From a bacterium (lineage in GTDB: Bacteria; UBA8248; JACPRG01; G963555815): a DNA stretch of 64,000 nucleotides. A model generated the notes under the pieces. That model had not been told where the DNA came from and made no database searches. It worked only from the letters and a program-made list of their open reading frames with translations. Position numbers and translations under genes: made by a program. The DNA lies in NCBI GenBank assembly GCA_965218795.1, contig OZ244653.1, positions 2,784,001-2,848,000 on the forward strand, written 5' to 3'. This document shows positions 1 through 64,000 of the stretch, piece after piece. Position 1 is the stretch's first letter, and each line of letters opens with the position of its first letter.

Positions 1-182
1 TGCCGTAGGGCGCCGGATCCGGCGCTGAAAAAGATGAAAACCAGGCTGGCGCCGACCGCCGCCTCCAGTGGAACGTGAACCAGCAGCAGCAGCGGGATCA
101 GGATGAATCCTCCGCCCACGCCGATGAGGCCTGACAGAAAACCCGTCGTGAAACCAATCAGGAGATAGAGCCAGAGCATCAT
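1..182 (-). CDS. TauE/SafE family sulfite exporter, N-terminal part (runs off the window edge)
   Basis: Not in the ORF track. Manual translation from 182 gives MMLWLYLLIGFTTGFLSGLIGVGGGFILIPLLLLVHVPLEAAVGASLVFIFFS, with the TauE-type GxxGxGGG motif. Confidence 0.8.
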   Translation of the reverse strand, partial: MMLWLYLLIGFTTGFLSGLIGVGGGFILIPLLLLVHVPLEAAVGASLVFIFFSAGSGALR

Positions 183-283
183 CACATCGGGAGACTGTCG
201 GCGAGCCCGTTATCCTGTTCGACGTTCAAGCGGGGTGGGGATGACCGGGGTCGCCTTCCGAGTCGCAGAGGGAACCCATTCAT
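182..283 (-). CDS. Possible 33-aa bridging ORF (MNGFPLRLGRRPRSSPPRLNVEQDNGLADSLPM)
   Basis: Its ATG overlaps the upstream stop (ATGA at 283-280) and its stop overlaps the TauE start (TGATG at 184-180). No recognisable family. Confidence 0.3.
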   Translation of the reverse strand: MNGFPLRLGRRPRSSPPRLNVEQDNGLADSLPM

Positions 284-3147
284 TCCGACCCCTCTTGGGG
301 AACGCTGTAAGCCCTCGGTTCCACCGGGAGAGGACGGTTCAGCCATAGTGGGCGTCTCAACCCCTGGGGCCCGGGCGCCGGGCGGGTTTTCTTGAGCCAT
401 TCCTTGTAAACCGCGAAGGATTTCTCGGTGTCCGCAAAAATGTCTCCATACTGGTCATCGGGTCCGGCGCGTTCGACGCGTACCTTCTGGTGCCAGCAGT
501 GCATGCCGCTGACAGGGTCGGGATGAACCGGGAACGCCGCGTTCTGGTGAACCCCGGGATCCTGCCACCAAATCCGGCTGGTGTCCGGGTCTTCGCTTTC
601 AAAGGGCTGGACCCCATGGACCTGCCGGAGGAACCATCCGTTTTCCCCTTTCTTCTCCATTCGGACGAGCGCAGACCCCAGGCGGCCTCCTTCGCTTTCA
701 TCCAGCCGCCACCGGCCGGCATGGTGTGAGCAGGCGAGCACGCCGGGCCGGATTCCGGCGGTCACCCAGACCCGATTCACGAAATATCCAATCTCCGTAT
801 GGACCTTGACGAGATCCCCGGTTTTCACCTCGAGCATCTCCGCGTCCCGGGGATGAATCCAAACCGGGTTTCGGTGAGAAATCTCCATGAGCCATTTTGC
901 GTTCGCCGACCGGGTATGGATCAGGGTGGGAAGCCTGAAAGTGGGCAGAAGGACGAACGCGCCGGGCTCCATGTCTTCCTGCTGGATGTGGCTGGCGATG
1001 TAGCCCGGCAATACGTGCTCGGGCCATCCCCACGTCTTCAGGGTCGAGGAGAAGAGTTCGAGCTTGCGGGAAGGTGTCGGAAATCCTTCGAGCAGACGCC
1101 CGCCCACCTCCACGCCGACGGCCTTTTCGTCTTTCCGAGCGACGCGAGATACCGGATCCACGGACACCCCTTCGGCCTCGTCCGGTGAAAACTCCCGGTT
1201 GTATTTTTCGAATATGTTCGATTGGATTTCGAACGCTCCATACTTCTGCATGTACTCCAGCGCCGAGAGCCCTTCGGTCGCGGCTTTATCCGGGAGTCCC
1301 GGAACGCTGTGATCGAACATCCATTGGTAGTATTCCCGGACTGTGACTTTCTCCCCCGCCCGATAGGGGGATTCGAAGTGCTTCCGGATACCCAGTTGCC
1401 CGTCGGGGTCGATTCGCCAGGAGAGCTCGATCCAGAATTCATCCTCTTCCCATACCTCGCCCGGATTGGCCTCATACGTATGCAGGACGGTCTTCCCCAT
1501 TTTCTCCATCGCAGCCCGAACAACGGGTTGCCGGAAGGAGACCCAGACGCCGGAGTGGGTCTCCTGACTCTGAACGTCATGGCGCTCTCCCGCCAGCCCC
1601 ATCGGAAGGACGTAGTCGGCGTAGAGGGCCGATTCATTCCACGTGGGAGTGAGCGCGGCGTGAAGTCCGACCTTCGCCTCGTCCTGGAGCGCCTCGATCC
1701 AGGTGAAGCCGTCCGGGTTGGTCCAGATCGGGTTGTAGACCCGGGTGAAGTAGACGTCGAGTTTTCCGCGTTCTTCCTTGAGAAAATGGGGAAGAAGAAA
1801 ACTCATCTCGTAGGTCGAGAGCGGATACTCCCGCGGGTAGATCAGCTCGTTCCAGAACTTGACGGCCGGAGGCGAATCGAAAGGCGCCGGCTTGATCTTG
1901 TTCCAGGAGGCAGGTGACGTTCCGCCCCGGGTTCCCACGCTGCCCGTCAAGACGGAAAGGAGGTACAGGGCGCGGGTGATCTGCCAACCGCCCAGATGGG
2001 CTGATGCGGCCCCCCGCCAGATATGGGCGCAGAAGGCCGAGCCCGCATTGGCGATGTCCCGGGCAACCTTCCGGATGTACGGGGCCGGAACGCCCGTTTC
2101 CGTTTCCGCGAATTCGGGCGTGAATCTTTCGTAGACCCGCTTGATTCGGTCGATAAAATCTTCGAAAGAGCCTCCCCGCATTCCCGCCTCTTCCCGAAGA
2201 TATTCCTCCCAGTTGACCCAGGTCTCCACAAACCTCCGGTCGAAGATGTCTTCCTTCAGAAGGACCTGAGCCAGGGCGAGGAGGAGGGCGCTTTCGGTCC
2301 CCGGGTAGGGGGCCATCCAGTAATCCGCCCGGGCGGCGGAGTTCGACAACCGGGGGTCGATGACGGCCAGTTTGGCGCCGTTCAGTTTGGCCTCGATGAT
2401 CCGTTGCGCGTGAGGATTGAAGTAATGCCCCGATTCCAGGTGCGCGCTCATCAAGAGGATAAACCGGGCGTCCCTGTGGTCCGGCGAGGGACGGTCCGAT
2501 CCCTGCCAGAGATAGTACCCGAGGCGCGCGGAGGCTGAGCAGACGTTGGTGTGACTGTTATGGCCGTCGATCCCCCATGCCTTCAGAACGCGCTCGACCG
2601 ATCCCTCGTAGCCCGGTCTGCCCACGTGATACATTACTTCGTCGGGTCGGCCGTCCTGGAGGCATTGCCGAATTCGCTGAGCAAGATCGTTCAGGGCGGT
2701 ATCCCAGCTTACGCGTTCCCACTTCCCGCTCCCGCGCGGGCCCACGCGCTTCTGGGGATAGAGGATACGGTCCGGGTCGCGAATCTGGTTGATGGTGGCG
2801 GGACCCTTCGCGCAGTTTCGTCCCCGGCTTCCCGGATGCATGGGATTGCCTTCAAACTTCCGGATCTCCATGCGATCCTTGTTCACATAGGCGAGAAGCC
2901 CGCAGGCCGCCTCACAGTTGAAGCAGATTGTCGGGACCAAAGCGTACCGGCTGGAGCTCTCCAGGCCTGCCGATGGAGGATCGGGGTCCGGCCAATCGTC
3001 CCAGCGGTCAGCGGGCGGATATTCAACAAATTGTCCTTCCGGAGCCAACCGTTCCACGGGACCCGGGGCGGGCTGTGGCAGACTTTCAATCAGCCCCATA
3101 CGCTCTGCGATGCGTTCAATCCAGCCGGGGTTCGGACGGTACGTCAT
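280..3147 (-). CDS. Molybdopterin (bis-MGD) oxidoreductase catalytic subunit, DMSO-reductase superfamily, Psr/Soe-like, no Tat signal
   Basis: CFNCEAAC...RNC 4Fe-4S motif, WERVSWD, SHTNVC candidate Mo-ligand region, DYVLP and C-terminal molybdopterin dinucleotide-binding domain. Likely start MTYRPNP at 3147, just after the upstream stop. Confidence 0.9.
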   Translation of the reverse strand: MTYRPNPGWIERIAERMGLIESLPQPAPGPVERLAPEGQFVEYPPADRWDDWPDPDPPSAGLESSSRYALVPTICFNCEAACGLLAYVNKDRMEIRKFEGNPMHPGSRGRNCAKGPATINQIRDPDRILYPQKRVGPRGSGKWERVSWDTALNDLAQRIRQCLQDGRPDEVMYHVGRPGYEGSVERVLKAWGIDGHNSHTNVCSASARLGYYLWQGSDRPSPDHRDARFILLMSAHLESGHYFNPHAQRIIEAKLNGAKLAVIDPRLSNSAARADYWMAPYPGTESALLLALAQVLLKEDIFDRRFVETWVNWEEYLREEAGMRGGSFEDFIDRIKRVYERFTPEFAETETGVPAPYIRKVARDIANAGSAFCAHIWRGAASAHLGGWQITRALYLLSVLTGSVGTRGGTSPASWNKIKPAPFDSPPAVKFWNELIYPREYPLSTYEMSFLLPHFLKEERGKLDVYFTRVYNPIWTNPDGFTWIEALQDEAKVGLHAALTPTWNESALYADYVLPMGLAGERHDVQSQETHSGVWVSFRQPVVRAAMEKMGKTVLHTYEANPGEVWEEDEFWIELSWRIDPDGQLGIRKHFESPYRAGEKVTVREYYQWMFDHSVPGLPDKAATEGLSALEYMQKYGAFEIQSNIFEKYNREFSPDEAEGVSVDPVSRVARKDEKAVGVEVGGRLLEGFPTPSRKLELFSSTLKTWGWPEHVLPGYIASHIQQEDMEPGAFVLLPTFRLPTLIHTRSANAKWLMEISHRNPVWIHPRDAEMLEVKTGDLVKVHTEIGYFVNRVWVTAGIRPGVLACSHHAGRWRLDESEGGRLGSALVRMEKKGENGWFLRQVHGVQPFESEDPDTSRIWWQDPGVHQNAAFPVHPDPVSGMHCWHQKVRVERAGPDDQYGDIFADTEKSFAVYKEWLKKTRPAPGPQGLRRPLWLNRPLPVEPRAYSVPQEGSE

Positions 3148-3157
3148 TCTCGGCTCC

Positions 3158-4711
3158 TCAACTCTGCGGGATCCGCTGCGGTATGGTGACCCACAGATGC
3201 GCGCCAATCAAGACACCGCCCAGCATCAGGAAAGCCGACAGGAAATCCGGCCAGCCCGGCCCCCACAGCAGGAGAACCCCTGGAGCGGCGTGTCCGAGGA
3301 CCAGGACGCCTATCCAGAATGGAAGCGCTCCTCTACCCCGCAGAATCTCCTGGGCGGCGCTCTTTGCGTCATTCGTCGCGTGGGGGAAGTACAGTTCGCC
3401 GAAAAACGCCAAAACGCTCAGAACGATACTGACGCGGAGAACCATTCTGAGCCGGTCGGCCGCCGCATCGTCAAAAACAGAATGGAACAGCAGAAGAACG
3501 GCGCCGCCTGCAAGGACGGCGTGCAAGAGCATATGGACCGAGAGCAGAGGGCTCTGCCAGAAATCCCGCCCTTTGGCCTGGGCGAACAGAAAGGCCGTAT
3601 AGACCGCCGTCAAGAAGGACAGAATGGTCCCGGGCCAGGTGAGATGTTTCTGGAATCCAGGTCCCCCGATGAGTCCTCCAATCAACCACAGCCCCAGCAC
3701 GCATCCGAAAAGGAGCAGGATGTATCCGCCCTTGACCAGCCAGGACTTCCATTGGGGGCGAAGGAAGATGTACAGGAACCGGTCGACCCGTCGGAGATCG
3801 TTCACCAGCAGTATGCAAGTGAGCAGCAGGAAGAGGAGGCCCATGATCGCACCGATCCATCCCATTGCGACCGCGGATTCTCCCGATCCCTGGATCATCA
3901 GCGGGATGCTGAAAGCGCCCGCCGCAATCGCCTTGGTCAGGATGTAAGAGGAGACCTTCCATCCCCAGACGACGCGCTCGCGCGGCGCGTCGTAGACTCG
4001 CCGGGCCAACTGGCCGAGCCATCCCCTCGTCTGGCGGGGCCCATTGGGCAAAGAATCCCGGCTGGACGGGGGCGGCCAGGGAAATTCCCCGGGCTCTCGG
4101 GTGGCTTCTCCCTGGCTCCACATGTAGGTGTCCGCAGTCGAAGCCGCCATAGGATCGAGGGACACCGTGTCCCCATCGATGTAGAAGAGTTTGGGCAGGG
4201 TCCCTTTTTCGGGTTTTCGAACTTGAACCGATTCCCGGATCGCGAGGCGTCCAATCTCGCTGTGCGGGTCTTCCAGATCACCGCAGATGATGGCGTGGGT
4301 CGGGCAAACCGTCACGCAGGGGGGCGCAAGGCCTACGTCGGTCCGGTGCGTGCAGTAGTTGCATTTGGCAGCCGTTTGCTCATATGGGTCGATGTAGATT
4401 GCGTCATACGGGCAGGCTTGGATACATGCCTTGCATCCGATGCATCTGCGGCTGTCGAAATCGACGATTCCGTCCGGGCGGGTAAACAGCGCCGTGACCG
4501 GGCAGATGTCGACGCAGGGCGCGTCCGCGCAGTGATTGCAGCGCATGACCGAGAAACTGCGCTTCGTGAAAGGGAATTCACCCTTCTCGATGTATTTCAC
4601 CCAGGTTCGATTGACCCCGATCGGAACGTCATGCTCTGCCTTGCAGGCGACCGTGCAGGCATGACAACCGATGCACTTCCGGTTATCGATGATGAAACCG
4701 TGCGTAACCAC
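3158..4711 (-). CDS. Fused 4Fe-4S ferredoxin (DmsB/PsrB-like) and NrfD/PsrC-type membrane anchor
   Basis: CIGCHAC, CNHCADAPC, CIGCKAC and CNYC clusters, then a hydrophobic multi-TM region with DL.R..RF and SWL..G NrfD-like motifs. Confidence 0.9.
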   Translation of the reverse strand: MVTHGFIIDNRKCIGCHACTVACKAEHDVPIGVNRTWVKYIEKGEFPFTKRSFSVMRCNHCADAPCVDICPVTALFTRPDGIVDFDSRRCIGCKACIQACPYDAIYIDPYEQTAAKCNYCTHRTDVGLAPPCVTVCPTHAIICGDLEDPHSEIGRLAIRESVQVRKPEKGTLPKLFYIDGDTVSLDPMAASTADTYMWSQGEATREPGEFPWPPPSSRDSLPNGPRQTRGWLGQLARRVYDAPRERVVWGWKVSSYILTKAIAAGAFSIPLMIQGSGESAVAMGWIGAIMGLLFLLLTCILLVNDLRRVDRFLYIFLRPQWKSWLVKGGYILLLFGCVLGLWLIGGLIGGPGFQKHLTWPGTILSFLTAVYTAFLFAQAKGRDFWQSPLLSVHMLLHAVLAGGAVLLLFHSVFDDAAADRLRMVLRVSIVLSVLAFFGELYFPHATNDAKSAAQEILRGRGALPFWIGVLVLGHAAPGVLLLWGPGWPDFLSAFLMLGGVLIGAHLWVTIPQRIPQS

Positions 4712-4859
4712 GAATCACTCCCTGCTGGATCAGGACGGGCATCCCCCATCCAATCATCCTGTTGGAACGCTGAAAATCCCCGCGCCGGCCGGTTGCAGGC
4801 AGACTTCAGCCCGCCCCCGGAGTGGCAAGGCGCTGTGGAGGAGCGGTTTCAGGAAAGTC

Positions 4860-6263
4860 TCAATCCGGAACGGTCTTGAATCCGGCAGCGCGCCAGGCAT
4901 TCATGCCGCCTGCGACGTTCTTGACTTCTTGATAGCCGTGTCGGAGCAGCAGGCTGGCACCGGTGCTGCTTCGGATCCCTCCGCCACAGATGATGGCCAG
5001 GGTATCATTTTTTGAAAACGGCAGTTCCAGGTCATTCTTCCACATTTTTTTGAAATTCATGTGGAATGCGCCCTCGATATGGCCGTTGTCCCACTCTTCG
5101 TCTTCGCGCACGTCGACCACCTGGAAGCCGTTGATTCCGTTTTCCGAAATGTATCGGTGTAGATCCTCGACGGAAATCTGGGGCAACTCCTTCCCGGCAA
5201 GGCCCGCTTCCTTCCATGCCTCCAGACCCCCTGCGACGAACCCCCGGACGTGACGGTCCAGTCCCAGGAATCCCATTTTGTGAATCGCCTCCTGAGCATC
5301 CCGGTCCTGTTCGCCAAGAAGAATGAGCGGCGTTTCAGGTTCAAGGACCCAGCCGATTCGCTGCTCGAATTCACCGGCCGAGAGCGGGATGTTCACAGCC
5401 CCGGCAACATGACCACGCCCGAAGTCTTCCGGCTCGCGCATATCGAGAAGTCGGACTTTCGGGTCCGAAACCATCAAGTCCCGGACCTCTGTAGACTGGA
5501 GCGGCTGGGCTTCAGGTTCTTCCATGGTCAAGGGGAGGCGGCCTTGGTTGATGGCGACGATTGGGTGAATATTCGCGGGCCGGTCCGGGAGGCCCTCGGT
5601 CATGTAGCGGACGAATGATCCCTGATCCGGCTGCCGGAAGGCCTGATTATGGCGCCGCTCAAAACCCAATGTTGTGGCAAACTTGCCACTCAGCGACCGT
5701 CCTCACGTGGAGCCGCCGACATGGCCGGGCCAGACTTCCGTGTAATCGGGAAGGTCCGCAATGCGGGGCAAAGCGCGGTCGAAGAGTTCGGCTGCGCCTT
5801 CCTCCGAGCGCTGCGCCAGATCGGGCCGCGCGATATCATCCACCAGGATGAAATCTCCGGTGCACAACATCCAGGGCTCCTCCGCCCGGCTCAAATCCGA
5901 AATGGCCACGGTGATGTGTTCCGGCCGGTGTCCCGGTGTGTGCATCATCTCCAGCCGTACGGATCCCATCTGGAGGGTATCGCCGTCTTTGACGCGCGTA
6001 GCGGGGTATTGGATATCTGCTAGATCATGGAGGATCAACTCGGCTCCGGCGAGATCGGCGAGGCGTCGGGCGCCGGAGACATGGTCGGCATGCAAATGTG
6101 TGTCAATCACGTATCGGATCTTGACACCTTGCTTCCGGGCGATGGCTGCAAAGGGTCCAGGATCCCACAGGGGATCGATGACCGCGCATTCACCGCCCCC
6201 GAGACAGCCGCATACATAAGAGACGCACCCGGTCTCCTTGCGGACGACCTGCTCGAAGAACAT
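4860..6263 (-). CDS. MBL-fold persulfide dioxygenase plus two rhodanese domains (CstB-like), probable selenoprotein (UGA at codon 187)
   Basis: ORFs 5703..6278 and 4860..5669 share a frame. The join reads WPGHVGGST-TGA-GRSLSGKFATTLGFERRHN. Motifs THLHADHVSG, TPGH, TGD. First rhodanese has no Cys, second has ICGGGIRS. GGAGGA RBS 7 nt before ATG 6263. Confidence 0.85.
5674..5689 (-). promoter_or_regulatory. Candidate bacterial SECIS hairpin (GUGGCA-AGUU-UGCCAC)
   Basis: Perfect 6-bp stem starting 13 nt after the in-frame UGA. The loop begins 19 nt after the UGA and has G at its second position. Confidence 0.65.
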
Positions 6264-6832
6264 CGTGAATTCCTCCATGCTGGATATCGCTGCCGGATAG
6301 CGCTCGGGATCCCGCCGACGCTTTTGCGGGACACAGAGACGAATTTTTCGACATCGGGAATCATATCGCCAGGGGACGGAAGCATTGAAACCATCCAGGA
6401 ATATCGACGGCTGGTCTTCAACGGTACAGAATGTGGGGCGGAGTTTACTTCAATTTGGGCGAAAGATGAAGCACTTTTTCTTTTCTCCGCAATCCGTTGC
6501 AATCCGGTTGGAGGGCGATCTGGACGGCCGGCCGCGATCGATGAATCCTACTGATTCACATTGCCTCGATTGTGGGTGCCTACAAGAACCTGTCGAATTC
6601 AGACATCTATCACGAGGCGAAGCGCATTGAGCTGGATCGGAGCAGAGAGGCGAATTCAGAAGAGGAAGAGGCGGTGGATGAGGGGCGGAGACATTGTAGC
6701 CGCATTTATGAACCTCCGAAGGAAAAAGTGAAACCTCCGCTTACCAGCCGGCCCTAAAAGCGTGCTATGATTTGTCAGGTGCACGTGCAGATTTTGCCCG
6801 AACGAAGGTTGCACCCCTGGAGGACAAGAACC

Positions 6833-7156
6833 ATGACGGATGAGCAATTGAACGCCTTTGAGAAACGCATGGATGAGCGGTTCGATAAAATGGATGAGCG
6901 GCTGCTCAAGATGGATGAGCGGTTGCTCAAGATGGGTGAGCGGTTCGATAAAATGGATGAGCGGCTGCTCAAGATGGGTGAGCGGTTCGATAAAATGGAT
7001 GAGCGGCTGCTCAAGATGGATGAGCGGTTCGATAAAATGGATGAAAGACTGAATGCCATCACGAAATGGTCGGCTACCTTCACCGAGTGGTCCGTTTCGA
7101 TTGACGAAAGGCTGGATAATCTCACGAAGAAAGTGGACAACTTCATATCCGCTTAG
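6833..7156 (+). CDS. Small coiled-coil tandem-repeat protein (MDERFDK / MDERLLK heptads)
   Basis: GGAGG RBS upstream of ATG 6833; heptad repeats with non-repetitive ends. Confidence 0.7.
   Translation: MTDEQLNAFEKRMDERFDKMDERLLKMDERLLKMGERFDKMDERLLKMGERFDKMDERLLKMDERFDKMDERLNAITKWSATFTEWSVSIDERLDNLTKKVDNFISA
6869..7048 (+). repeat. In-frame 21-nt tandem repeat, 8 full units plus a partial unit
   Basis: Units ATGGRTGAGCGGTTCGATAAA and ATGGATGAGCGGYTGCTCAAG abut with no spacers. Confidence 0.95.
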
Positions 7157-7406
7157 GGTTCGAATCCTTTCACCAGTTCCTATCTTGCCACGCCCGTAAG
7201 CCTTTCCGCGCTCCATTAAGTCGCTGAATTCGTCATTTCTGCACCGTTTTTCACCGTCGCAAATTACGACCTGTTTTCAATCTATTCTTGATTTCAAAAA
7301 ATTCCATTCATGCACCTCTACAGAATCCTTCGTTTTCCGGTTGTGTTTCCGGATCGGGTAACATGGTTTCGTTACAAGACCGGCAGCTGAATCGTCGTTC
7401 ATTCCT

Positions 7407-7862
7407 ATGCCGGCATCGAACGCCGCCGCGGATGACTTTGTGCAAGGAGGGTCACAACCGATGGAGTCCACCATCAGATTGTTCGAAGCCTTGGATTGGA
7501 TGCCCTTGCCCGGAAACCCGAATGTCAACGTAAAGGAGTTGCTGACGCGGGATGAGTGCGGATCCCTCGATCTGAAATTGTGGCGGATCTTGTTCGAGAA
7601 AATCGAGCCGGGCGCCGCCGTACTGCCTCATTTTCATGATACGGCCGAAGTGATCCACTTCATCAGCGGCGAGGTCCATGTCCTCGTCGGTGAGCAGAGG
7701 AGGGGTTGCCGGCCGGGAGACACCCTCATTGTCAAAAGCGGGACCATTCACAGTGTGGCCAACAAAGGCGAGTCGCCCACGACGCAGATCAGTTACTTCG
7801 TCCCAGCGGTCGGTCAGGATGAATTCGGGTTGACGGAGCAGGTTCCCGGAATTGAAGTTTGA
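7407..7862 (+). CDS. Cupin domain protein (start may be 7461)
   Basis: PHFHDTAEVIHFISGE and PGDTLIVKSGTIHSVAN cupin motifs; AAGGAGG precedes ATG 7461. Confidence 0.8.
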   Translation: MPASNAAADDFVQGGSQPMESTIRLFEALDWMPLPGNPNVNVKELLTRDECGSLDLKLWRILFEKIEPGAAVLPHFHDTAEVIHFISGEVHVLVGEQRRGCRPGDTLIVKSGTIHSVANKGESPTTQISYFVPAVGQDEFGLTEQVPGIEV

Positions 7863-7927
7863 GATGAAACCGCATTTGCGCTGAATCATTCCATCGGAGA
7901 TTTCCTGAAAACAAGGAGAACCTGACA

Positions 7928-9028
7928 ATGCAGGCAAAGGTATTCCGTGTGCCCATGGGGTCACCGGACGATATCTCCGGCGTCGTCGATTTGATTGAGA
8001 GCGGAGCGTGTCAACCGGAGGAAGTGGTTGCGGTCCTGGGGAAAACAGAGGGGAACGGCTGCGTGAATGATTTCGCCCGCGGTTTCAGCAACTTCGTTCT
8101 GGCGGATTATTTCGGGACGAAGATCGGGATCCCGCGGGACGATGTGACTCATCGGATTGCCCTGGTGATGTCGGGCGGCACGGAAGGCGCAATGAGCCCT
8201 CACTTCACGCTTTTCGCGAAGACGGAGGACGGCGAGGCCAATGGCGACAAACGACTGGCCATGGCGTCCGGGCGCACCCGGGATTTTCTGCCCGAGGAAA
8301 TCGGCCGCATGCCTCAGCTCCTGGAAACCGCCGATGAGGTCCGCCGCTTGATGGCGGAGGCACAGATTGAAAGTGTCGAAGACCTCCATTTCGTCCAGAT
8401 GAAGACGCCGTTGGTCACGACGGACCAGGCGGAAGACGCCTTGAGGCGGGGAAAAACGGTATGTGCCGACAATACGTACAAGTCGATGGGTGATTCGCGG
8501 GCGGCATCCGCCCTGGGGATTGCGCTCGTCACGGGTGAGGTCACGGAAGACAGGCTGAGCGATGAGGTCATCGGGCATGACGGGTCGCTGTACTCAGGCG
8601 TCGCGTCCACTTCTTCGGGTATCGAACTTCAGTGCAATGAGATTGTGGTTATGGGGAACAGCGCAGCGTGGGGGGGCGACCTTGTCATTGGACACAGCGT
8701 GATGAAGGATGCCCTGGACCGGGACGCCGTCAAGGAAGCGCTGGCGAGCGCGGGGCTTCTTTTTGATTGGAGCCTGTCGCCCGATCAGCGGGGGCGGGTG
8801 GTCAATATCCTGGCCAAGTGTGAGGCCAGTCCGGACGGCCGGATTCGCAGGCGCCGCCATACCATGCTGGACGATTCGGACATCAACAGCACGCGGCACG
8901 CGCGAGCCGTCGTGAACGCCGTCATCGCATCCATCGTGGGCGACCCGATGGTTTATGTTTCCGGTGGGGCGGAGCACCAGGGCCCTCCGGGTGGAGGGCC
9001 CGTGGCAGCCATCGTGCGGGTGGAATGA
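7928..9028 (+). CDS. atzD: Ring-opening amidohydrolase, cyanuric acid hydrolase/barbiturase family
   Basis: GKTEGNGCVNDF, MSGGTEG, SRAASALG, STSSG and YVSGGAEHQGPPGGGP motifs. Confidence 0.85.
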   Translation: MQAKVFRVPMGSPDDISGVVDLIESGACQPEEVVAVLGKTEGNGCVNDFARGFSNFVLADYFGTKIGIPRDDVTHRIALVMSGGTEGAMSPHFTLFAKTEDGEANGDKRLAMASGRTRDFLPEEIGRMPQLLETADEVRRLMAEAQIESVEDLHFVQMKTPLVTTDQAEDALRRGKTVCADNTYKSMGDSRAASALGIALVTGEVTEDRLSDEVIGHDGSLYSGVASTSSGIELQCNEIVVMGNSAAWGGDLVIGHSVMKDALDRDAVKEALASAGLLFDWSLSPDQRGRVVNILAKCEASPDGRIRRRRHTMLDDSDINSTRHARAVVNAVIASIVGDPMVYVSGGAEHQGPPGGGPVAAIVRVE

Positions 9029-9148
9029 AGGGTGTCACCGCGCGTTGCGTCTGTATGGACCGGTCGGCGGAAAGCTCCGGTTCGTCGCCATCGCGGCCTC
9101 GCTGTCATGCCCCAGCCCGATCACGATGCCGGTTTCCCGTTCGCGCCG

Positions 9149-9544
9149 TTATTCCACAACCGCAATCGCTTCAATCTCGACCAGGAACTTCGTGGTTGCG
9201 AGACCCTGAAGGACACAGAGCGTGTTGGCGGGCGGCTGGTCCTTGAAGTGACGGCCCACAAGGTCCCTCGCTTTCTGGGCGTCTTCCTGCTTGACGACGA
9301 AGGTGGTCAGCTTGACGACGTCTGCGAAAGAGGCGCCCGCTTCGGCCAGGACGTCCCGGAGGTTCGACATCACCTGTTCCCCCTGGGCGTCAAAATCGCC
9401 TTCTCCAACGATGTTCCCCTCGGCATCCCCCGCCACCTGGCCGGCGCAGAAGACCAGCCGGTTCGCGCCTTTTACTTCAATCCCGTGTGAATATGCGCTG
9501 AACGGCTTGTGGAGCGTTTCCGGTTGCAGGATTCTTTTTTCCAT
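9149..9544 (-). CDS. RidA/YjgF/UK114 family protein
   Basis: AYSHG, AGQV, DVVKLTTF, VEIEAIAV motifs. Confidence 0.9.
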   Translation of the reverse strand: MEKRILQPETLHKPFSAYSHGIEVKGANRLVFCAGQVAGDAEGNIVGEGDFDAQGEQVMSNLRDVLAEAGASFADVVKLTTFVVKQEDAQKARDLVGRHFKDQPPANTLCVLQGLATTKFLVEIEAIAVVE

Positions 9545-9754
9545 TCATTCATCTCCTTGAAGTCTGCGCGGCGCGGAAGAATTTCCACTCGCAATGGACC
9601 CTTTGAAGCCCGCTCCCGGATTTGTCGAACCCCGGTGGTTCGTTGAGACGGCCTTCCGAAAATAACAGATGGTTCGAGGAAGTGTCACGAACTTGCTTTT
9701 CAAAGGCCGGGTGGAGGGCCTTCCGGGCTTGGATCGGTTCGCCCTCCCAGTCGC

Positions 9755-10972
9755 TCAAGGCTTCTCCGTCGTCGAGGGAAGGAGCCAGGCGGCAGCCGCG
9801 GCGGGTATCCAGGCCAGAAAGAGAAGGGCGATGGCGGTCGGCAATCCGACGCGATCGGCCAGAAAGCCGATGTAAAGAATGCCTGCGCTCCCCACCGTCC
9901 ACGTGACCCCCATCATCAGGCTCGACGCGGTGCTCGCGCTTTCGGGAACCAGTTCCTGAGCCAATGCGATTGTGACCCCCAAGGTTGCGATCGCCACCAT
10001 GCCGAGCGCAGCGAGAAAGATCCACAGAAGCGGTCCCCGGGTCCAGAGGAATCCGTAGGAGAGCGGGATCGAAGAGACCATTGTGACCAGGAGGATTCGC
10101 CGGCGTCCCACACGGTCCGCCAATCGCCCTCCAATCAGACTGCCCACCGCCCCCGCTCCGATGAATGTCGAAACCGAGGCGCCCGCGGGCACCAGCCCAT
10201 AGCCCTTTTGTATCATGAGCAGGGGCAGGAAGCTGCTCAAACCGACCATCACGCACGTTCGCAGGGCCTCCATAATCCAGAGCAAGGCCAGCGGACGGAA
10301 GTTTCTCCGAAACGGTTTCAGGAATTCCTCGAATCCGGTCCAGGGCTGATGGGCTTGAACCGGTTCCCAACGGCTCCGGACGGCGAGGGCGATCGCCAGC
10401 GCCGGCAGAGCCGTCAGGAGAAGGTAATCGGGTCCGAAGTACGCGGCGACGGGAGCGGCCATGAGCGGGCCGACCGCGTAGCCCGTCCGCCCCGCGGTCA
10501 TGAAGACGGCCATGCTGAAAGCGCGGGACCGGCCCGCGGCCTCGCCTGCGATGGCGGCCGATTGGGGGTGAAAGGCGGCCGTCGAGAGGCCCGCCACGCA
10601 CAAGAGGAGGAGCGCCACCCAGTAGGCCGGCGCCCACGCTATCGCGCTGATCAGGACGCCGGTCACCAGAAGGCCCCAGACCGGAAACTTGAACCTGGGG
10701 AAGCGGTCTGACAGAAACCCGAAGGGCAGTTGTCCCAAAGATGCAAGTAAAGAATACGCCATCAGCAATGCGGCCCCAAGCGTCATCGACAATTGAAACT
10801 TGGGCAGAAGGATCGGCAGATAAACCGAAAGAGAGCCTGTATATGAATCCAGCATGAGATGGCCGGCCGCGACCCAGTACACCTGTGCGTGAACCGCTCT
10901 CGGCCCGGAAACCGGTGGAGCGCTCTGTTGAACGGGCGCTGAGATCTCCAGATCGGTTTCGGTTGCGCTCAT
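9755..10972 (-). CDS. MFS transporter (Fsr-like)
   Basis: Multiple hydrophobic segments; QLPFGFLSDRF, AFHPQ and GGRLADRVGRR motifs. Confidence 0.88.
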   Translation of the reverse strand: MSATETDLEISAPVQQSAPPVSGPRAVHAQVYWVAAGHLMLDSYTGSLSVYLPILLPKFQLSMTLGAALLMAYSLLASLGQLPFGFLSDRFPRFKFPVWGLLVTGVLISAIAWAPAYWVALLLLCVAGLSTAAFHPQSAAIAGEAAGRSRAFSMAVFMTAGRTGYAVGPLMAAPVAAYFGPDYLLLTALPALAIALAVRSRWEPVQAHQPWTGFEEFLKPFRRNFRPLALLWIMEALRTCVMVGLSSFLPLLMIQKGYGLVPAGASVSTFIGAGAVGSLIGGRLADRVGRRRILLVTMVSSIPLSYGFLWTRGPLLWIFLAALGMVAIATLGVTIALAQELVPESASTASSLMMGVTWTVGSAGILYIGFLADRVGLPTAIALLFLAWIPAAAAAWLLPSTTEKP

Positions 10973-11124
10973 GTCGCTTGGTCACTAGAGTCTGGAATGG
11001 GGCGCTCGCCAAGGAATCCGGAGCATCATACAACGAATGGGTTCACCCTGGGGATATGCCGAGGAAGCACGACGCAATGGAGGAATGTCCGCGATCATCC
11101 GTTCAAGAGGATTGGACGGCAAAG

Positions 11125-11817
11125 TCATCCTGATTCAACCGCTTGCAGCAAAATCTCCCGATATCCCTCCAATGCGGCCTCACCCGTTTTCCCCGCCGGC
11201 TTGACGACTCGCAGGATCCCGTTTTCGTCGAAGGCTTTTTCCGCGCCGAAAGGGTTGTGGTAGACCTCGCCGTTTGGCAGCACAAACGTCGGACTGGTCA
11301 TGGGCCGCCCTTCTTCATCCCGCATACGAAGAGCTTCCCGGCAATCCTCCATGATCCGTCTCTTATAGGTTCCATTGTCGAAGTCTTTCGTGAATCGATC
11401 CACATCCAGACCCGCTTCGCCGGCGATCTCGATCAGGGTGTTCCGCAGGTGAATCCACCGGCTTTCATGATACAAGGCTCGTCGCACGCGGTAGTCATAG
11501 TCGAAGGCGCGGAGCGGATCCTGGGCGAAGGCGCATTCATACGCTTCGGACGCGAGGGAAACGGCATCCGGATATCCCTCGTTGTCCCATGGGCGGAAGT
11601 CGCAGAGCGGCTCTTCTTGGGCCGCGAGCGGGATTTCCTGGTCGATGACGTGCCTGGGCGCTGGGGTGCCGTCGATGATGTCCAGCGGGAAAGCCCGCCA
11701 GTGGATGATGAGTGGGTCCTGAAATTCGGAGAGAACGGCTTTCAGCCTCGCCGAGGCGACGTACGCCCAGGGTCACTGGTACTCAGCATAAACGTCGATA
11801 GTGGGAGGGTTCGTCAT
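11125..11817 (-). CDS. DsbA/FrnE-like thioredoxin-fold protein, probable selenoprotein (UGA at codon 15, UPWA motif)
   Basis: Manual extension of ORF 11125..11487 gives MTNPPTIDVYAEYQ-TGA(11775-11773)-PWAYVASARL...IIHWRAFPL, open into the listed ORF. GLDVDRF and cis-Pro loop SPTFV present; GGAG RBS upstream. Confidence 0.8.
11745..11757 (-). promoter_or_regulatory. Candidate SECIS hairpin (GCCUC-GGC-GAGGC)
   Basis: 5-bp stem starting 15 nt after the UGA, with a G-first loop 20 nt after the UGA. Confidence 0.5.
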
Positions 11818-12129
11818 CTGTTGAATCTCCGGGAGGGTGTCTGGAAGGAAAAGTATACCATGGACGCCGAAGCGGAACGGGCGCAGATCCAATCCCGTCC
11901 CGGCGTGCGCGGGAACCCGTTCAGGCGGCCTTCTGAAATTCGTATCGAAGTTTGTTCGCTTCGTGGCTTCCCCGTCAGACCTTGCAACGCGAACGCCCCG
12001 AGACCGTTCAAGCCGAATGCCGGCACCGCAATCAGAAGGGTAAGCGAAAACTCATCACCGTATTGACATTTGGCCAAATGATGCGAAAATAATACGAAAT
12101 AATATTCCAGCTTTCAGGAGGTCAAAGAA

Positions 12130-13215
12130 ATGGCGAACATCAATCCATCCATTCGGGGCAGGGGGGCCGCGGGAAATCCGCACAACCGATTCGAGAGACT
12201 GGAGTACGTCCAGGACGATGACCTGGCCCCCGGAAGCCTCTCATCCAGCGAGACGCGCGCCCCCGAAAGCCTGTTTTTCAAGGATCCATCGCGCTCGATC
12301 GTCGCCTTCAACCAAAGTCCGGATATCGGATTCGACGCGAGCGTGAATCCCTACCGCGGATGCGAGCACGGCTGCATCTATTGTTACGCCCGCCCCACGC
12401 ATGAATACCTGGGGTTCTCCCTCGGTCTCGATTTTGAAACGAGGATCATGGTGAAAGAGGGAGCGCATCTCCTGTTGCGAAAGAACCTGTCCTCTCCCCG
12501 GTGGAAACCCCAGGTGGTAGTCCTCAGCGGCGTCACGGATTCCTACCAGCCGGCGGAGCGCCGCCTTGCGCTCACGCGCCGTTGCCTTGAGGTCTTCCTT
12601 GAGTTTCGGAACCCGGTCGCCGTGGTCACAAAAAGCCGGCTTGTCGTTCGGGATGTGGATCTCCTTGCCGGGTTGGCGAAATTCGATGCATCCGCAGTGT
12701 TTCTGTCGATCACCACACTGGATGACCGTTTGAGCCGACTGATGGAGCCGCGCGCCTCCCTCCCCGAAAGGCGGCTGGAGGCGATCCGGCAACTTCGTCA
12801 GGGGGGGGTCCCCGTCGGCGTTCTCGTCGCGCCCGTCATACCGGGCCTGACCGATCACGAGCTTCCGTCCATCATCAAAGCCGCCGCTGAGGCCGGGGCC
12901 GGGTTTGCGGGGTACACGACACTGCGCCTTCCTCACGGCCTTTCCTCGCTTTTCGAGGATTGGCTGATTCGGCACTTCCCGGATGCAGCTCACAAAGTCT
13001 TGAACCGGCTGAGGGCCATCAGGGGGGGACGGTTGAACGACCCGCGTTTTCATCAGCGGATGAGAGGTGAGGGGCCGTTCGCTGAGCAGATCGAGAATCT
13101 TTTTACCGTTGCCTGCCGGAAAGCCGGATTGCTCGGCCATCAGCCGAAGCTTTCGACAGCGTCATTCCGTCCATCGGGGAATTCGCAGTTGGCGCTGTTC
13201 GCAGACACATCGTAG
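12130..13215 (+). CDS. PA0069/Rv2578c-like radical SAM protein (SplB-related)
   Basis: NPYRGCEHGCIYCYARPTHEYLG (CxxxCxxC), SGVTDSYQPAE, C-terminal QLALF clamp-binding-like motif. Confidence 0.9.
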   Translation: MANINPSIRGRGAAGNPHNRFERLEYVQDDDLAPGSLSSSETRAPESLFFKDPSRSIVAFNQSPDIGFDASVNPYRGCEHGCIYCYARPTHEYLGFSLGLDFETRIMVKEGAHLLLRKNLSSPRWKPQVVVLSGVTDSYQPAERRLALTRRCLEVFLEFRNPVAVVTKSRLVVRDVDLLAGLAKFDASAVFLSITTLDDRLSRLMEPRASLPERRLEAIRQLRQGGVPVGVLVAPVIPGLTDHELPSIIKAAAEAGAGFAGYTTLRLPHGLSSLFEDWLIRHFPDAAHKVLNRLRAIRGGRLNDPRFHQRMRGEGPFAEQIENLFTVACRKAGLLGHQPKLSTASFRPSGNSQLALFADTS

Positions 13216-13259
13216 TGAACGCGGCGCTCTCCGCGACTTGCATGCCTTCGGTTCGATGG

Positions 13260-14102
13260 TCATCGGTGAAGGCGGACCGCTTTGAATGCCTGAGTGACCT
13301 CCGGGACAGCCTTCTCGATAGGGAACCGCTCGGCCGAGGAACCGCCTACATATCCGTCCAGGCGGCCTTCCCGCTTCAGCAATGCCTCGAAATTTTCGGG
13401 CGACTCGAGAAACCCGCCGTGACAGGTCAGGATACAGTCACCGTATGAACCGGCCAGAGCGTCGCAGATGGCGGCCGCGCGCCCGGCGGCTTCATCCAAC
13501 TCGACGACGGACTTCGAGCCGACAGTCCCCCCCGAAGAGTTGCCGATGTGAATGATTACGTTGTCCACGCCGGCCTCGGCCATGGCCAGCGCTTCTTCGG
13601 GTGACGTGCAAAAGGCCTTGGTGAAGAACCCCATTCGGCAGGCCTCTCCGAGCATCGCCACTTCTTTTGAAAACCCCATGCCCGTCTCTTCCAACGCTCG
13701 GCGGAAGCTGCCGTCAATCAGAGCGATGGTCGGGCAGTTCATCACACCGTCGAAACCCGCTGCCTGCACCCTGGCAAGGAAACGGGGCATATCGCGCGTA
13801 GGGTCCGTGCCGAGAAGGCCGGCGACGACCGGACAATCCGTCACAACGTTCAGAATAGACCGCTCGCCCAGCTCCAGTGTCATTTCGTTGGCGTCCCCGA
13901 TGGGCAGGTATCCGGCCATGGAACTGAGACCCTGCATGCGGAAGTGGGCGAGGTTGAAGGTGGTGATCAGATCGGCGCCGCCCCGGGCCGCGAACTTGGC
14001 CGTGATTCCGCTCCCGCAGAGCGCGTCGTAAATGGCGCGTCCTTTGTCGCGCTCGGCCCGGAGGCGAGACACCGCCTCGTCTTTTGTGAATCGACCGGCC
14101 AT
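13260..14102 (-). CDS. Phosphoenolpyruvate hydrolase-like TIM-barrel protein
   Basis: GSGITAKF..GGADLI, FRMQGLSSMAGYLPIGDAN, CHGG, GGSSAERFP; strong RBS before 14102. Confidence 0.85.
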   Translation of the reverse strand: MAGRFTKDEAVSRLRAERDKGRAIYDALCGSGITAKFAARGGADLITTFNLAHFRMQGLSSMAGYLPIGDANEMTLELGERSILNVVTDCPVVAGLLGTDPTRDMPRFLARVQAAGFDGVMNCPTIALIDGSFRRALEETGMGFSKEVAMLGEACRMGFFTKAFCTSPEEALAMAEAGVDNVIIHIGNSSGGTVGSKSVVELDEAAGRAAAICDALAGSYGDCILTCHGGFLESPENFEALLKREGRLDGYVGGSSAERFPIEKAVPEVTQAFKAVRLHR

Positions 14103-14461
14103 TCGTTGGCTCCTCCTCCCCAAGACAGCAACTGCACCCATCGTCAATTTGGGTTCCTGAGTTCGATCTTTCCAATCAAGTTACGAATTGAAATCAACCG
14201 CGTCATTCAATGACATGGAAACATTCGGGTTTGACTCGTAAAGCGGAGCCGTGATAGAGATTCTCATCGACATGGAATCTGAAAGAGTCCGTTCGGCGGT
14301 GAGGCGCTCACACGCGATCTTTGTGGCTTGAGCCGATCATCGTGCAGGGCAATCGCGCCTCCCCCAGTGGAGGCATGGATACGCCAGTTTCCCACAAAAG
14401 CGTAAGTGTCAATCGACCGATTTCGCCGGATCACGGGAGTTTCAACCCCGGGAGGTAACTG

Positions 14462-15823
14462 ATGAACAGGGAGCAAGCGAAAAGACGACTGAAACAGGAC
14501 AAGGTGGAGTTCATTCTCGCCCAGTTTGTGGATGTCTACGGCTCGGCGAAGGTGAAGCTGGTGCCGGTCGAACATTTCGACGACTTGTGCGCGGACGGCG
14601 CCGGGTTTGCCGGGGCGGCGGTCTGGGGTCTGGGGCAGGGTCCCCACAGCCATGACATGATGGCGAAGCCCGACCTCGCTTCCTACACGTCGATTCCCTG
14701 GAAACCCGGTCTGGCCCGCTTCGCCTGCAACATCTTCGTGGACGACGAGCCGCATCCCTATTGCAGCCGAACCCGGCTTCAGCAAGTCCTCCAGGAGCTT
14801 CGGAAGGAGGGTTACGTTTTCAACGTGGGGATGGAGCCCGAGCACTTCCTGGTCCGGCGGGACGAGCTCGGACGGATTGTCGTGGACGACCCGGACGGCG
14901 TCGACACCTTGGACAAGCCTTGTTACGACTTCAAGGGAATGTCGGGCCAGCTCGATTATCTCCAGACCCTGACCCGCTACATGAATCAGCTTGGGTGGGA
15001 CGTTTATCAGGTGGACCACGAGGACGCCAACGGCCAGTACGAGATTAACTTCATGTTCGCGGACGCGATGACGACCGCGGACCGGTACATCCTGTTCAAG
15101 ATGATGACCAGTCAGGTGGCCAAATCCTTCGGCTGTATCGCCACCCACATGGGCAAGCCCTTCGCCGATCGCACCGGAAGCGGGGCCCATTTCCATTTCT
15201 CCATCGCAAGCGCCAAGACGGGCAAGAACTTGTTCATCGACAAGAAGGATCCCAAGGGGCTGGGCAAGTCGGAGTTCGCCTATCACTTTCTTGGGGGATT
15301 GATTCACCACGCGCGCCCCCTGGCGGCTCTGACTTCGCCCACGGTCAATTGCTACAAGCGGCTTCAGATGGGGGACGCCCTGTACGGCAGCCGGTCCGGC
15401 TTCACCTGGACTCCCGCATTCATCTCATACGGGGATAATAACCGGACCCAGATGTTTCGAACCCCGGACGAGGCCCGTTTCGAGGACCGGTCGGTTTCGG
15501 CGGCCTGCAACCCCTATCTTGCGATGGCGGCCTACGTCAAGGCCGGCATGGACGGTGTCCACAAGAAACTCGATCCCGGCGAGCCCAACATCGGCCAGAA
15601 CATGTATGAGCTCACCGCCGGCGACCTCAAGCAACGGCATGTCCAGATCCTTCCTCAGAGTCTTGGGGAGGCCCTGGATGCCCTGGGAGGCGACAAGGTC
15701 GTGCAATCCGCGCTGGGGCAGCCGCTGTATGACGAGTTTCTGGCGGTGAAGCGGCGGGAATGGGTCCAGTACAGCCGGTGCGTCACGCAATGGGAAGTGG
15801 ACCGCTTCCTGACGGCCATTTGA
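14462..15823 (+). CDS. gmaS: Type III glutamine synthetase-like gamma-glutamylmethylamide synthetase
   Basis: GMEPEHF, DHEDANGQYE, KPFADRTGSGAHFH, YGDNNRT motifs; directly upstream of mgsABC-like genes. Confidence 0.8.
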   Translation: MNREQAKRRLKQDKVEFILAQFVDVYGSAKVKLVPVEHFDDLCADGAGFAGAAVWGLGQGPHSHDMMAKPDLASYTSIPWKPGLARFACNIFVDDEPHPYCSRTRLQQVLQELRKEGYVFNVGMEPEHFLVRRDELGRIVVDDPDGVDTLDKPCYDFKGMSGQLDYLQTLTRYMNQLGWDVYQVDHEDANGQYEINFMFADAMTTADRYILFKMMTSQVAKSFGCIATHMGKPFADRTGSGAHFHFSIASAKTGKNLFIDKKDPKGLGKSEFAYHFLGGLIHHARPLAALTSPTVNCYKRLQMGDALYGSRSGFTWTPAFISYGDNNRTQMFRTPDEARFEDRSVSAACNPYLAMAAYVKAGMDGVHKKLDPGEPNIGQNMYELTAGDLKQRHVQILPQSLGEALDALGGDKVVQSALGQPLYDEFLAVKRREWVQYSRCVTQWEVDRFLTAI

Positions 15824-15950
15824 ATTCATGTCCGCCCACAACCATGTCCGAGGCGTCCCCTGGGAGGATTCGTTGAAGTCCATGGGGTTCCATGCTAAAT
15901 AGTCTCCTGAAGAACAGAGCCGGTTTCTCTCTCTAGGGTTTCCCGAGAAC

Positions 15951-16892
15951 ATGTGCGGAATCGCTGGAATCCTGTACAAAGGCAGTGCGTCCGACCCCAA
16001 CCGTTCGGTGGGACGGGACATGATTGGGATGCTCGAATCCATGCGGCATCGGGGGGCGGATTCCACCGGTGTCACGATCCTTGGAGAGAGCATTTCGGGA
16101 AATCTCCTCCTGCGCCTCCACGCTCCGAAGAGCAGCCTCAACGGCGGGAATGGGCGCGACCCGCAGCGGGACGAATGGATTCAGCAGTCCCTCCACGCCA
16201 TCGAGGGTTCGGGGGCGAAGATCCTCGACCGGTCGGGTGAGAACCGCTTTCTGCGCCTGACGCTGGACTATGATGGAGATGTGCGGGACCTGGCGGAGGC
16301 CCTCTATGGACTCCCGGACGTTCAGATTCACAGCATCGGACGCTGCTCGGAAGTGATCAAGGACGTGGGGGATGCCGATGAGCTGGAAACCCGCCATCAC
16401 ATTGCCGCCTTGAACGGTACCCACGCCCTCGGCCATGTCCGGCTGGCCACTGAGAGCCAGGTGGACATCACGCATTCCCATCCGTTTTGGGCCTTCCCGT
16501 TTTGTGACATCACCGTGGTCCACAATGGCCAATTGACCAATTACCACAAGATGAAGAGGCTGTTCGAACAGGCGGGCTATCGTTTCCAGACTCAGAACGA
16601 CTCCGAGCTCATCGCCGTCTACCTCGCGCACCACCTGGAACGGGATGAAGACCTGGAGCGGACCCTTCATCGCGCACTGGGCGATCTGGACGGAACCTTT
16701 ACCTTCCTGGTTTCGACGCCGACTGGACTCGGTTGCGCGAAGGACCAATGGTCCGCCAAGCCGCTGGTCATCATGGAGCGTCATGACGTCGTGGCCGTCG
16801 CCTCCGAGGAGGTGGCGCTCCGCCAGGTGTTTCCGGAAGAGATCGAGCGGTTCGAACCGCAGGAAAATGAGGTCATGACGTGGTCGATCTAG
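15951..16892 (+). CDS. mgsA: N-methylglutamate synthase subunit A (class II glutamine amidotransferase fold)
   Basis: MCGIAG start, HVRLATES, VHNGQLTN, NDSE; operon context. Confidence 0.8.
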   Translation: MCGIAGILYKGSASDPNRSVGRDMIGMLESMRHRGADSTGVTILGESISGNLLLRLHAPKSSLNGGNGRDPQRDEWIQQSLHAIEGSGAKILDRSGENRFLRLTLDYDGDVRDLAEALYGLPDVQIHSIGRCSEVIKDVGDADELETRHHIAALNGTHALGHVRLATESQVDITHSHPFWAFPFCDITVVHNGQLTNYHKMKRLFEQAGYRFQTQNDSELIAVYLAHHLERDEDLERTLHRALGDLDGTFTFLVSTPTGLGCAKDQWSAKPLVIMERHDVVAVASEEVALRQVFPEEIERFEPQENEVMTWSI

Positions 16893-17563
16893 ACGCCCAA
16901 GGAAAATCGACCCGCGAAATCAATCAATCCCTCAAAAAGTTCGCGGCCCGGGGGGAGGAGGTGCATCTTCTCAACCCGCAGGCGAGGCATAACCTGGCAG
17001 TTGCGGTCTTCCATCCATTTCAATTGGTGATCGAAGGAAGCGTCGGTTATTTTGCCGCGAGCTTGTGCGATGGTCCGGATGTCTCCATTCGGGGAAACGC
17101 GGGCTGGGCGGCGGGGGATAACTTGATGAGGGGCCGCGTCCGCGTGGCGAAGAACGCCGGGGCCTCATGCGGTTGTACCATTCACGGCGGCGAGATCATC
17201 GTCGGCGGAAACGTGGGCGCCCGGTGCGGAATCTCCATGAAGGGAGGGACCATCCTGGTCGGCGGGAACGCCGGCTACCTGACTGGCTACATGATGCAGC
17301 GCGGCCGGATCATCGTCTGCGGTGACGTGGGCGACGGGGTCGGTGATTCCATGTATGAAGGCGCAATCTATGTCGGGGGAAGGATCGGCGCCCTGGGAAA
17401 CGACGCCAGGCTCGAGGATTTGGAGGCCGGCGAAGCGGAGTCTTTGATGGACATGTTGGGCCGGCACGAAATCTCCGCCAGGCCCGCGTTCAAGAAGATC
17501 GTGTGCGAGGGCAGGCTCTATCACTTCGATAAGCTGGAGCTCCTTGAACGGCAGGTCGTCTGA
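16880..17563 (+). CDS. mgsB: N-methylglutamate synthase subunit B (GXGXG beta-helix)
   Basis: Repeated GxxG beta-helix, ARCGISMKG, GDSMYEG; context. Confidence 0.8.
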   Translation: MVDLDAQGKSTREINQSLKKFAARGEEVHLLNPQARHNLAVAVFHPFQLVIEGSVGYFAASLCDGPDVSIRGNAGWAAGDNLMRGRVRVAKNAGASCGCTIHGGEIIVGGNVGARCGISMKGGTILVGGNAGYLTGYMMQRGRIIVCGDVGDGVGDSMYEGAIYVGGRIGALGNDARLEDLEAGEAESLMDMLGRHEISARPAFKKIVCEGRLYHFDKLELLERQVV

Positions 17564-17577
17564 GGAACCCCCGATCG

Positions 17578-18879
17578 ATGATTGAAACCACAAATCCGAC
17601 CTGGAGTCCCGACGTCATCCGGGACATTCACGCCAAGGCCGACCTCGGAAGGTACCGTCTCAGCAGCTATTGCACCTTTCAACGTGTCCCTCACTTTGAC
17701 GATCTCGTTTTTCTCTCCACAGGACTGACGCGCTTTCCCCTGGAAGGCTATCGGGAAAAGTGCGAGACCAAGACCGTTCTTGGGCGCCGGTTCGCCCAGG
17801 AACCCCTTGAGCTTGACATCCCGATCTACGTCAGCGGTATGAGCTACGGGGCCTTATCGCGGAACGCGAAGACCGCCTTGGGATTGGGCGCGACGAAGGT
17901 CGGTACGGCGACCTGCACCGGTGATGGGGGCATGCTCAAGGAAGAGCGCGAGGCGTCGAAAAAACTGATCTACCAGGTGTTGCCCAGCCGCTACGGTTTC
18001 GATCCCCATCACCTGGTCGGGGCCGAGGCCGTTGAGGTCGTCGTCGGCCAGGGGGCTAAACCCGGCACGGGCGGAATGCTCATGGGCATGAAGGTGCGGG
18101 ACGACGTGGCCGAGCAGCGGGTCCTCCCGGCGGGAATCGATCAACGCAGCCCGGCCCGGCATCCCGACTGGCTGGGACCGGACGATCTGGCCATCAAGGT
18201 GGAACAAATCAGGGAAGCCACGGACGGTCGGATACCGGTCCACATCAAGCTGCCGGCCTGTCGCGTCAGAGATGACGTGAAGCTGGCGGCCAAGTGCGGC
18301 GCCGATGCGATCGTCCTTGACGGCATGCAGGCAGGGACCGGGACCTCGGGAAAGATCCTCTTGGATCACAGCGGGATTCCCACGATGGCGGCCATCCCTG
18401 CCGCACGCGAGGCCCTTCAGGAGATCGGGCTCTACGGCGAGATCTCCCTGATCGTCTCGGGCGGGATCCGGAGTGGGGCGGACGTCGCCAAGGCCTTGGC
18501 GCTGGGCGCCGACGCCTGCGCCGTCGGGGTCGCCGCGCTCATCGCCCTGAACTGCAATCGGGAGATCCCGGAATCCGATTTTGAAAAGGAAGTCGGCGTG
18601 CCCGCCGGTTCTTGCAACAAGTGCCATACGGGACGGTGCCCGGTGGGCGTTGCCACTCAGGATCCGGAGTTGGAAAAGCGCCTCCATCCCGAGGAGGCGG
18701 GCGAGCGTGTCGCCAACTTCCTCAACGCCTGCACCATGGAGGCCGCGCTCTTGGCGCGGTCCCTTGGAAAAGGCAACATCCACAGCCTGGAGCCCGAGGA
18801 CCTGGCCGCACTGACTATCGAGGCCTCAGCGATGGCCCGGGTTCCGCTGGCCGGCACCGAACGGGTTTTTGGTTCATAA
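17578..18879 (+). CDS. mgsC: N-methylglutamate synthase subunit C (FMN-binding glutamate synthase domain)
   Basis: GMSYGALS, GQGAKPGTGG, SGGIRSGADVAKALALGAD, CNKCHTGRCPVGVATQD. Confidence 0.85.
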   Translation: MIETTNPTWSPDVIRDIHAKADLGRYRLSSYCTFQRVPHFDDLVFLSTGLTRFPLEGYREKCETKTVLGRRFAQEPLELDIPIYVSGMSYGALSRNAKTALGLGATKVGTATCTGDGGMLKEEREASKKLIYQVLPSRYGFDPHHLVGAEAVEVVVGQGAKPGTGGMLMGMKVRDDVAEQRVLPAGIDQRSPARHPDWLGPDDLAIKVEQIREATDGRIPVHIKLPACRVRDDVKLAAKCGADAIVLDGMQAGTGTSGKILLDHSGIPTMAAIPAAREALQEIGLYGEISLIVSGGIRSGADVAKALALGADACAVGVAALIALNCNREIPESDFEKEVGVPAGSCNKCHTGRCPVGVATQDPELEKRLHPEEAGERVANFLNACTMEAALLARSLGKGNIHSLEPEDLAALTIEASAMARVPLAGTERVFGS

Positions 18880-18903
18880 AGTCAACGCAATGACGCGAAT
18901 ATC

Positions 18904-19188
18904 ATGTCCTTTTTGATTCCGTGTCCGCATTGTGGTCCGCGCAGCGTCTATGAATTCCGTTACGGTGGTGAAGTCAAGAAGCGGCCCGCGCCCGATGCCT
19001 CCCATAAAGAATGGACCCGGTACAATTACCTCCAGGCCAATGTTGCCGGGGAACAAGAAGAATGGTGGTTCCACCGGGACGGCTGCAGGGCCTGGTTCCT
19101 GGCGGAGCGGAACACGAAAACCAATCGAGTCATCCGGACGTGGTGGCCGGAGGCTGATCCGGCCGTGGAGGTGCCGGATTCCCCATGA
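18904..19188 (+). CDS. mgdB: Sarcosine oxidase delta-like subunit (N-methylglutamate dehydrogenase)
   Basis: CPHCGPR...EFRYGGE...WFHRDGC...RNT motif. Confidence 0.75.
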   Translation: MSFLIPCPHCGPRSVYEFRYGGEVKKRPAPDASHKEWTRYNYLQANVAGEQEEWWFHRDGCRAWFLAERNTKTNRVIRTWWPEADPAVEVPDSP

Positions 19189-22163
19189 GCCGGAACCCGA
19201 CATCGGCCCGTCGTCCGCCCTCACCCGCGGAAGACCTCCAGCGGGACGAAGCCCTCACCTTTCATTTTGACGGCAGGACCATCCAGGCCCACCCGGGCGA
19301 TACGATTGGCTCGGCCCTGCATGCGGCGGGAATCCGGACCCTCAGTCGAAGCTTCAAGTACCATCGCCCGCGGGGGCTGTTTTGCGTCTCGGGCAACTGC
19401 CCGAATTGTCTGGTCGAAGTGGACGGCGAGCCGACGGTCCGCTCCTGCATGACCCCCGTCCGCCACGGGATGGAGGTGCGCGGGCAAAACGCCTGGCCTT
19501 CCGTCGAGCGCGATGTCCTGTCGATGGCGGACCGCTTCAGCGGTTTTCTTCCCCCCGGCTTCTATTACAAACGCTTTCATCAGCCGCGATGGGCGTGGCC
19601 GTTTTACGAAAAGATCCTGCGCCGCATGGCCGGTCTGGGGAGGATCCAACCGCAAAAAGTCGATCGGGATTCCCATGTTCCGAATGGAGATGTGTGGGAG
19701 AAGGAATATCATGCGGCCGACTTGACCATTGTCGGGGCCGGTCCGGCGGGACTCGCCGCCGCCCTGGAGGCAGCCCGGCTCGGTGTCTCCGTCATCCTGG
19801 TTGACGAGGGGGCCAGGCCGGGGGGGCACCTGCGGACGATCACCCGGCCGCTCGGAGAGCCGCCGGAATGGTCGGGACTCCCCGGCTGCGAAGCCGCCGC
19901 GCGGCTGACGGCGGAGCTGGAGGAACGTTCCAATGTTTCCATCTGGTCGCCGGCCTCCGCATTTGGCGTGTATGAAGACAATCTGGTCGGCGTTCTCATA
20001 GGCCGTCGGTTCGTTCAGGTGAGGACGGGGCATCTGCTGGTGGCGTCCGGAACCCTCGATCAGCCCCATCTCTTCCACAACAATGACCTTCCGGGCATTT
20101 TCCTCGGACGGGGATTGCGAAAACTTCTGAACCTTCAGGGCGTTTTCCCGGGGCGCAGGGTGCTCGTGTATGGCTCCCACGAAGAGGGCCTGTCCATCGC
20201 CTGTGAGCTGTTGGACGCCGGGGCCCGGGTTGCGGGTGTCGTCGGGGCGGCGTGTGACGGTCTTTCGGATCATCCGGATCTCCGACGATTGGAAGCGGAT
20301 CACGTTCCGCTGTTTCCGGACTGGACGCTGGCCGAGGCCATGGGGAAAAAGTGTGTTGAAGCGGCCAGGATCGTCAGAAGGTCCTCGGTTCGCGTGCAGG
20401 GGCCGGAAGAACAGGTTCTTCCCTGTGATGCCATATCGGTCTCGGCCGGATTCGCGCCGGTCTCCGACCTCCTTTTGATGGCCGGAGGGAAGGCCCGTTT
20501 CGATCATCCCTCCGGAGAGCCGGTTCCCGTGGATTTGCCCCCAGGGATTTCGGCCGCCGGAGAAGTCAGCGGTATTCACGGTCTGAGGGCCGTTCTGTTG
20601 CAGGGGAGAATCGCCGGGCTGGAGGCGGGCCTGGGGCTCGGAGCGGGGGACGCATCGACCCGAGAAAGGCTGGAAGGTCTTCGACAGGAAATGGATGCCA
20701 TCGATTCCAACCCAACGCCGGCGACCTTTGGCGAAGCCCCGGCATCACCCGATCTGAAAAAGCGTTTCGTTTGTCTCTGCGAGGACGTCACGGAGAAGGA
20801 TGTCTCCGCCTGCATCGAAGAAGGGTACGACAACATCGAGACCTTGAAACGGTACAGCACCGTAGGGATGGGTCCGTGCCAGGGCAAGATCTGCAACGTC
20901 ACCGCATCCCGAATCTGCGCGCGCGAGACCGGTCTGACGCTCCAGCAGACCCGCCTGACGACTTCCCGTCCGCCCTTTCGGCCGGTCCCTCTCGGCGCGT
21001 TGGCGGGGCGGATGTATCAGCCGATCCGTCGAACGCCGATGCACGCCTGCCATGAAGAAGCAGGCGCCAAGTGGATGGATGCAGGAGATTGGAAGCGCCC
21101 GGAGTGGTATACCTCCCCCGCCGATGAATGCCGGGCCGTCCACGAGGGGATAGGACTCATCGATGTCAGTACGCTGGGCAAGCTCGATATCCAAGGCCGG
21201 GACGCCGTCTGGCTCCTCGAAAAGGTCTACAACAATCAGTACCGGAAGCTGAACGTCGGGCGGGTTCGTTACGGTGTGATGTGCGATGACGCGGGGATCA
21301 TTTTCGACGACGGTACGGTCAGTCGGCTCGCGGAGGATCGGTTCTTCGTCACAACGACAACGAGCGGGATCGATACCGTCGAGCAGTGGATGGAATGGTG
21401 GATCCTCGGGACGGACCGGGAGGTCTTTGTGACGAACGTCACGGCGGGCTATGCCGCCATGAACGTGGCGGGGCCGAAGGTCCGCGAGCTCTTGTCTCAG
21501 CTGAGCGATATCGATCTCTCGACCGGGAATCTTCCTTATATGGCTTTTGCGGAAGGGGAGGTGGCCGGAGTTCCGTCGCGTCTTCTTCGAATCGGATTTG
21601 TCGGCGAGCTCGGTTACGAAATCCATTTTCCGGCCGAGTATGGCGAGTTTCTCTGGAATGTGCTGATGGAGGCCGGCCAACCTTACGGAATCCAGGCTTT
21701 CGGCGTGGAAGCGCAGCGCATCCTTCGCCTCCAGAAAGGGCACATCATCGTCGGACAGGATACCGACGCCCTGTCCAACTCCCTGGAGGCCGATATGCCC
21801 TGGATCGTGAAGCTCGACAAACCCGATTTCATCGGCCGCCACGCCCTGGAGCGGGTTCAGAACCGCGGTCTTCAGTGGAAGCTCATCGGTTTCGAGATGG
21901 CCAATCCGGCCGTTGTGGCGGAGGAGGGCGATCAGATCGTTGCGGTCGACGGAGCGGGCAGCCCGAACGGGCGCCTTCTGGGCCGGGTGACCAGCTCCAG
22001 GCGGAGCGAATTTCTGAAGAAATCAATCGGGCTGGGTTGGGTCCCGAAGGAATCGAGCGAACCGGGGTCTGAAGTCTGGATCCGGGTCGGGGGCCGGCCC
22101 CGGAAGGCCTTGGTGACGCGCCCGCCTTTCTATGACAAGGACGGAGAGCGGCTCAAGGCCTGA
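19185..22163 (+). CDS. mgdC: Sarcosine oxidase alpha-like subunit (2Fe-2S, NAD/FAD and GcvT domains)
   Basis: SRSFKYHRPRG, GAGPAGLAAA, CLCEDVT, GMGPCQGK, DVSTLGK, RIGFVGELGYE, PFYDKDG. Confidence 0.8.
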   Translation: MSRNPTSARRPPSPAEDLQRDEALTFHFDGRTIQAHPGDTIGSALHAAGIRTLSRSFKYHRPRGLFCVSGNCPNCLVEVDGEPTVRSCMTPVRHGMEVRGQNAWPSVERDVLSMADRFSGFLPPGFYYKRFHQPRWAWPFYEKILRRMAGLGRIQPQKVDRDSHVPNGDVWEKEYHAADLTIVGAGPAGLAAALEAARLGVSVILVDEGARPGGHLRTITRPLGEPPEWSGLPGCEAAARLTAELEERSNVSIWSPASAFGVYEDNLVGVLIGRRFVQVRTGHLLVASGTLDQPHLFHNNDLPGIFLGRGLRKLLNLQGVFPGRRVLVYGSHEEGLSIACELLDAGARVAGVVGAACDGLSDHPDLRRLEADHVPLFPDWTLAEAMGKKCVEAARIVRRSSVRVQGPEEQVLPCDAISVSAGFAPVSDLLLMAGGKARFDHPSGEPVPVDLPPGISAAGEVSGIHGLRAVLLQGRIAGLEAGLGLGAGDASTRERLEGLRQEMDAIDSNPTPATFGEAPASPDLKKRFVCLCEDVTEKDVSACIEEGYDNIETLKRYSTVGMGPCQGKICNVTASRICARETGLTLQQTRLTTSRPPFRPVPLGALAGRMYQPIRRTPMHACHEEAGAKWMDAGDWKRPEWYTSPADECRAVHEGIGLIDVSTLGKLDIQGRDAVWLLEKVYNNQYRKLNVGRVRYGVMCDDAGIIFDDGTVSRLAEDRFFVTTTTSGIDTVEQWMEWWILGTDREVFVTNVTAGYAAMNVAGPKVRELLSQLSDIDLSTGNLPYMAFAEGEVAGVPSRLLRIGFVGELGYEIHFPAEYGEFLWNVLMEAGQPYGIQAFGVEAQRILRLQKGHIIVGQDTDALSNSLEADMPWIVKLDKPDFIGRHALERVQNRGLQWKLIGFEMANPAVVAEEGDQIVAVDGAGSPNGRLLGRVTSSRRSEFLKKSIGLGWVPKESSEPGSEVWIRVGGRPRKALVTRPPFYDKDGERLKA

Positions 22164-22201
22164 GTTCCACTTCACCTACTGAAGGGAATGACGGGATCCG
22201 C

Positions 22202-22957
22202 ATGGTCAATCCAATGACTCATACGCCCCGGCGGAAGTCGGTTGTCGAGCCAAGGCTCGTTGAACTGGGCGGAAAACTCGCGGAACAGGACGGTTGGCAT
22301 CAGGCTGAATCCTTTGCTTCGGCCGAGACCGAAGCCCAGGCCGTACGGGAGGGCGTCGGCCTGTTCGACCTCAGCCCGTTGACGAAGATCGATCTCCGGC
22401 TGAAAGATCCCGCTGCGGCTTGGCCGCTTCTGTTTCCCGGAGAGAAGGCCCCGCCGGATTCCGGGTCGCTTGGCTGCGAACGGATTCAGAGGAATTCCAT
22501 TCAAGGCCGGCCCGTTCTGATCGCCCGGACAAGCCGGGAGCATTTCTTCCTGACGGGTTTGCCTTGCACCGCATCGGATATGGAACGGGCAATCCGGGAG
22601 GCGGCTTCCGGCCTTGCGGTGAGCGTCACGGACGTGACCTCCTGCTATTCCGCGTTCGAGTTGAGCGGACCGGCAGCGGGATCCGTTCTTCAAAAGCTCA
22701 CAAGAGTCGCGTCGCCGGCGAAAGACGCCATTGCAGTACAAGCCCGGGTGGCGGGGGTCCATACGCGAATCTTGCGAGTCGATGGCATGATCGCACCGGA
22801 CAAGCCGTCTTCATTCCCTGCGTTCAGGCTTTATGTTTCACGCGATCTGGGGCTTTCATTCTGGGAAGTCCTGGAAGATGCAGGACGTGAGTTCAGGATT
22901 CAGCCGTACGGGACGCTTGCGCGCGCGCAATTATTTCCGGATGTGTTTCCCGGTTAG
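22202..22957 (+). CDS. mgdD: Sarcosine oxidase gamma-like / GcvT N-terminal fold subunit
   Basis: AVREGVGLFDLS, VTDVTS..FELSGP, WEVLEDAG; context. Confidence 0.6.
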   Translation: MVNPMTHTPRRKSVVEPRLVELGGKLAEQDGWHQAESFASAETEAQAVREGVGLFDLSPLTKIDLRLKDPAAAWPLLFPGEKAPPDSGSLGCERIQRNSIQGRPVLIARTSREHFFLTGLPCTASDMERAIREAASGLAVSVTDVTSCYSAFELSGPAAGSVLQKLTRVASPAKDAIAVQARVAGVHTRILRVDGMIAPDKPSSFPAFRLYVSRDLGLSFWEVLEDAGREFRIQPYGTLARAQLFPDVFPG

Positions 22958-22969
22958 GGAGATGTTGCC

Positions 22970-24187
22970 TTGACGGCCAACGGTTTGAACGTCAACGGAC
23001 GCATGTGGACCTGGACTGATCTCAAGGACCGGTATGACGTGGTGATCATCGGCGCGGGCGCTCACGGTCTTGCGACGGCGTACTACCTGGCCCGGCACGG
23101 GATCACGGACGTCGCTCTGGTGGACAAGGGATACCTCGGGTCCGGCGCGAGCGGCCGAAATACGGCCATCGTCCGGTCGAATTACCGCACGGCCGAGGGT
23201 GTTCCCTTCTACAACGAAGGCCTGAAGCTGTACATGGAGATGTCCGAGGAGCTCGACTTCAATGTCATGCTCTCCCAGCAGGGCCACCTGACGCTGGCCC
23301 ACACCGACAGGGCGGTCGCGGGCCTCCGGGAGCGGGCGGAAGTCAACCAGATCCTGGGCGTGAACAGCCGGCTGATCTTCCTGGATGAGATTGCGAGGCT
23401 GGTTCCGGGACTCGACGTAAGCGATCATCCGCGATTTCCCATCATGGCGGGTCTTTATCACCCCCCGGGCGGAATCATCCGGCATGACGCCGTGGTTTGG
23501 GGCTATGCCCGCGCGGTCGACCGGGCGGGCGTGGAGATCCATCCCTTCACGGAGGTGACCGACATTCAGGTGGAAAATGGAGCCGTCACGGGCGTCATGA
23601 CGAATCGGGGACCCATCAAAACGGGAACCGTCGTCAACGCGACGGCGGGGTGGGCCTCGACGATCTCCAACATGGCGGGCGTCCCCCTCCCCATCGTCAC
23701 CCATCCCCTCCAGGCCTTCGTGACCGAACCTCTGAAGCCCTGGCTCAACACCGTCATTGTTTCCGGAACGCTGCACGTCTACATCAACCAGACGGGCCGG
23801 GGGGAACTCGTCATCGGGGCGGAGTTCGATCACTATTCCTCTTACAGTATGCGATCGACCCTTGATTTCATGGAGCAGTCGGCGACGCATTCCATCGAAC
23901 TCTTCCCCTTCCTTCGCGAGGTTCGGGTGCTCCGCCAATGGGCCGGGATCTGCGACATGACGCCCGACTTCAGCCCGATCATCGGACCCGTGGACGAACT
24001 GGAGGGATACTATCTGGACGTGGGGTGGGGGACCTACGGCTTCAAGGTGGCGCCGATTGCCGGAAAAACCACTGCGGAATGTATCGCGACCGGAAGGGTG
24101 CCGGATCTCATCACCCCCTTCGCCTATTCCCGCTTTGAGGACGACGTTCTCGTCGGCGAGCGCGCCGCCGCGGCGACATCTCACTAG
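22970..24187 (+). CDS. mgdA: Sarcosine oxidase beta-like FAD subunit
   Basis: IGAGAHGLATAYYLA, SGRNTAIVRSNY, RHDAVVWGYA, DMTPDFSPI, GWGTYGFK. Confidence 0.8.
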   Translation: MTANGLNVNGRMWTWTDLKDRYDVVIIGAGAHGLATAYYLARHGITDVALVDKGYLGSGASGRNTAIVRSNYRTAEGVPFYNEGLKLYMEMSEELDFNVMLSQQGHLTLAHTDRAVAGLRERAEVNQILGVNSRLIFLDEIARLVPGLDVSDHPRFPIMAGLYHPPGGIIRHDAVVWGYARAVDRAGVEIHPFTEVTDIQVENGAVTGVMTNRGPIKTGTVVNATAGWASTISNMAGVPLPIVTHPLQAFVTEPLKPWLNTVIVSGTLHVYINQTGRGELVIGAEFDHYSSYSMRSTLDFMEQSATHSIELFPFLREVRVLRQWAGICDMTPDFSPIIGPVDELEGYYLDVGWGTYGFKVAPIAGKTTAECIATGRVPDLITPFAYSRFEDDVLVGERAAAATSH

Positions 24188-24815
24188 TTTCAGAATCTTT
24201 TCATCAATTTTTCGAAAGTCCGGTGGGTCTTCGTGGTTTACGTCCGTTGGTCCACAATATCCTGACCCCTCATTCCAGCTTCAGGAATTTTCGATTCGGA
24301 TCCGGTGTCCGGGATTGGAAATAACTGTAAATGGCGAAAATAGCGGGATTTGCTGGGATGGTGGAGGGGGTTGTTCATGTCCCGGCGCGCGCAAAAGATG
24401 AGTTTGAAATCGCTGATTTGCGTTAAAAAGGCGGACCGGAACTTTTTGGCTTAGATCGCCAAATCAAGTCGTAACAAGCGGCTTTTCCGGGACTTTTGTA
24501 AAGAAAAAGGGGGGGCGGAAGGGCCGCGGGTTTATGATGGGCAGACAGCGCGCCGCGGCCGCAACAGAAGCGTGATGGCCGGCGGGGACTTGGCCCGAAA
24601 AGAACTAACTGTAAATTTGTTGACAGGATTCGGATGAAAAAGGCCCCGGAAACGCTTTTTCATGGGCGCTTCAGGGGTCTTTTTCGGGGGGCGTCCATCT
24701 CATCACCGACAAGCCCACTGGCATGCGCCATGTTGGATCGGCCTATGGCGATTCAGAGATTTTTTCGGGGGGATATTCCACTTTGCATTCCCGTGGAAGC
24801 CCGCCCCTGGTCCTT

Positions 24816-25063
24816 GAATCACTCCCCCCTGGAGGGGGAGTCGGGGGAGTCGGCAAGACAAGGGCGCAGCCCGCGGATTTTGCCGGTGGGGGGGAGACGG
24901 CTGTTCGGCTTGACGCGGCGGAGGGAGCGGATCGGCCTTGTTGCCGGACGGGGACGGGAACCCATGCGGCATGGCCTCCAACGGGAGCATTCGGGGACTC
25001 GCCTCCACCCCGTCATTCCCGCGCAACATGCCCTCGAAAGCTTCAATCGGGGGCGGGAATCCA
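24816..25063. repeat. Intergenic palindromes, including a REP-like GTCATTCCCGCG...GCGGGAATCCA element (25012-25063)
   Basis: Hairpin ACTCCCCCCTGGAGGGGGAGT near 24821-24841. The REP-like unit shares its arms with the copies at 39380-39622. Confidence 0.65.
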
Positions 25064-25228
25064 GTCATGGTCTCCTGGTTTCAGCCCCTTTTCCAGGTCG
25101 TTTCGCCCCGGAATTTCCCGGAATCCCAGGCCATTCGCAATGATTTTTGATCCGCTGCAACCGGGCGGAGCGTGCCCCCTCCGTCCGGTTTGTTCTTGCG
25201 TTCATCGACCGCGTCACCGCTGGATAGC

Positions 25229-25996
25229 TTACGTTTTCCAATAAATGAAACGCTTTTCCGCAAGCGCGATGAGCCCAAAAAGAACCGCTCCCAAGATTGC
25301 CAAGACAAACAGAATGGCGAGGGAGAAGCCGATATTCATCCGGCTGGAGGCGAACAGAAGCAGATAACCCAGCCCATTCCGACCCGCGACGATTTCCGCC
25401 ACGACCACACCGATGACCGAAAGCGTGATAGAGATCTTCATCCCGGCGAAGATGTAGGGCAGCGACCATGGCAATTCCACCTTGAAAAACATCTGCCACC
25501 AGTTGCACGAAAGAGAGTTTGCAAATTGGTGGACGTTCGGCGGGATGCTCCGGATTGCGAGGATGGTGTTGATCACCATGGGGAAGAAAGCGGTCAGAAA
25601 GGCCAGCGTGAGGCGGGAAAACACGCCCGCACCGAACCAGATGATCAGAAGGGGCGCCAAGGCCTCTTTGGGCAGAACCTGGAAGAGAACGACAATCGGA
25701 TAAACGGCCCGGTAAATGAGTTCCGATTTCCCGATCAGCCAGCCCGTCGCAACTCCAATCATGACGGAGAGCCCAAATCCCAGGAGGGCCTGATAAAAGG
25801 TCGGCCACGCGTGCTGCCCGAAAAGCGGGGCTTGTTCGATTAGGCTGGCGACGATCCGGCTCGGTCCGGGAACCATCGTGGGCGGAATTTGACCCAGTCT
25901 CGTCACCGTCTCCCAGAAAACGAGAACGAGGACGCCGAAGAGCACCGGAGGCAAGAGCTCTCTCGCTGCTGTCATGACCCTGTGCATCGGTGACAC
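25229..25996 (-). CDS. ABC transporter permease (NitT/TauT/SsuC type)
   Basis: PKEALAPLLIIWFG and EAA-loop region; hydrophobic. Confidence 0.9.
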   Translation of the reverse strand: MSPMHRVMTAARELLPPVLFGVLVLVFWETVTRLGQIPPTMVPGPSRIVASLIEQAPLFGQHAWPTFYQALLGFGLSVMIGVATGWLIGKSELIYRAVYPIVVLFQVLPKEALAPLLIIWFGAGVFSRLTLAFLTAFFPMVINTILAIRSIPPNVHQFANSLSCNWWQMFFKVELPWSLPYIFAGMKISITLSVIGVVVAEIVAGRNGLGYLLLFASSRMNIGFSLAILFVLAILGAVLFGLIALAEKRFIYWKT

Positions 25997-26005
25997 CCTT
26001 CCGGG

Positions 26006-26767
26006 CTACTCAGCCGGGTTCCAGTAAATCAACCACCTGTCGAAGGCCTCGATAAGAGCGAGCAACCCGAGGCCGATCACCCCTACGAGAAGGATCGCCG
26101 CAATCGTCAAGGACGTTTCTAACAATGCGGCCGATTCTACGATTACCTTTCCCAGCCCCCCGCCCGAGGCCACGAATTCTCCGACAATGATCCCGATGAC
26201 CGAGACGGCAACCGTAATTTTGATTCCGCCCACGATGGAGGGGAGTGCGTTCGGCAGCCGGACCTTGAAGAAGATCTGCCACTCCGTCGCGGAAAGGGAG
26301 CGTGCATAGGTGAGCATGGTCCCGCTCGCGCTCGACAGACCGGTCACCGTATTAATCACCATCGGGAAGTAGGCGATCAAAAAGGCCAGCACGAGGCGTG
26401 ACATGCCCCCGACGCCGAACCAGACAATCAACACCGGGGCCAGCGCCACCTTGGGCATCGTCTGGGTCAGGAGAATATAGGGGAAGATGGCGCGCCGGAT
26501 CAGAGGGACCTGAAACACAAGGAGTGCGGAAAGGAAACCGCCTGCAATCGCGCACGCGGCCGCCGTTAGGATTTCTGAGAGCGTTTGACCGGCTGCTTTG
26601 AGGAGTTTCGCAGATTCCAGCACCAGCGTGTCGTAAACCTCGATAGGCGCCGGGAGAAGGAAAGCGGGGACTTGAAAGACCCGGATGGCCGCATCCCAGA
26701 ACAAGACGGACAGGGCGAGAACGATAAATGGGATGGCCATGCGCGTCTTTTTCACCAGCAGGTTCAT
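26006..26767 (-). CDS. ABC transporter permease (NitT/TauT/SsuC type)
   Basis: PKVALAPVLIVWFG, KVRLPNALP, IVGEFVAS. Confidence 0.9.
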   Translation of the reverse strand: MNLLVKKTRMAIPFIVLALSVLFWDAAIRVFQVPAFLLPAPIEVYDTLVLESAKLLKAAGQTLSEILTAAACAIAGGFLSALLVFQVPLIRRAIFPYILLTQTMPKVALAPVLIVWFGVGGMSRLVLAFLIAYFPMVINTVTGLSSASGTMLTYARSLSATEWQIFFKVRLPNALPSIVGGIKITVAVSVIGIIVGEFVASGGGLGKVIVESAALLETSLTIAAILLVGVIGLGLLALIEAFDRWLIYWNPAE

Positions 26768-26782
26768 CGATTCTCCAGGGAC

Positions 26783-27586
26783 TCAGCGCCCCATCACCTG
26801 ACGAATTTCAGCGCAAACTCGATTGAATTCCGGTGTCTCCTGCATCTCAAGCGTCCGGGGTCGAGGCAAATCGATTTGAAACTCGCGTAACAGACGCCCG
26901 GGCCGGGGCGTCAACAGCAGGACCCGGTCCGAAAGGAACACCGACTCCCGGATGCTGTGGGTGACGAACAGGACGCACTTCTTGAACTTTTCCCAGATGC
27001 GCAGCAGTTCCAGATTCATGTCCTCCCGGGTCAGGATGTCCAATGCGCTGAAGGGCTCATCCATCAGAAGCAACTCGGGATCTGATATCAAGGCCCGGCA
27101 CAGCGTGACCCGCTGCTTCATTCCGCCGGAGAGCTGTTCCGGCAATCGGTCCTTGAAATCCTCCAGATCCGTCATTCTCAGAAGCGTGAGGGCCTTCGGA
27201 AGGAATTCGTCCGTTTTCAATCGAAGCACTTCGATGGGAAAGAGGACATTCTTGAGGACGGTCCTCCAAGGGAAGAGAACCGGTGTCTGAAAAACCATGA
27301 CGGTCTCGCGGCGTGGACGCCGCACGGTTTGACCGTCGATGTAGACCTGCCCCTGGGTCGGCTGAAGAATCCCCGCGATCAGGCTCAAGAGGGTGCTTTT
27401 GCCGCACCCGCTCGGACCGAGTATGCTGACAAACTCCCCCTGCGCGACTTCGAAGGAAATCTCCTGTATCGCGACCACGGAGTCGGGCGGATTGCCGAAA
27501 ACCACACGCACCTGATCGGCAACCACGTAGGCATGTCCGGCCATATCAAAGCAAGCTTCTCCCCCCGACTTCCGTTGGGCCGCCAA
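26783..27586 (-). CDS. ABC transporter ATP-binding protein (start may be 27544)
   Basis: GPSGCGKST, LSGGMKQR, LLMDEPF, VTH. Confidence 0.93.
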   Translation of the reverse strand: MAAQRKSGGEACFDMAGHAYVVADQVRVVFGNPPDSVVAIQEISFEVAQGEFVSILGPSGCGKSTLLSLIAGILQPTQGQVYIDGQTVRRPRRETVMVFQTPVLFPWRTVLKNVLFPIEVLRLKTDEFLPKALTLLRMTDLEDFKDRLPEQLSGGMKQRVTLCRALISDPELLLMDEPFSALDILTREDMNLELLRIWEKFKKCVLFVTHSIRESVFLSDRVLLLTPRPGRLLREFQIDLPRPRTLEMQETPEFNRVCAEIRQVMGR

Positions 27587-27609
27587 AGGGGCGAGTCACA
27601 TCAGGGGAA

Positions 27610-28710
27610 TTACCGGGTCAGATATTTCCCCACGGATTGACGGACCTTGTCCCACTCGTCCGCGGCTAGATTGACGCCTCCCACAAACTTGTTCGTATAG
27701 GTCGAATCGGCGGTCAGTTTTTTCTTCAGTCCCATGTACTTGTTGACCACGTCCAGGGTCGCCCCGACCTTGGCGGGATGATGCCAGCCGAGGCCGTTTT
27801 TCTTGGCATCTTCCACGAATCCCAAGGCCGTATTGATCATCAGGGAATGACGGGTGATTTCCCTGTCGCGGTCGGATTTTCCGGACTCCGGGACCGCCTT
27901 GACGAAGACTTCCAGGGTCTCGTCAGGATCGAGGTACGAAAACTTCAACCCCTCCATCACCCCGCCTACAAAGTTCCGGACCTGATCCGGCGAGTTCTTC
28001 AAACGCTTCTCCTGGGTGATGAACGTCAGGCTGTAGATGTCCAGCCCGTTGTTTGCGTAGAAGAGGAGATCGAAGGGGACTTTGTCCGCCCAGAGATAGG
28101 GAGCGCTGGACTGATAGAAGGAGCCGATGGCCTGAACGTCCCTGTTCCGCAAAGCCTGGACCGTAATCCCCGGAGACAGCATGACACGCGTGACGGAACC
28201 GGCGTTGATGCCGTTCGCCTTGACAAAGGCCGGCCAGAGAACGTTCGAGCCGGAGTGGGCCGAATCTCCGACTTTTTTTCCTTCCAGATCCTTCGGCCGA
28301 CCGATGCCCGAGCCCTTCAGGGAGACGATGGTGATGGGCGATCGCTGGTTGACCATCGCAATCGAAACAATGGGTAATCCCTGGCCCATGGATTTGATGG
28401 AAACGCCGAAGTCGGCCTGTCCGAAATCGTACCGGCCCAGCCCGACCGTCTTCGCGGCCTCTCCGGACCCGTATCCGCGGGTGATCGATACGTCCAGGCC
28501 GCGTTTCTTCCAAATGCCCTTGTCCCGAGCCACGTACATGAAGGCGACTTCGCCTTCGGGAATCCAGGGCAGGGTCAGCTTGATTTCATCAGCGGCCTGA
28601 ACGATGCCTCCGCCGCCGAAAGTCAGGCCCAGAAACGCAATCAGGAAGAACCCGATCGACTTGCGAAAGACACGCGATCCTCGACTGAGAACATGGGTTT
28701 TCACCTTCAT
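27610..28710 (-). CDS. ABC substrate-binding protein, NMT1/THI5-like
   Basis: Signal peptide, GLDVSITRGYGS, PKDLEGKKVG; GGAGGA before MKVKTH. Confidence 0.85.
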   Translation of the reverse strand: MKVKTHVLSRGSRVFRKSIGFFLIAFLGLTFGGGGIVQAADEIKLTLPWIPEGEVAFMYVARDKGIWKKRGLDVSITRGYGSGEAAKTVGLGRYDFGQADFGVSIKSMGQGLPIVSIAMVNQRSPITIVSLKGSGIGRPKDLEGKKVGDSAHSGSNVLWPAFVKANGINAGSVTRVMLSPGITVQALRNRDVQAIGSFYQSSAPYLWADKVPFDLLFYANNGLDIYSLTFITQEKRLKNSPDQVRNFVGGVMEGLKFSYLDPDETLEVFVKAVPESGKSDRDREITRHSLMINTALGFVEDAKKNGLGWHHPAKVGATLDVVNKYMGLKKKLTADSTYTNKFVGGVNLAADEWDKVRQSVGKYLTR

Positions 28711-28786
28711 GCTCCTTCCTCCTTTCCTTTGACCTTTGCAGGTCAATCGGGTCTCTGTTCAGGTTCCTGAAAGAATGCGGGGAGCT

Positions 28787-29566
28787 TCACCCATTCAGGG
28801 AATGCCGGTAAATCTGGACTCCGATAGCCTTGTTTTGCGGACCGCTGCAACCGCCTGGACAGGCGGAAATCGTCACAATCGAGTCGATCTCCGCGATCAG
28901 CTCCACGTAGTCGCCCTCCTTTGCATCCGGATCTTGGAAAAACAGGCGATCATTCCCGTCAACCCCGGTCATCATGAACAGGTTGAACGCGTCATGAATG
29001 TAGTCGAGGCTCAGCCCGAACTTCTCCACCGCGCCAGCCATGTTGTTCTGGCAGTTCGGCTGACCTGTCTCGCCCTGCAACACCTCAAAATAGCGCTCAT
29101 TGCACCTGGACCAGAGCAGGTCGTGGGAGGCAGCGCCATCCGGCATGGGCTGGTGGTCCACGGTGTCCGCTATCAGGGTAAACATGGGCCTCATCTCGGG
29201 CGGCGTGCTCCACAACCGATTGCCCACTGTCAGATGGGCCCCTTCGAGGATGCGGGTCCTGCCCGACCAGAACCGCTCCGTGGGGTTATCCTTGCAGAAC
29301 GCATTGAAGTCGGCCACCTGGGGGCCCTCGATCTCAATCACGCGCAGAATCTGGCCGGCCTCAACAATAAAGGCCTCTCCGGTTTCCTTGGGGATCGTGA
29401 TTTCCTCGACGAGCTCGCGGACCGAATCGTTCTCAGCCAGCTCTTGATAGCGCCTCTTTCGAGACTCGTCCATGGCAGGGGTTTCGTGAACGACGCGGTG
29501 GGTCATGAAATAGGCCCTCATATGGGGGTGATGGTGACGATTCCACCTTGCCGACCGCTCTTCCAT
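28787..29566 (-). CDS. DUF1989 urea-carboxylase-associated family protein (start uncertain)
   Basis: GQILRV.EGPQVADFN, HDLLWSRC, NCQNN, FNLFM, GDYVEL.AE, SACPGG. Confidence 0.85.
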   Translation of the reverse strand: MEERSARWNRHHHPHMRAYFMTHRVVHETPAMDESRKRRYQELAENDSVRELVEEITIPKETGEAFIVEAGQILRVIEIEGPQVADFNAFCKDNPTERFWSGRTRILEGAHLTVGNRLWSTPPEMRPMFTLIADTVDHQPMPDGAASHDLLWSRCNERYFEVLQGETGQPNCQNNMAGAVEKFGLSLDYIHDAFNLFMMTGVDGNDRLFFQDPDAKEGDYVELIAEIDSIVTISACPGGCSGPQNKAIGVQIYRHSLNG

Positions 29567-29635
29567 CGAAGCCCCGCAGCGGGCTTCGAGGCTTCACCAG
29601 AAGGCCTAAAACTATGGGGATTGCATATTGTTCAC

Positions 29636-29665
29636 AGTGTAACTTTGCCTTCGAGTTCGTGTCAA
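29636..29665 (-). promoter_or_regulatory. Candidate sigma70 promoter (TTGACA-N18-TACACT) for the DUF1989/ABC operon
   Basis: Near-consensus hexamers on the minus strand about 70 nt upstream of the DUF1989 ORF. Confidence 0.5.
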
Positions 29666-29895
29666 CACGGAAGATTGGATCCGATGGGAACCAAGTCTTC
29701 GTTTGGATTCAGAGGCCAGCGATTCTGCATCGGAATTAGAGTTCACATCTCCTCGCATGCCGGGTTTCGGATATCGGGAACTAAAGCGGGCGGTTTCACC
29801 GCAACCAGCCTGGCGAGATCTCGGACGGGCGCGGTTGCAACCCGACTCTCTCCAAACCCTTGTTTCCCTCCGGTTCTGAATATATCGTTGCCGGT

Positions 29896-30190
29896 ATGAG
29901 TTCTGCGCCGAAATCTCCATCAGCCGTTTACGCCGACGCCGCAGGGCCAGATCCTGGACCTGCCCGACCTGGAGATGGCAGGATTGTTGGAGGATGTCCT
30001 GGTCCGGCCCGAGGAGACCGAGCTCTCCCCTCTTCCGGAAGGAAGCAAGTTTTTCTTACTGCCCAGCGGACGATCTCTGGGGTGGAATCCCGTCTCCGAC
30101 GAATTCGTCGGGACTGACGAGGGGCTGACGGCAGTCTCGGCCTTTCCCGCGCCGAGCTATACCCGCACGCTTCTGCCCGCCGTCCGGATT
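29896..30190 (+). pseudogene. Frameshifted, truncated N-terminus of a probable radical SAM protein
   Basis: MSSAPKSPSAVYADA, then a +1 shift near 29940 to QGQILDLPDLEMAG...LSPLPEGSKFFLLP...AVSAFPAPSYTRTLLPA. Resemblance ends before any CxxxCxxC. Family call is from memory of this N-terminal pattern. Confidence 0.5.
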
Positions 30191-30336
30191 CTAGTGGACC
30201 CCATCCTGACATCTATGCTGATGCGCTTTTTTCGTCCTGGTTTCCGCCTTTGCAGGATACGGCCCCATGCCTCTTCAAACCTTCCACCGATTCCGGAACC
30301 CCGATCTGATGAACGGGGTGCGGCATCGGTCATAAG

Positions 30337-30627
30337 TCAGGCCGCATCCCCGGTGGTCTCGAAGCTGATCTTGAGCCGGGTGCCGGTGGCTCGCGCGATC
30401 CTCTCCAGCGTCCTGGTGGACGGGTGGACGCGCCCGCTCTCAAACCGGGCCACGACCGATTGCGTCGTCTTCATGCGCCTGGCGAGCTGCGTCTGGGTGA
30501 GCCCGGCGCCGATGCGGGCCTCGATCAGCGAGCGGGCCAGCTCGAACTCCGGCCCCAACTCCTCATAGGCCACCCGGTAGTCCGGGTTCTGGCTCCATTT
30601 CTTATGCAAGTCGCTTGCTTTGCTCAT
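30337..30627 (-). CDS. XRE-family HTH antitoxin (HigA-like)
   Basis: ARIGAGLTQTQLARRMKTTQSVVARFESG..PSTRTLERIA; directly downstream of a RelE-like toxin. Confidence 0.9.
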   Translation of the reverse strand: MSKASDLHKKWSQNPDYRVAYEELGPEFELARSLIEARIGAGLTQTQLARRMKTTQSVVARFESGRVHPSTRTLERIARATGTRLKISFETTGDAA

Positions 30628-30949
30628 TTCAGCACCTCCCTGGCGCGTTGCAGCGCCAAGTCGACTCCCGGCGGGGCGTCTTCCGCGTTTTCTTGATAAA
30701 GACCCGCGCCACCACAACCCGTTCGTCCCGGACGGCGACATAGAGCGCACGCGCTATCCCGACCCGGCCCTTGATGCGCATTTCCCAAAGCGGACCGGTC
30801 AAGCGCCTGACATGCGGTGCGCCGACGCGCTCCAGCCCGACCGCCTCGATCAACTCGCAGATGCGCAAGAACCGCGCGCGCGTATCAACGGGCAGAGCGT
30901 CAAGCTCTTTGTCTACGGTCGCATTCAGGGTCTCCACGGTCCAGTTCAT
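30624..30949 (-). pseudogene. RelE/HigB (Gp49-like) toxin with a 1-nt deletion near its 3' end
   Basis: LWEMRIKG..GIARALY..VFIKKTRKTPRRE. Adding one base at 30665/30664 restores (I)DLALQRAREVLK-stop and an ATGA overlap with the antitoxin. Confidence 0.75.
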
Positions 30950-31179
30950 GGACACCAGAATATAGCACATTTGATATATTCATGCAACGAGAGCTTACCG
31001 GACCGGCGCGGTGCGAGGCGGCGGCACGGGAAAAGGCAATGAACTGGATTCTCGCCCTTGATTGAAGCATTCGTGGGCATGCTTGAGCGAGAATGACGGA
31101 CTAAGGCTGCGGAGGGAATTCTGCGGGACGCAAGACGCCTTCCTGCTCTCCCGATATGCCCAGGGCCGGGGGCGCATAC

Positions 31180-31335
31180 ATCCTCACGACATGCTGGCGT
31201 GCGGTCTGCGAGGACGCGAAGCTCGGCAAGTTGCGCGTCCACGATTTGCGGCACACCACGGCGAGTCACGTGGTCATGTCCGGTGAGAACCTGCCCCTGG
31301 TCGGCAGACTGCTTGGCCACAGCCGGCATCGAGCG
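31180..31335 (+). pseudogene. Tyrosine integrase C-terminal fragment
   Basis: WRAVCEDAKLGKLRVHDLRHTTASHVVMSGENLPLVGRLLGHS; no N-terminus and no catalytic Tyr segment. Confidence 0.85.
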
Positions 31336-31455
31336 CGGTCGATGCGCCCCCTTCAACCCCCTTTCAGGGGCTTTTCATGGCGATTTCCAGGCCATTTGCA
31401 ATGATTTTCGCTCCGCTGCGTCCGGCGCGCGCGGGCCATCATCGAAGATCCGACG

Positions 31456-33843
31456 TTACACGACCCGGGCGGCCTCGTGGTGGGTCTGTTCTACGTCACG
31501 GGCGAAAGCGCGCGGAATGGGGGGGCTCCCCAACGCGGCCAACACCTTGTCCGGCAATAGCGGAATGGATTGTACCTGTACGCCGATGGCGTCATAGACC
31601 GCGTTGGCGATACAGGCGGCCGTGGGCGCGAGGCCCGGCTCACCGATGCCTTTGGCTCCCCACGGTCCCTCCGGATGAGGCTCCTCCACAACCATCGGGA
31701 CCATCTCGTCGGGGATGTCCAGCGTCGTGAGCATCTTGTAATCGCCGAGGTTGCCGTTCTCGAACTGCCCGTTGCTTTCGACGATCTCTTCGCTGGTCGC
31801 TGTTCCCAGCCCCTGGATCAGAGCGCCCTCGATCTGTCCCTCGCAGCCTGCCGGGTTGATGGCTTTCCCCACGTCGTGCGCGGCGGTCAGCCGGATGACG
31901 GTGACGCGCCCGGTCTCGATATCGACTTCGACCTCGGCGCCCTGGGCGGCGAACATCCAGAAGACCGACGGCTTCGCTCCCTGACCCGTGTCGAGGTCGA
32001 GAGTGGTTCCGTCCGAGACGGTGTAAGTCCCGCGGCCGAGGATCGGTCCCCCGTAGAGACCCTCCGGCTTGATCACCCCCATCGCCAAGGCGCCGAAGCC
32101 CACCGCCTTGTCCGGGGCGGATTTCGGGTAGACCTTGCCGTCCGCTACGACGATCTCGTCCCGGTCGACCTCGAATAGATGGACCGCCGCATCGGTGAGC
32201 TGCTTCTTCACGTCGCGGGCGGCGAGGGCCACGGCGTTCCCGTCGAAGAACGTCGTCTTGCTCGCCGAGGTTTGCCAACCGTAAGGCGTGTAATCCGTGT
32301 CGGTATGCTGGACGATGATATCGTCGGGCGCGCAGCCGAGCTCCTCCGCCGCGATTTGGCGGAGGATCGTGTGCGCCCCCTGTCCGTGCTCGACGGCGGC
32401 CGTTTGCAGGAGAAGGGAGCCGTCCTCGTTCATCTTCAGGTTGGCCATGACCGACACTTGGTGGACGGTGAACTTGTACATGCAGGCGAGTCCGCGGCCG
32501 CGCCGGATGGTGGGCCGGTCGGGTGGGTTTTCGCGCGGCTCCCAGCCGAGGGCCTCTTTCGCCTTATCGATGCATTCCTTCAAGCCGACGGCCTTGAGAG
32601 GCTGGCCGGTGGGCGTCATGGAGCCCTCGCGGACGGTGTTCTTCTCCCGCAGTTCGTTCGGGTCCATACCGAGCGCTGCGGCGATCCGGTCGTTTTGCTG
32701 CTCGTAGCAGAAGCAGACCTCGGAGACGCCGAACCCGCGGAAGGCGCCGGCGACGGGCTTGTTCGTGTAGACGGCGTAGGAATCGATGGCGACGTTCGGA
32801 ATGTCATACGGACCGCTGGAGGCGTAGCCGGCGCTCCGGGCGACCGAGATTTCATAGTCGCCGAACGCGCCCGTGTCCCACAGGAGCCGGACTTGGCGGG
32901 CTACGAAGGTCCCGTTTTTCTTGACGCCCGTCTTGTAATAACCGATGACCCGCTGTCTCACGAACCCGGCGACGAATTCCTCCTCCCGTGTGTGAACGAA
33001 CCGGACCGGCGCGCCGTCCGTGTGTACGGCGAGGGAGCCGGAAACAACCTCGTTGCACGCGCTGATCTTGCCTCCGAACGCGCCGCCGCAAAACGTGCCG
33101 ACAATCCGCACCTTGTTCATCGGAAGCGCGAGGGCGTTGGCCACCTGGCCGCGCGTCAGGTATGCGCCCTGGGTGGAGGACCAGATCGTGACCTTCCCCG
33201 AGGAGTCCACCTGGGCGACGGATGCGTGGGGCTCCATCGGGCAATGCTGGATCATCGGAATCTCATACCGGTCCTCGAAAACCTCATCGGATTCGAGGAA
33301 ACCTTTCTCGATGTCCCCGTGGCGGAGGCGGAAGTGGTTCGGAATGTTCGTATGGGGCACGGCTTTGAAGAAGGCGGCGGCGATTTCGTAGTTCCCGAGA
33401 TCGGGATGGATCAGGGGCGCGTCTTCCTTGATCCCCTCCTCGATGTCGAACACGGGCGGCAGATCCTCGTACTCCACGTCGATCAACTCCACGGCGTTGA
33501 GGGCCGCGGTTTCGTCCGAAGCCGCCACGGCCGCGATGGGTTGGCCGATGTATCGAACCCGGTCCCCCGCGTAGATGGTCTGATCCTTGAGATACGAGCC
33601 CCAATAAGAATCCGGAAAATCCGCTCCGGTGACGATGGCGCGTACCCCGGGAAGACTTTTCGCCCGGCTGATATCGAGCTTTTTGATGAGCGCGTGAGCC
33701 CGCGGGCTTCTGAGAACCTTTCCGGTCAACAGCCCCGGAAAATAGATGTCCGTCCCGAAGACCGCCCGCCCGGTCGCCTTCTCCAGAGTGTCCATCCGCT
33801 CCGTGCGCTGACCCACGTATTTCAGTTCAACACCTTCCGCCAT
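31456..33843 (-). CDS. Xanthine dehydrogenase / CoxL family molybdopterin-binding large subunit
   Basis: LRSPRAHA, HCPMEPH, GGAFGGK, AFRGFG, EHGQG, GQIEG, AKGIGEPG. Confidence 0.92.
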   Translation of the reverse strand: MAEGVELKYVGQRTERMDTLEKATGRAVFGTDIYFPGLLTGKVLRSPRAHALIKKLDISRAKSLPGVRAIVTGADFPDSYWGSYLKDQTIYAGDRVRYIGQPIAAVAASDETAALNAVELIDVEYEDLPPVFDIEEGIKEDAPLIHPDLGNYEIAAAFFKAVPHTNIPNHFRLRHGDIEKGFLESDEVFEDRYEIPMIQHCPMEPHASVAQVDSSGKVTIWSSTQGAYLTRGQVANALALPMNKVRIVGTFCGGAFGGKISACNEVVSGSLAVHTDGAPVRFVHTREEEFVAGFVRQRVIGYYKTGVKKNGTFVARQVRLLWDTGAFGDYEISVARSAGYASSGPYDIPNVAIDSYAVYTNKPVAGAFRGFGVSEVCFCYEQQNDRIAAALGMDPNELREKNTVREGSMTPTGQPLKAVGLKECIDKAKEALGWEPRENPPDRPTIRRGRGLACMYKFTVHQVSVMANLKMNEDGSLLLQTAAVEHGQGAHTILRQIAAEELGCAPDDIIVQHTDTDYTPYGWQTSASKTTFFDGNAVALAARDVKKQLTDAAVHLFEVDRDEIVVADGKVYPKSAPDKAVGFGALAMGVIKPEGLYGGPILGRGTYTVSDGTTLDLDTGQGAKPSVFWMFAAQGAEVEVDIETGRVTVIRLTAAHDVGKAINPAGCEGQIEGALIQGLGTATSEEIVESNGQFENGNLGDYKMLTTLDIPDEMVPMVVEEPHPEGPWGAKGIGEPGLAPTAACIANAVYDAIGVQVQSIPLLPDKVLAALGSPPIPRAFARDVEQTHHEAARVV

Positions 33844-34026
33844 GGCTGACCTCCGCTCAATCAAATCGATCTCCGGCGTAGGACCGGCTCCATTCCAAGG
33901 CTTGGTTTTTTGATACAGCTACAGCATGATTTCGACCGCCATCTTACTGGAAGGGTCAATTTCAAGGCAACGAAGGGCCTTGAGAGATGCGTCGTCGTGT
34001 CTTCGGACGAAAGAAGCGGGGGGCGT

Positions 34027-35130
34027 TCATGCGCGTTGTGCGTCCGCCGCCGTCTTTCCCGGCGCATGCCTTCGGCCCCAGACGATTCGATAGCGGGTGT
34101 TGATCTCGCCCCCCAGCACAAAAAAGAGGATGAGTCCCTGAATGATGAACACCAGCGACACGGGCAGCTTCATATTGATTTGCAGGGCCTCCCCTCCGAC
34201 CAGCAAGCCGCCCAAAAGGATCGCCGCGACCAGCACGCCGATGGGATGCCGTTTCCCCAAAAAGGCGACAATGATGGCGGTGTATCCGTACCCCGGCGAG
34301 ATGCCCCGCATGAGACGGAACTGGATGCCGGCGACCTCGACCATTCCGGACAACCCGGCCAACGCCCCGGCGATCATCATCACGAGCACGATGTTTCGAT
34401 TGATCCGGATGCCCGCGTACCGGGCGGCCCGCGGGTTTTCTCCCGTGACCCGGACCTGGTATCCCCAGGTGCTTTTCTCCTGAAGGAAGTAGAGGATGAC
34501 AACGGCCGCCAGGGCATAGACGATCCCCCAGGTCAGACGCGTGTCCCCGAACGGGTAAAGCTGCGCCTCGTCGGGAAAAACGACGGTGATGGGAAAGTTC
34601 GACGGCGACCGCCAGGGTCCGTAGACCATGTGGGCCACCCAGAGAATGGCGATGTAGTTCATCATCAGGGTGGTGATGATTTCATTGACCCCGTGCCTGG
34701 CCTTGAGGTAGGCGGGGATGAGACCCCAGGCGGCGCCCGCCAGGAGGGCGGCCAGGAACATGGCGGTCAGAAGCAGCCAACTCGGCCATTGCAGGCCGGA
34801 AAGGGCGATTCCCGTGGCCGCCATCGCGCCGATGTGGAGCTGTCCTTCCGCCCCGATGTTCCAGAACAGCATGCGGAAGCTCAACATCACGCCGAGGCCG
34901 CACAACAGCAGCGGAGTCGCCTTCACCAGGGTTTCCGAAAACCCGATCCAACTGCCAAAGGCGTTCACGAACAATTCCCGGTAAGCGATGATTGGATTAC
35001 TCCCGACGAGGAGCAGGATGACGGCCCCCAGGATTAAGGCCGCAAGGACCGACGTGACCGGGACGGACCACTCCAGCCACTTGGATGGCTCCAAACGTCT
35101 TTCAAGCCTGGGAATCAATGGAAACGGCAT
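34027..35130 (-). CDS. Nucleoside/sugar-type ABC permease (BPD_transp_2)
   Basis: WNIGAEGQ, GVNEIITTLMMNY, GENPRAARYAGI, GYGYTAIIVA. Confidence 0.9.
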   Translation of the reverse strand: MPFPLIPRLERRLEPSKWLEWSVPVTSVLAALILGAVILLLVGSNPIIAYRELFVNAFGSWIGFSETLVKATPLLLCGLGVMLSFRMLFWNIGAEGQLHIGAMAATGIALSGLQWPSWLLLTAMFLAALLAGAAWGLIPAYLKARHGVNEIITTLMMNYIAILWVAHMVYGPWRSPSNFPITVVFPDEAQLYPFGDTRLTWGIVYALAAVVILYFLQEKSTWGYQVRVTGENPRAARYAGIRINRNIVLVMMIAGALAGLSGMVEVAGIQFRLMRGISPGYGYTAIIVAFLGKRHPIGVLVAAILLGGLLVGGEALQINMKLPVSLVFIIQGLILFFVLGGEINTRYRIVWGRRHAPGKTAADAQRA

Positions 35131-35173
35131 CGGGTCGGCGTGCTCCGGAAGGCGCCTCCGGGTTCAGAAAGTA

Positions 35174-35222
35174 AAGGAGCGGACAGAGACTCCCCCTTCG
35201 GGATATTCCCCGTCCGCTCCTT
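35174..35222 (-). terminator. Stem-loop downstream of the BMP gene (terminator or mRNA stabiliser)
   Basis: 11-bp inverted repeat AAGGAGCGGAC (35174-35184) / GTCCGCTCCTT (35212-35222). Confidence 0.55.
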
Positions 35223-35236
35223 CGGTGACTTCAACG

Positions 35237-36334
35237 CTACTTCTTTTTGGGCAGTTGCCCTACGACGTTATCAACGAGGTAGTCGACCGTCCAGAGATCG
35301 CCTCCACTGGCCTTTGCGCCCGCGGCGATCACCGTCTTCCCCCCCTGGTCCTTGATCGGACCCACAAAGGGATAGAACTGACCCGCACGGATGTCCGCTT
35401 TTTTCGCGTTCACGCGCTCTTGCAGGGCCTTTGGCACAGCGGGGCCGAACGGCGCGAGATCGATGGCCTTCTCTTTCAATCCCCACCACTTGTTCCGGGG
35501 TTTCCAGGAACCTTTTCGGACCTGCTTTGCGGCCCAGATGTAGAAGGTGTGCCAGTTGTATACCGTGTCGGTCAGATGCCCTTTCGGAGCGAATTTGTGC
35601 ATTGGAGCGTTGTGGCCGATGGAGTACTTTCCGGCCGATTCCGCCGCCTGCATGGCTGCCGGCGAGTCCTGCCATTGCGCGACGACATCGACCCCCTGGG
35701 CCAACAAGGCCTTGCCCGCCTCAGCCTCCTTCGCGGGGTCGTACCAGGTGTTGATGAAGAGCACGTGGACCTTGGCGCTGGGGTTGACCGACTTTGCGCC
35801 CAGGGCGAAGGAATTGACGTTGCGGAGAACGAGAGGAATCGAGTGGGCGGCAACGTAACCGATCTTGTTGGCCTTGGTCATCTTGCCGGCGGTCATTCCT
35901 GTCAGATAGGAGACCTCGTACATCCGGCCGAAGAAGGCGCCCATGTTCTTTCCGGTCTTGTAGGCAGCGGCGTCTTCAAAGGCGATGTTCTTGTACCGAT
36001 TGCTGATGGAAATGAAGTCGTCCGTCCAGTTGAAGGCGGTTCCGATGATCAGGTCGAACTTCTGGCGGGCGAAGTTCCGCAAGACGCGCTGGACGTCCGC
36101 TTGTGGGACAGACTCCGCATATTTGACCTCGCTGACGTAAGGCTCCTTTTCGAGCTTCAGGCGGGCCTGGTTATGCTGGAAGGTCCAGCCGGCATCTCCA
36201 ATCGGCCCGAACAGCATGACCGCCACGCGGATCTTGTCCTTCATGGCCGCCACGCCTGCGGACGTCCAACCCAGGCCGAGGGCGAGCGCCAGCAACAGGG
36301 TCAACCCGGCTGTTCGTTTGATGAAACGTTTCAT
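35237..36334 (-). CDS. BMP family ABC substrate-binding protein (purine/nucleoside type)
   Basis: Signal peptide, GPIGDAGWTFQH, YEVSYLTG, NSFALGA, WYDPAKE. Confidence 0.9.
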   Translation of the reverse strand: MKRFIKRTAGLTLLLALALGLGWTSAGVAAMKDKIRVAVMLFGPIGDAGWTFQHNQARLKLEKEPYVSEVKYAESVPQADVQRVLRNFARQKFDLIIGTAFNWTDDFISISNRYKNIAFEDAAAYKTGKNMGAFFGRMYEVSYLTGMTAGKMTKANKIGYVAAHSIPLVLRNVNSFALGAKSVNPSAKVHVLFINTWYDPAKEAEAGKALLAQGVDVVAQWQDSPAAMQAAESAGKYSIGHNAPMHKFAPKGHLTDTVYNWHTFYIWAAKQVRKGSWKPRNKWWGLKEKAIDLAPFGPAVPKALQERVNAKKADIRAGQFYPFVGPIKDQGGKTVIAAGAKASGGDLWTVDYLVDNVVGQLPKKK

Positions 36335-36657
36335 GAAATTCCCTCCTCTTGAACCGATGTTCAAATCTCATCGCCGTTTGGGGCAATGAGTCGGACGTAT
36401 TGAAGAAATCGTCCTGGTCTCCCGCAGCGTCACTCGAGTGGTTGACGTTTGCCTTTTCCGGCATTTGAAAAGACCTTCGAATATTCTAAGAGGAGCGCGG
36501 TTCTGTTTGCAATAAGGACGGCCTGTCATCCAGAGACGATGATGAGGAATCGGATTGCCCGTCCATTGGGCTTTGCGGTATCCTCGTTCCCCAAGGCTCT
36601 CATTGTTTCCAGTGGGGAGTCCCTCGTCCGAACCATCCGAACGGGAGGAGGCTCAGC

Positions 36658-38205
36658 TTGCCAGCCACGGTCCCTCGGGTTGCCATGCGGGGAATCGTCA
36701 AACGATTTCCCGGCGTTCTGGCGAACGACCGCATCGATTTTTTCCTGGAACGTGGAGAAGTGCATACGCTTCTCGGTGAGAACGGCTCCGGGAAAACGAC
36801 CTTGATGAATATTCTGGCGGGAATCTACCAGCTCGATGAAGGCGTCATCGAGTTGGACGGCCGATCCATCGATATCCGATCGCCCAAAGACGCCATCTCG
36901 GCCGGACTCGGGATGGTGCATCAGCATTTCAAGCTCGTCCCGCCGCATTCCGTGGCTGAAAACATCATTTTGGGGATGCGCGACCATGGGTGGTTGCCGG
37001 ACCTGCGCGGTGTCGAGAGGAAGCTGGAAGAATTGGCCCGCCGTTATGGTATGGGAATGGACACTCGGGTGTACGCCTCCGATTTGTCCATCGGGGAACA
37101 GCAGCAGCTGGAAATCCTCAAGGCGCTGTATCGAGGCGCCGAAATCCTCATTCTGGACGAACCCACTTCGGTTTTGACGCCGCAGGAGTCGCGGGAGCTT
37201 TTCAACACCATACGCCATATGGTCTCCGACGGTCGTTCCGTGGTCTTCATCTCTCACAAGATGGAGGAGGTGATGGCCATATCCACCCGCATTACGGTGT
37301 TGCGGCAGGGCCGGGTGGTGGCCACCCGGCGGCCGGAAGAGACCGATGAGCGGGAGTTGGCCCGACTGATGGTCGGCCGGGATGTCCTCTTCCGTCCCCA
37401 TGTGGTGGAACGGCATCCGGGCGAGGTCGTTTTAGAGCTGAAGGGCGTCCACGCTGACAACGACCGACTGCTCCCGGCCCTCAAGGACATCTCCTTTCAG
37501 GTTCATGAGGGAGAAATTTTCGGAATCGCCGGCGTTGCAGGCAACGGGCAGCAGGAACTGGGGCAGGTCATCAATGGCCTCCGTTCCATCCGCGCCGGCC
37601 AGATTTTCATCCATCGCGAACCGGTTCACAACCTGCACCCGAGCGTGATCATCGAGGGGGGCGTTGCCTATGTCCCCGCGGACCGCTCGGGCGTGGGAAG
37701 CATTCCCGGTCTTCCGATCACCGATAATGCGATCCTGAAGCGGTTCCGGGAAAAGCGGTTTCACCGCAGGGGGTTCCAGAAAAAAGGGGAGGTGGCCGGC
37801 TTTGCCGACGAGCTCATCCGCCGGTTCGAAGTCGCCGCTCCCAACCGGTTGACGCGGGCCGGGCTGCTGTCCGGCGGAAATCTCCAAAAGCTGATCCTGG
37901 CACGGGAGCTTTCCGTGGTTCCGAAGCTGCTGGTGTCCGTCTATCCAACACGCGGTTTGGACGTTGGAGCAACGGAGTTCCTCCGGAATGCCCTATTGGA
38001 CGCATGTCAGGAGGGGACGGCCATTCTGTTGATCTCCGAGGACCTGGAAGAGTTGATCGAATTGAGCGACTGCATCGCGGTTCTTTACGGCGGTGAGGTG
38101 ATGGGAATCGTCAGGTCCTCGGAGATCGATGTGGAGACTCTGGGGCTGATGATGGCGGGCCGTCGGCTGGAAGAAGCGCGGCAGACATCGGCAAACAGCC
38201 CCTGA
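36658..38205 (+). CDS. Double-domain ABC ATP-binding protein (nucleoside/sugar type)
   Basis: GENGSGKTT, LILDEPT, ISHK, LSGGNLQK, PTRGLDVGA. Confidence 0.93.
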   Translation: MPATVPRVAMRGIVKRFPGVLANDRIDFFLERGEVHTLLGENGSGKTTLMNILAGIYQLDEGVIELDGRSIDIRSPKDAISAGLGMVHQHFKLVPPHSVAENIILGMRDHGWLPDLRGVERKLEELARRYGMGMDTRVYASDLSIGEQQQLEILKALYRGAEILILDEPTSVLTPQESRELFNTIRHMVSDGRSVVFISHKMEEVMAISTRITVLRQGRVVATRRPEETDERELARLMVGRDVLFRPHVVERHPGEVVLELKGVHADNDRLLPALKDISFQVHEGEIFGIAGVAGNGQQELGQVINGLRSIRAGQIFIHREPVHNLHPSVIIEGGVAYVPADRSGVGSIPGLPITDNAILKRFREKRFHRRGFQKKGEVAGFADELIRRFEVAAPNRLTRAGLLSGGNLQKLILARELSVVPKLLVSVYPTRGLDVGATEFLRNALLDACQEGTAILLISEDLEELIELSDCIAVLYGGEVMGIVRSSEIDVETLGLMMAGRRLEEARQTSANSP

Positions 38206-38221
38206 GACAGGAGCCCGACCT

Positions 38222-39157
38222 TTGGAGCTGCTGAACTTTCTGATTCCCGTACTGCAAGCAGCGGTCCGTTCGGGCACGCCGATTCTCTTTGCCACCGTAG
38301 GAGAGATCTACGCGGAGCGTTCCGGGATTTTGAACCTGGGCGTCGAAGGCATGATGCTGGTCGGAGCGCTGGCGGGTTTTGCGGCTGCCAACCTGACGGC
38401 GAGTCCGGTTCTCGCGATAATTCTGGCCATGATCGCCGGTGGATGCATGGGGATGGTTCATGCGTTTGTCTGCATCGGCCTGCGGGCGGATCAGATCGTC
38501 AGCGGACTGGCTCTGACCCTTTTGGGAACGGGATTGACGGGATTCTTGGGACGGGCCATGGTCGGCAGGACGGCCGCGGGATTTTCGCCCGTCCTGATTC
38601 CGGGCCTCAGCGAGATTCCGGTCCTCGGGCCCGTTCTGTTCAGCCACGACTTGCTGGTGTACATTGGATACATTCTGGTTCCGATTGCATGGTTCGTTCT
38701 GTATCGCACCCGTTTGGGACTGGCCATCCGGTCCGTGGGAGAAAGTCCGGACGCCTCCGATGCAAGCGGCGTCAGCGTCAGGGGGATTCGGTATGGCTGC
38801 ACCTTTTTCGGAGGAGCCATGGCGGGGCTCGGGGGCGCTTACCTTTCGCTGGCCTATACCACCATGTGGGTGGAGCAGATGTCCGGCGGGCGCGGATGGA
38901 TTGCCCTGGCCCTGGTCGTATTTGCCGGTTGGAACCCGATGAAGGCCTTGTGGGGCGCCTATCTGTTCGGAGGGGTCGATTCGCTCAGTTTGTATCTTCA
39001 GGCCGGCGGAGCGCAGGTCTCGGCCCATATCCTCATGATGCTGCCCTATATCGTGACCATTCTTGTGCTTTGGATAGCGACCCGTCGAGTCGTCCGGGCT
39101 CGGGTCGGAGCGCCGGCCGCTCTGGGATTGGCCTACTCGCGGGAGGAAAAGCGCTGA
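38222..39157 (+). CDS. Nucleoside/sugar-type ABC permease
   Basis: ERSGILNLGVEGMM, GRGWIALALVVF, MLPYIVT, APAALG. Confidence 0.9.
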   Translation: MELLNFLIPVLQAAVRSGTPILFATVGEIYAERSGILNLGVEGMMLVGALAGFAAANLTASPVLAIILAMIAGGCMGMVHAFVCIGLRADQIVSGLALTLLGTGLTGFLGRAMVGRTAAGFSPVLIPGLSEIPVLGPVLFSHDLLVYIGYILVPIAWFVLYRTRLGLAIRSVGESPDASDASGVSVRGIRYGCTFFGGAMAGLGGAYLSLAYTTMWVEQMSGGRGWIALALVVFAGWNPMKALWGAYLFGGVDSLSLYLQAGGAQVSAHILMMLPYIVTILVLWIATRRVVRARVGAPAALGLAYSREEKR

Positions 39158-39195
39158 CTTCCGGTCTCTTTCGACAGGGCTGCAACTCATTCTAT

Positions 39196-39876
39196 GTGTA
39201 CGACCAGGCATCATTCCTCACAGGTTGGATAAACCTCTTGCCCGTGTCGATGGGTCGGCCGCCCATGTTGCGACAGCCCTGATGAGGACGCTCGCTGTTG
39301 TAGAACTCGACGAGGTGTCTTGACGAGGCGTCTTCAGGTAAGCGTTCAGGTCCTTCTCTCGCGGCCCGTCCGTGTTGCCTGGATTCCTGCTTGCGCAGGA
39401 ATGACGAACATGGGTCGCGTGACCTCTAACCCGGTCATTCCCGCCCTCGGCAAAGACATTCGAGGACAGGCCAGCGGGAATGACAAACGAGGCCCCCGTA
39501 CAACAGCCTGTCATTCCTGTGGAAGCGGGAATCCATGCGGTATGACCCCCGTTAGAAGCGTTCGGGAGCGGGAAGGACAAACGACTCAGCCAACCCTGGA
39601 TTCCCGCCTGCGCGGGAGTGACGGGTTGGGAATCCTTGTGGCGGGTGTGGAGGCGTCGCCCCTGCCGAATACATGCAGGGCAGGCCTCCGATACGCTGCC
39701 CAGAGCCTCGGCCAGTTGCAGTGGCGCTGAGTCGCTGCTCCGCAACCTTCTTCCCTGCCCTTGCCACGGCTCCTCCCCTCTGTTCCCCGACGAAGACATT
39801 CGAGGGCAGGCATCCGGGGGAGCTCGTTTCCCCTTTGCAAGATATCAATTGTTCGGAAGATGCCTGCGTTGTACAC
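39196..39876. mobile_element. Candidate non-autonomous MITE-like element with ~22-bp imperfect terminal inverted repeats
   Basis: GTGTACGACCAGGCATCATTCC (39196-39217) versus the reverse complement of 39855-39876, GTGTACAACGCAGGCATCTTCC. No credible ORF inside; no clear target duplication. Confidence 0.5.
39380..39622. repeat. Cluster of four REP-like GTCATTCC...GGAATCCA/GGAATGAC palindromes
   Basis: Units at 39380-39405, 39434-39484, 39510-39535 and 39597-39622, in both orientations. Confidence 0.8.
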
Positions 39877-40091
39877 TTTTCAGCATAGCGCCCCGAATGC
39901 TTTTTGCTCATGGGGTGATAGGCCCCGTGGCAGCCGCGCTTGAGCGTTGCCCGGAACGACTCGATGCCGAAGGAGATTCGCGTTTTTTGAGTATGCCGAC
40001 TTATATATAATAGAGAGTGAATCTCCGAAATTCGGCGATTTCGAGGGAGAGCGGCTTAATGAAAAGAGCGGGAACAGAGAGGAGAAACACA

Positions 40092-40781
40092 GTGAAGTCT
40101 GTCGTTCGAACTCTGGCTTCAGCGTTTTGTGTGATGGGTATGGTTGGTTCCTCTGCCGCTGCCTTGGATGAGAAGCTGGAGGCTCAGCGCTTGATTGATT
40201 TGGCGCGAGTGACCGTTGAAACGATCAGGCGCAACCCCGATTTCGAGAAAGTCAACCCCCTTCTCGATCAAGCCAAAGCGGCTCTGATCATCCCGAACTT
40301 CGTAAAAGCGGGTTTCATCTTCGGCGGACAGGCCGGATCCGGTGTGCTGTTAAGGCGGAAACATGGAACCGACGATTGGGGCTACCCGGCTTTTTACAAG
40401 ATTGGAGGAGGCAGCGTCGGGCTGCAGATCGGAGTGGAAAGCGCCGAGATATTGTTTCTCATCATGACGGAAAGCGGGCTGAATTCGCTGTTGACCAACA
40501 GGGTGAAGCTGGGGGCTGATATGAGCGTGGCGCTGGGGACACTCGGAGCAGGGCTCGAAGCCGGCAAAACGGCGGTATCCATCCTGACCGATGTGTACTC
40601 CTTCTCGGTGAGCAAAGGTGTTTTCGCCGGGATATCGTTCAGTGGGGCGGTGATCTTCCCCGATACGGACCGCAATCGAGCCTACTACGGCCGACCCGTG
40701 ACGGCGACAGAAATCGTCAAAGAAAGAGCCGTGAAGAATCCGTCCGCCGAATCCCTCCGAGAGGCCTTGGCCAGGCAGTAA
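40092..40781 (+). CDS. Ysc84/SYLF lipid-binding domain protein
   Basis: KAGFIFGG..GSGVL, GGSVGLQIG, SKGVFAGIS, NRAYYG; signal peptide; GGAG RBS before GTG 40092. Confidence 0.88.
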   Translation: MKSVVRTLASAFCVMGMVGSSAAALDEKLEAQRLIDLARVTVETIRRNPDFEKVNPLLDQAKAALIIPNFVKAGFIFGGQAGSGVLLRRKHGTDDWGYPAFYKIGGGSVGLQIGVESAEILFLIMTESGLNSLLTNRVKLGADMSVALGTLGAGLEAGKTAVSILTDVYSFSVSKGVFAGISFSGAVIFPDTDRNRAYYGRPVTATEIVKERAVKNPSAESLREALARQ

Positions 40782-41048
40782 TCAGCCTTCCTGACAGCGA
40801 TGCCATCGCGCCCGTTTTGTTTTGGATATACCGCTGCATACGGATGAGCTCCTCCACCCCGAGGCGCCTGACAAGTACGGGTTTTTCACCATTCCAGTCC
40901 AACTCCGTTTGACAGGTTTCCGAGTGTTTTGCTAAGTTGGCCGCTCTCCCAAAAAGGAAGTGATTCGGAGCACGATTGCGCAAAACGGGTTCAGGGGGAC
41001 ACCTTTCATTCTGGGTTTCGACGGGAAGTCTATCGAGGAGGGAATGAC

Positions 41049-42086
41049 ATGAAGCGGTCAAAGATTGCGGTCCCGCTGGTTCTGGTCATGGGTTTATTCA
41101 TGCTGCTTCCAGGCAAGACGTCATACGCGGAGACCGTTCGTTTCGCGCTGGGGTGGGTTCCGTTCGGTCGAGACGCGGGGTGGTTTGCCGCGGTGGAAAA
41201 GGGTTATTTCGCCGCTGAAGGGCTGAAGGTCACCATCAATCGCGGGTTCGGCGGAGCAGACTCCGTGCAGAAGCTGGGCGCCGGTAAGTTCGACGTTGGG
41301 ATGACGGACCCGGGCAGCCTGATGCTGGGGCAGGCCCAGGGCATCAAGGTCAAGATGGTGGGCATGTACCACGATAAGGCGCCTTTCGTCCTCCGGTGGC
41401 TCGATCGCTCGGGAATCAAGTCTCTGAAAGATCTGGAGGGCAAGACCGTCGGGGCTCCGGCAGGGGATTCAAACCTCAAGCTCCTGCCGGCTCTACTGGG
41501 GTTGAACGGCGTTGATTTCAAAAAGGTCAAAGTGATCCATGTGTCCCCCGCGGCGAGAGAAAGCATGCTTGTATCGGGCAAGGTCAATGTCGTCACGGGT
41601 TTTCATATCCAACAACCCATGATCGACGTGATGGCGGGGAAGCAGGGGAAAAAGGTCAAGATGACCCTGTTCGCGGATCATGGGGTGGACGTTTACGGGT
41701 TCGGTGTCGCAGTGATGGAGAAATACGGCATGGAGAACGCCGGGACGCTCAGAAAGTTCATGCGCGCGGCGGTCAAGGGTATGGCCTATGGCGTCGAGCA
41801 CCCCGACGAAACAGTGAAAATGTGGTTGAAACATTATCCCCAGGGAGATCCGGCGACGAACCGACAGGTTTGGGACCTCACCATAGACGGCATGCTGACG
41901 CAGGAACAGATGAAGCTTGGAATCTGGCGGATGGAGCGCAAGAAGTGGGTCACGACGCGGGACATCCTGACCAAAGGCTATAACCTGAAAACCAAATTGC
42001 CGGTCAACGCGTTGTACACAAACGAATATCTGCCGACGATCATGGTGCCCAAACGCGGCCCCCGGACCATACCAAGACTGTGGTAA
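41049..42086 (+). CDS. ABC substrate-binding protein, NMT1/THI5-like (no adjacent permease)
   Basis: AVEKGYFAAEGLKVTINRGFGG, LKDLEGKTVG; signal peptide. Confidence 0.88.
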   Translation: MKRSKIAVPLVLVMGLFMLLPGKTSYAETVRFALGWVPFGRDAGWFAAVEKGYFAAEGLKVTINRGFGGADSVQKLGAGKFDVGMTDPGSLMLGQAQGIKVKMVGMYHDKAPFVLRWLDRSGIKSLKDLEGKTVGAPAGDSNLKLLPALLGLNGVDFKKVKVIHVSPAARESMLVSGKVNVVTGFHIQQPMIDVMAGKQGKKVKMTLFADHGVDVYGFGVAVMEKYGMENAGTLRKFMRAAVKGMAYGVEHPDETVKMWLKHYPQGDPATNRQVWDLTIDGMLTQEQMKLGIWRMERKKWVTTRDILTKGYNLKTKLPVNALYTNEYLPTIMVPKRGPRTIPRLW

Positions 42087-42289
42087 TGGTTCTGAGAGGG
42101 TCGGATCCCAAGTCGAGCGGCTCCACAGCACCGCGAGGGCATCAGGAGCGAGCGATTCAGAGCGGGGCGAAAGTAAGGATGGCGCAGGACCGTTCAGGCC
42201 CCGGCTTGTCCTGGGTCGAAAAAGCAGGTCTGGCCGGACGTCCATCAGGACGGCCGACTCGAGTTGAACTTTCAGGGGGAGGAACCGAC

Positions 42290-43108
42290 GTGCCCTACAA
42301 GAAAGGCGAGCCCGTTCGTTGGGAACACCTGACCTGGGACGAGGCCGAGGCGATTTGCAAGAAGGTGGGAATGGCCATCGTATGTGTCGGGGCTATCGAG
42401 CAGCATGGGCAGCACCTTCCGGTCAACGTTGACATTTCAATCAATTACGAGATTGGCAAACGCATCTCCGCCGCGACCGGCGTCCCCATTCTTCCGCCTA
42501 TCTACCCCGGCGTTTCGGAATCCCACGGATTCGCCGGGACCATCTTCGTCCGTCCCGAAACGCTGTCCATGATGATGTACGACATCTGCCGAAGCCTGTA
42601 TGAGAAAAGCAGGGTCAAGAAGATTCTCGTCATCAACGGGCACATGTGGAATCAAGCCGCCAACCTGGCCATCCGGGACAACATCCGGTGCGATTACGAG
42701 GATCTGCAGATCCGCGTGCTCAACTGGTGGGACTTTGACCCGGAGGTCTACGCCCTGGTCGCCTCCGACTGCCCTCTTGGGAGGAGCCTGCACGCGAATA
42801 TCGGCGAGACCTCCTGCATGCTCGCCATTTCGCCTGAGCTGTGCGACATGAAGAAGGCCAAGCGGCTCAAGGTGGACAATCCGGAATATCCCCATTTTTG
42901 GGACTACCGGGAAGAGGAGATGACCCAGAGCGGCGTCATGGGGTCTGCGGCGACAAAGGCCACCGCGGAGCTGGGGGAGAAAATCATCTCACTGGCAGCC
43001 GGCAAACTGATCCCGGAAGTGAAGAAGGCCCTCAAGGAGAAACCCCGCTATAAGGCGCCGAACAAGCTGGCCAGGCCCCCGAAAGGCGACGGCTCAAAGA
43101 AAAAATAA
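42290..43108 (+). CDS. Creatininase family amidohydrolase
   Basis: GAIEQHGQHLPVNVD, GVSESH, NGH..N, HAN..ETS, SGVMG; GGAGG before GTG 42290. Confidence 0.9.
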   Translation: MPYKKGEPVRWEHLTWDEAEAICKKVGMAIVCVGAIEQHGQHLPVNVDISINYEIGKRISAATGVPILPPIYPGVSESHGFAGTIFVRPETLSMMMYDICRSLYEKSRVKKILVINGHMWNQAANLAIRDNIRCDYEDLQIRVLNWWDFDPEVYALVASDCPLGRSLHANIGETSCMLAISPELCDMKKAKRLKVDNPEYPHFWDYREEEMTQSGVMGSAATKATAELGEKIISLAAGKLIPEVKKALKEKPRYKAPNKLARPPKGDGSKKK

Positions 43109-43138
43109 CCCTCATTCTCGGAAAACGGAGGAAATCCA

Positions 43139-43915
43139 GTGGTGTTCAAGGGCTGGAAGATGTACGACCTGACCATGGCCTTGGGGCATGATTATCCGGC
43201 CTTCCCCATTGGCTTGCAGGACGTCCGTATTGTCAGGGACGTGCGCCGGGCGCGCTATATGGCCAATGCGGACAAACTCGAAATGTCCTGCCATGCGGGG
43301 ACGCATTTGGACGGGCCCATGCATTTCGAGCCCGTGGGCAAGACCATCGATCAGTTTCCGCTGGCCGGGAAGCTGGTCGGGGAGGGGGTTATCGTCGATA
43401 TCAGCAAGCAGTGTGGAGATTACGATTTTTACGGTGAACAGGAGATCATGGACTCAGGCGCGGACGTCCGGCCCGGGGATATCCTGTTCATCCACACGGG
43501 CTACTGGAAATATGCACCGGGACTGCCCAAGGAGGATGACATTCGGTACTTCTACAAGCACCCGGGCCCCCAGATGGACTTCGCCAAGTGGTGCAGGAAG
43601 ATGAGGTTCAAATACCTGGGAATCGACGGGGGCAGCCAGGATCACCCGCTAAACACGGGTCTTCAGGGCCGGATTCCGTTCGTGGACGAGGAGTTTTGCA
43701 GGAAGCACAAGGTGGAGAACGTGCAGGATATCTTTCCCCGAAAGACCTGGCAGCTCATGCACAGCGAGCTCTTCAAGCACGAGATCATTCACGTCGAGAA
43801 CCTGGGGGGCGATATACAAAAGGTCGCCAACAAGCGGGCGGTCATCGGAACCTTTCCCCTGAAGCTCATCTCCGAATCTGCCCCTTGCCGGGTTGTGGCG
43901 TGGATCGAAGCGTAG
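43139..43915 (+). CDS. Cyclase / kynurenine formamidase family metal hydrolase
   Basis: HAGTHLDGPMHF, GDILFIHTG, GID, HVENL, APCRVVA. Confidence 0.9.
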   Translation: MVFKGWKMYDLTMALGHDYPAFPIGLQDVRIVRDVRRARYMANADKLEMSCHAGTHLDGPMHFEPVGKTIDQFPLAGKLVGEGVIVDISKQCGDYDFYGEQEIMDSGADVRPGDILFIHTGYWKYAPGLPKEDDIRYFYKHPGPQMDFAKWCRKMRFKYLGIDGGSQDHPLNTGLQGRIPFVDEEFCRKHKVENVQDIFPRKTWQLMHSELFKHEIIHVENLGGDIQKVANKRAVIGTFPLKLISESAPCRVVAWIEA

Positions 43916-43950
43916 TGTACAACCAGGCATCTTCCCGAAAAAAAGATATT
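43915..43950 (+). repeat. Third copy of the GTGTACAAC(G)CAGGCATCTTCC end motif, at the edge of the mobile region
   Basis: GTGTACAACCAGGCATCTTCCCGAAAAAAAGATATT aligns with the reverse complement of 39841-39876. Confidence 0.7.
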
Positions 43951-44166
43951 GTTATAAATCCCTCACTCCGCCAATGATGCGCCCGATTGCGTCAGATTAG
44001 GATAATTATCTGTTTTTATTTGGCTATTTCTGTTTTTTGCCCACATCCCGCCCCTTACATTCCCGTCAAGCCTGTGCTCAAATACGCACCGATTCGATGC
44101 ATCTCGTGTGCGTTTTGATTACGGAATTACCTACCGGTCACCATGGAACAAAGGCAAGGATGGTCC

Positions 44167-44922
44167 ATGCCCAGACGAAGCGAGCTCAGGATCACCAAGC
44201 GCACCGTGGATGCGCTCACCGTCGAAGCCGAGGACGCCGTCTTCTGGGACCGGGACCTGGCGGGCTTCGGGGTGCGGGTCCATGCCACCGGTCGCAAGGT
44301 CTACGTGGTTCAGTCCCGGGGGCCGGCCGGGCCGAAGCGAGTGACCCTCGGGCGGCATGGGGACCTGTCGACCGATGAGGCGAGGAAACGGGCGGCCGTG
44401 GTCATCGACCGCATCAAGCGGGGCGAGGACCCCGTGCCCGCGCCGCCCGAACCGGACCTCACCGTGGCCGAACTGGCCGAACGGTTCCTGCGCGTCCATG
44501 TCATGGTGCATTGCAAGCCGAGCACCGCCGCAACGTATCGGTTCATGCTCGACAAGCACATCTTGCCGGTGTTGGGCGGGAAGGCGATCGGCGAGGTCGG
44601 ACGACGGGAGATTTCGGCGCTGCATCACCGGCTTCGCGACACGCCGACAATGGCCAACACGGTGGTCGATATCCTGTCGAAAATGTTCTCGCTGGCCGAG
44701 GCGTGGGACCGGATACCGCCCGGACGGAACCCGTGCCGGTCGGTGCGCCGTTACAAGACGCGGTCGCGGGAGCGGTTTCTGACGCCGGAGGAGTTTAGGC
44801 GCCTGGGCCGTGTATTGAGGGATGCGGAAACGGACGGCTCGGTGTGGCCGGCGGCGATTGCGGCGCTCCGGCTGCTGATGCTGACCGGATGCCGGAAGAG
44901 CGAGATCCTGACCCTGCGCTGA
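44167..44922 (+). pseudogene. Tyrosine integrase with arm-binding domain, truncated after catalytic box I
   Basis: FWDRDLAGFGVRV, RVTLGRHG, NPC, RERFLT, LLMLTGCRKSEILTLR then stop; HxxR and Tyr segments missing. Confidence 0.88.
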
Positions 44923-45404
44923 GATTTCATGGATCGCTTTTTCCCACGCGTTGCGGCTGTTACATAACATATTGATATTATATGTAGATATCTGTTTCTC
45001 CATGCTTCCTGACTGACGGCTACCTGCAAAGTTCAACACTATTTCAACACGGAGATCGGGTCGTACCGAGTCGCGCTCCTGACGCCGTGTGCCGCCGCCG
45101 ATCCGCCGTTTCCGCCGATTCGAGACCATCGGCCGCGCGAATCGTAGCCGTTCGGACTCCGGCCCGGAGCCGCCCCGAACCCGGAAGCCCCCCGCCGGCG
45201 AGGGCCGCAATGATGGCGTTGACCAATGCCATCGCGTTGCCGGTGCGCCGTCCGTTGCCGCGAACCAATGCCGCGGGCGATCCCGTTCCAGGCGGTTCAT
45301 CTCCATTCCGGAACGATACCGTTCTCCCGCAGGAACTCTTCCACCAGCTCCGCAATCTGCTCTTCCTAGGAGGCGTAGAAGGCATGAACCGCACCCTCGT
45401 CGCG

Positions 45405-45600
45405 GACGTCACGCCGTTCGTGATGGCAATCGCGATGTGTGCGGCGGCGTTGGCAGCTTGGCGCGGAATCGCTCAGACATCAAGCAGATTCCGGGCGAGG
45501 TTCGCGGCATCTGCGGGCGCATCAAGAAACACAACAGTTTCGAGTGCCATCAACCAGGAACGGGCTGCAACCGGGTCTCCTACCCTTGCTTCCGCGACGA
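45405..45600 (-). pseudogene. Degraded PIN-domain toxin fragment
   Basis: Manual translation IVAEARVGDPVAARSWLMALETVVFLDAPADAANLARNLLDV*AIPRQAANAAAHIAIAITNGV resembles the PIN pattern E..GD...LA..L...IP...DA.HIA; internal stop, both ends missing. Confidence 0.55.
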
Positions 45601-46312
45601 TTCACGACCTCCGTCATTCTTGTGTAACTTTAAGGGATTTCCACGTGCTCAAAAGTCTCGTATCTGTTTGTTATCACTTGTATTTCTCACCATCAACGCA
45701 ACCCGCCTGATTACGCCTTTCCTCATTACGTAATCGTTTCGCAATCGGATCTGATCAATATCCAGGCACGACATGTCCGCGCTTGTCGTAATCGTTCGGC
45801 CAGGCCGTGATGGCGGGACCGGGGCAACGGCGGTTCGGTGTCTTGTCCGAACGTGGTCGGTCCGGCCCAGTGTCTCGGCCATCTACGACAGCGACAGGAG
45901 AATCAAGCGGTTACGGTGAACGGCCAGCATTCTAAACTTGGTCGTCATTTCCGTGAACCCACCGTCGAGCTTGGCGCAGCCGATGCCGAGTCCGCTCCAT
46001 CACGGCTTGGCCGAACAAATGCCGCTTGTCGGTAAACGATGGGGTGGACGGCCCCAGAGCGGCCGATTCCGCGCCACCACCGCGCGGAGGAAAACACGCT
46101 TTCAATCCCGGAAAACGATCCGGACGCGCATAGCGCCCGGTCCGCCGATAAGCGCCATTTATCAAAGAAGTCCTGCCCTGAAACTGACACCAACCGCAAG
46201 CCCTACGGTCGACACCTGGCCTCGCCATGGGGGGTAACTCATCAATTTCATCCATATAAGCCTTCCAGCGCTAGATTGAAGATAGTTTCCTACGCCTACG
46301 GTGTCAGAATAA

Positions 46313-48331
46313 TCATGCGCTTAACGACTGTTGTGAGCGAACCAAGAAACGATGTCTCAACGGTCGAAGTTCGTGTTCCGCCGTAATCGACAGCGTTCCA
46401 TCTTTTGCATTGCCAAGCGTCAGCCGTTTCCCAGACACCTGATTTGAACTCGTTAGTCTGCGACACATCAAGTCTGCAAGGGCGTTATCTTCGACAGCAC
46501 AAACGATCTGACGACCACTTTGGCAAAGGTGGGCAAGCACTTCGGCAAGATGAATGGCGCGAAAATCATCGACGTGCTGAACAGGATCATCGAGAAGGAT
46601 CGATCTCCATCGACTCCAAGCAATCGACAGATTCATTGAAAGTAAGAATGCCAGCCCCGTTGCGCGACGTTGGCCACTAGAAAATACGAATTGTGGATTG
46701 ACATCGCCACCCACCTGCAACTTTAGAAACCGTCTAACGTCGCCTCGAACGCTATACTCAATATCGTCCCAAATCGGGTGAGGCCGAAGCCGTTTGTAAA
46801 GTTCAGACATCAATGGGAGTACTCGGTCTAGGCGCTGGTCCAACGATTCTGCAGCAGCGCGTCTCACAGCGTCGTGAACTACCTTAGCCCGTGTTTCCGC
46901 GAGACGAACTCGTCCGAGCCGCACCTCGGATCGTTCCACCCGCTCTCTTTCGTCTCTATGAACTTCCAACGCCTTCGTCAGCACTTGATTAAGGGCCATT
47001 GTGTCAAGAATTTTCAGTTCCTTCTCAATTGCAGCACGCTCACTCTCCAGCCCAACGACCTGCCCCGCTAAGCTATCAGGCGTAGCACCCGCAAGGCCGA
47101 CCGCCTCTTGAAAAGACTCAAAATCCCCAATCCTCGATAATGCTACATTTTGATGCTCAATAGCCGCATCCAGTTCACGTTTTGCAATTGCTACGCGCTC
47201 TGTTATTTCGGTGAGAGCTCGTTCCCTTTCTGCCTGTTCGACCGCTTGAGCGTCAAGTTGGCGAGCAATGGTCAGAGCAGATTCCAGACCTTCTATAAAG
47301 GCCGTCTCGCTGATTTCACTCTCACAAAGCGGGCAATGTCCCGCTCTAGTCCCAATCGCTCTCCCCAAATTGACAAGGCTTTCAAGTTGACGGGCTTCCA
47401 ATGAGATATCTGTTGATTCGAGTTTGGCACCTATGGTCGCCTTTCTGGACTCTAATTCCTCAGTGGCAGAAACCCATGCCATTTCTGCGTTCTTTACTCG
47501 TCTTTTGAGTTCGGAGAGATTAGTCCTCACTTGCTCTACTTCGGATAAGCGTTGTAAAAAACTATTTACCAGTTCCAGACGTGTTTGAAGCTCCGCGGTC
47601 CTTAGACGAGCAATATCGCCTAGCTCATCCGCAGGAGCCGTTGTATTTAGAAGAGATTGAAGACGTGTAACTGCGGTGCCAAGAAGGGACTCTGCAGTCA
47701 ATTCTGATCGAACCTGATCGAGATGCCTAACAGAGTTAGCGAGATTGCTATTAGCCTGTTCGAGTTCTACTACCGCAGTTTCAACTTTCTTTGACGCCGT
47801 TGATACGATCCTTGAAGCCTTGCTGATCCATTCCTCGGCATCAACCGCACCGATTGCGTCACGCAGCAACGTAAATCTTTCTCCTTCCTTCAAGTCAAGA
47901 CTGAGACGAGCAATATGTTCATCCCTTATGATAGTTGCAGCACAAAGTTGCGTGATTGCAGTTTTTGGGGAAAAGTCTCTATCAACCAGCTTCTCTATCG
48001 CGTGGGAAACGTCAAGGTCGACAGCGTCGAACGGCGTCCTTTTTACCGAATATTGTTCTGCACCATCATCAAAACCCACCTCTACGTAGCGTTCTCCTTG
48101 AACGTCACCGTCACCGCTCCACCAAAGATAGTCGTCAACAGACTCGCCCGATGCCCTTGCATCCAGGTATTTTGAAATTGATCCAGTTAGGGCAAATTCA
48201 ACCGCGTCGAAAATCGTACTCTTTCCAACTCCGTTTCGGCCATCGATGATGGTAAACGTATCAGAAAAGGAAATGTGGATTGGTCCGCTAAATCCACGAA
48301 AGCCACACAGATCGACGAACGCGAGTTTCAT
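46313..48331 (-). CDS. SMC/Rad50-like coiled-coil ABC ATPase (ABC-3C / LmuB-like)
   Basis: GRNGVGKST Walker A, long coiled coil, central CPLC zinc hook, FSSGQ signature, ILLDDPVQHVD Walker B/D-loop. Confidence 0.88.
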   Translation of the reverse strand: MKLAFVDLCGFRGFSGPIHISFSDTFTIIDGRNGVGKSTIFDAVEFALTGSISKYLDARASGESVDDYLWWSGDGDVQGERYVEVGFDDGAEQYSVKRTPFDAVDLDVSHAIEKLVDRDFSPKTAITQLCAATIIRDEHIARLSLDLKEGERFTLLRDAIGAVDAEEWISKASRIVSTASKKVETAVVELEQANSNLANSVRHLDQVRSELTAESLLGTAVTRLQSLLNTTAPADELGDIARLRTAELQTRLELVNSFLQRLSEVEQVRTNLSELKRRVKNAEMAWVSATEELESRKATIGAKLESTDISLEARQLESLVNLGRAIGTRAGHCPLCESEISETAFIEGLESALTIARQLDAQAVEQAERERALTEITERVAIAKRELDAAIEHQNVALSRIGDFESFQEAVGLAGATPDSLAGQVVGLESERAAIEKELKILDTMALNQVLTKALEVHRDERERVERSEVRLGRVRLAETRAKVVHDAVRRAAAESLDQRLDRVLPLMSELYKRLRPHPIWDDIEYSVRGDVRRFLKLQVGGDVNPQFVFSSGQRRATGLAFLLSMNLSIAWSRWRSILLDDPVQHVDDFRAIHLAEVLAHLCQSGRQIVCAVEDNALADLMCRRLTSSNQVSGKRLTLGNAKDGTLSITAEHELRPLRHRFLVRSQQSLSA

Positions 48332-48864
48332 TCCCTGTTCTCCAAGAATTGAAATAACACAGAATCGCTCGCATTTGACAGAAATCCCTCGACCAATTCC
48401 GCAGGAAGTTCCGATGTGCGAAGCCTAATCTCAGCCATCATGTCAACCTTATCCAACCGAGGCGCATTCTGTACGCCTAGAAGCGGCATCAACGCGCTTC
48501 GCAATTCCTCAGCATGAGCAACACCAGCACGTGCTATCTTCCTCGTCCCAACAAGATCCTCTTCAATATTACCGAGGATAATATTTTGGCCGTAGTCACC
48601 CACTTCATCTGCCAATAGTACCAAATAGGCATTCCACGATTTCTCTCCTGCTTGTCGTAGAGACAATTGTGCGTGTTCCAGAATGCGCAAGGAAGATGTT
48701 CTCCAATTCTCTATCAATGTAGCTGCATCCGGATAGTGGTGAACAAAACCCAATACCGTATCGTTTTCGAACGTTGTAACGGTACCGTCTTGGGCCTCAA
48801 GGGTACCAATGCTATATCCCGCGCTTGATAAGTATTTATGCAACCTTGACTTCGTATTATTCAT
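48328..48864 (-). CDS. Small middle-component protein (ABC-3C MC / LmuC-like)
   Basis: 178 aa with 4-nt overlaps to both neighbours; WNAYLVL and IEED...RKI patterns resemble ABC-3C middle components. Confidence 0.6.
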   Translation of the reverse strand: MNNTKSRLHKYLSSAGYSIGTLEAQDGTVTTFENDTVLGFVHHYPDAATLIENWRTSSLRILEHAQLSLRQAGEKSWNAYLVLLADEVGDYGQNIILGNIEEDLVGTRKIARAGVAHAEELRSALMPLLGVQNAPRLDKVDMMAEIRLRTSELPAELVEGFLSNASDSVLFQFLENRE

Positions 48865-50186
48865 AGGTCGAACTCCTTAACCGCATCACCCCGCGAAAGC
48901 CATTTTCCGCTCGGCCCGCGGACGATGGACCCGTTGCCGGAACCTCTCGCTATGTTAGGGGGTAGTAAGTATGACTCGGCGCCTACGGCAACAGTAACAT
49001 CTGGAGCAATCGCTGGTGGTAACTTACCAGAAAAAGCAGCCTTGACTTCGTGGAGCGGCTGGTTCGCTGAGCGAACCACGCGGATTCGTGTTTCTCCGAG
49101 TTTCCAATAGCTTCCATCGGACACCGCCCCACGCGCTTGGAGTTGAAGAATAGTCATCCCGATCAGCGGCTCATCGGCTGGATCACGCTGCTTGGCAGGT
49201 TTGTTCGGTTTGCACCCTTCAAGGTCACGCCTCATCTGCCACAGTATTTCAGGATCTTCAGAACCAGGTTCCAACCAAGCGGCGGTGGCATCGTAACCTG
49301 CGTTTTCTTGAAATGCGGTCTTTCCGGAATGCAAGATACGGCGGATGAAGGATTTTGAGAAATCAACGCGAAGTCTTTTGAGAAAGGTGTCACTTGAACT
49401 GCGTACGTGGACAAAATCCATTGTGGCCCGCCGCCCAAGACTATAAAGGGCCGGTGCTTTTTCCTCGAATTCCGCAGTTTCGCAAGGATCGACAACGATA
49501 ACGCGGCTGGGATTGACCGTTCCAAGAGAATTTTCAAGAACTTGATTTAGGTAATCCCAATCAGTCGAATAACCTACAACCAAGAGATCGCGGTTTGCCA
49601 AACGTGTTTCTAGCCACTGCGCACACTCGCCGATCCTTGTCATGATCGGATCCGTGTCGATCTGGTTTGTTGCCCATATCGTCCCTACCGGATCATTCCA
49701 GCATCCGTGAATCTTTAGAAGCGGAGCCTTGTCATCAGGAAGGTTTAACATGTGCATGCGGCATACACCCGATCCAATGTGGCCGAACAACATATTTCCA
49801 GCAGCTTCAATAAGCGTATCAACATTGGTGGAAACAGTCGTCTTTATTCCTCCGGTAAGCATTAGATCAGCTACGGAGAAATGTCCAGAATTGGGCCATC
49901 CTGAAAATGCGTCGCGATCAATGTATGTACGTAAGTAGACAGTATAGAGCTCGTCTTGATTAAAGAAAAACTGCGCCTGATCTTCGATTGCCTCTGGAAG
50001 TGGCGGGCGAGTGGAACCAAAGGTCGCATCGTACTTCTCTTTGGCACTATGTGCCAACTGCGCTGCACTAGGGATTGAGCTTGGTGCAGCCATCGACAAT
50101 CCTGCCCCACACAGAAGTGCCAGACGATTGTTCAACAAAGCATCCATAGCTTTGTCGACACCATCTTGGAAAGCAATTTCTTTCAT
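48861..50186 (-). CDS. SIR2-like domain effector with C-terminal extension
   Basis: LLCGAGLS, STNVDTLIE, LLKIHG, LLVVGYS..D, IVVDP motifs. Confidence 0.82.
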   Translation of the reverse strand: MKEIAFQDGVDKAMDALLNNRLALLCGAGLSMAAPSSIPSAAQLAHSAKEKYDATFGSTRPPLPEAIEDQAQFFFNQDELYTVYLRTYIDRDAFSGWPNSGHFSVADLMLTGGIKTTVSTNVDTLIEAAGNMLFGHIGSGVCRMHMLNLPDDKAPLLKIHGCWNDPVGTIWATNQIDTDPIMTRIGECAQWLETRLANRDLLVVGYSTDWDYLNQVLENSLGTVNPSRVIVVDPCETAEFEEKAPALYSLGRRATMDFVHVRSSSDTFLKRLRVDFSKSFIRRILHSGKTAFQENAGYDATAAWLEPGSEDPEILWQMRRDLEGCKPNKPAKQRDPADEPLIGMTILQLQARGAVSDGSYWKLGETRIRVVRSANQPLHEVKAAFSGKLPPAIAPDVTVAVGAESYLLPPNIARGSGNGSIVRGPSGKWLSRGDAVKEFDL

Positions 50187-51893
50187 ATCAGTGTTTTGAC
50201 CCTACTAATTGTGCTTCCACGCTGTCGTACCTTATTCTGCCTATCTATCTCGATATACAACCGTGAAGAGTTAATTTCAAATTCGATGCATTCGAAATGG
50301 ACGGACACTTTCGAGTTGGTATTAGTCGCGATGTTAGGACAGACCACATCATCTCCTTGTCCCTAGCAAGCGTGCCGGTAATCGGATTCTCCATTAACAC
50401 CTACTCCTTTAATATTGATTGCTTCGTAGCGACGCCGCAAGCCGCATCCTGATTCCTCCATCATTGTATCGAAACCGCACCGATTCCACATTCTGTTCCC
50501 TGCTGACGGCATATGTCGTCTTGGCTGGTCCTTTTCCCCTTCATCTCCGACGCACGCGGCGCCGTGGGCGCAAATCTCTCGAACGCATGGCCGTGACTAC
50601 AGCATCGGTGTTTTCTGTCGAAAGGTACATGCCCGCTAGGTACCACGAAAAACACGCGATCTCGATCCCAAACTCTCGGGGATCGCCCTATGATATCCAA
50701 TCCGTACGATTTGGTGCGGCCATACAGGATTTTGTCGCCCCGGATGCGCGTTTTGCCTCCCGAAGGTCGTGGCTGTGGTTAGGCGGTTGAAACGTCCGGG
50801 GTCCGATTGGAGTTGACCCGGGCGATTTCAAGCGGTCAACGGAACGGTCTTGGCGAAGACCTCACATGGTGTCATCCAGCCGAGCGTTTGTCGAGGGCGG
50901 GCGTTGAACTCTCGAGCGACGGCGTCGAGCTCGTCCTGGGAGTGGAGGGATAGGTCAGTCCCCTTCGGGAAGTACTGACGCAAGAGACCCTTGGTGTTCT
51001 CGCTCGTTGCGCGCTGCCATGGGCTTTTCGGATCGCAGAAGTAGACGGCAACGCCGGTCTCGATGGTGAAGCGGACGTGCTCGGCCATCTCCTTGCCCTG
51101 GTCCCAGGTGAGCGTGCAACGGAGTTGGTTGGGCAAAGCCGTCAACTGTTCGGCGAGGACCCGCCGAACCTCAGGAGCCCCCCGCCCGTCCGGAAGGTGG
51201 AGGAGCAGCACATAGAGACTCCTCCGCTCGACCACCCCACCGATGGCTGAGTGACCTACCTCGCCAAGGATCAGGTCCCCCTCCCAATGCCCCGGGATGG
51301 CCCGATCGGAAGCCTCAGGCGGTCGTTCGGCGATCGAGACCATGTTGCGCAGCCGGCCGGCACCGTCGAGCCGTCGCCGAGAATGTCTGCGTGTGCGTCG
51401 GGTTCGCAGATACGCTGTGAGCTCTTTACGGAGCGCCCCGCGGGCTTGGACGAACAAGGACCGATAGATCGTCTCGTGAGACACATGCATCTCGGGACCG
51501 TCAGGATGCTCGAGCTTGAGGCGATGGGCAATCTGCTCCGGGGACCAGCGCTGGGCGAGCCACCGCTCTACCTTCGCACGCAGCCGTGGGTTGCGTGCCA
51601 GCTTCGCCGTCTTCGGTCGGCGCGCCATTCTCCTCGCCCGCCGCTCGGCTCGCCAGGCTCGATATCGGTTCCGAGATCCGTTGGCGACTACTTCCCGCGA
51701 GATGGTTGAGGGCGCTCGATTCAGCCGCCTGGCGATCGCTCTGAACGAATCGCCAGCCTTCAACCCTCGTGAAATCTCCTCTCGCTCCCCAACCGTCAGT
51801 CGAAGTGGAGAACGCACTCGCCGATGACCTGCCCCCTTCAAACGGGTCCAGTTTATAAATGAGTATTCCTGGATTTTCGGAAGGAGGGGAAGG

Positions 51894-52172
51894 ATGGCAA
51901 GGAAGCGGTTTACGGCCGAGCAGATCATCATCAAGCTGCGAGAGGCGGAGGTGGCCCAGTCCCAGGGGAAGACGGTAGGCCAGGTGTGCAAGCAGATCGG
52001 GGTGACGGAGCAAACCTACTACCGGTGGAGGAAGGAGTACGGGGGTCTGAGGATGGACCAGGCCAAGCGTCTGAAGTCCCTGGAGCAGGAGAATGCCCGG
52101 CTGAAGAAGCTGGTGGCGGATCTGTCCCTGGACAACCAGCTCCTGAAGGAAGTCTCCTCGGGAAACTTCTAA
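51894..52172 (+). CDS. IS3 transposase OrfA
   Basis: RKRFTAEQII..TYYRWRKEYGG..LEQENARLKKLVADL; slippery GGGAAAC at 52160-52166. Confidence 0.93.
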   Translation: MARKRFTAEQIIIKLREAEVAQSQGKTVGQVCKQIGVTEQTYYRWRKEYGGLRMDQAKRLKSLEQENARLKKLVADLSLDNQLLKEVSSGNF

Positions 52173-53065
52173 GCCCGGCGAAGCGGAGACGAGTCGTGGT
52201 ATGGGTCAGAGAGCGATTCGGGCCTGAGCGAGTCTTCGAGCGTCGGGCCTGCCGCGTGCTGGGACAGGCCAGATCGACCCAACGAAGAATCCCGCAGTTC
52301 CCCAAGGAAGAGGCGCAACTGGTGATCCGGATGGTGGAACTGGCCAGTCAGTACGGCCGATACGGCTACCGGAGGATCACGGCCATGCTTCGTTGGGAGG
52401 GGTGGAAGGTGAACCACAAGCGCGTGGAAAGGCTCTGGAGGCAGGAGGGGCTGAAGGTCCCGTCCAGACAGCCGAAACGCAGGAGACTGTGGCTCCATGA
52501 CGGCTCTTGCGTGCGCCTGAGACCGACTCATCGGAACCATGTCTGGAGCTATGACTTCATGCATGAGCGCACCCAAGAAGGGAGGGCTTTCCGGCTGCTG
52601 ACCATTTTGGATGAGTACAGCCGAGAATGTATATCCATTGATGTCCAAAGGCAGATGAATCACCAGGATGTGCTGGAGCGGTTGGCAGAGTTGTTTGTGG
52701 GCCGGGGCGTCCCTGAATACCTCCGGTCAGATAACGGGTCGGAGTTCACAGCGAGGGTGGTCAGGCACTGGCTCAAGGCGGTTGGCGTGAGGACATTGTA
52801 TATCGAGCCAGGGAGTCCCTGGGAGAACGGATATGTGGAGAGTTTCAACGGGAAGCTGAGGGATGAGCTCCTGAACGTGGAGAGCTTCGAGACCCTGAAA
52901 GAGGCCCAGGTGCTGGTGGAGAGGTGGAGGCGGGAGTACAACCAGCGACGGCCTCACAGTGCCTTGGCCTACCGGCCACCCGCACCAGAGGCCAGATTCC
53001 CAAGAACCCAAGCCCTGGCGCCGGTTCCCCGGAGTGGACTGCAAAGGGTCCCGTGTCTAACGTAG
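52160..53065 (+). CDS. IS3 transposase OrfB (DDE), reached by -1 frameshift
   Basis: YGYRRI, WSYDF, SDNGSEF, PGSPWENGYVESFNG, YNQRRPHSAL. Confidence 0.93.
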   Translation, partial: GKLLSPAKRRRVVVWVRERFGPERVFERRACRVLGQARSTQRRIPQFPKEEAQLVIRMVELASQYGRYGYRRITAMLRWEGWKVNHKRVERLWRQEGLKVPSRQPKRRRLWLHDGSCVRLRPTHRNHVWSYDFMHERTQEGRAFRLLTILDEYSRECISIDVQRQMNHQDVLERLAELFVGRGVPEYLRSDNGSEFTARVVRHWLKAVGVRTLYIEPGSPWENGYVESFNGKLRDELLNVESFETLKEAQVLVERWRREYNQRRPHSALAYRPPAPEARFPRTQALAPVPRSGLQRVPCLT

Positions 53066-53334
53066 CACGTGGTCTCGTTAGTGGGGGCAGGTCACCGACG
53101 TGGCGGGTAGCCGCCCGTCCGTACCAGCAACCGCTGCACCGACTTCGTGGAGCATCCGATGGCTGATGCGATCTCCGCGTGTGTCTGACCGGCTCTGATC
53201 CGTTCTCTGATCTCGAGGCGATCACTCCGGCTTAGCCTTCCATGCTCCTCCCGTGGCCGCATCACCACCCCCTGGCAATGAGTTGATCATTACCAAGATG
53301 GTGCGTCGACCCCTTGAGACCGCCGGGGTAACTC

Positions 53335-53545
53335 CAGCTCCTCCTTCTGTACGGAGCCGCTTTGCGGCTCGGAGAGGCGCTGCGCCTCACGCTGGCGGAC
53401 ATCGACCTGTCGGCTGTGGTGCTGACCGTGCGCGACACGAAGCTCTACAAGAGTCGCCTCGTTCCACTCGGATCACAACTCGCCCATGTGCTGATAACAT
53501 ATGCGGCGCGGCGTGCGGGGCGTTCTCTCCCGGAGGGGAAGGATT
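53335..53545 (+). pseudogene. Tyrosine recombinase fragment (RIT-element type)
   Basis: LLLLYGAALRLGEALRLTLADIDL...VRDTKLYKSRLVPL; the TK..KSR.VP motif is typical of RIT recombinases. Confidence 0.7.
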
Positions 53546-53559
53546 CTGAACGTGAAAGC

Positions 53560-53624
53560 TTATGTTGCGGTGATTTAGGGTCCGAGCTGAGCTGGCAAAC
53601 GGCACCACGATCACCGCAACATAA
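53560..53624. repeat. Perfect 15-bp inverted repeat TTATGTTGCGGTGAT / ATCACCGCAACATAA, probable RIT end
   Basis: Arms at 53560-53574 and 53610-53624, directly after the recombinase fragment. Confidence 0.7.
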
Positions 53625-53862
53625 CGACACTCACATCACCAACGAGCATTGCCGTGCGTTCAATGCATTGACCAACGGACAATATCGAAATTTTTGTCTC
53701 TTTTCCTGTTCCTGCGACGGCCACCCCGCGGTTGCCATCGCGGCCGTCAACGTCCGTCCGTCCGGCGAAGAGGGCGGCGAGGACGAATACCGCGTTCAGC
53801 CCCTGTTCGTCTCTGTGACCCCCTCGATGAAACTCACCGACCACGACGGCCGGGAGGCCTGA
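53625..53862 (+). pseudogene. 5'-interrupted small hypothetical gene of the mobile element
   Basis: THITNEHCRAFNALTNGQYRNFCLFSC...QPLFVSVTPSMKLTDHDGREA-stop begins right at the inverted repeat, with no start codon of its own. Confidence 0.4.
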
Positions 53863-53994
53863 GCGGCCATCCACCGGTCACATCCCCCGGCCTTGCCTGT
53901 CGCCACCGGGAGGCGAGGCCGGCTCGGGGATGGGCGAAGGCCGGACGTCCGAGGGGGTGTCCGCGCCGCGGCTTCCCTTCGTCCGGAGACTGCC

Positions 53995-55020
53995 ATGACC
54001 GATCCCGACACCATCTCCGCCGACTATTCCCTGCGCCCTAGCGAGCTCGCCGGGACCCTGTCCCTGCTGGTCGAGGCCCGCCAGCCGGCCATAGTCTGGG
54101 GGCCGCCCGGATGCGCCAAGTCCCGGATCGCCCAACAGGTCGCCGCCGATGCGGGCCGCGAGTACGTCGACGTCCGCGCCCTGCTGCTCGATCCCGTCGA
54201 TCTGCGCGGCATCCCGTGGCGCGACGCCGCCGACCGCACCCGCTGGGCGCCCCCGGCCTTCCTTCCTCCGTCGGATCAAGAGGGCCGCTGGCTCGTCAAC
54301 CTGGAGGAGCTGCCCTCGGCCGCACCCATGGTCCAGGCGGCCCTGTACCAGCTCGTGCTCGACCGGCGCTGCGGCGAGTACGAGCTCCCCGACGGCGCCT
54401 CGCTCATCGCCTGCGGTAACCGGGAGAGCGACCGCGGCGTCACCCACCGCATGCCCACCCCGCTCGCGTCTAGGTTCGTCCATCTGGAGATCCGTGTGGA
54501 TGTCCCGGACTGGTGCGCCTGGGGCGCGGCCAACGGCATCGCGCCCGAGGTGCTCTTCTTCATCCAGATGCGGCCCGAGCTGCTGCACCAGTTCGACCCG
54601 CAGTCGCGGGAGAAGGCCTTTCCCTGTCCGAGGACCTGGGAGTTCGTCTCCAACATCGTGCACCGAAGGAACGGCCTCGACCCCGTGGCCGAGCGAGCCC
54701 TGTTCCGGGGCGCCGTGGGCGAGGCCGCCGCGGTGGAGTTCTCGGCCTTTCTCAAGGTCTGGCGCGAGCTGCCCCATCCCCGGGCCGTGATCGACGATCC
54801 GGAGAATGCCGCCGTCCCCGACAACGCCAGCGCGCTCATCGCCCTCTGCGGCTCCCTCTACCGGCTCGCCGACGACATCAACCTCAAGGCCATCGTGACC
54901 TACGCCACGAGGCTCAGGCGCGAGGTCGGCGAGTTTCTGGTGGGTTCGTGCATCCGCCGCGACCCGGCGCTCCAGCACAGCCCGGCCTTCATCCAGTGGG
55001 CGGCCGCCAGGACCCAGTGA
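53995..55020 (+). CDS. MoxR-like AAA+ ATPase
   Basis: WGPPGCAKS, DPVDLRGIP, NLEEL, ACGNR, PLASRF.H, PCPRTWE; GGAG RBS before ATG 53995. Confidence 0.85.
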   Translation: MTDPDTISADYSLRPSELAGTLSLLVEARQPAIVWGPPGCAKSRIAQQVAADAGREYVDVRALLLDPVDLRGIPWRDAADRTRWAPPAFLPPSDQEGRWLVNLEELPSAAPMVQAALYQLVLDRRCGEYELPDGASLIACGNRESDRGVTHRMPTPLASRFVHLEIRVDVPDWCAWGAANGIAPEVLFFIQMRPELLHQFDPQSREKAFPCPRTWEFVSNIVHRRNGLDPVAERALFRGAVGEAAAVEFSAFLKVWRELPHPRAVIDDPENAAVPDNASALIALCGSLYRLADDINLKAIVTYATRLRREVGEFLVGSCIRRDPALQHSPAFIQWAAARTQ

Positions 55021-55044
55021 CACCCCATTTCGGAGATCAACACC

Positions 55045-55944
55045 ATGAACCTTACCCATGATGCGATGCTGGTCAGCCTCAGGATCAACGCCTGGTCGGG
55101 CAGGCTCTACGACCGCCAGGCCAGCCGTCACGTGGCCATCCATCACGACGCCAGCGCGAGCGCCGGGCGTTACAACAAGCGCCTTTTGCCCAAGCCGGCT
55201 TTCGCCGCGCTCTCCGCGGCCATGAACAGGGCCCGGACCACCCATTACGAGAACACCCTGCCCTGGGACGACCAGGGGCCCCGCCTGCTCACCGTGGCCA
55301 ACTACGACCGCTACACGGCCGAGCTCGACGCCTTGAGCGAGCGCGTGGTGCGGGAACGCGCCCGCTTCATCCAGGATTACGACGATTACGTCGACCAGGC
55401 CCGTCTCGACCTCGGCCGGCTGTTCCGCATCGAGGACTATCCCTCCAAGGACTCGCTCCGGGACAGGTTTTCCGTCGCCTATCGCATCGTCCCGGTCCCC
55501 GACGCGGACCATTTCATGGCGGAGCTCGCTTCGGGCGACGCCGACCGGGTCAAGCGGGATATCGAGCAACAGGTCCGGGACCGTCTGAACGACGCGGTGA
55601 GCGACCTCTACCGGCGCCTGGGCGAGGCGGTCGATCACGTGGGCGAGCGCCTGCGCGAGGACGGGGAGGGAAAACCCCTGGTGTTCCGCGACAGCCTGAT
55701 CGAGAACATCCGAGGCCTGGTGGACGTGGCGCCAAGGCTCAACATCTTCGGCGACGACCATCTGGCCATGCTGTGCCAGGAGGTCAAGGACCGGATCGCG
55801 GGCGTCGAGCCGGATACGCTCAGACCCTCGCGACAATTCGATCCGGCCGTCCGCCGACAGGTCAAGCGCGACGCCGACGAACTCGCGGCCCGGTTCGCCG
55901 GCTACTTCGCGCCATCGGCCACCACGGACCGGGAGGCGGCCTGA
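55045..55944 (+). CDS. DUF3150-like hypothetical protein
   Basis: MLVSL.I..WSG..D, GRYNKRLLP, TLPW..G.RLL, DYP..L..RF, FRDSL; lies between the AAA and vWA genes. Confidence 0.6.
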   Translation: MNLTHDAMLVSLRINAWSGRLYDRQASRHVAIHHDASASAGRYNKRLLPKPAFAALSAAMNRARTTHYENTLPWDDQGPRLLTVANYDRYTAELDALSERVVRERARFIQDYDDYVDQARLDLGRLFRIEDYPSKDSLRDRFSVAYRIVPVPDADHFMAELASGDADRVKRDIEQQVRDRLNDAVSDLYRRLGEAVDHVGERLREDGEGKPLVFRDSLIENIRGLVDVAPRLNIFGDDHLAMLCQEVKDRIAGVEPDTLRPSRQFDPAVRRQVKRDADELAARFAGYFAPSATTDREAA

Positions 55945-57236
55945 TGGCCGGCCGGGCCCGATCGGAATCAGGGCGGCGGGTCAGCGATTGCGTGACCGCC
56001 TTGCTCCGGGATCAGCCCTTCTTCGGCAGCCTGGCGCTGAGATTGCCCATCCGTGCCGACCCGAGCCGCGAGACCCTGGCGAGCGATGGCAAGGACATCC
56101 GGTTTTCACCCCAATGGGTCGCAAGGGCCGACGCCGACTGGATCAAGACCGCGATCGGCCGCGTGGTCCTGGCCTGCGCGCTCAAGCACCACACCCGACG
56201 GGGCGACCGCGACCCGGAACGCTGGCAACGGGCCTCCCAGCTCGTCACGCACGGGCTTCTGCGCGACGCGGGGTTCAATCTGCCGCCCGATGCCGATGCA
56301 TGGGACGACATCAGCGTGGAGCAGGCCTATGACCGCCTCCCGGAACCGAAGGACGACCCGGACGACAAGGACGGCGGAACCCCGTCCAAAGGCCCGGCAG
56401 GTTCATCAGCCAGTAACAACAGCGATTCCGACGGGTCTCCGGACTCCACGGACGCCGACGGCGAGACGGAGCCGGGTAACCAGAACCCGTCCCCACCGAG
56501 CTTCGATCCCTCGGGCACGGGCGAGGTCATGGACGCGGGCGCCCGTTGTGACGACGGCGGTGACACGGACGATCCGCTCGACACCGCGGCCGAGGAGCAG
56601 GCCTGGGACGAGGCCATGCACCAGGCCGCGAGCCTCGCCCGGGCCCAGGGCAAAGCGCCGGGCGCAATCGAGGAGGCGATCCGGGACGCCCATTGCAGCG
56701 TTCTCGACTGGCGGGCCCTCCTGCGCCGCTACATGGTCGATGCGGCCCGTCGGGACTACAGCTGGAGCTTTCCCAACGGGCGCTTCATCGACCAAGGTCT
56801 CTACCTGCCGTCTATCCGCTCCGAGGGGATCGATACCATCGCCGTCATCATCGACACCTCGGCCTCCCTGCCTGCCGAGACGCTCTCCGTGTTCTGGTCC
56901 GAGGTCCGGGAGATCGCCGCCGAGTTGCAGCCCGACTCCGTTCTCGTCCTGCAGGTCGATGCCGCCCTGCAGGATGCCACCGAGTATTCGGCCGGCGACC
57001 TGCCCGAGCGCATCGCGTTGAAGGGTAGAGGCGGTACGGACTTCCGGCCGGGTTTTGCATGGCTCGCCGAGCACGGACAGCGGCCGGGCTGCTGCCTCTA
57101 TCTCACCGACATGGAGTGCCATCGCTACCCCGAGATCGAGCCGGACTTTCCGGTGATCTGGTGCGACTGGGGGCCGGGGCCCGGGGAGTGGAACCGCGAG
57201 CCCTGGGGCGAGCGCATCGACATCAAGACGGCGTGA
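55944..57236 (+). CDS. DUF2201-type peptidase-like plus vWA domain protein
   Basis: PFFGSLAL, ASDG, acidic linker, LDWR.LL, DYSW..P..R, IIDTSAS MIDAS, GRGGTDFRP, YLTD; TGATG coupling at 55942-55946. Confidence 0.85.
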   Translation: MAGRARSESGRRVSDCVTALLRDQPFFGSLALRLPIRADPSRETLASDGKDIRFSPQWVARADADWIKTAIGRVVLACALKHHTRRGDRDPERWQRASQLVTHGLLRDAGFNLPPDADAWDDISVEQAYDRLPEPKDDPDDKDGGTPSKGPAGSSASNNSDSDGSPDSTDADGETEPGNQNPSPPSFDPSGTGEVMDAGARCDDGGDTDDPLDTAAEEQAWDEAMHQAASLARAQGKAPGAIEEAIRDAHCSVLDWRALLRRYMVDAARRDYSWSFPNGRFIDQGLYLPSIRSEGIDTIAVIIDTSASLPAETLSVFWSEVREIAAELQPDSVLVLQVDAALQDATEYSAGDLPERIALKGRGGTDFRPGFAWLAEHGQRPGCCLYLTDMECHRYPEIEPDFPVIWCDWGPGPGEWNREPWGERIDIKTA

Positions 57237-57279
57237 GAGCGCCCGGCGCACATCCGAACCCCCATCAGAGGAGTCCGTC

Positions 57280-57873
57280 ATGCCCCACGATATCGTCTCG
57301 ACCGGGCGCGCCGCCCGCATCCTGATCGAACGCGATCCGGGTCCCGGCGACCGGCTCGACGCCTTTCTCCTGCTCGCCGGCCAGGAGTATCTGTGGCGCC
57401 GCCGAGATCGCCCCGACGCCGACTTCGGCGAGGCGGTCCGCATGTACGAGGCCGCGGCCGGCCGGCGCCTCCCGAGGCCCGCGTCGCTCCCCTTCTTCGG
57501 CGTGGTGAAGCGGCGGCGCAGCGAGCGTCGCCGGGAAGTCGCCGTCTGGCTCGCGGGCCGCTTCCTCGGCTGGCTGTACAGCCCCGATGGCCGGGGCCGT
57601 GCTTCCGACACGGACTGGCGTCCGGGCGCCAGCCTGTTGATTGGCCTGGGGCTGCCGTACGAAACGGCCCTGAAGGAGCCTCCCCGTTCGCTCCCCCATG
57701 CCGAGCGTCGCGTGACCGAGCTCGCCATCGCGAACGTCGTCGACCCCGGCGTCCCGATGCCGCCTGCACGCCTCCACAAGTCCGAGCCGGGCCGGCCGGG
57801 GCGAGTCCGGGAAGACTCGAGGGGGCCTTCGGGCGTTTCCATGCAATCCATACAAGGAGGTATCCACCCATGA
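57280..57873 (+). CDS. Hypothetical protein
   Basis: GAGGAG RBS, same strand as neighbours, stop overlaps the ParB start; C-terminal part may be read-through into intergenic sequence. Confidence 0.55.
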   Translation: MPHDIVSTGRAARILIERDPGPGDRLDAFLLLAGQEYLWRRRDRPDADFGEAVRMYEAAAGRRLPRPASLPFFGVVKRRRSERRREVAVWLAGRFLGWLYSPDGRGRASDTDWRPGASLLIGLGLPYETALKEPPRSLPHAERRVTELAIANVVDPGVPMPPARLHKSEPGRPGRVREDSRGPSGVSMQSIQGGIHP

Positions 57874-60089
57874 CCCATATTGAACCGGTCATCCGGTCCA
57901 TTCCGCTGAGCCAGCTGGAGCTCGCGCCCGAGAACGTGCGCAAGACCCCGGCCGATCCGGCTGCGCTGGCCGAGCTCAAGGCCTCCATCGCAGCCCACGG
58001 GCTGCTCGAGAACCTGGTCGCCCGGGCCCAAGGTCCCGGCGAAGATGGCGTCGGGCACTATGCGGTGATCGCCGGCGGCCGGCGGCTCGCCGCCCTGCAG
58101 GCCCTCGCCGGCGAGGGGGTCCTCGATGAGGACCAACCCGTGCCCTGCCGCATGACCGGCGCCTCCGAGAGCGCCGGCGAACTCTCGCTCGCCGAGAACG
58201 TGATCCGCATCGCCATGCACCCCGCGGACCAGGTGATCGCGTTCCACGGGCTCGCCCAGGCCGGGCTCACCGTGTCCGCCATCGCCGCGCGCTTCGGCGT
58301 CTCCGAGCGCCTGGTCGAACAGCGCCTGCGGCTCGGCCATGCGGCCCCGGAACTGCTCGACGCCTACCGGGCCGACGAGATCGACCTGGAGACCCTCAAG
58401 GCCTTTGCGGTCACCATGGACCACGGCCGCCAGATGGCGGTCTGGGAACAGGTGACGAGCCAGGGCTGCCGGCCCGGGGCCTGGCAGGTGAAGCGCATGC
58501 TGACCGAGGACCAGATGTCCGCCGCGTCGGCTGCGGCCCGTTTCGTCGGTATCGAGGCCTATGAGGCGGCAGGCGGGACCATCACGCGGGACCTCTTCGC
58601 GCAAGAGGACGACCGCGGGATCTGGTTCGACGATCCGGTGCTCCTGAACGAGCTTGCCATGAAGAAGCTTCGGCCGGCGGCGGACGAACTGGCCACGCGC
58701 TGGAAGTGGGCCGAGGCGGCCCTGGAGGCCGACTGGAGCGCCACCGCGGGTTTCGGCCGGATCCGTCCCGAGCCGGCCGTTCCCACCGACGAGGAAGAGG
58801 TCGAACAGGAGCGCCTGCGCACCCGCCACGACGAGCTCGCCAACCTGGACGACGACGGCTGGACCGAAGAACGGGTCGAGGAGGCCGAAGCCATCGAGAC
58901 GCGCCTCGACGGGATCGACGCGGCCGTGGAAGCACGGGCCGCCTTCCGGCCCGAGGACATGGCCATGGCCGGGTGCATCGCGACCGTCGGCCGCGACGGC
59001 GCGCTCGAGGTCATCCAGGGCCTGGTCAGGCCCGAGGACATGCCGGAGACCACCGGCGAGGGCGGAGACGTCCAGGAGGCCGGGAACCACGGCGTCGGAA
59101 CCGAATCCGGCCGCGTGGATGCGCCGGCCATCACCGCTCCCATCGCAACGCCCGCCGACCCGCGCGCCAAGGCCCGGGAGGAGGCCGGCGTGGGCATCGG
59201 CCTCGCCGACGACCTGCGGACGATCCGCACGGCCCTGATCAAGGCCCATCTGGCCCGGGACTTCGAGGCCGCCTTCGACCTGATGGTGTTCCAACTCGGC
59301 CGGGCCGTGTTCACCGAGGGCTGTCGCGCGAATGCCCTCGACATCGCCGTCAAGGAGACCGCCGACCGGCCGGCCATGCGGGTGAATGACGAGGAGTTTG
59401 CCGGCTGGAGCCCGGGCGAGGCCATGTTGGCCGACCGCTCCGGCCTTTCCTTGGACTGGCTGGACCATGAGGACGACGGCCAAGCCTTCGCGGCCTTGCG
59501 GGCGCTTCCGCAGGCGGAGAAGCAGGCTTTGTTCGCGGCGGCGGTCGCGCGCACGGTCAAGGGCCAGCTCGCCTTCGAGCCCGACGCCCGGCCCGAGCTG
59601 GAAGCCACGACCGCCCGGCTCGACATCGACTTCGCGGCCCATGTCCGCCCGAGCGCGGACATGCTCTGGTCCCGGATCCGCAAGGACCGGATCCTCGCGG
59701 TGGCGCGCGAGACCCTGGGCCCTGCCTGGGCCTCGGCGCGGTCGAAGTACAAGAAGGCCGACCTCGCCAAGACGATGGAAGGGGCTTTCGCGACCGGAGA
59801 CCCGCCCCTCGGTCTCGCCGCCTCGGCGCATGCCGCCGCGCTCGCATGGACCCCGCCCGGCTTCGCGCCCTTCGATGCCGGGCCCATGGACGACCCGGAC
59901 ACGGCCGGGGACGTTCCGCCGGTGGCTGAAGACGACGACGCCCCGGCCGGCGAACCGGATACAGTTCCACAGCCTGCCGAGGCGGAAGCTGCCGATGGCC
60001 GGCCCAGCATCGACGTCTCCGAGGAGAACGTCCTCACCCCGCCAGGGGTCAACGGCCACGACATCCCGGAGTTCCTGCGCCGGGCCTGA
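57870..60089 (+). CDS. ParB/RepB/Spo0J domain protein with long C-terminal region (ICE/plasmid type)
   Basis: NVRK, LKASIAAHGLLENL, VIAGGRRLAAL, SLAEN..R..MHPADQ; AAGGAGG RBS before ATG 57870. Confidence 0.88.
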   Translation: MTHIEPVIRSIPLSQLELAPENVRKTPADPAALAELKASIAAHGLLENLVARAQGPGEDGVGHYAVIAGGRRLAALQALAGEGVLDEDQPVPCRMTGASESAGELSLAENVIRIAMHPADQVIAFHGLAQAGLTVSAIAARFGVSERLVEQRLRLGHAAPELLDAYRADEIDLETLKAFAVTMDHGRQMAVWEQVTSQGCRPGAWQVKRMLTEDQMSAASAAARFVGIEAYEAAGGTITRDLFAQEDDRGIWFDDPVLLNELAMKKLRPAADELATRWKWAEAALEADWSATAGFGRIRPEPAVPTDEEEVEQERLRTRHDELANLDDDGWTEERVEEAEAIETRLDGIDAAVEARAAFRPEDMAMAGCIATVGRDGALEVIQGLVRPEDMPETTGEGGDVQEAGNHGVGTESGRVDAPAITAPIATPADPRAKAREEAGVGIGLADDLRTIRTALIKAHLARDFEAAFDLMVFQLGRAVFTEGCRANALDIAVKETADRPAMRVNDEEFAGWSPGEAMLADRSGLSLDWLDHEDDGQAFAALRALPQAEKQALFAAAVARTVKGQLAFEPDARPELEATTARLDIDFAAHVRPSADMLWSRIRKDRILAVARETLGPAWASARSKYKKADLAKTMEGAFATGDPPLGLAASAHAAALAWTPPGFAPFDAGPMDDPDTAGDVPPVAEDDDAPAGEPDTVPQPAEAEAADGRPSIDVSEENVLTPPGVNGHDIPEFLRRA

Positions 60090-60121
60090 ACCGCCCGGGG
60101 AAGCGCATTCCCATCCACTAC

Positions 60122-60154
60122 AGCGCCCCGCCGGTCCTTTGCCGGTGGGGCGCT
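60122..60154 (+). terminator. GC-rich stem-loop after the ParB gene
   Basis: AGCGCCCCGCCGG / CCGGTGGGGCGCT arms followed by a weak pyrimidine tail. Confidence 0.45.
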
Positions 60155-60187
60155 CTTCGTTTCGATGTATTTCACGGAGACCTCCCT

Positions 60188-61948
60188 ATGAACCGCACCC
60201 CCGACGCGACGCCCGACGCGCTCCCGGACCGGATCCGGGCCCGGGTCCATGGCGGCGCGCTTCAGCGCGTCACGCGCATGTTTGCGGCAAACCTCACGGA
60301 CGCGCTGGTCGAGACGCTCCAGAATGGCCGCAGGGCCGGGGCGACCCGGGTTTGCGTCACCATCGACGCCCCGGACGGCGAACCCTCGGACGACACGGCC
60401 GGCGCCCTGACGATCACGGTCACCGACGACGGGGCCGGCATCGTCGATCCCGCCGTTCTTCTCAGCTTCGGCGAGACCGGCTGGGACACGGACCTGGCCG
60501 GCCGCGAGGACGCGGCCGGGATGGGATTCGCCAGCCATGCCCGCCAAGGCTGCCGGATCCTCTCGCGGCCCCGGTCACCGGACGGTCATGCCCGGCCGGG
60601 CTGGCGCGTCGATCTCACGCCCGCCCATTTCCTGGGGGAGGAGGATGCACGCATCATCCCCGACGACAGCGCGCCCTGGCCCCACGGCACCACCGTACGC
60701 TTCCAGGCAGGGGAGACCCGGGAGGCGATCCGGCGCGCTGTGGAGAATGCGGCCCGACATTATCCGCTCCCGGTCACCCTCGATGGCGAGACCGTTCCGA
60801 GCCGGGCATTCCTCGACGGCGCCGTCCATGCCGAGCCCTGGCGCGGCCTCGTGTTCGGCGTCTTCGTAGGCCGCAACCGCGGCTACAACGAGCCCGACCT
60901 CAACTTCCACGGCCTGACCCTGTGGGTGCGTCTGTCCACGGTCGATCCCGTCAGCGGCCAGGCCTGGTCGGTCCGCGCCGAGGTCGTGAGCTGTCCCGAA
61001 CTCGAGCTGGTGCTGCCGGCGCGGAAGGAGGCGGTCGAGACCGAGTTCCTGAAGGAGGTGCGCGAGGCCGCGCGCATCGCCATCTACCGGGCCATGGCAG
61101 CAGCGGATCCCGTGCCGCGCATCGCTTTCGAGGACTGGACGCGCGCGCAAGCGGCCGGCATCGAACTGCCCATACCGGCCCCGCAACTGCGGCCCTGGCG
61201 GCCTTGCATCGCCGATATCGACGACTGGCGCGAGGGGCCCGGGCTCGCATCCGTATCCAACGACGCCCTCGTGATGCAGGTCGATCCGGAGCCGCCCGAA
61301 GCCCAGGCGTTCTGGCGCGCGGCAAGGCGAAACGGCTTCGCGGACCGGCTGTTCGAGACCGACCGTCGCCTCGACGGCTACGGCTGGTACGACGCGCTCG
61401 ACCGCGTCGAGAACATCCACACCGAGATCACGGCGGACGGCAAGACCTCTCCCCTCCACGCGTTCCCGTTGCCGGAGCGCACCGGGGTGCCCGCGGCGCC
61501 CCTGCCGGCGAGACCGGAGGCGATCCGGATGAGCCTCGCCGTCAAGCCGGCGCAAGGACCGGGACGCATCCTCGACATCAAAGCCGATCTCGCCTTCGCC
61601 GGCGAGGCTTGGTCCTGGGTCGGAGATGCCATCTCGCTCGTTACCGCCGACAGCGATCTCGATCCGGGAGAGCTCGCGCTCCTGCTGCGCGCGGGCTTCT
61701 TCTCGCCCTCCGACGATGCGGACGCGGACAGTCACGAGACCCAGGGCATTCGGTTCGACGAGGGGGCCCTGCACCTCGCGACCAGGCTGCTTTTCAGTGA
61801 CGAGGAGGCGCGCCGGACGTCCATCGTCGAAGCGGTCAGGCGCGAGCTCATGTGGCTCGTTCCCCGCGACCGCGCCGTCGATATCGCGGTGCGCGGCCGG
61901 GAGGTGACGGTGATGCTGGGCGAACCCGTCGAGGAGGCCGCGCGATGA
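60188..61948 (+). CDS. GHKL (HATPase_c) N-terminal domain protein
   Basis: ETLQNGRRAGA (N box), DDGAGI (G1), AGMGF (G2), GTTVRF (G3). Confidence 0.8.
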   Translation: MNRTPDATPDALPDRIRARVHGGALQRVTRMFAANLTDALVETLQNGRRAGATRVCVTIDAPDGEPSDDTAGALTITVTDDGAGIVDPAVLLSFGETGWDTDLAGREDAAGMGFASHARQGCRILSRPRSPDGHARPGWRVDLTPAHFLGEEDARIIPDDSAPWPHGTTVRFQAGETREAIRRAVENAARHYPLPVTLDGETVPSRAFLDGAVHAEPWRGLVFGVFVGRNRGYNEPDLNFHGLTLWVRLSTVDPVSGQAWSVRAEVVSCPELELVLPARKEAVETEFLKEVREAARIAIYRAMAAADPVPRIAFEDWTRAQAAGIELPIPAPQLRPWRPCIADIDDWREGPGLASVSNDALVMQVDPEPPEAQAFWRAARRNGFADRLFETDRRLDGYGWYDALDRVENIHTEITADGKTSPLHAFPLPERTGVPAAPLPARPEAIRMSLAVKPAQGPGRILDIKADLAFAGEAWSWVGDAISLVTADSDLDPGELALLLRAGFFSPSDDADADSHETQGIRFDEGALHLATRLLFSDEEARRTSIVEAVRRELMWLVPRDRAVDIAVRGREVTVMLGEPVEEAAR

Positions 61949-62427
61949 ATAAGCCCTACACGGTCCAGTGCGGATATTCGACCCACTTCGCCAATACGGT
62001 CACCGTGGAAGCGGAGACCCTCGAGGAGGCGCTGGACAAGGCCATCGAGACCGCCAATGCCGATGACGCCTGGCGCTCGACCGGCCATTGCAGCGACACC
62101 TTCGTAGACGCCGTTTGCGAGGGTGCCGATGCCGATCCCTGGGACCCGGACGCGGCATGGCCGATTCCGGACCGGTTCACCGAACGCGGCGAGCCGCCGG
62201 TCATCACGCTGACCGATCCGGGCAGGCCGGACGGCGGCATCGCGGTCTCCGGCGGACGGGTGCTCATCCGCTTCGCAGGTGATGCCGGCACGGTCACGGC
62301 GGAGCTTTGCGATCCCCCGCATCCGCCCGCCAACAAGCCGCTCGTCACCATCCGCCGCCGCGCCGACGGCGCGCCCGACGTCACCGTGACCGAGGGCCGG
62401 GCCCGGGTCCGCATCCTCGACGCCTGA
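61945..62427 (+). CDS. Hypothetical protein
   Basis: GAGGAGG RBS, ATGA overlap with the upstream stop (MNKPYTVQC...). Confidence 0.7.
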   Translation: MNKPYTVQCGYSTHFANTVTVEAETLEEALDKAIETANADDAWRSTGHCSDTFVDAVCEGADADPWDPDAAWPIPDRFTERGEPPVITLTDPGRPDGGIAVSGGRVLIRFAGDAGTVTAELCDPPHPPANKPLVTIRRRADGAPDVTVTEGRARVRILDA

Positions 62428-62946
62428 CCCTGGCTGCCCGCCACCGGCTCACATCGGGATCCGGCGGCGGCCCCCGCTTCCTCGTCCCTCATCTCCGGGA
62501 GACATGTTCCATGAAACTCATGACCAAAAAGCAGCGCGAAAAACTGCTCGCCAACGGCGCCGACCGCGGGGCCGACCATGTCCCGGTGGTCAAGCTCTTC
62601 AACCCCTGCGGCGCCGGCACCTGGCTCTTGACCGAACTCGATCCCGAGCAGCCGTCCGTGGCTTTCGGACTCGCGGATCTCGGCTTCGGCTTTCCCGAGC
62701 TGGGCAGTTTCAGCCTGGAGGAACTGTCGGCCTTCCGGGGGCCGTTCGGGCTGGGCATCGAGCGGGACCTGCATTTCGATCCGCACTTCAGCCTCGCCAT
62801 CTACGCCGAAGCCGCCCGGGCCGCCGGCCATATCGTCGAATACGGTCCCGAACTCGACGCCGCCGCGCACCGCCGCACCCACGCGGCAGCCGGCGCCTGA
62901 CCCTGGCTTTCCGCCGTCGGCCCACACCGGGATTCGGCGGCGACCC
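62421..62946 (+). repeat. 53-bp imperfect direct repeat (62421-62473 and 62894-62946) flanking the DUF2958 gene
   Basis: 45 of 53 positions identical by manual alignment; each copy starts CGCCTGACCCTGGCT and includes the preceding stop codon. Confidence 0.85.
62511..62900 (+). CDS. DUF2958 domain protein
   Basis: DHVPVVKLFNP.GAGTWLLTE, AFGLADLGFGFPELG, GLGIERDLHF. Confidence 0.88.
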   Translation: MKLMTKKQREKLLANGADRGADHVPVVKLFNPCGAGTWLLTELDPEQPSVAFGLADLGFGFPELGSFSLEELSAFRGPFGLGIERDLHFDPHFSLAIYAEAARAAGHIVEYGPELDAAAHRRTHAAAGA

Positions 62947-63061
62947 GCCTTGCGTCCCTATGAGACGAGCCTGGCTTGACCGGGGCGATCCGTGAGGCCC
63001 GGGGGAGCGTTTCCCCCGCCACCGGCCCACCGCGATTTCCACGATTTCCGAGGAGAACCCG

Positions 63062-64000
63062 ATGCCCGACGCCCTGACGGCGGCGGAGGGCGAGCCTGCG
63101 AACGCTCGTCCGCGCGCCCCCCGCCCCCGGTTCATCCCGTCCATGTCCGCGGCCCAGCTCTTCGCCGCGACCCGGGCCCTGTTGCCCGTGCTGACAGCCG
63201 GCCGTGTGCTCGACGCGGCAACGCTCAGGGACGCCATGACGCGCGCCTTCGGCGCTACGGATGCGGAAGGCGCCTGGGTCTGGAAGGACGCCTACGAGGC
63301 CGGCGAAGCGGCGGTCGTCCTGTTCCTCCAGCGCTACGGCCGGGCCATGCGCCGCCGGGCCGGGGTCGGCGGTCCCCCCGCCATGCTGGCCATGCTGCAA
63401 AAGCTCGCCGCCCTGGAGCCGTCCCATACGAAGCGGTCGGAAGAGCAGATCCACCTCCAGCAGTTCTCCACGCCCCTCGGCCTCGCCTACGCCGCCTTGC
63501 AGGCGGCGGCGATCCGGCCCGGCGACGTCGTGCTGGAACCCTCGGCCGGCACCGGGATCCTCGCCGTCATGGCCCAATGCGCCCTCGGGGACCGGACCGC
63601 AGGCGCGCTCCATCTGAACGAGATCGCTGCCGTCCGCGCCGGCCTTCTCTCGCGGCTCTTCTCGAACGCCGCGGTGACCGGCTTCAACGCCGAGGTCATC
63701 GCCGATTACCTCCCCGGGGTCCGGCCGACTGTCGTGCTCATGAACCCGCCGTTCTCCGCCTCGCCCGGTGTCACCCGGATCCGCCACGACGCCGATCTCC
63801 GCCATTTGCGATCGGCCTTCTCCATGCTGGCGCCGGGCGGCCGGCTCGTCGGGATCACCTCGGCGGGCTGCATGCCCGGCGATGCCGCCTGGACGGACGC
63901 CTTCGAGGGTCTCGATCCCCCGGCGCGCACGGTGTTCTCCATGGCCATCGACGGCCGAGCCTATGCGCGGCGCGGCACCACCTTCGACACCCGCATGACC
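63062..64000 (+). CDS. Strawberry-notch-like methylase/helicase, N-terminal part (runs off the window edge)
   Basis: Not in the ORF track. Manual translation gives AWVWKDAYEA, SHTKRSEEQ..LQQFSTP, VLEPSAGTG, LNE and MNPPF methyltransferase motifs; GAGGAG RBS. Confidence 0.85.
   Translation, partial: MPDALTAAEGEPANARPRAPRPRFIPSMSAAQLFAATRALLPVLTAGRVLDAATLRDAMTRAFGATDAEGAWVWKDAYEAGEAAVVLFLQRYGRAMRRRAGVGGPPAMLAMLQKLAALEPSHTKRSEEQIHLQQFSTPLGLAYAALQAAAIRPGDVVLEPSAGTGILAVMAQCALGDRTAGALHLNEIAAVRAGLLSRLFSNAAVTGFNAEVIADYLPGVRPTVVLMNPPFSASPGVTRIRHDADLRHLRSAFSMLAPGGRLVGITSAGCMPGDAAWTDAFEGLDPPARTVFSMAIDGRAYARRGTTFDTRMT

What the first reader, a model, noticed from the sequence alone, without database searches (positions are those of the whole stretch)
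4860..6263. Hidden selenoprotein: CstB-like persulfide dioxygenase-rhodanese with UGA at the catalytic Cys position
Seen: the separately listed MBL hydrolase and rhodanese ORFs are one reading frame broken by a single TGA (5705-5703). The junction reads WPGHVGGST-U-GRSLSGKFATTLGFERRHN with no other lesion. A 6-bp hairpin with a G-containing tetraloop lies 13-29 nt downstream, which fits bacterial SECIS geometry. Established: MBL-rhodanese fusions such as Staphylococcus CstB carry PGH-G-x-GS-x-C-G followed by T(L/I)G.E...N, and that Cys accepts the persulfide next to the iron site. Inference: this is a 467-aa enzyme with Sec187 in the dioxygenase loop and an ordinary Cys in the C-terminal rhodanese (ICGGGIRS). 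It would imply selenyl-sulfide chemistry in persulfide oxidation or sulfur transfer. I do not know of a characterised Sec form of this enzyme, but I cannot rule out prior bioinformatic listing.
Basis: partly seen in the sequence, partly recalled or inferred. Interest (0 to 1): 0.9.

Follow-up and report, generated by a model that had tools for sequence, protein, structure and literature searches.

The report
Selenocysteine form of persulfide dioxygenase
Two genes annotated separately are really one sulfur-detoxifying enzyme whose key catalytic cysteine is replaced by selenocysteine, and this selenium form is widespread in bacteria yet missing from the selenoprotein catalogues I could read.

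Summary
Window 6263..4860 (- strand) is one 467-codon frame interrupted only by TGA at 5705-5703.

The product is a CstB-type persulfide dioxygenase with a pseudo-rhodanese and a rhodanese domain. The TGA falls on an invariant Cys, the column of CstB C201. In S. aureus CstB that residue is persulfidated, S-sulfonated at the Fe(II) site and shuttled to the rhodanese Cys.

- The genome has selA, selB, a Sec-type selD and tRNA-Sec, and TGA is its commonest stop.
- The same TGA occurs in 6 of 7 homologue-bearing genomes of this phylum. It also occurs in 14 Bacillota-class genomes, in a stand-alone dioxygenase.
- Of the 120 best short database hits, 119 are cut at this column, one residue before the Cys/Sec position.
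- Downstream codons are under purifying selection.
- A hairpin starts 13 nt after the UGA in all 20 TGA genes. It shows one compensatory pair change (C-G/A-U) between lineages, and frozen synonymous sites confined to the stem.
- Hairpin folding energy alone is not exceptional.

No such family appears in the 2026 catalogue of 119 prokaryotic selenoprotein families, and no NCBIfam model reaches its cut-off.

Verdict: a real, apparently uncatalogued, widespread selenoenzyme. Selenium incorporation itself is untested.

The parts
4860..6263 (-). Whole gene: 467-codon CstB-like persulfide dioxygenase / pseudo-rhodanese / rhodanese with one internal UGA. The true stop is TGA at 4862-4860.
   Evidence: translation. 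Pfam Lactamase_B plus 2 rhodanese stretches. PDB 3tp9 E 6e-72 and 3r2u E 5e-69 over the full length. AF2 pLDDT 92.9, TM 0.90 to 3tp9.
6272..6276 (-). Shine-Dalgarno-like GGAGG, 8 nt upstream of ATG 6263.
   Evidence: Read. The relatives' database ORFs start at MFFEQ/MWFEQ.
5508..6263 (-). Persulfide dioxygenase (MBL-fold) domain, residues about 1-252. It includes the HxHxDH motif and the mobile loop that carries Sec187.
   Evidence: H56, H58, D60, H61, H112 and H181 are invariant in 41 aligned homologues (A2). The domain boundary is approximate, taken from the model's secondary structure.
5703..5705 (-). In-frame UGA, predicted Sec187, followed by Gly188. It occupies the column of CstB C201-G202.
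   Evidence: The column is Cys in 16 of 16 rows of A1 and 41 of 41 rows of A2 (query entered with C for U). The TGA is conserved in 6 genomes of this phylum and 14 of a Bacillota class. No difference was listed at this place in contigs of 3 studies.
5674..5702 (-). Candidate bacterial SECIS: 13-nt spacer (5702-5690), then stem GUGGCA / UGCCAC (5689-5684 and 5679-5674) with loop AGUU (5683-5680).
   Evidence: A hairpin occurs in the same register in 20 of 20 TGA genes. Pair 5 is C-G here and A-U in the Bacillota lineage. Synonymous sites are frozen only within the stem. Folding energy alone is not significant.
5190..5507 (-). Middle pseudo-rhodanese homology domain, residues about 253-358, with no active-site Cys.
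   Evidence: second rhodanese stretch; alignment to 3tp9 and 3r2u. Boundaries are approximate.
4863..5189 (-). C-terminal catalytic rhodanese domain, residues about 359-467. It holds Cys426 (TGT 4988-4986), Arg431 and Arg386, which align with CstB C408, R413 and R370.
   Evidence: 3r2u alignment, 24-residue tag offset. C426, R431 and R386 are invariant in A2. The CstB residue roles come from PMC12934615.
3158..4711 (-). Context, next gene downstream: a fusion of a 4Fe-4S dicluster protein and an NrfD-type membrane anchor.
   Evidence: Synteny with the dioxygenase gene is kept in G004 and G006, and was not found in L011, L012, L017 or L018.
280..3207 (-). Context: a 975-aa molybdopterin (bis-PGD) oxidoreductase, PhsA/DmsA-like but below every NCBIfam family cut-off.
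   Evidence: No twin-arginine motif is visible in the printed N-terminus.

Best explanation
This is one gene for a selenocysteine-containing persulfide dioxygenase-sulfurtransferase of the CstB type.

**Decoding (inferred).** UGA 5705-5703 is decoded as Sec by SelB and tRNA-Sec, directed by the hairpin that starts 13 nt downstream.

**Chemistry (inferred by homology to CstB).**
1. Sec187-Gly188 sits on the mobile loop that in CstB carries C201-G202, a built-in glutathione mimic beside the Fe(II).
2. Sec187 takes sulfane sulfur from a low-molecular-weight persulfide, giving a selenenyl persulfide (Se-S-H).
3. The Fe(II)/O2 centre oxidises that sulfur to a Se-sulfonate.
4. The loop swings to the rhodanese domain, where persulfidated Cys426, flanked by Arg386 and Arg431, attacks and releases thiosulfate. 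Both residues are regenerated.

Sec would offer three advantages: a lower pKa and better nucleophilicity for sulfur uptake, a better leaving group at the release step, and easy reversal of over-oxidation next to an O2-activating iron.

**Shown here:** gene structure, homology, conservation of the UGA and the hairpin, presence of the Sec machinery, and coding constraint downstream.

**Inferred:** Sec insertion and all of the chemistry.
For: **1. The UGA replaces an invariant Cys.**
- The column is Cys in 3tp9 and 3r2u, in 15 of 15 and 40 of 40 aligned full-length homologues, and in 119 of the 120 best full-length hits.
- With the 24-residue tag offset, 3r2u residues match every residue named for CstB (G198, P200, C201, G202, K203, R370, C408, R413).
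- C201A and C408A CstB are inactive in O2 consumption (PMC12934615 abstract and passages).

**2. The TGA is conserved.**
- In this phylum, 6 of the 7 genomes with a homologue (51 searched) have TGA at the codon, at 63-70% aa identity. The seventh, at 40% identity, has TGC.
- In a 201-genome sample of a Bacillota class, 14 genomes carry a stand-alone dioxygenase with TGA at the same column.
- Of the 120 best short database hits, 119 stop at this column, and 118 of them end in GST. Twelve of 12 fetched end in PGHV[GAS]GST.

**3. Translation continues past the UGA.**
- Downstream dN is 0.29-0.38 against dS 0.86-3.0 in 6 of 6 pairs.
- The Arg codon two positions after the TGA uses 4 synonymous codons in 5 genes.
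- The first possible restart codon lies 11 codons downstream, inside the conserved TLGFER motif.

**4. The Sec machinery is present.**
- The genome has SelA, SelB, SelD with its own in-frame TGA, and tRNA-Sec.
- All 14 Bacillota-class carriers have SelA, against 129 of 201 genomes in that sample.

**5. The hairpin is conserved.**
- It has the same register in 20 of 20 TGA genes, 18 of them with 6 or more uninterrupted pairs. Only 6 of 19 Cys-form genes have any stem of 4 or more pairs there, and none exceeds 5.
- Pair 5 is C-G in this phylum, A-U in the Bacillota lineage and G-U in one genome.
- In the 14 Bacillota genes, only 4 of 94 invariant-residue codons have an invariant third base. Three of the four lie in the stem. 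The fourth lies 9 codons after the other UGA of those genes, the same offset as one of the stem codons.

**6. TGA is not reassigned.** It ends 1387 of 2161 long frames in this genome, and it ends this gene too.

**7. The TGA is not a sequencing error.** Contigs from 3 studies span the gene with 3, 11 and 12 differences, and none is listed at 5703-5705.
Against: - No direct evidence of selenium in the protein.
- The hairpin's folding energy is ordinary: z = -0.05. Cys-form regions fold with similar energies.
- Rfam gives no match.
- Two genomes of one genus (G004, G006) have a C.A mismatch in the second stem pair.
- Within this phylum the synonymous-site signal is only moderate. The window at the TGA ties with two other regions for highest nucleotide conservation, and a stretch 43-51 codons downstream has stronger third-position conservation.
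- The covariance model built from the Bacillota hairpins also hits Cys-form genes (19.8 and 17.8 bits), so much of its score reflects coding similarity.
- There is only one clearly compensatory pair change, between two lineages.
- The only RNA-library contig covers 5378-5651 and not the UGA.
- No type III SQR was found in the genome, so the source of persulfide substrate is unidentified.
Confidence: 0.92

Rival explanations
1. UGA terminates translation. The locus would then make two separate proteins: a 186-aa truncated MBL protein and a rhodanese protein restarted downstream.
For: Public gene calls list it this way: 186-aa ORFs, including this genome's own. TGA is the usual stop in this genome.
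Against: - The truncated product would lack the last ~65 residues of the dioxygenase domain, including the conserved T-x-G-x-E-R-x-x-N block.
- The 11 codons between the TGA and the first possible start are conserved as protein, with synonymous variation.
- That first possible start (TTG 5669) lies inside the conserved motif.
- The break falls exactly on the catalytic Cys in 20 genes of two lineages.
Confidence: 0.03
2. The gene is a pseudogene created by a simple nonsense mutation, or the TGA is an assembly error.
For: None specific. One relative (G006) has a copy broken by frameshifts and N runs.
Against: - The TGA sits at the same codon in 6 genomes of this phylum and 14 of a Bacillota class, and in hundreds of database ORFs.
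- dN/dS is well below 1 downstream.
- Contigs of three studies show no difference listed at the TGA.
Confidence: 0.01
3. UGA is read through, but not mainly as Sec. It could be read as Cys carried on tRNA-Sec, or as Trp/Cys by near-cognate suppression, so the working enzyme would be a Cys or other form.
For: Nothing here measures what is inserted. From recall, not from any call: Cys can be inserted at Sec codons under selenium limitation in some systems.
Against: - Complete Sec machinery is present in all carriers tested.
- A SECIS-like hairpin under selection is hard to explain without SelB.
- Keeping UGA plus a hairpin over long divergence, when TGC/TGT is one mutation away, argues that Sec itself is selected.
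Confidence: 0.04

Closest known systems
Staphylococcus aureus CstB (PDB 3r2u; mechanism in PMC12934615)
   Same: - Three-domain architecture of dioxygenase, pseudo-rhodanese and rhodanese.
- The loop G-S-x-[C/U]-G-[K/R] aligns residue for residue.
- Rhodanese C408, R413 and R370 align with C426, R431 and R386.
- The same reaction is expected: two RSSH converted to thiosulfate.
   Different: - Sec replaces C201.
- About 31-32% identity over the structure-aligned region.
- The CstB C20 column is Cys here, but is also Sec in 12 of the 14 Bacillota-class genes.
- No cst-type operon context was seen; the neighbours are an FeS/NrfD fusion and a molybdopterin oxidoreductase.
Alicyclobacillus acidocaldarius beta-lactamase/rhodanese protein (PDB 3tp9)
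   Same: Best structural and sequence match over the full length: phmmer E 6e-72, Foldseek TM 0.90 and rmsd 2.4 A.
   Different: It has Cys at the loop position. The entry title states no function.
BpPRF, the persulfide dioxygenase-rhodanese fusion of Burkholderia phytofirmans (PDB 5ve3-5ve5), and single-domain ETHE1-type dioxygenases (4chl, 4ysb, 8zbd)
   Same: The same MBL-fold Fe(II) dioxygenase domain.
   Different: Per PMC12934615, these use free glutathione persulfide as substrate, and the Cys-Gly loop is unique to CstB. They have a two-domain or one-domain architecture.
SelTryp, the kinetoplastid selenoprotein (PMC1557815)
   Same: A selenoprotein with an MBL-fold domain followed by two rhodanese domains.
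   Different: It is eukaryotic, with a 3'-UTR SECIS. Its Sec lies in a C-terminal CxxU tail, not in the dioxygenase loop. The protein here ends ...FKTVPD with no such tail.
[quoted passage not shown]
   Same: All follow the Cys-to-Sec replacement logic in enzymes that handle sulfane sulfur.
   Different: None has an MBL-fold or dioxygenase domain. Here the rhodanese Cys is an ordinary TGT. NCBIfam models for the seleno-rhodaneses score far below their cut-offs: 35 against 115 bits, and 31.5 against 805 bits.

Membership tests
Bacterial selenoprotein gene (UGA decoded as Sec) | In-frame UGA aligned with Cys in homologues | tested here: met
   The column is Cys in 119 of the 120 best full-length hits and invariant in alignments A1 and A2.
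Bacterial selenoprotein gene (UGA decoded as Sec) | UGA conserved in orthologues, with coding constraint downstream | tested here: met
   6 plus 14 genomes; dN 0.29-0.38 against dS 0.86-3.0.
Bacterial selenoprotein gene (UGA decoded as Sec) | Stem-loop shortly downstream of the UGA with G/U in the apical loop (bacterial SECIS) | tested here: met
   same register in 20 of 20 genes, one compensatory pair, frozen synonymous sites in the stem. Caveats: folding energy is not significant and Rfam gives no hit. No dedicated bSECIS program was available.
Bacterial selenoprotein gene (UGA decoded as Sec) | selA, selB, selC and selD present in the genome | tested here: met
   SelA is present in 49 of 51 genomes of the phylum and in 14 of 14 Bacillota-class carriers.
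Bacterial selenoprotein gene (UGA decoded as Sec) | Selenium demonstrated in the protein | not testable with these tools
   Needs 75Se labelling or mass spectrometry.
CstB-type persulfide dioxygenase-sulfurtransferase | MBL-fold dioxygenase domain with intact metal-binding motif | tested here: met
   The HxHxDH motif, H112 and H181 are invariant in A2.
CstB-type persulfide dioxygenase-sulfurtransferase | Three-domain order: dioxygenase, pseudo-rhodanese, catalytic rhodanese | tested here: met
   (TM 0.90 to 3tp9 over the whole chain).
CstB-type persulfide dioxygenase-sulfurtransferase | Cys-Gly dipeptide on the mobile active-site loop (C201-G202) | tested here: met
   The residue is U-G instead of C-G, which is the variant feature. 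The loop is the least confident part of the model (pLDDT 67), in keeping with a mobile loop.
CstB-type persulfide dioxygenase-sulfurtransferase | Rhodanese catalytic Cys with flanking Arg residues (C408, R370, R413) | tested here: met
   C426, R386 and R431 are invariant.
CstB-type persulfide dioxygenase-sulfurtransferase | Persulfide- and O2-dependent thiosulfate formation | not testable with these tools
   Needs an enzyme assay.
SelTryp | Sec in a C-terminal CxxU motif | tested here: not met
   The C-terminus is ...FKTVPD, and the only internal UGA is at residue 187.
Rhodanese-like selenoproteins (forms 1-5) | Sec in or next to the rhodanese active-site loop | tested here: not met
   The rhodanese Cys426 is encoded by TGT, and the NCBIfam seleno-rhodanese models score far below their cut-offs.

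The most novel reading that the evidence does not exclude
This would be the first selenoenzyme in which Sec is a covalent substrate carrier at a non-heme Fe(II) dioxygenase site. It would cycle through a selenenyl persulfide and a Se-sulfonate (selenosulfate-like) adduct that is physically shuttled to a rhodanese Cys. The family is old, widespread (at least five phyla by source names) and overlooked. Some Bacillota-class members carry a second Sec at the CstB C20 column. An even bolder possibility is that the enzyme's real substrates include selenium species such as selenopersulfides.
Probability: 0.45. Interest if true: 0.85.

Novelty: new variant of a known kind. Interest (0 to 1): 0.72.

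Why it matters
- It would add an enzyme class, MBL-fold persulfide dioxygenases, to the known selenoproteome. None of the 119 families in the 2026 catalogue has this fold.
- Hundreds of public gene calls that split the gene in two would need correcting.
- The Sec sits exactly on the residue that the 2026 CstB work identifies as the enzyme's own covalent substrate. Nature has therefore made the Cys-to-Sec swap that a mechanistic chemist would want.
- Comparing Sec and Cys forms would test the self-S-sulfonation and loop-shuttle mechanism directly. It would also show what selenium buys next to an O2-activating iron.
- It ties selenium availability to sulfide detoxification in environmental and symbiotic bacteria.

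Tried and rejected
- **Pattern scans of genome contigs and metagenome contigs with the protein**. These returned only 35-40% identical Cys forms, plus one irrelevant 25-residue match.
- **Degenerate DNA pattern in viral contigs**: 0 hits.
- **tblastn against plasmids**: 757 records, all below 60% identity. One hit that looked split (H5) proved to be a separate small rhodanese gene followed by a full-length Cys-form gene.
- **Rfam at E <= 10 over 5500-5800**: nothing.
- **Hairpin folding energy against shuffles**, and against Cys-form regions: not discriminating.
- **Ungapped MAFFT alignment of the 20 SECIS regions** (A3). It puts the 3' arms out of register between the two lineages, so I did not run the count of structure pairs on it. 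Pair counts come from my own script.
- **Covariance model R1**. It finds the window's site, but also Cys-form genes, so I do not count its E-value as independent evidence.
- **Other selenoprotein genes in this genome, for SECIS comparison.** The FdhA family has no in-frame stop. The selD hairpin has a different sequence.
- **Type III SQR selenoprotein model in the genome**: no match.
- **ESM Atlas look-up of the 186-aa fragment**: only generic MBL clusters of about 189-191 aa. I did not check whether those are truncated Sec forms.
- **RNA library X17**. Its single contig covers 5378-5651 only, so it says nothing about read-through or expression.
- **Phylum-wide sample around G055** (400 other genomes): only G055 itself carried the TGA form.
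- **** repeated the sample, because G054 and G055 are in one class.
- **** failed on a parameter and was redone through.
- **Supplementary tables** of the selenoprotein papers, including the BSepDB family list and the deep-Sep lists, were closed. They could contain this family.
Full report
**Observation**

On the minus strand an MBL-fold ORF (6278/6263..5703) ends in TGA at 5705-5703. It is in frame with a rhodanese ORF (5669..4860). Reading TGA as U gives a single 467-residue protein from ATG 6263, with U187 and no other interruption. Three things favour ATG 6263 over ATG 6278:
- GGAGG lies 8 nt upstream of it.
- Database ORFs of relatives begin MFFEQ/MWFEQ.
- This genome's own gene call is a 186-aa protein.

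**What the protein is**

- Pfam finds Lactamase_B plus two rhodanese stretches.
- The best solved relatives match over the full length: 3tp9 (E 6e-72) and 3r2u from S. aureus (E 5e-69). Persulfide dioxygenases follow (BpPRF, ETHE1).
- An AlphaFold model built on 41 homologues has pLDDT 92.9 and pTM 0.90. It superposes on 3tp9 with TM 0.90.
- The least confident segment is residues 181-190, the loop that carries U187.

In the 3r2u alignment, allowing for its 24-residue tag, the chain residues fall exactly on those named for CstB in the 2026 preprint PMC12934615: G198, P200, C201, G202, K203, R370, C408 and R413. I read that paper's abstract and passages. The paper does not cite 3r2u, so equating 3r2u with CstB rests on this numbering match. 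Under this alignment:
- U187-G188 corresponds to C201-G202.
- C426, R431 and R386 correspond to C408, R413 and R370.

According to the preprint, C201-G202 is a built-in glutathione mimic 3.4 A from Fe(II). It is persulfidated, S-sulfonated in an Fe- and O2-dependent way, then carried about 27 A to persulfidated C408 to give thiosulfate. C201A and C408A are inactive in O2 consumption.

**Is the UGA a Sec codon?**

The column is Cys in every aligned full-length homologue. That is 15 of 15 in A1, 40 of 40 in A2, and 119 of the 120 best full-length database hits; the remaining hit did not match my pattern.

The genome has the full machinery:
- SelA and SelB.
- A SelD that itself carries one in-frame TGA.
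- A tRNA-Sec with anticodon tca.

TGA is not reassigned. It ends 1387 of 2161 frames of 400 or more codons, and it ends this gene itself.

It is not a sequencing error. Contigs from three different studies span 4800-6350 with 3, 11 and 12 differences, and none is listed at 5703-5705.

**Conservation in this phylum**

Of 51 genomes searched, 7 have a homologue at E <= 1e-40. Six of them (G000, G004, G006, G014, G015, G049; 63-70% identity) have TGA at this codon. The seventh (G041, 40% identity) has TGC. G006's copy is also broken by frameshifts and N runs, and G015's is cut by a contig end.

Downstream of the TGA, dN is 0.29-0.38 against dS 0.86-3.0 in all six pairs of the four complete genes. 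The Arg codon two positions after the TGA appears as CGG, CGC, CGT and CGA in five genes. The codons just past the UGA are therefore read as protein. SelA is present in 49 of the 51 genomes; the two misses are 67% and 79% complete.

**Conservation elsewhere**

- A search for shorter proteins with residues 1-191 gave 820 clusters at E <= 1e-30.
- Of the best 120, 119 end in ..ST at this column, one residue before the Cys/Sec position, and 118 of them end in GST.
- Source names place some in Acidobacteriota, Chloroflexota and Gemmatimonadota MAGs. One cluster of 139 members includes marine survey data.
- GenBank lists such proteins as ordinary short 'MBL fold metallo-hydrolase'.
- No full-length protein above 52% identity exists in that collection. 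The closest relatives are therefore all called as split genes.
- In a FastTree of 120 truncated forms and 119 Cys forms (N-terminal domain only), all truncated forms fall in one clade of 131 tips together with 11 Cys forms. Parsimony needs three changes.
- The tree's sequences are the top hits of two searches, so that sample is biased.

**A second lineage**

Two Bacillota MAGs, reached through loci, carry a stand-alone dioxygenase of about 245-255 aa with no rhodanese domain and two in-frame TGAs. In a 201-genome sample of their class:
- 14 genomes have TGA at the same column (PGA[YF][AS]GST-U-GR[DE]LSGK...).
- 12 of those 14 have a second TGA at the column of CstB C20. That is the other Cys the preprint reports as persulfidated, and it is Cys20 in the window's protein.
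- All 14 carriers have SelA, against 129 of 201 genomes in the sample. Relatives are not independent, so this is support rather than a statistic.

**The hairpin**

By energy alone it is unremarkable: -9.5 kcal/mol, z = -0.05, and 87 of 200 shuffles fold as well. Cys-form regions fold with similar energies. Rfam gives no match.

The evidence comes from comparison.
- All 20 TGA genes have a stem starting 12-13 nt after the UGA (15-16 nt from its first base): GUGGCA-AGUU-UGCCAC in this phylum and GUGGAAA-GGUCG-UUUCCAC in the Bacillota lineage. Eighteen have 6 or more uninterrupted pairs.
- The two exceptions, G004 and G006 of one genus, have a C.A mismatch in pair 2.
- Only 6 of 19 Cys-form genes have any stem of 4 or more pairs in that region, and none exceeds 5.
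- The fifth pair is C-G in one lineage and A-U in the other. G-U occurs in one genome, where Gly GGA became GGG. The encoded residues differ (FAT against VVST).
- In the 14 Bacillota genes (aa identity 0.59-0.98, median 0.66), only 4 of 94 codons with an invariant degenerate residue have an invariant third base. Three of the four are stem codons (AGT, GTT, TCC).
- The fourth lies 9 codons after the other UGA, the same offset as stem codon 195 from its own UGA. I did not fold that region across the 14 genes.
- The flanking codons use 3-4 different third bases.
- If the four invariant sites were placed at random among the 94, the chance that 3 or more hit the four stem codons is 361 in 3,049,501. 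This is my calculation.
- Within the window's own phylum the signal is weaker. Codons GGC AAG TTT GCC are identical in 5 of 5 genes, against 19% of 213 comparable columns gene-wide. The 30-nt window at the TGA ties with two other regions for the highest conservation among 985 windows.
- A covariance model built only from the Bacillota hairpins finds 5705-5662 as its single hit in the 64-kb window (25.8 bits). It also hits Cys-form genes, so I do not weigh it.
- A diverged contig in one metagenome run keeps the stem with an AGGU loop. This rests on a single loose-end record.

From memory, not from a call: in the E. coli fdhF SECIS the essential loop G and U lie 23-24 nt from the U of UGA. Here they lie at 24-25.

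**Mechanism**

The gene structure and homology are shown. The chemistry is inferred from CstB.
1. Sec187 accepts sulfane sulfur.
2. The Fe(II)/O2 site oxidises it to a Se-bound sulfonate.
3. The loop delivers it to Cys426-persulfide.
4. Thiosulfate leaves.

Rival readings (termination giving two proteins, a pseudogene, or non-Sec read-through) are each contradicted by the conservation, the coding constraint and the selected hairpin. I give them 8% together.

**Context**

The next genes downstream on the same strand are a 4Fe-4S/NrfD fusion (4711..3158) and a 975-aa molybdopterin oxidoreductase (3207..280), which is below every NCBIfam cut-off. The FeS/NrfD neighbour is kept in G004 and G006, the same family, and was not found in the loci of G014, G015, G049 or G041. 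This suggests a link to sulfite, thiosulfate or polysulfide electron transfer, but I did not test that.

**Novelty**

- I read Table 1 of the 2026 review of the prokaryotic selenoproteome (PMC13188914, section 7, parts 1-2). Its 119 families include five rhodanese forms and a type III SQR subtype, but no MBL-fold protein or dioxygenase.
- Term searches for lactamase, hydrolase, dioxygenase, glyoxalase and MBL found no such family in the main texts of PMC12013277, PMC2398784, PMC5029168, PMC9312934, PMC1976440 and PMC13326102.
- Six of the eight library searches bore on a Sec form of this enzyme (one search was for CstB). They found only SelTryp, a kinetoplastid MBL-plus-rhodanese selenoprotein whose Sec is in a C-terminal CxxU tail.
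- No NCBIfam model reaches its cut-off.
- Supplementary tables were closed, so an earlier listing there cannot be excluded.

I class this as a new variant of a known kind: a Sec form of a known enzyme family, and seemingly a new selenoprotein family.

Noticed in passing
L038 (G055), L067-L079; for example L036:988-1749(-): A Bacillota-class stand-alone persulfide dioxygenase (about 245-255 aa, no rhodanese) carries two in-frame TGAs in 12 of 14 genomes. One is at the CstB C201 column and one at the CstB C20 column. The usual PGH motif before the loop reads PGA[YF] in these genes.
   Followed up: partly
window 280-4711 (-): Directly downstream of the dioxygenase gene lie a 4Fe-4S/NrfD fusion gene and a 975-aa molybdopterin oxidoreductase with no visible twin-arginine signal. 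Both are below all NCBIfam cut-offs. They could be a cytoplasm-facing sulfite, thiosulfate or polysulfide oxidoreductase linked to the dioxygenase. Synteny is kept in G004 and G006 only.
   Followed up: partly
G000:C1:5147448-5148413 (-), locus L003 (outside the window): The genome's selD carries one in-frame TGA (a Sec-type SelD) with its own downstream hairpin of different sequence. The FdhA homologues of this genome have no in-frame stop.
   Followed up: partly
window about 5550-5580 (-), 43-51 codons after the TGA: In the five genes of this phylum, the strongest run of invariant third codon positions lies here (RPANI..IVAINQG region) and not at the hairpin: up to 0.75 over 8 codons against a gene mean of 0.15. 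Unexplained.
   Followed up: no
window 6656-7216, both strands: A tandem-repeat region encodes a 129-aa coiled-coil-like ORF on the + strand (MDERLLKMDERFDK repeats, 6767-7156). Long repeat-derived ORFs overlap it on the - strand.
   Followed up: no
window 38551-38636 (+): ARAGORN calls an 86-nt tRNA-Lys (ttt), about 10 nt longer than a usual tRNA-Lys. It could hold an insertion or be a miscall.
   Followed up: no
window 7407-9028 (+): A cupin-domain gene is followed by an AtzD/TrzD-type ring-opening amidohydrolase (Pfam E 7e-148), on the strand opposite to the dioxygenase gene. The cupin gene is also next to the dioxygenase gene in G004 and G006.
   Followed up: no
L013/L014/L016 (G006): This relative's copy of the gene is split by frameshifts and a run of N, yet keeps the TGA and the hairpin. 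This is probably assembly quality rather than decay.
   Followed up: no
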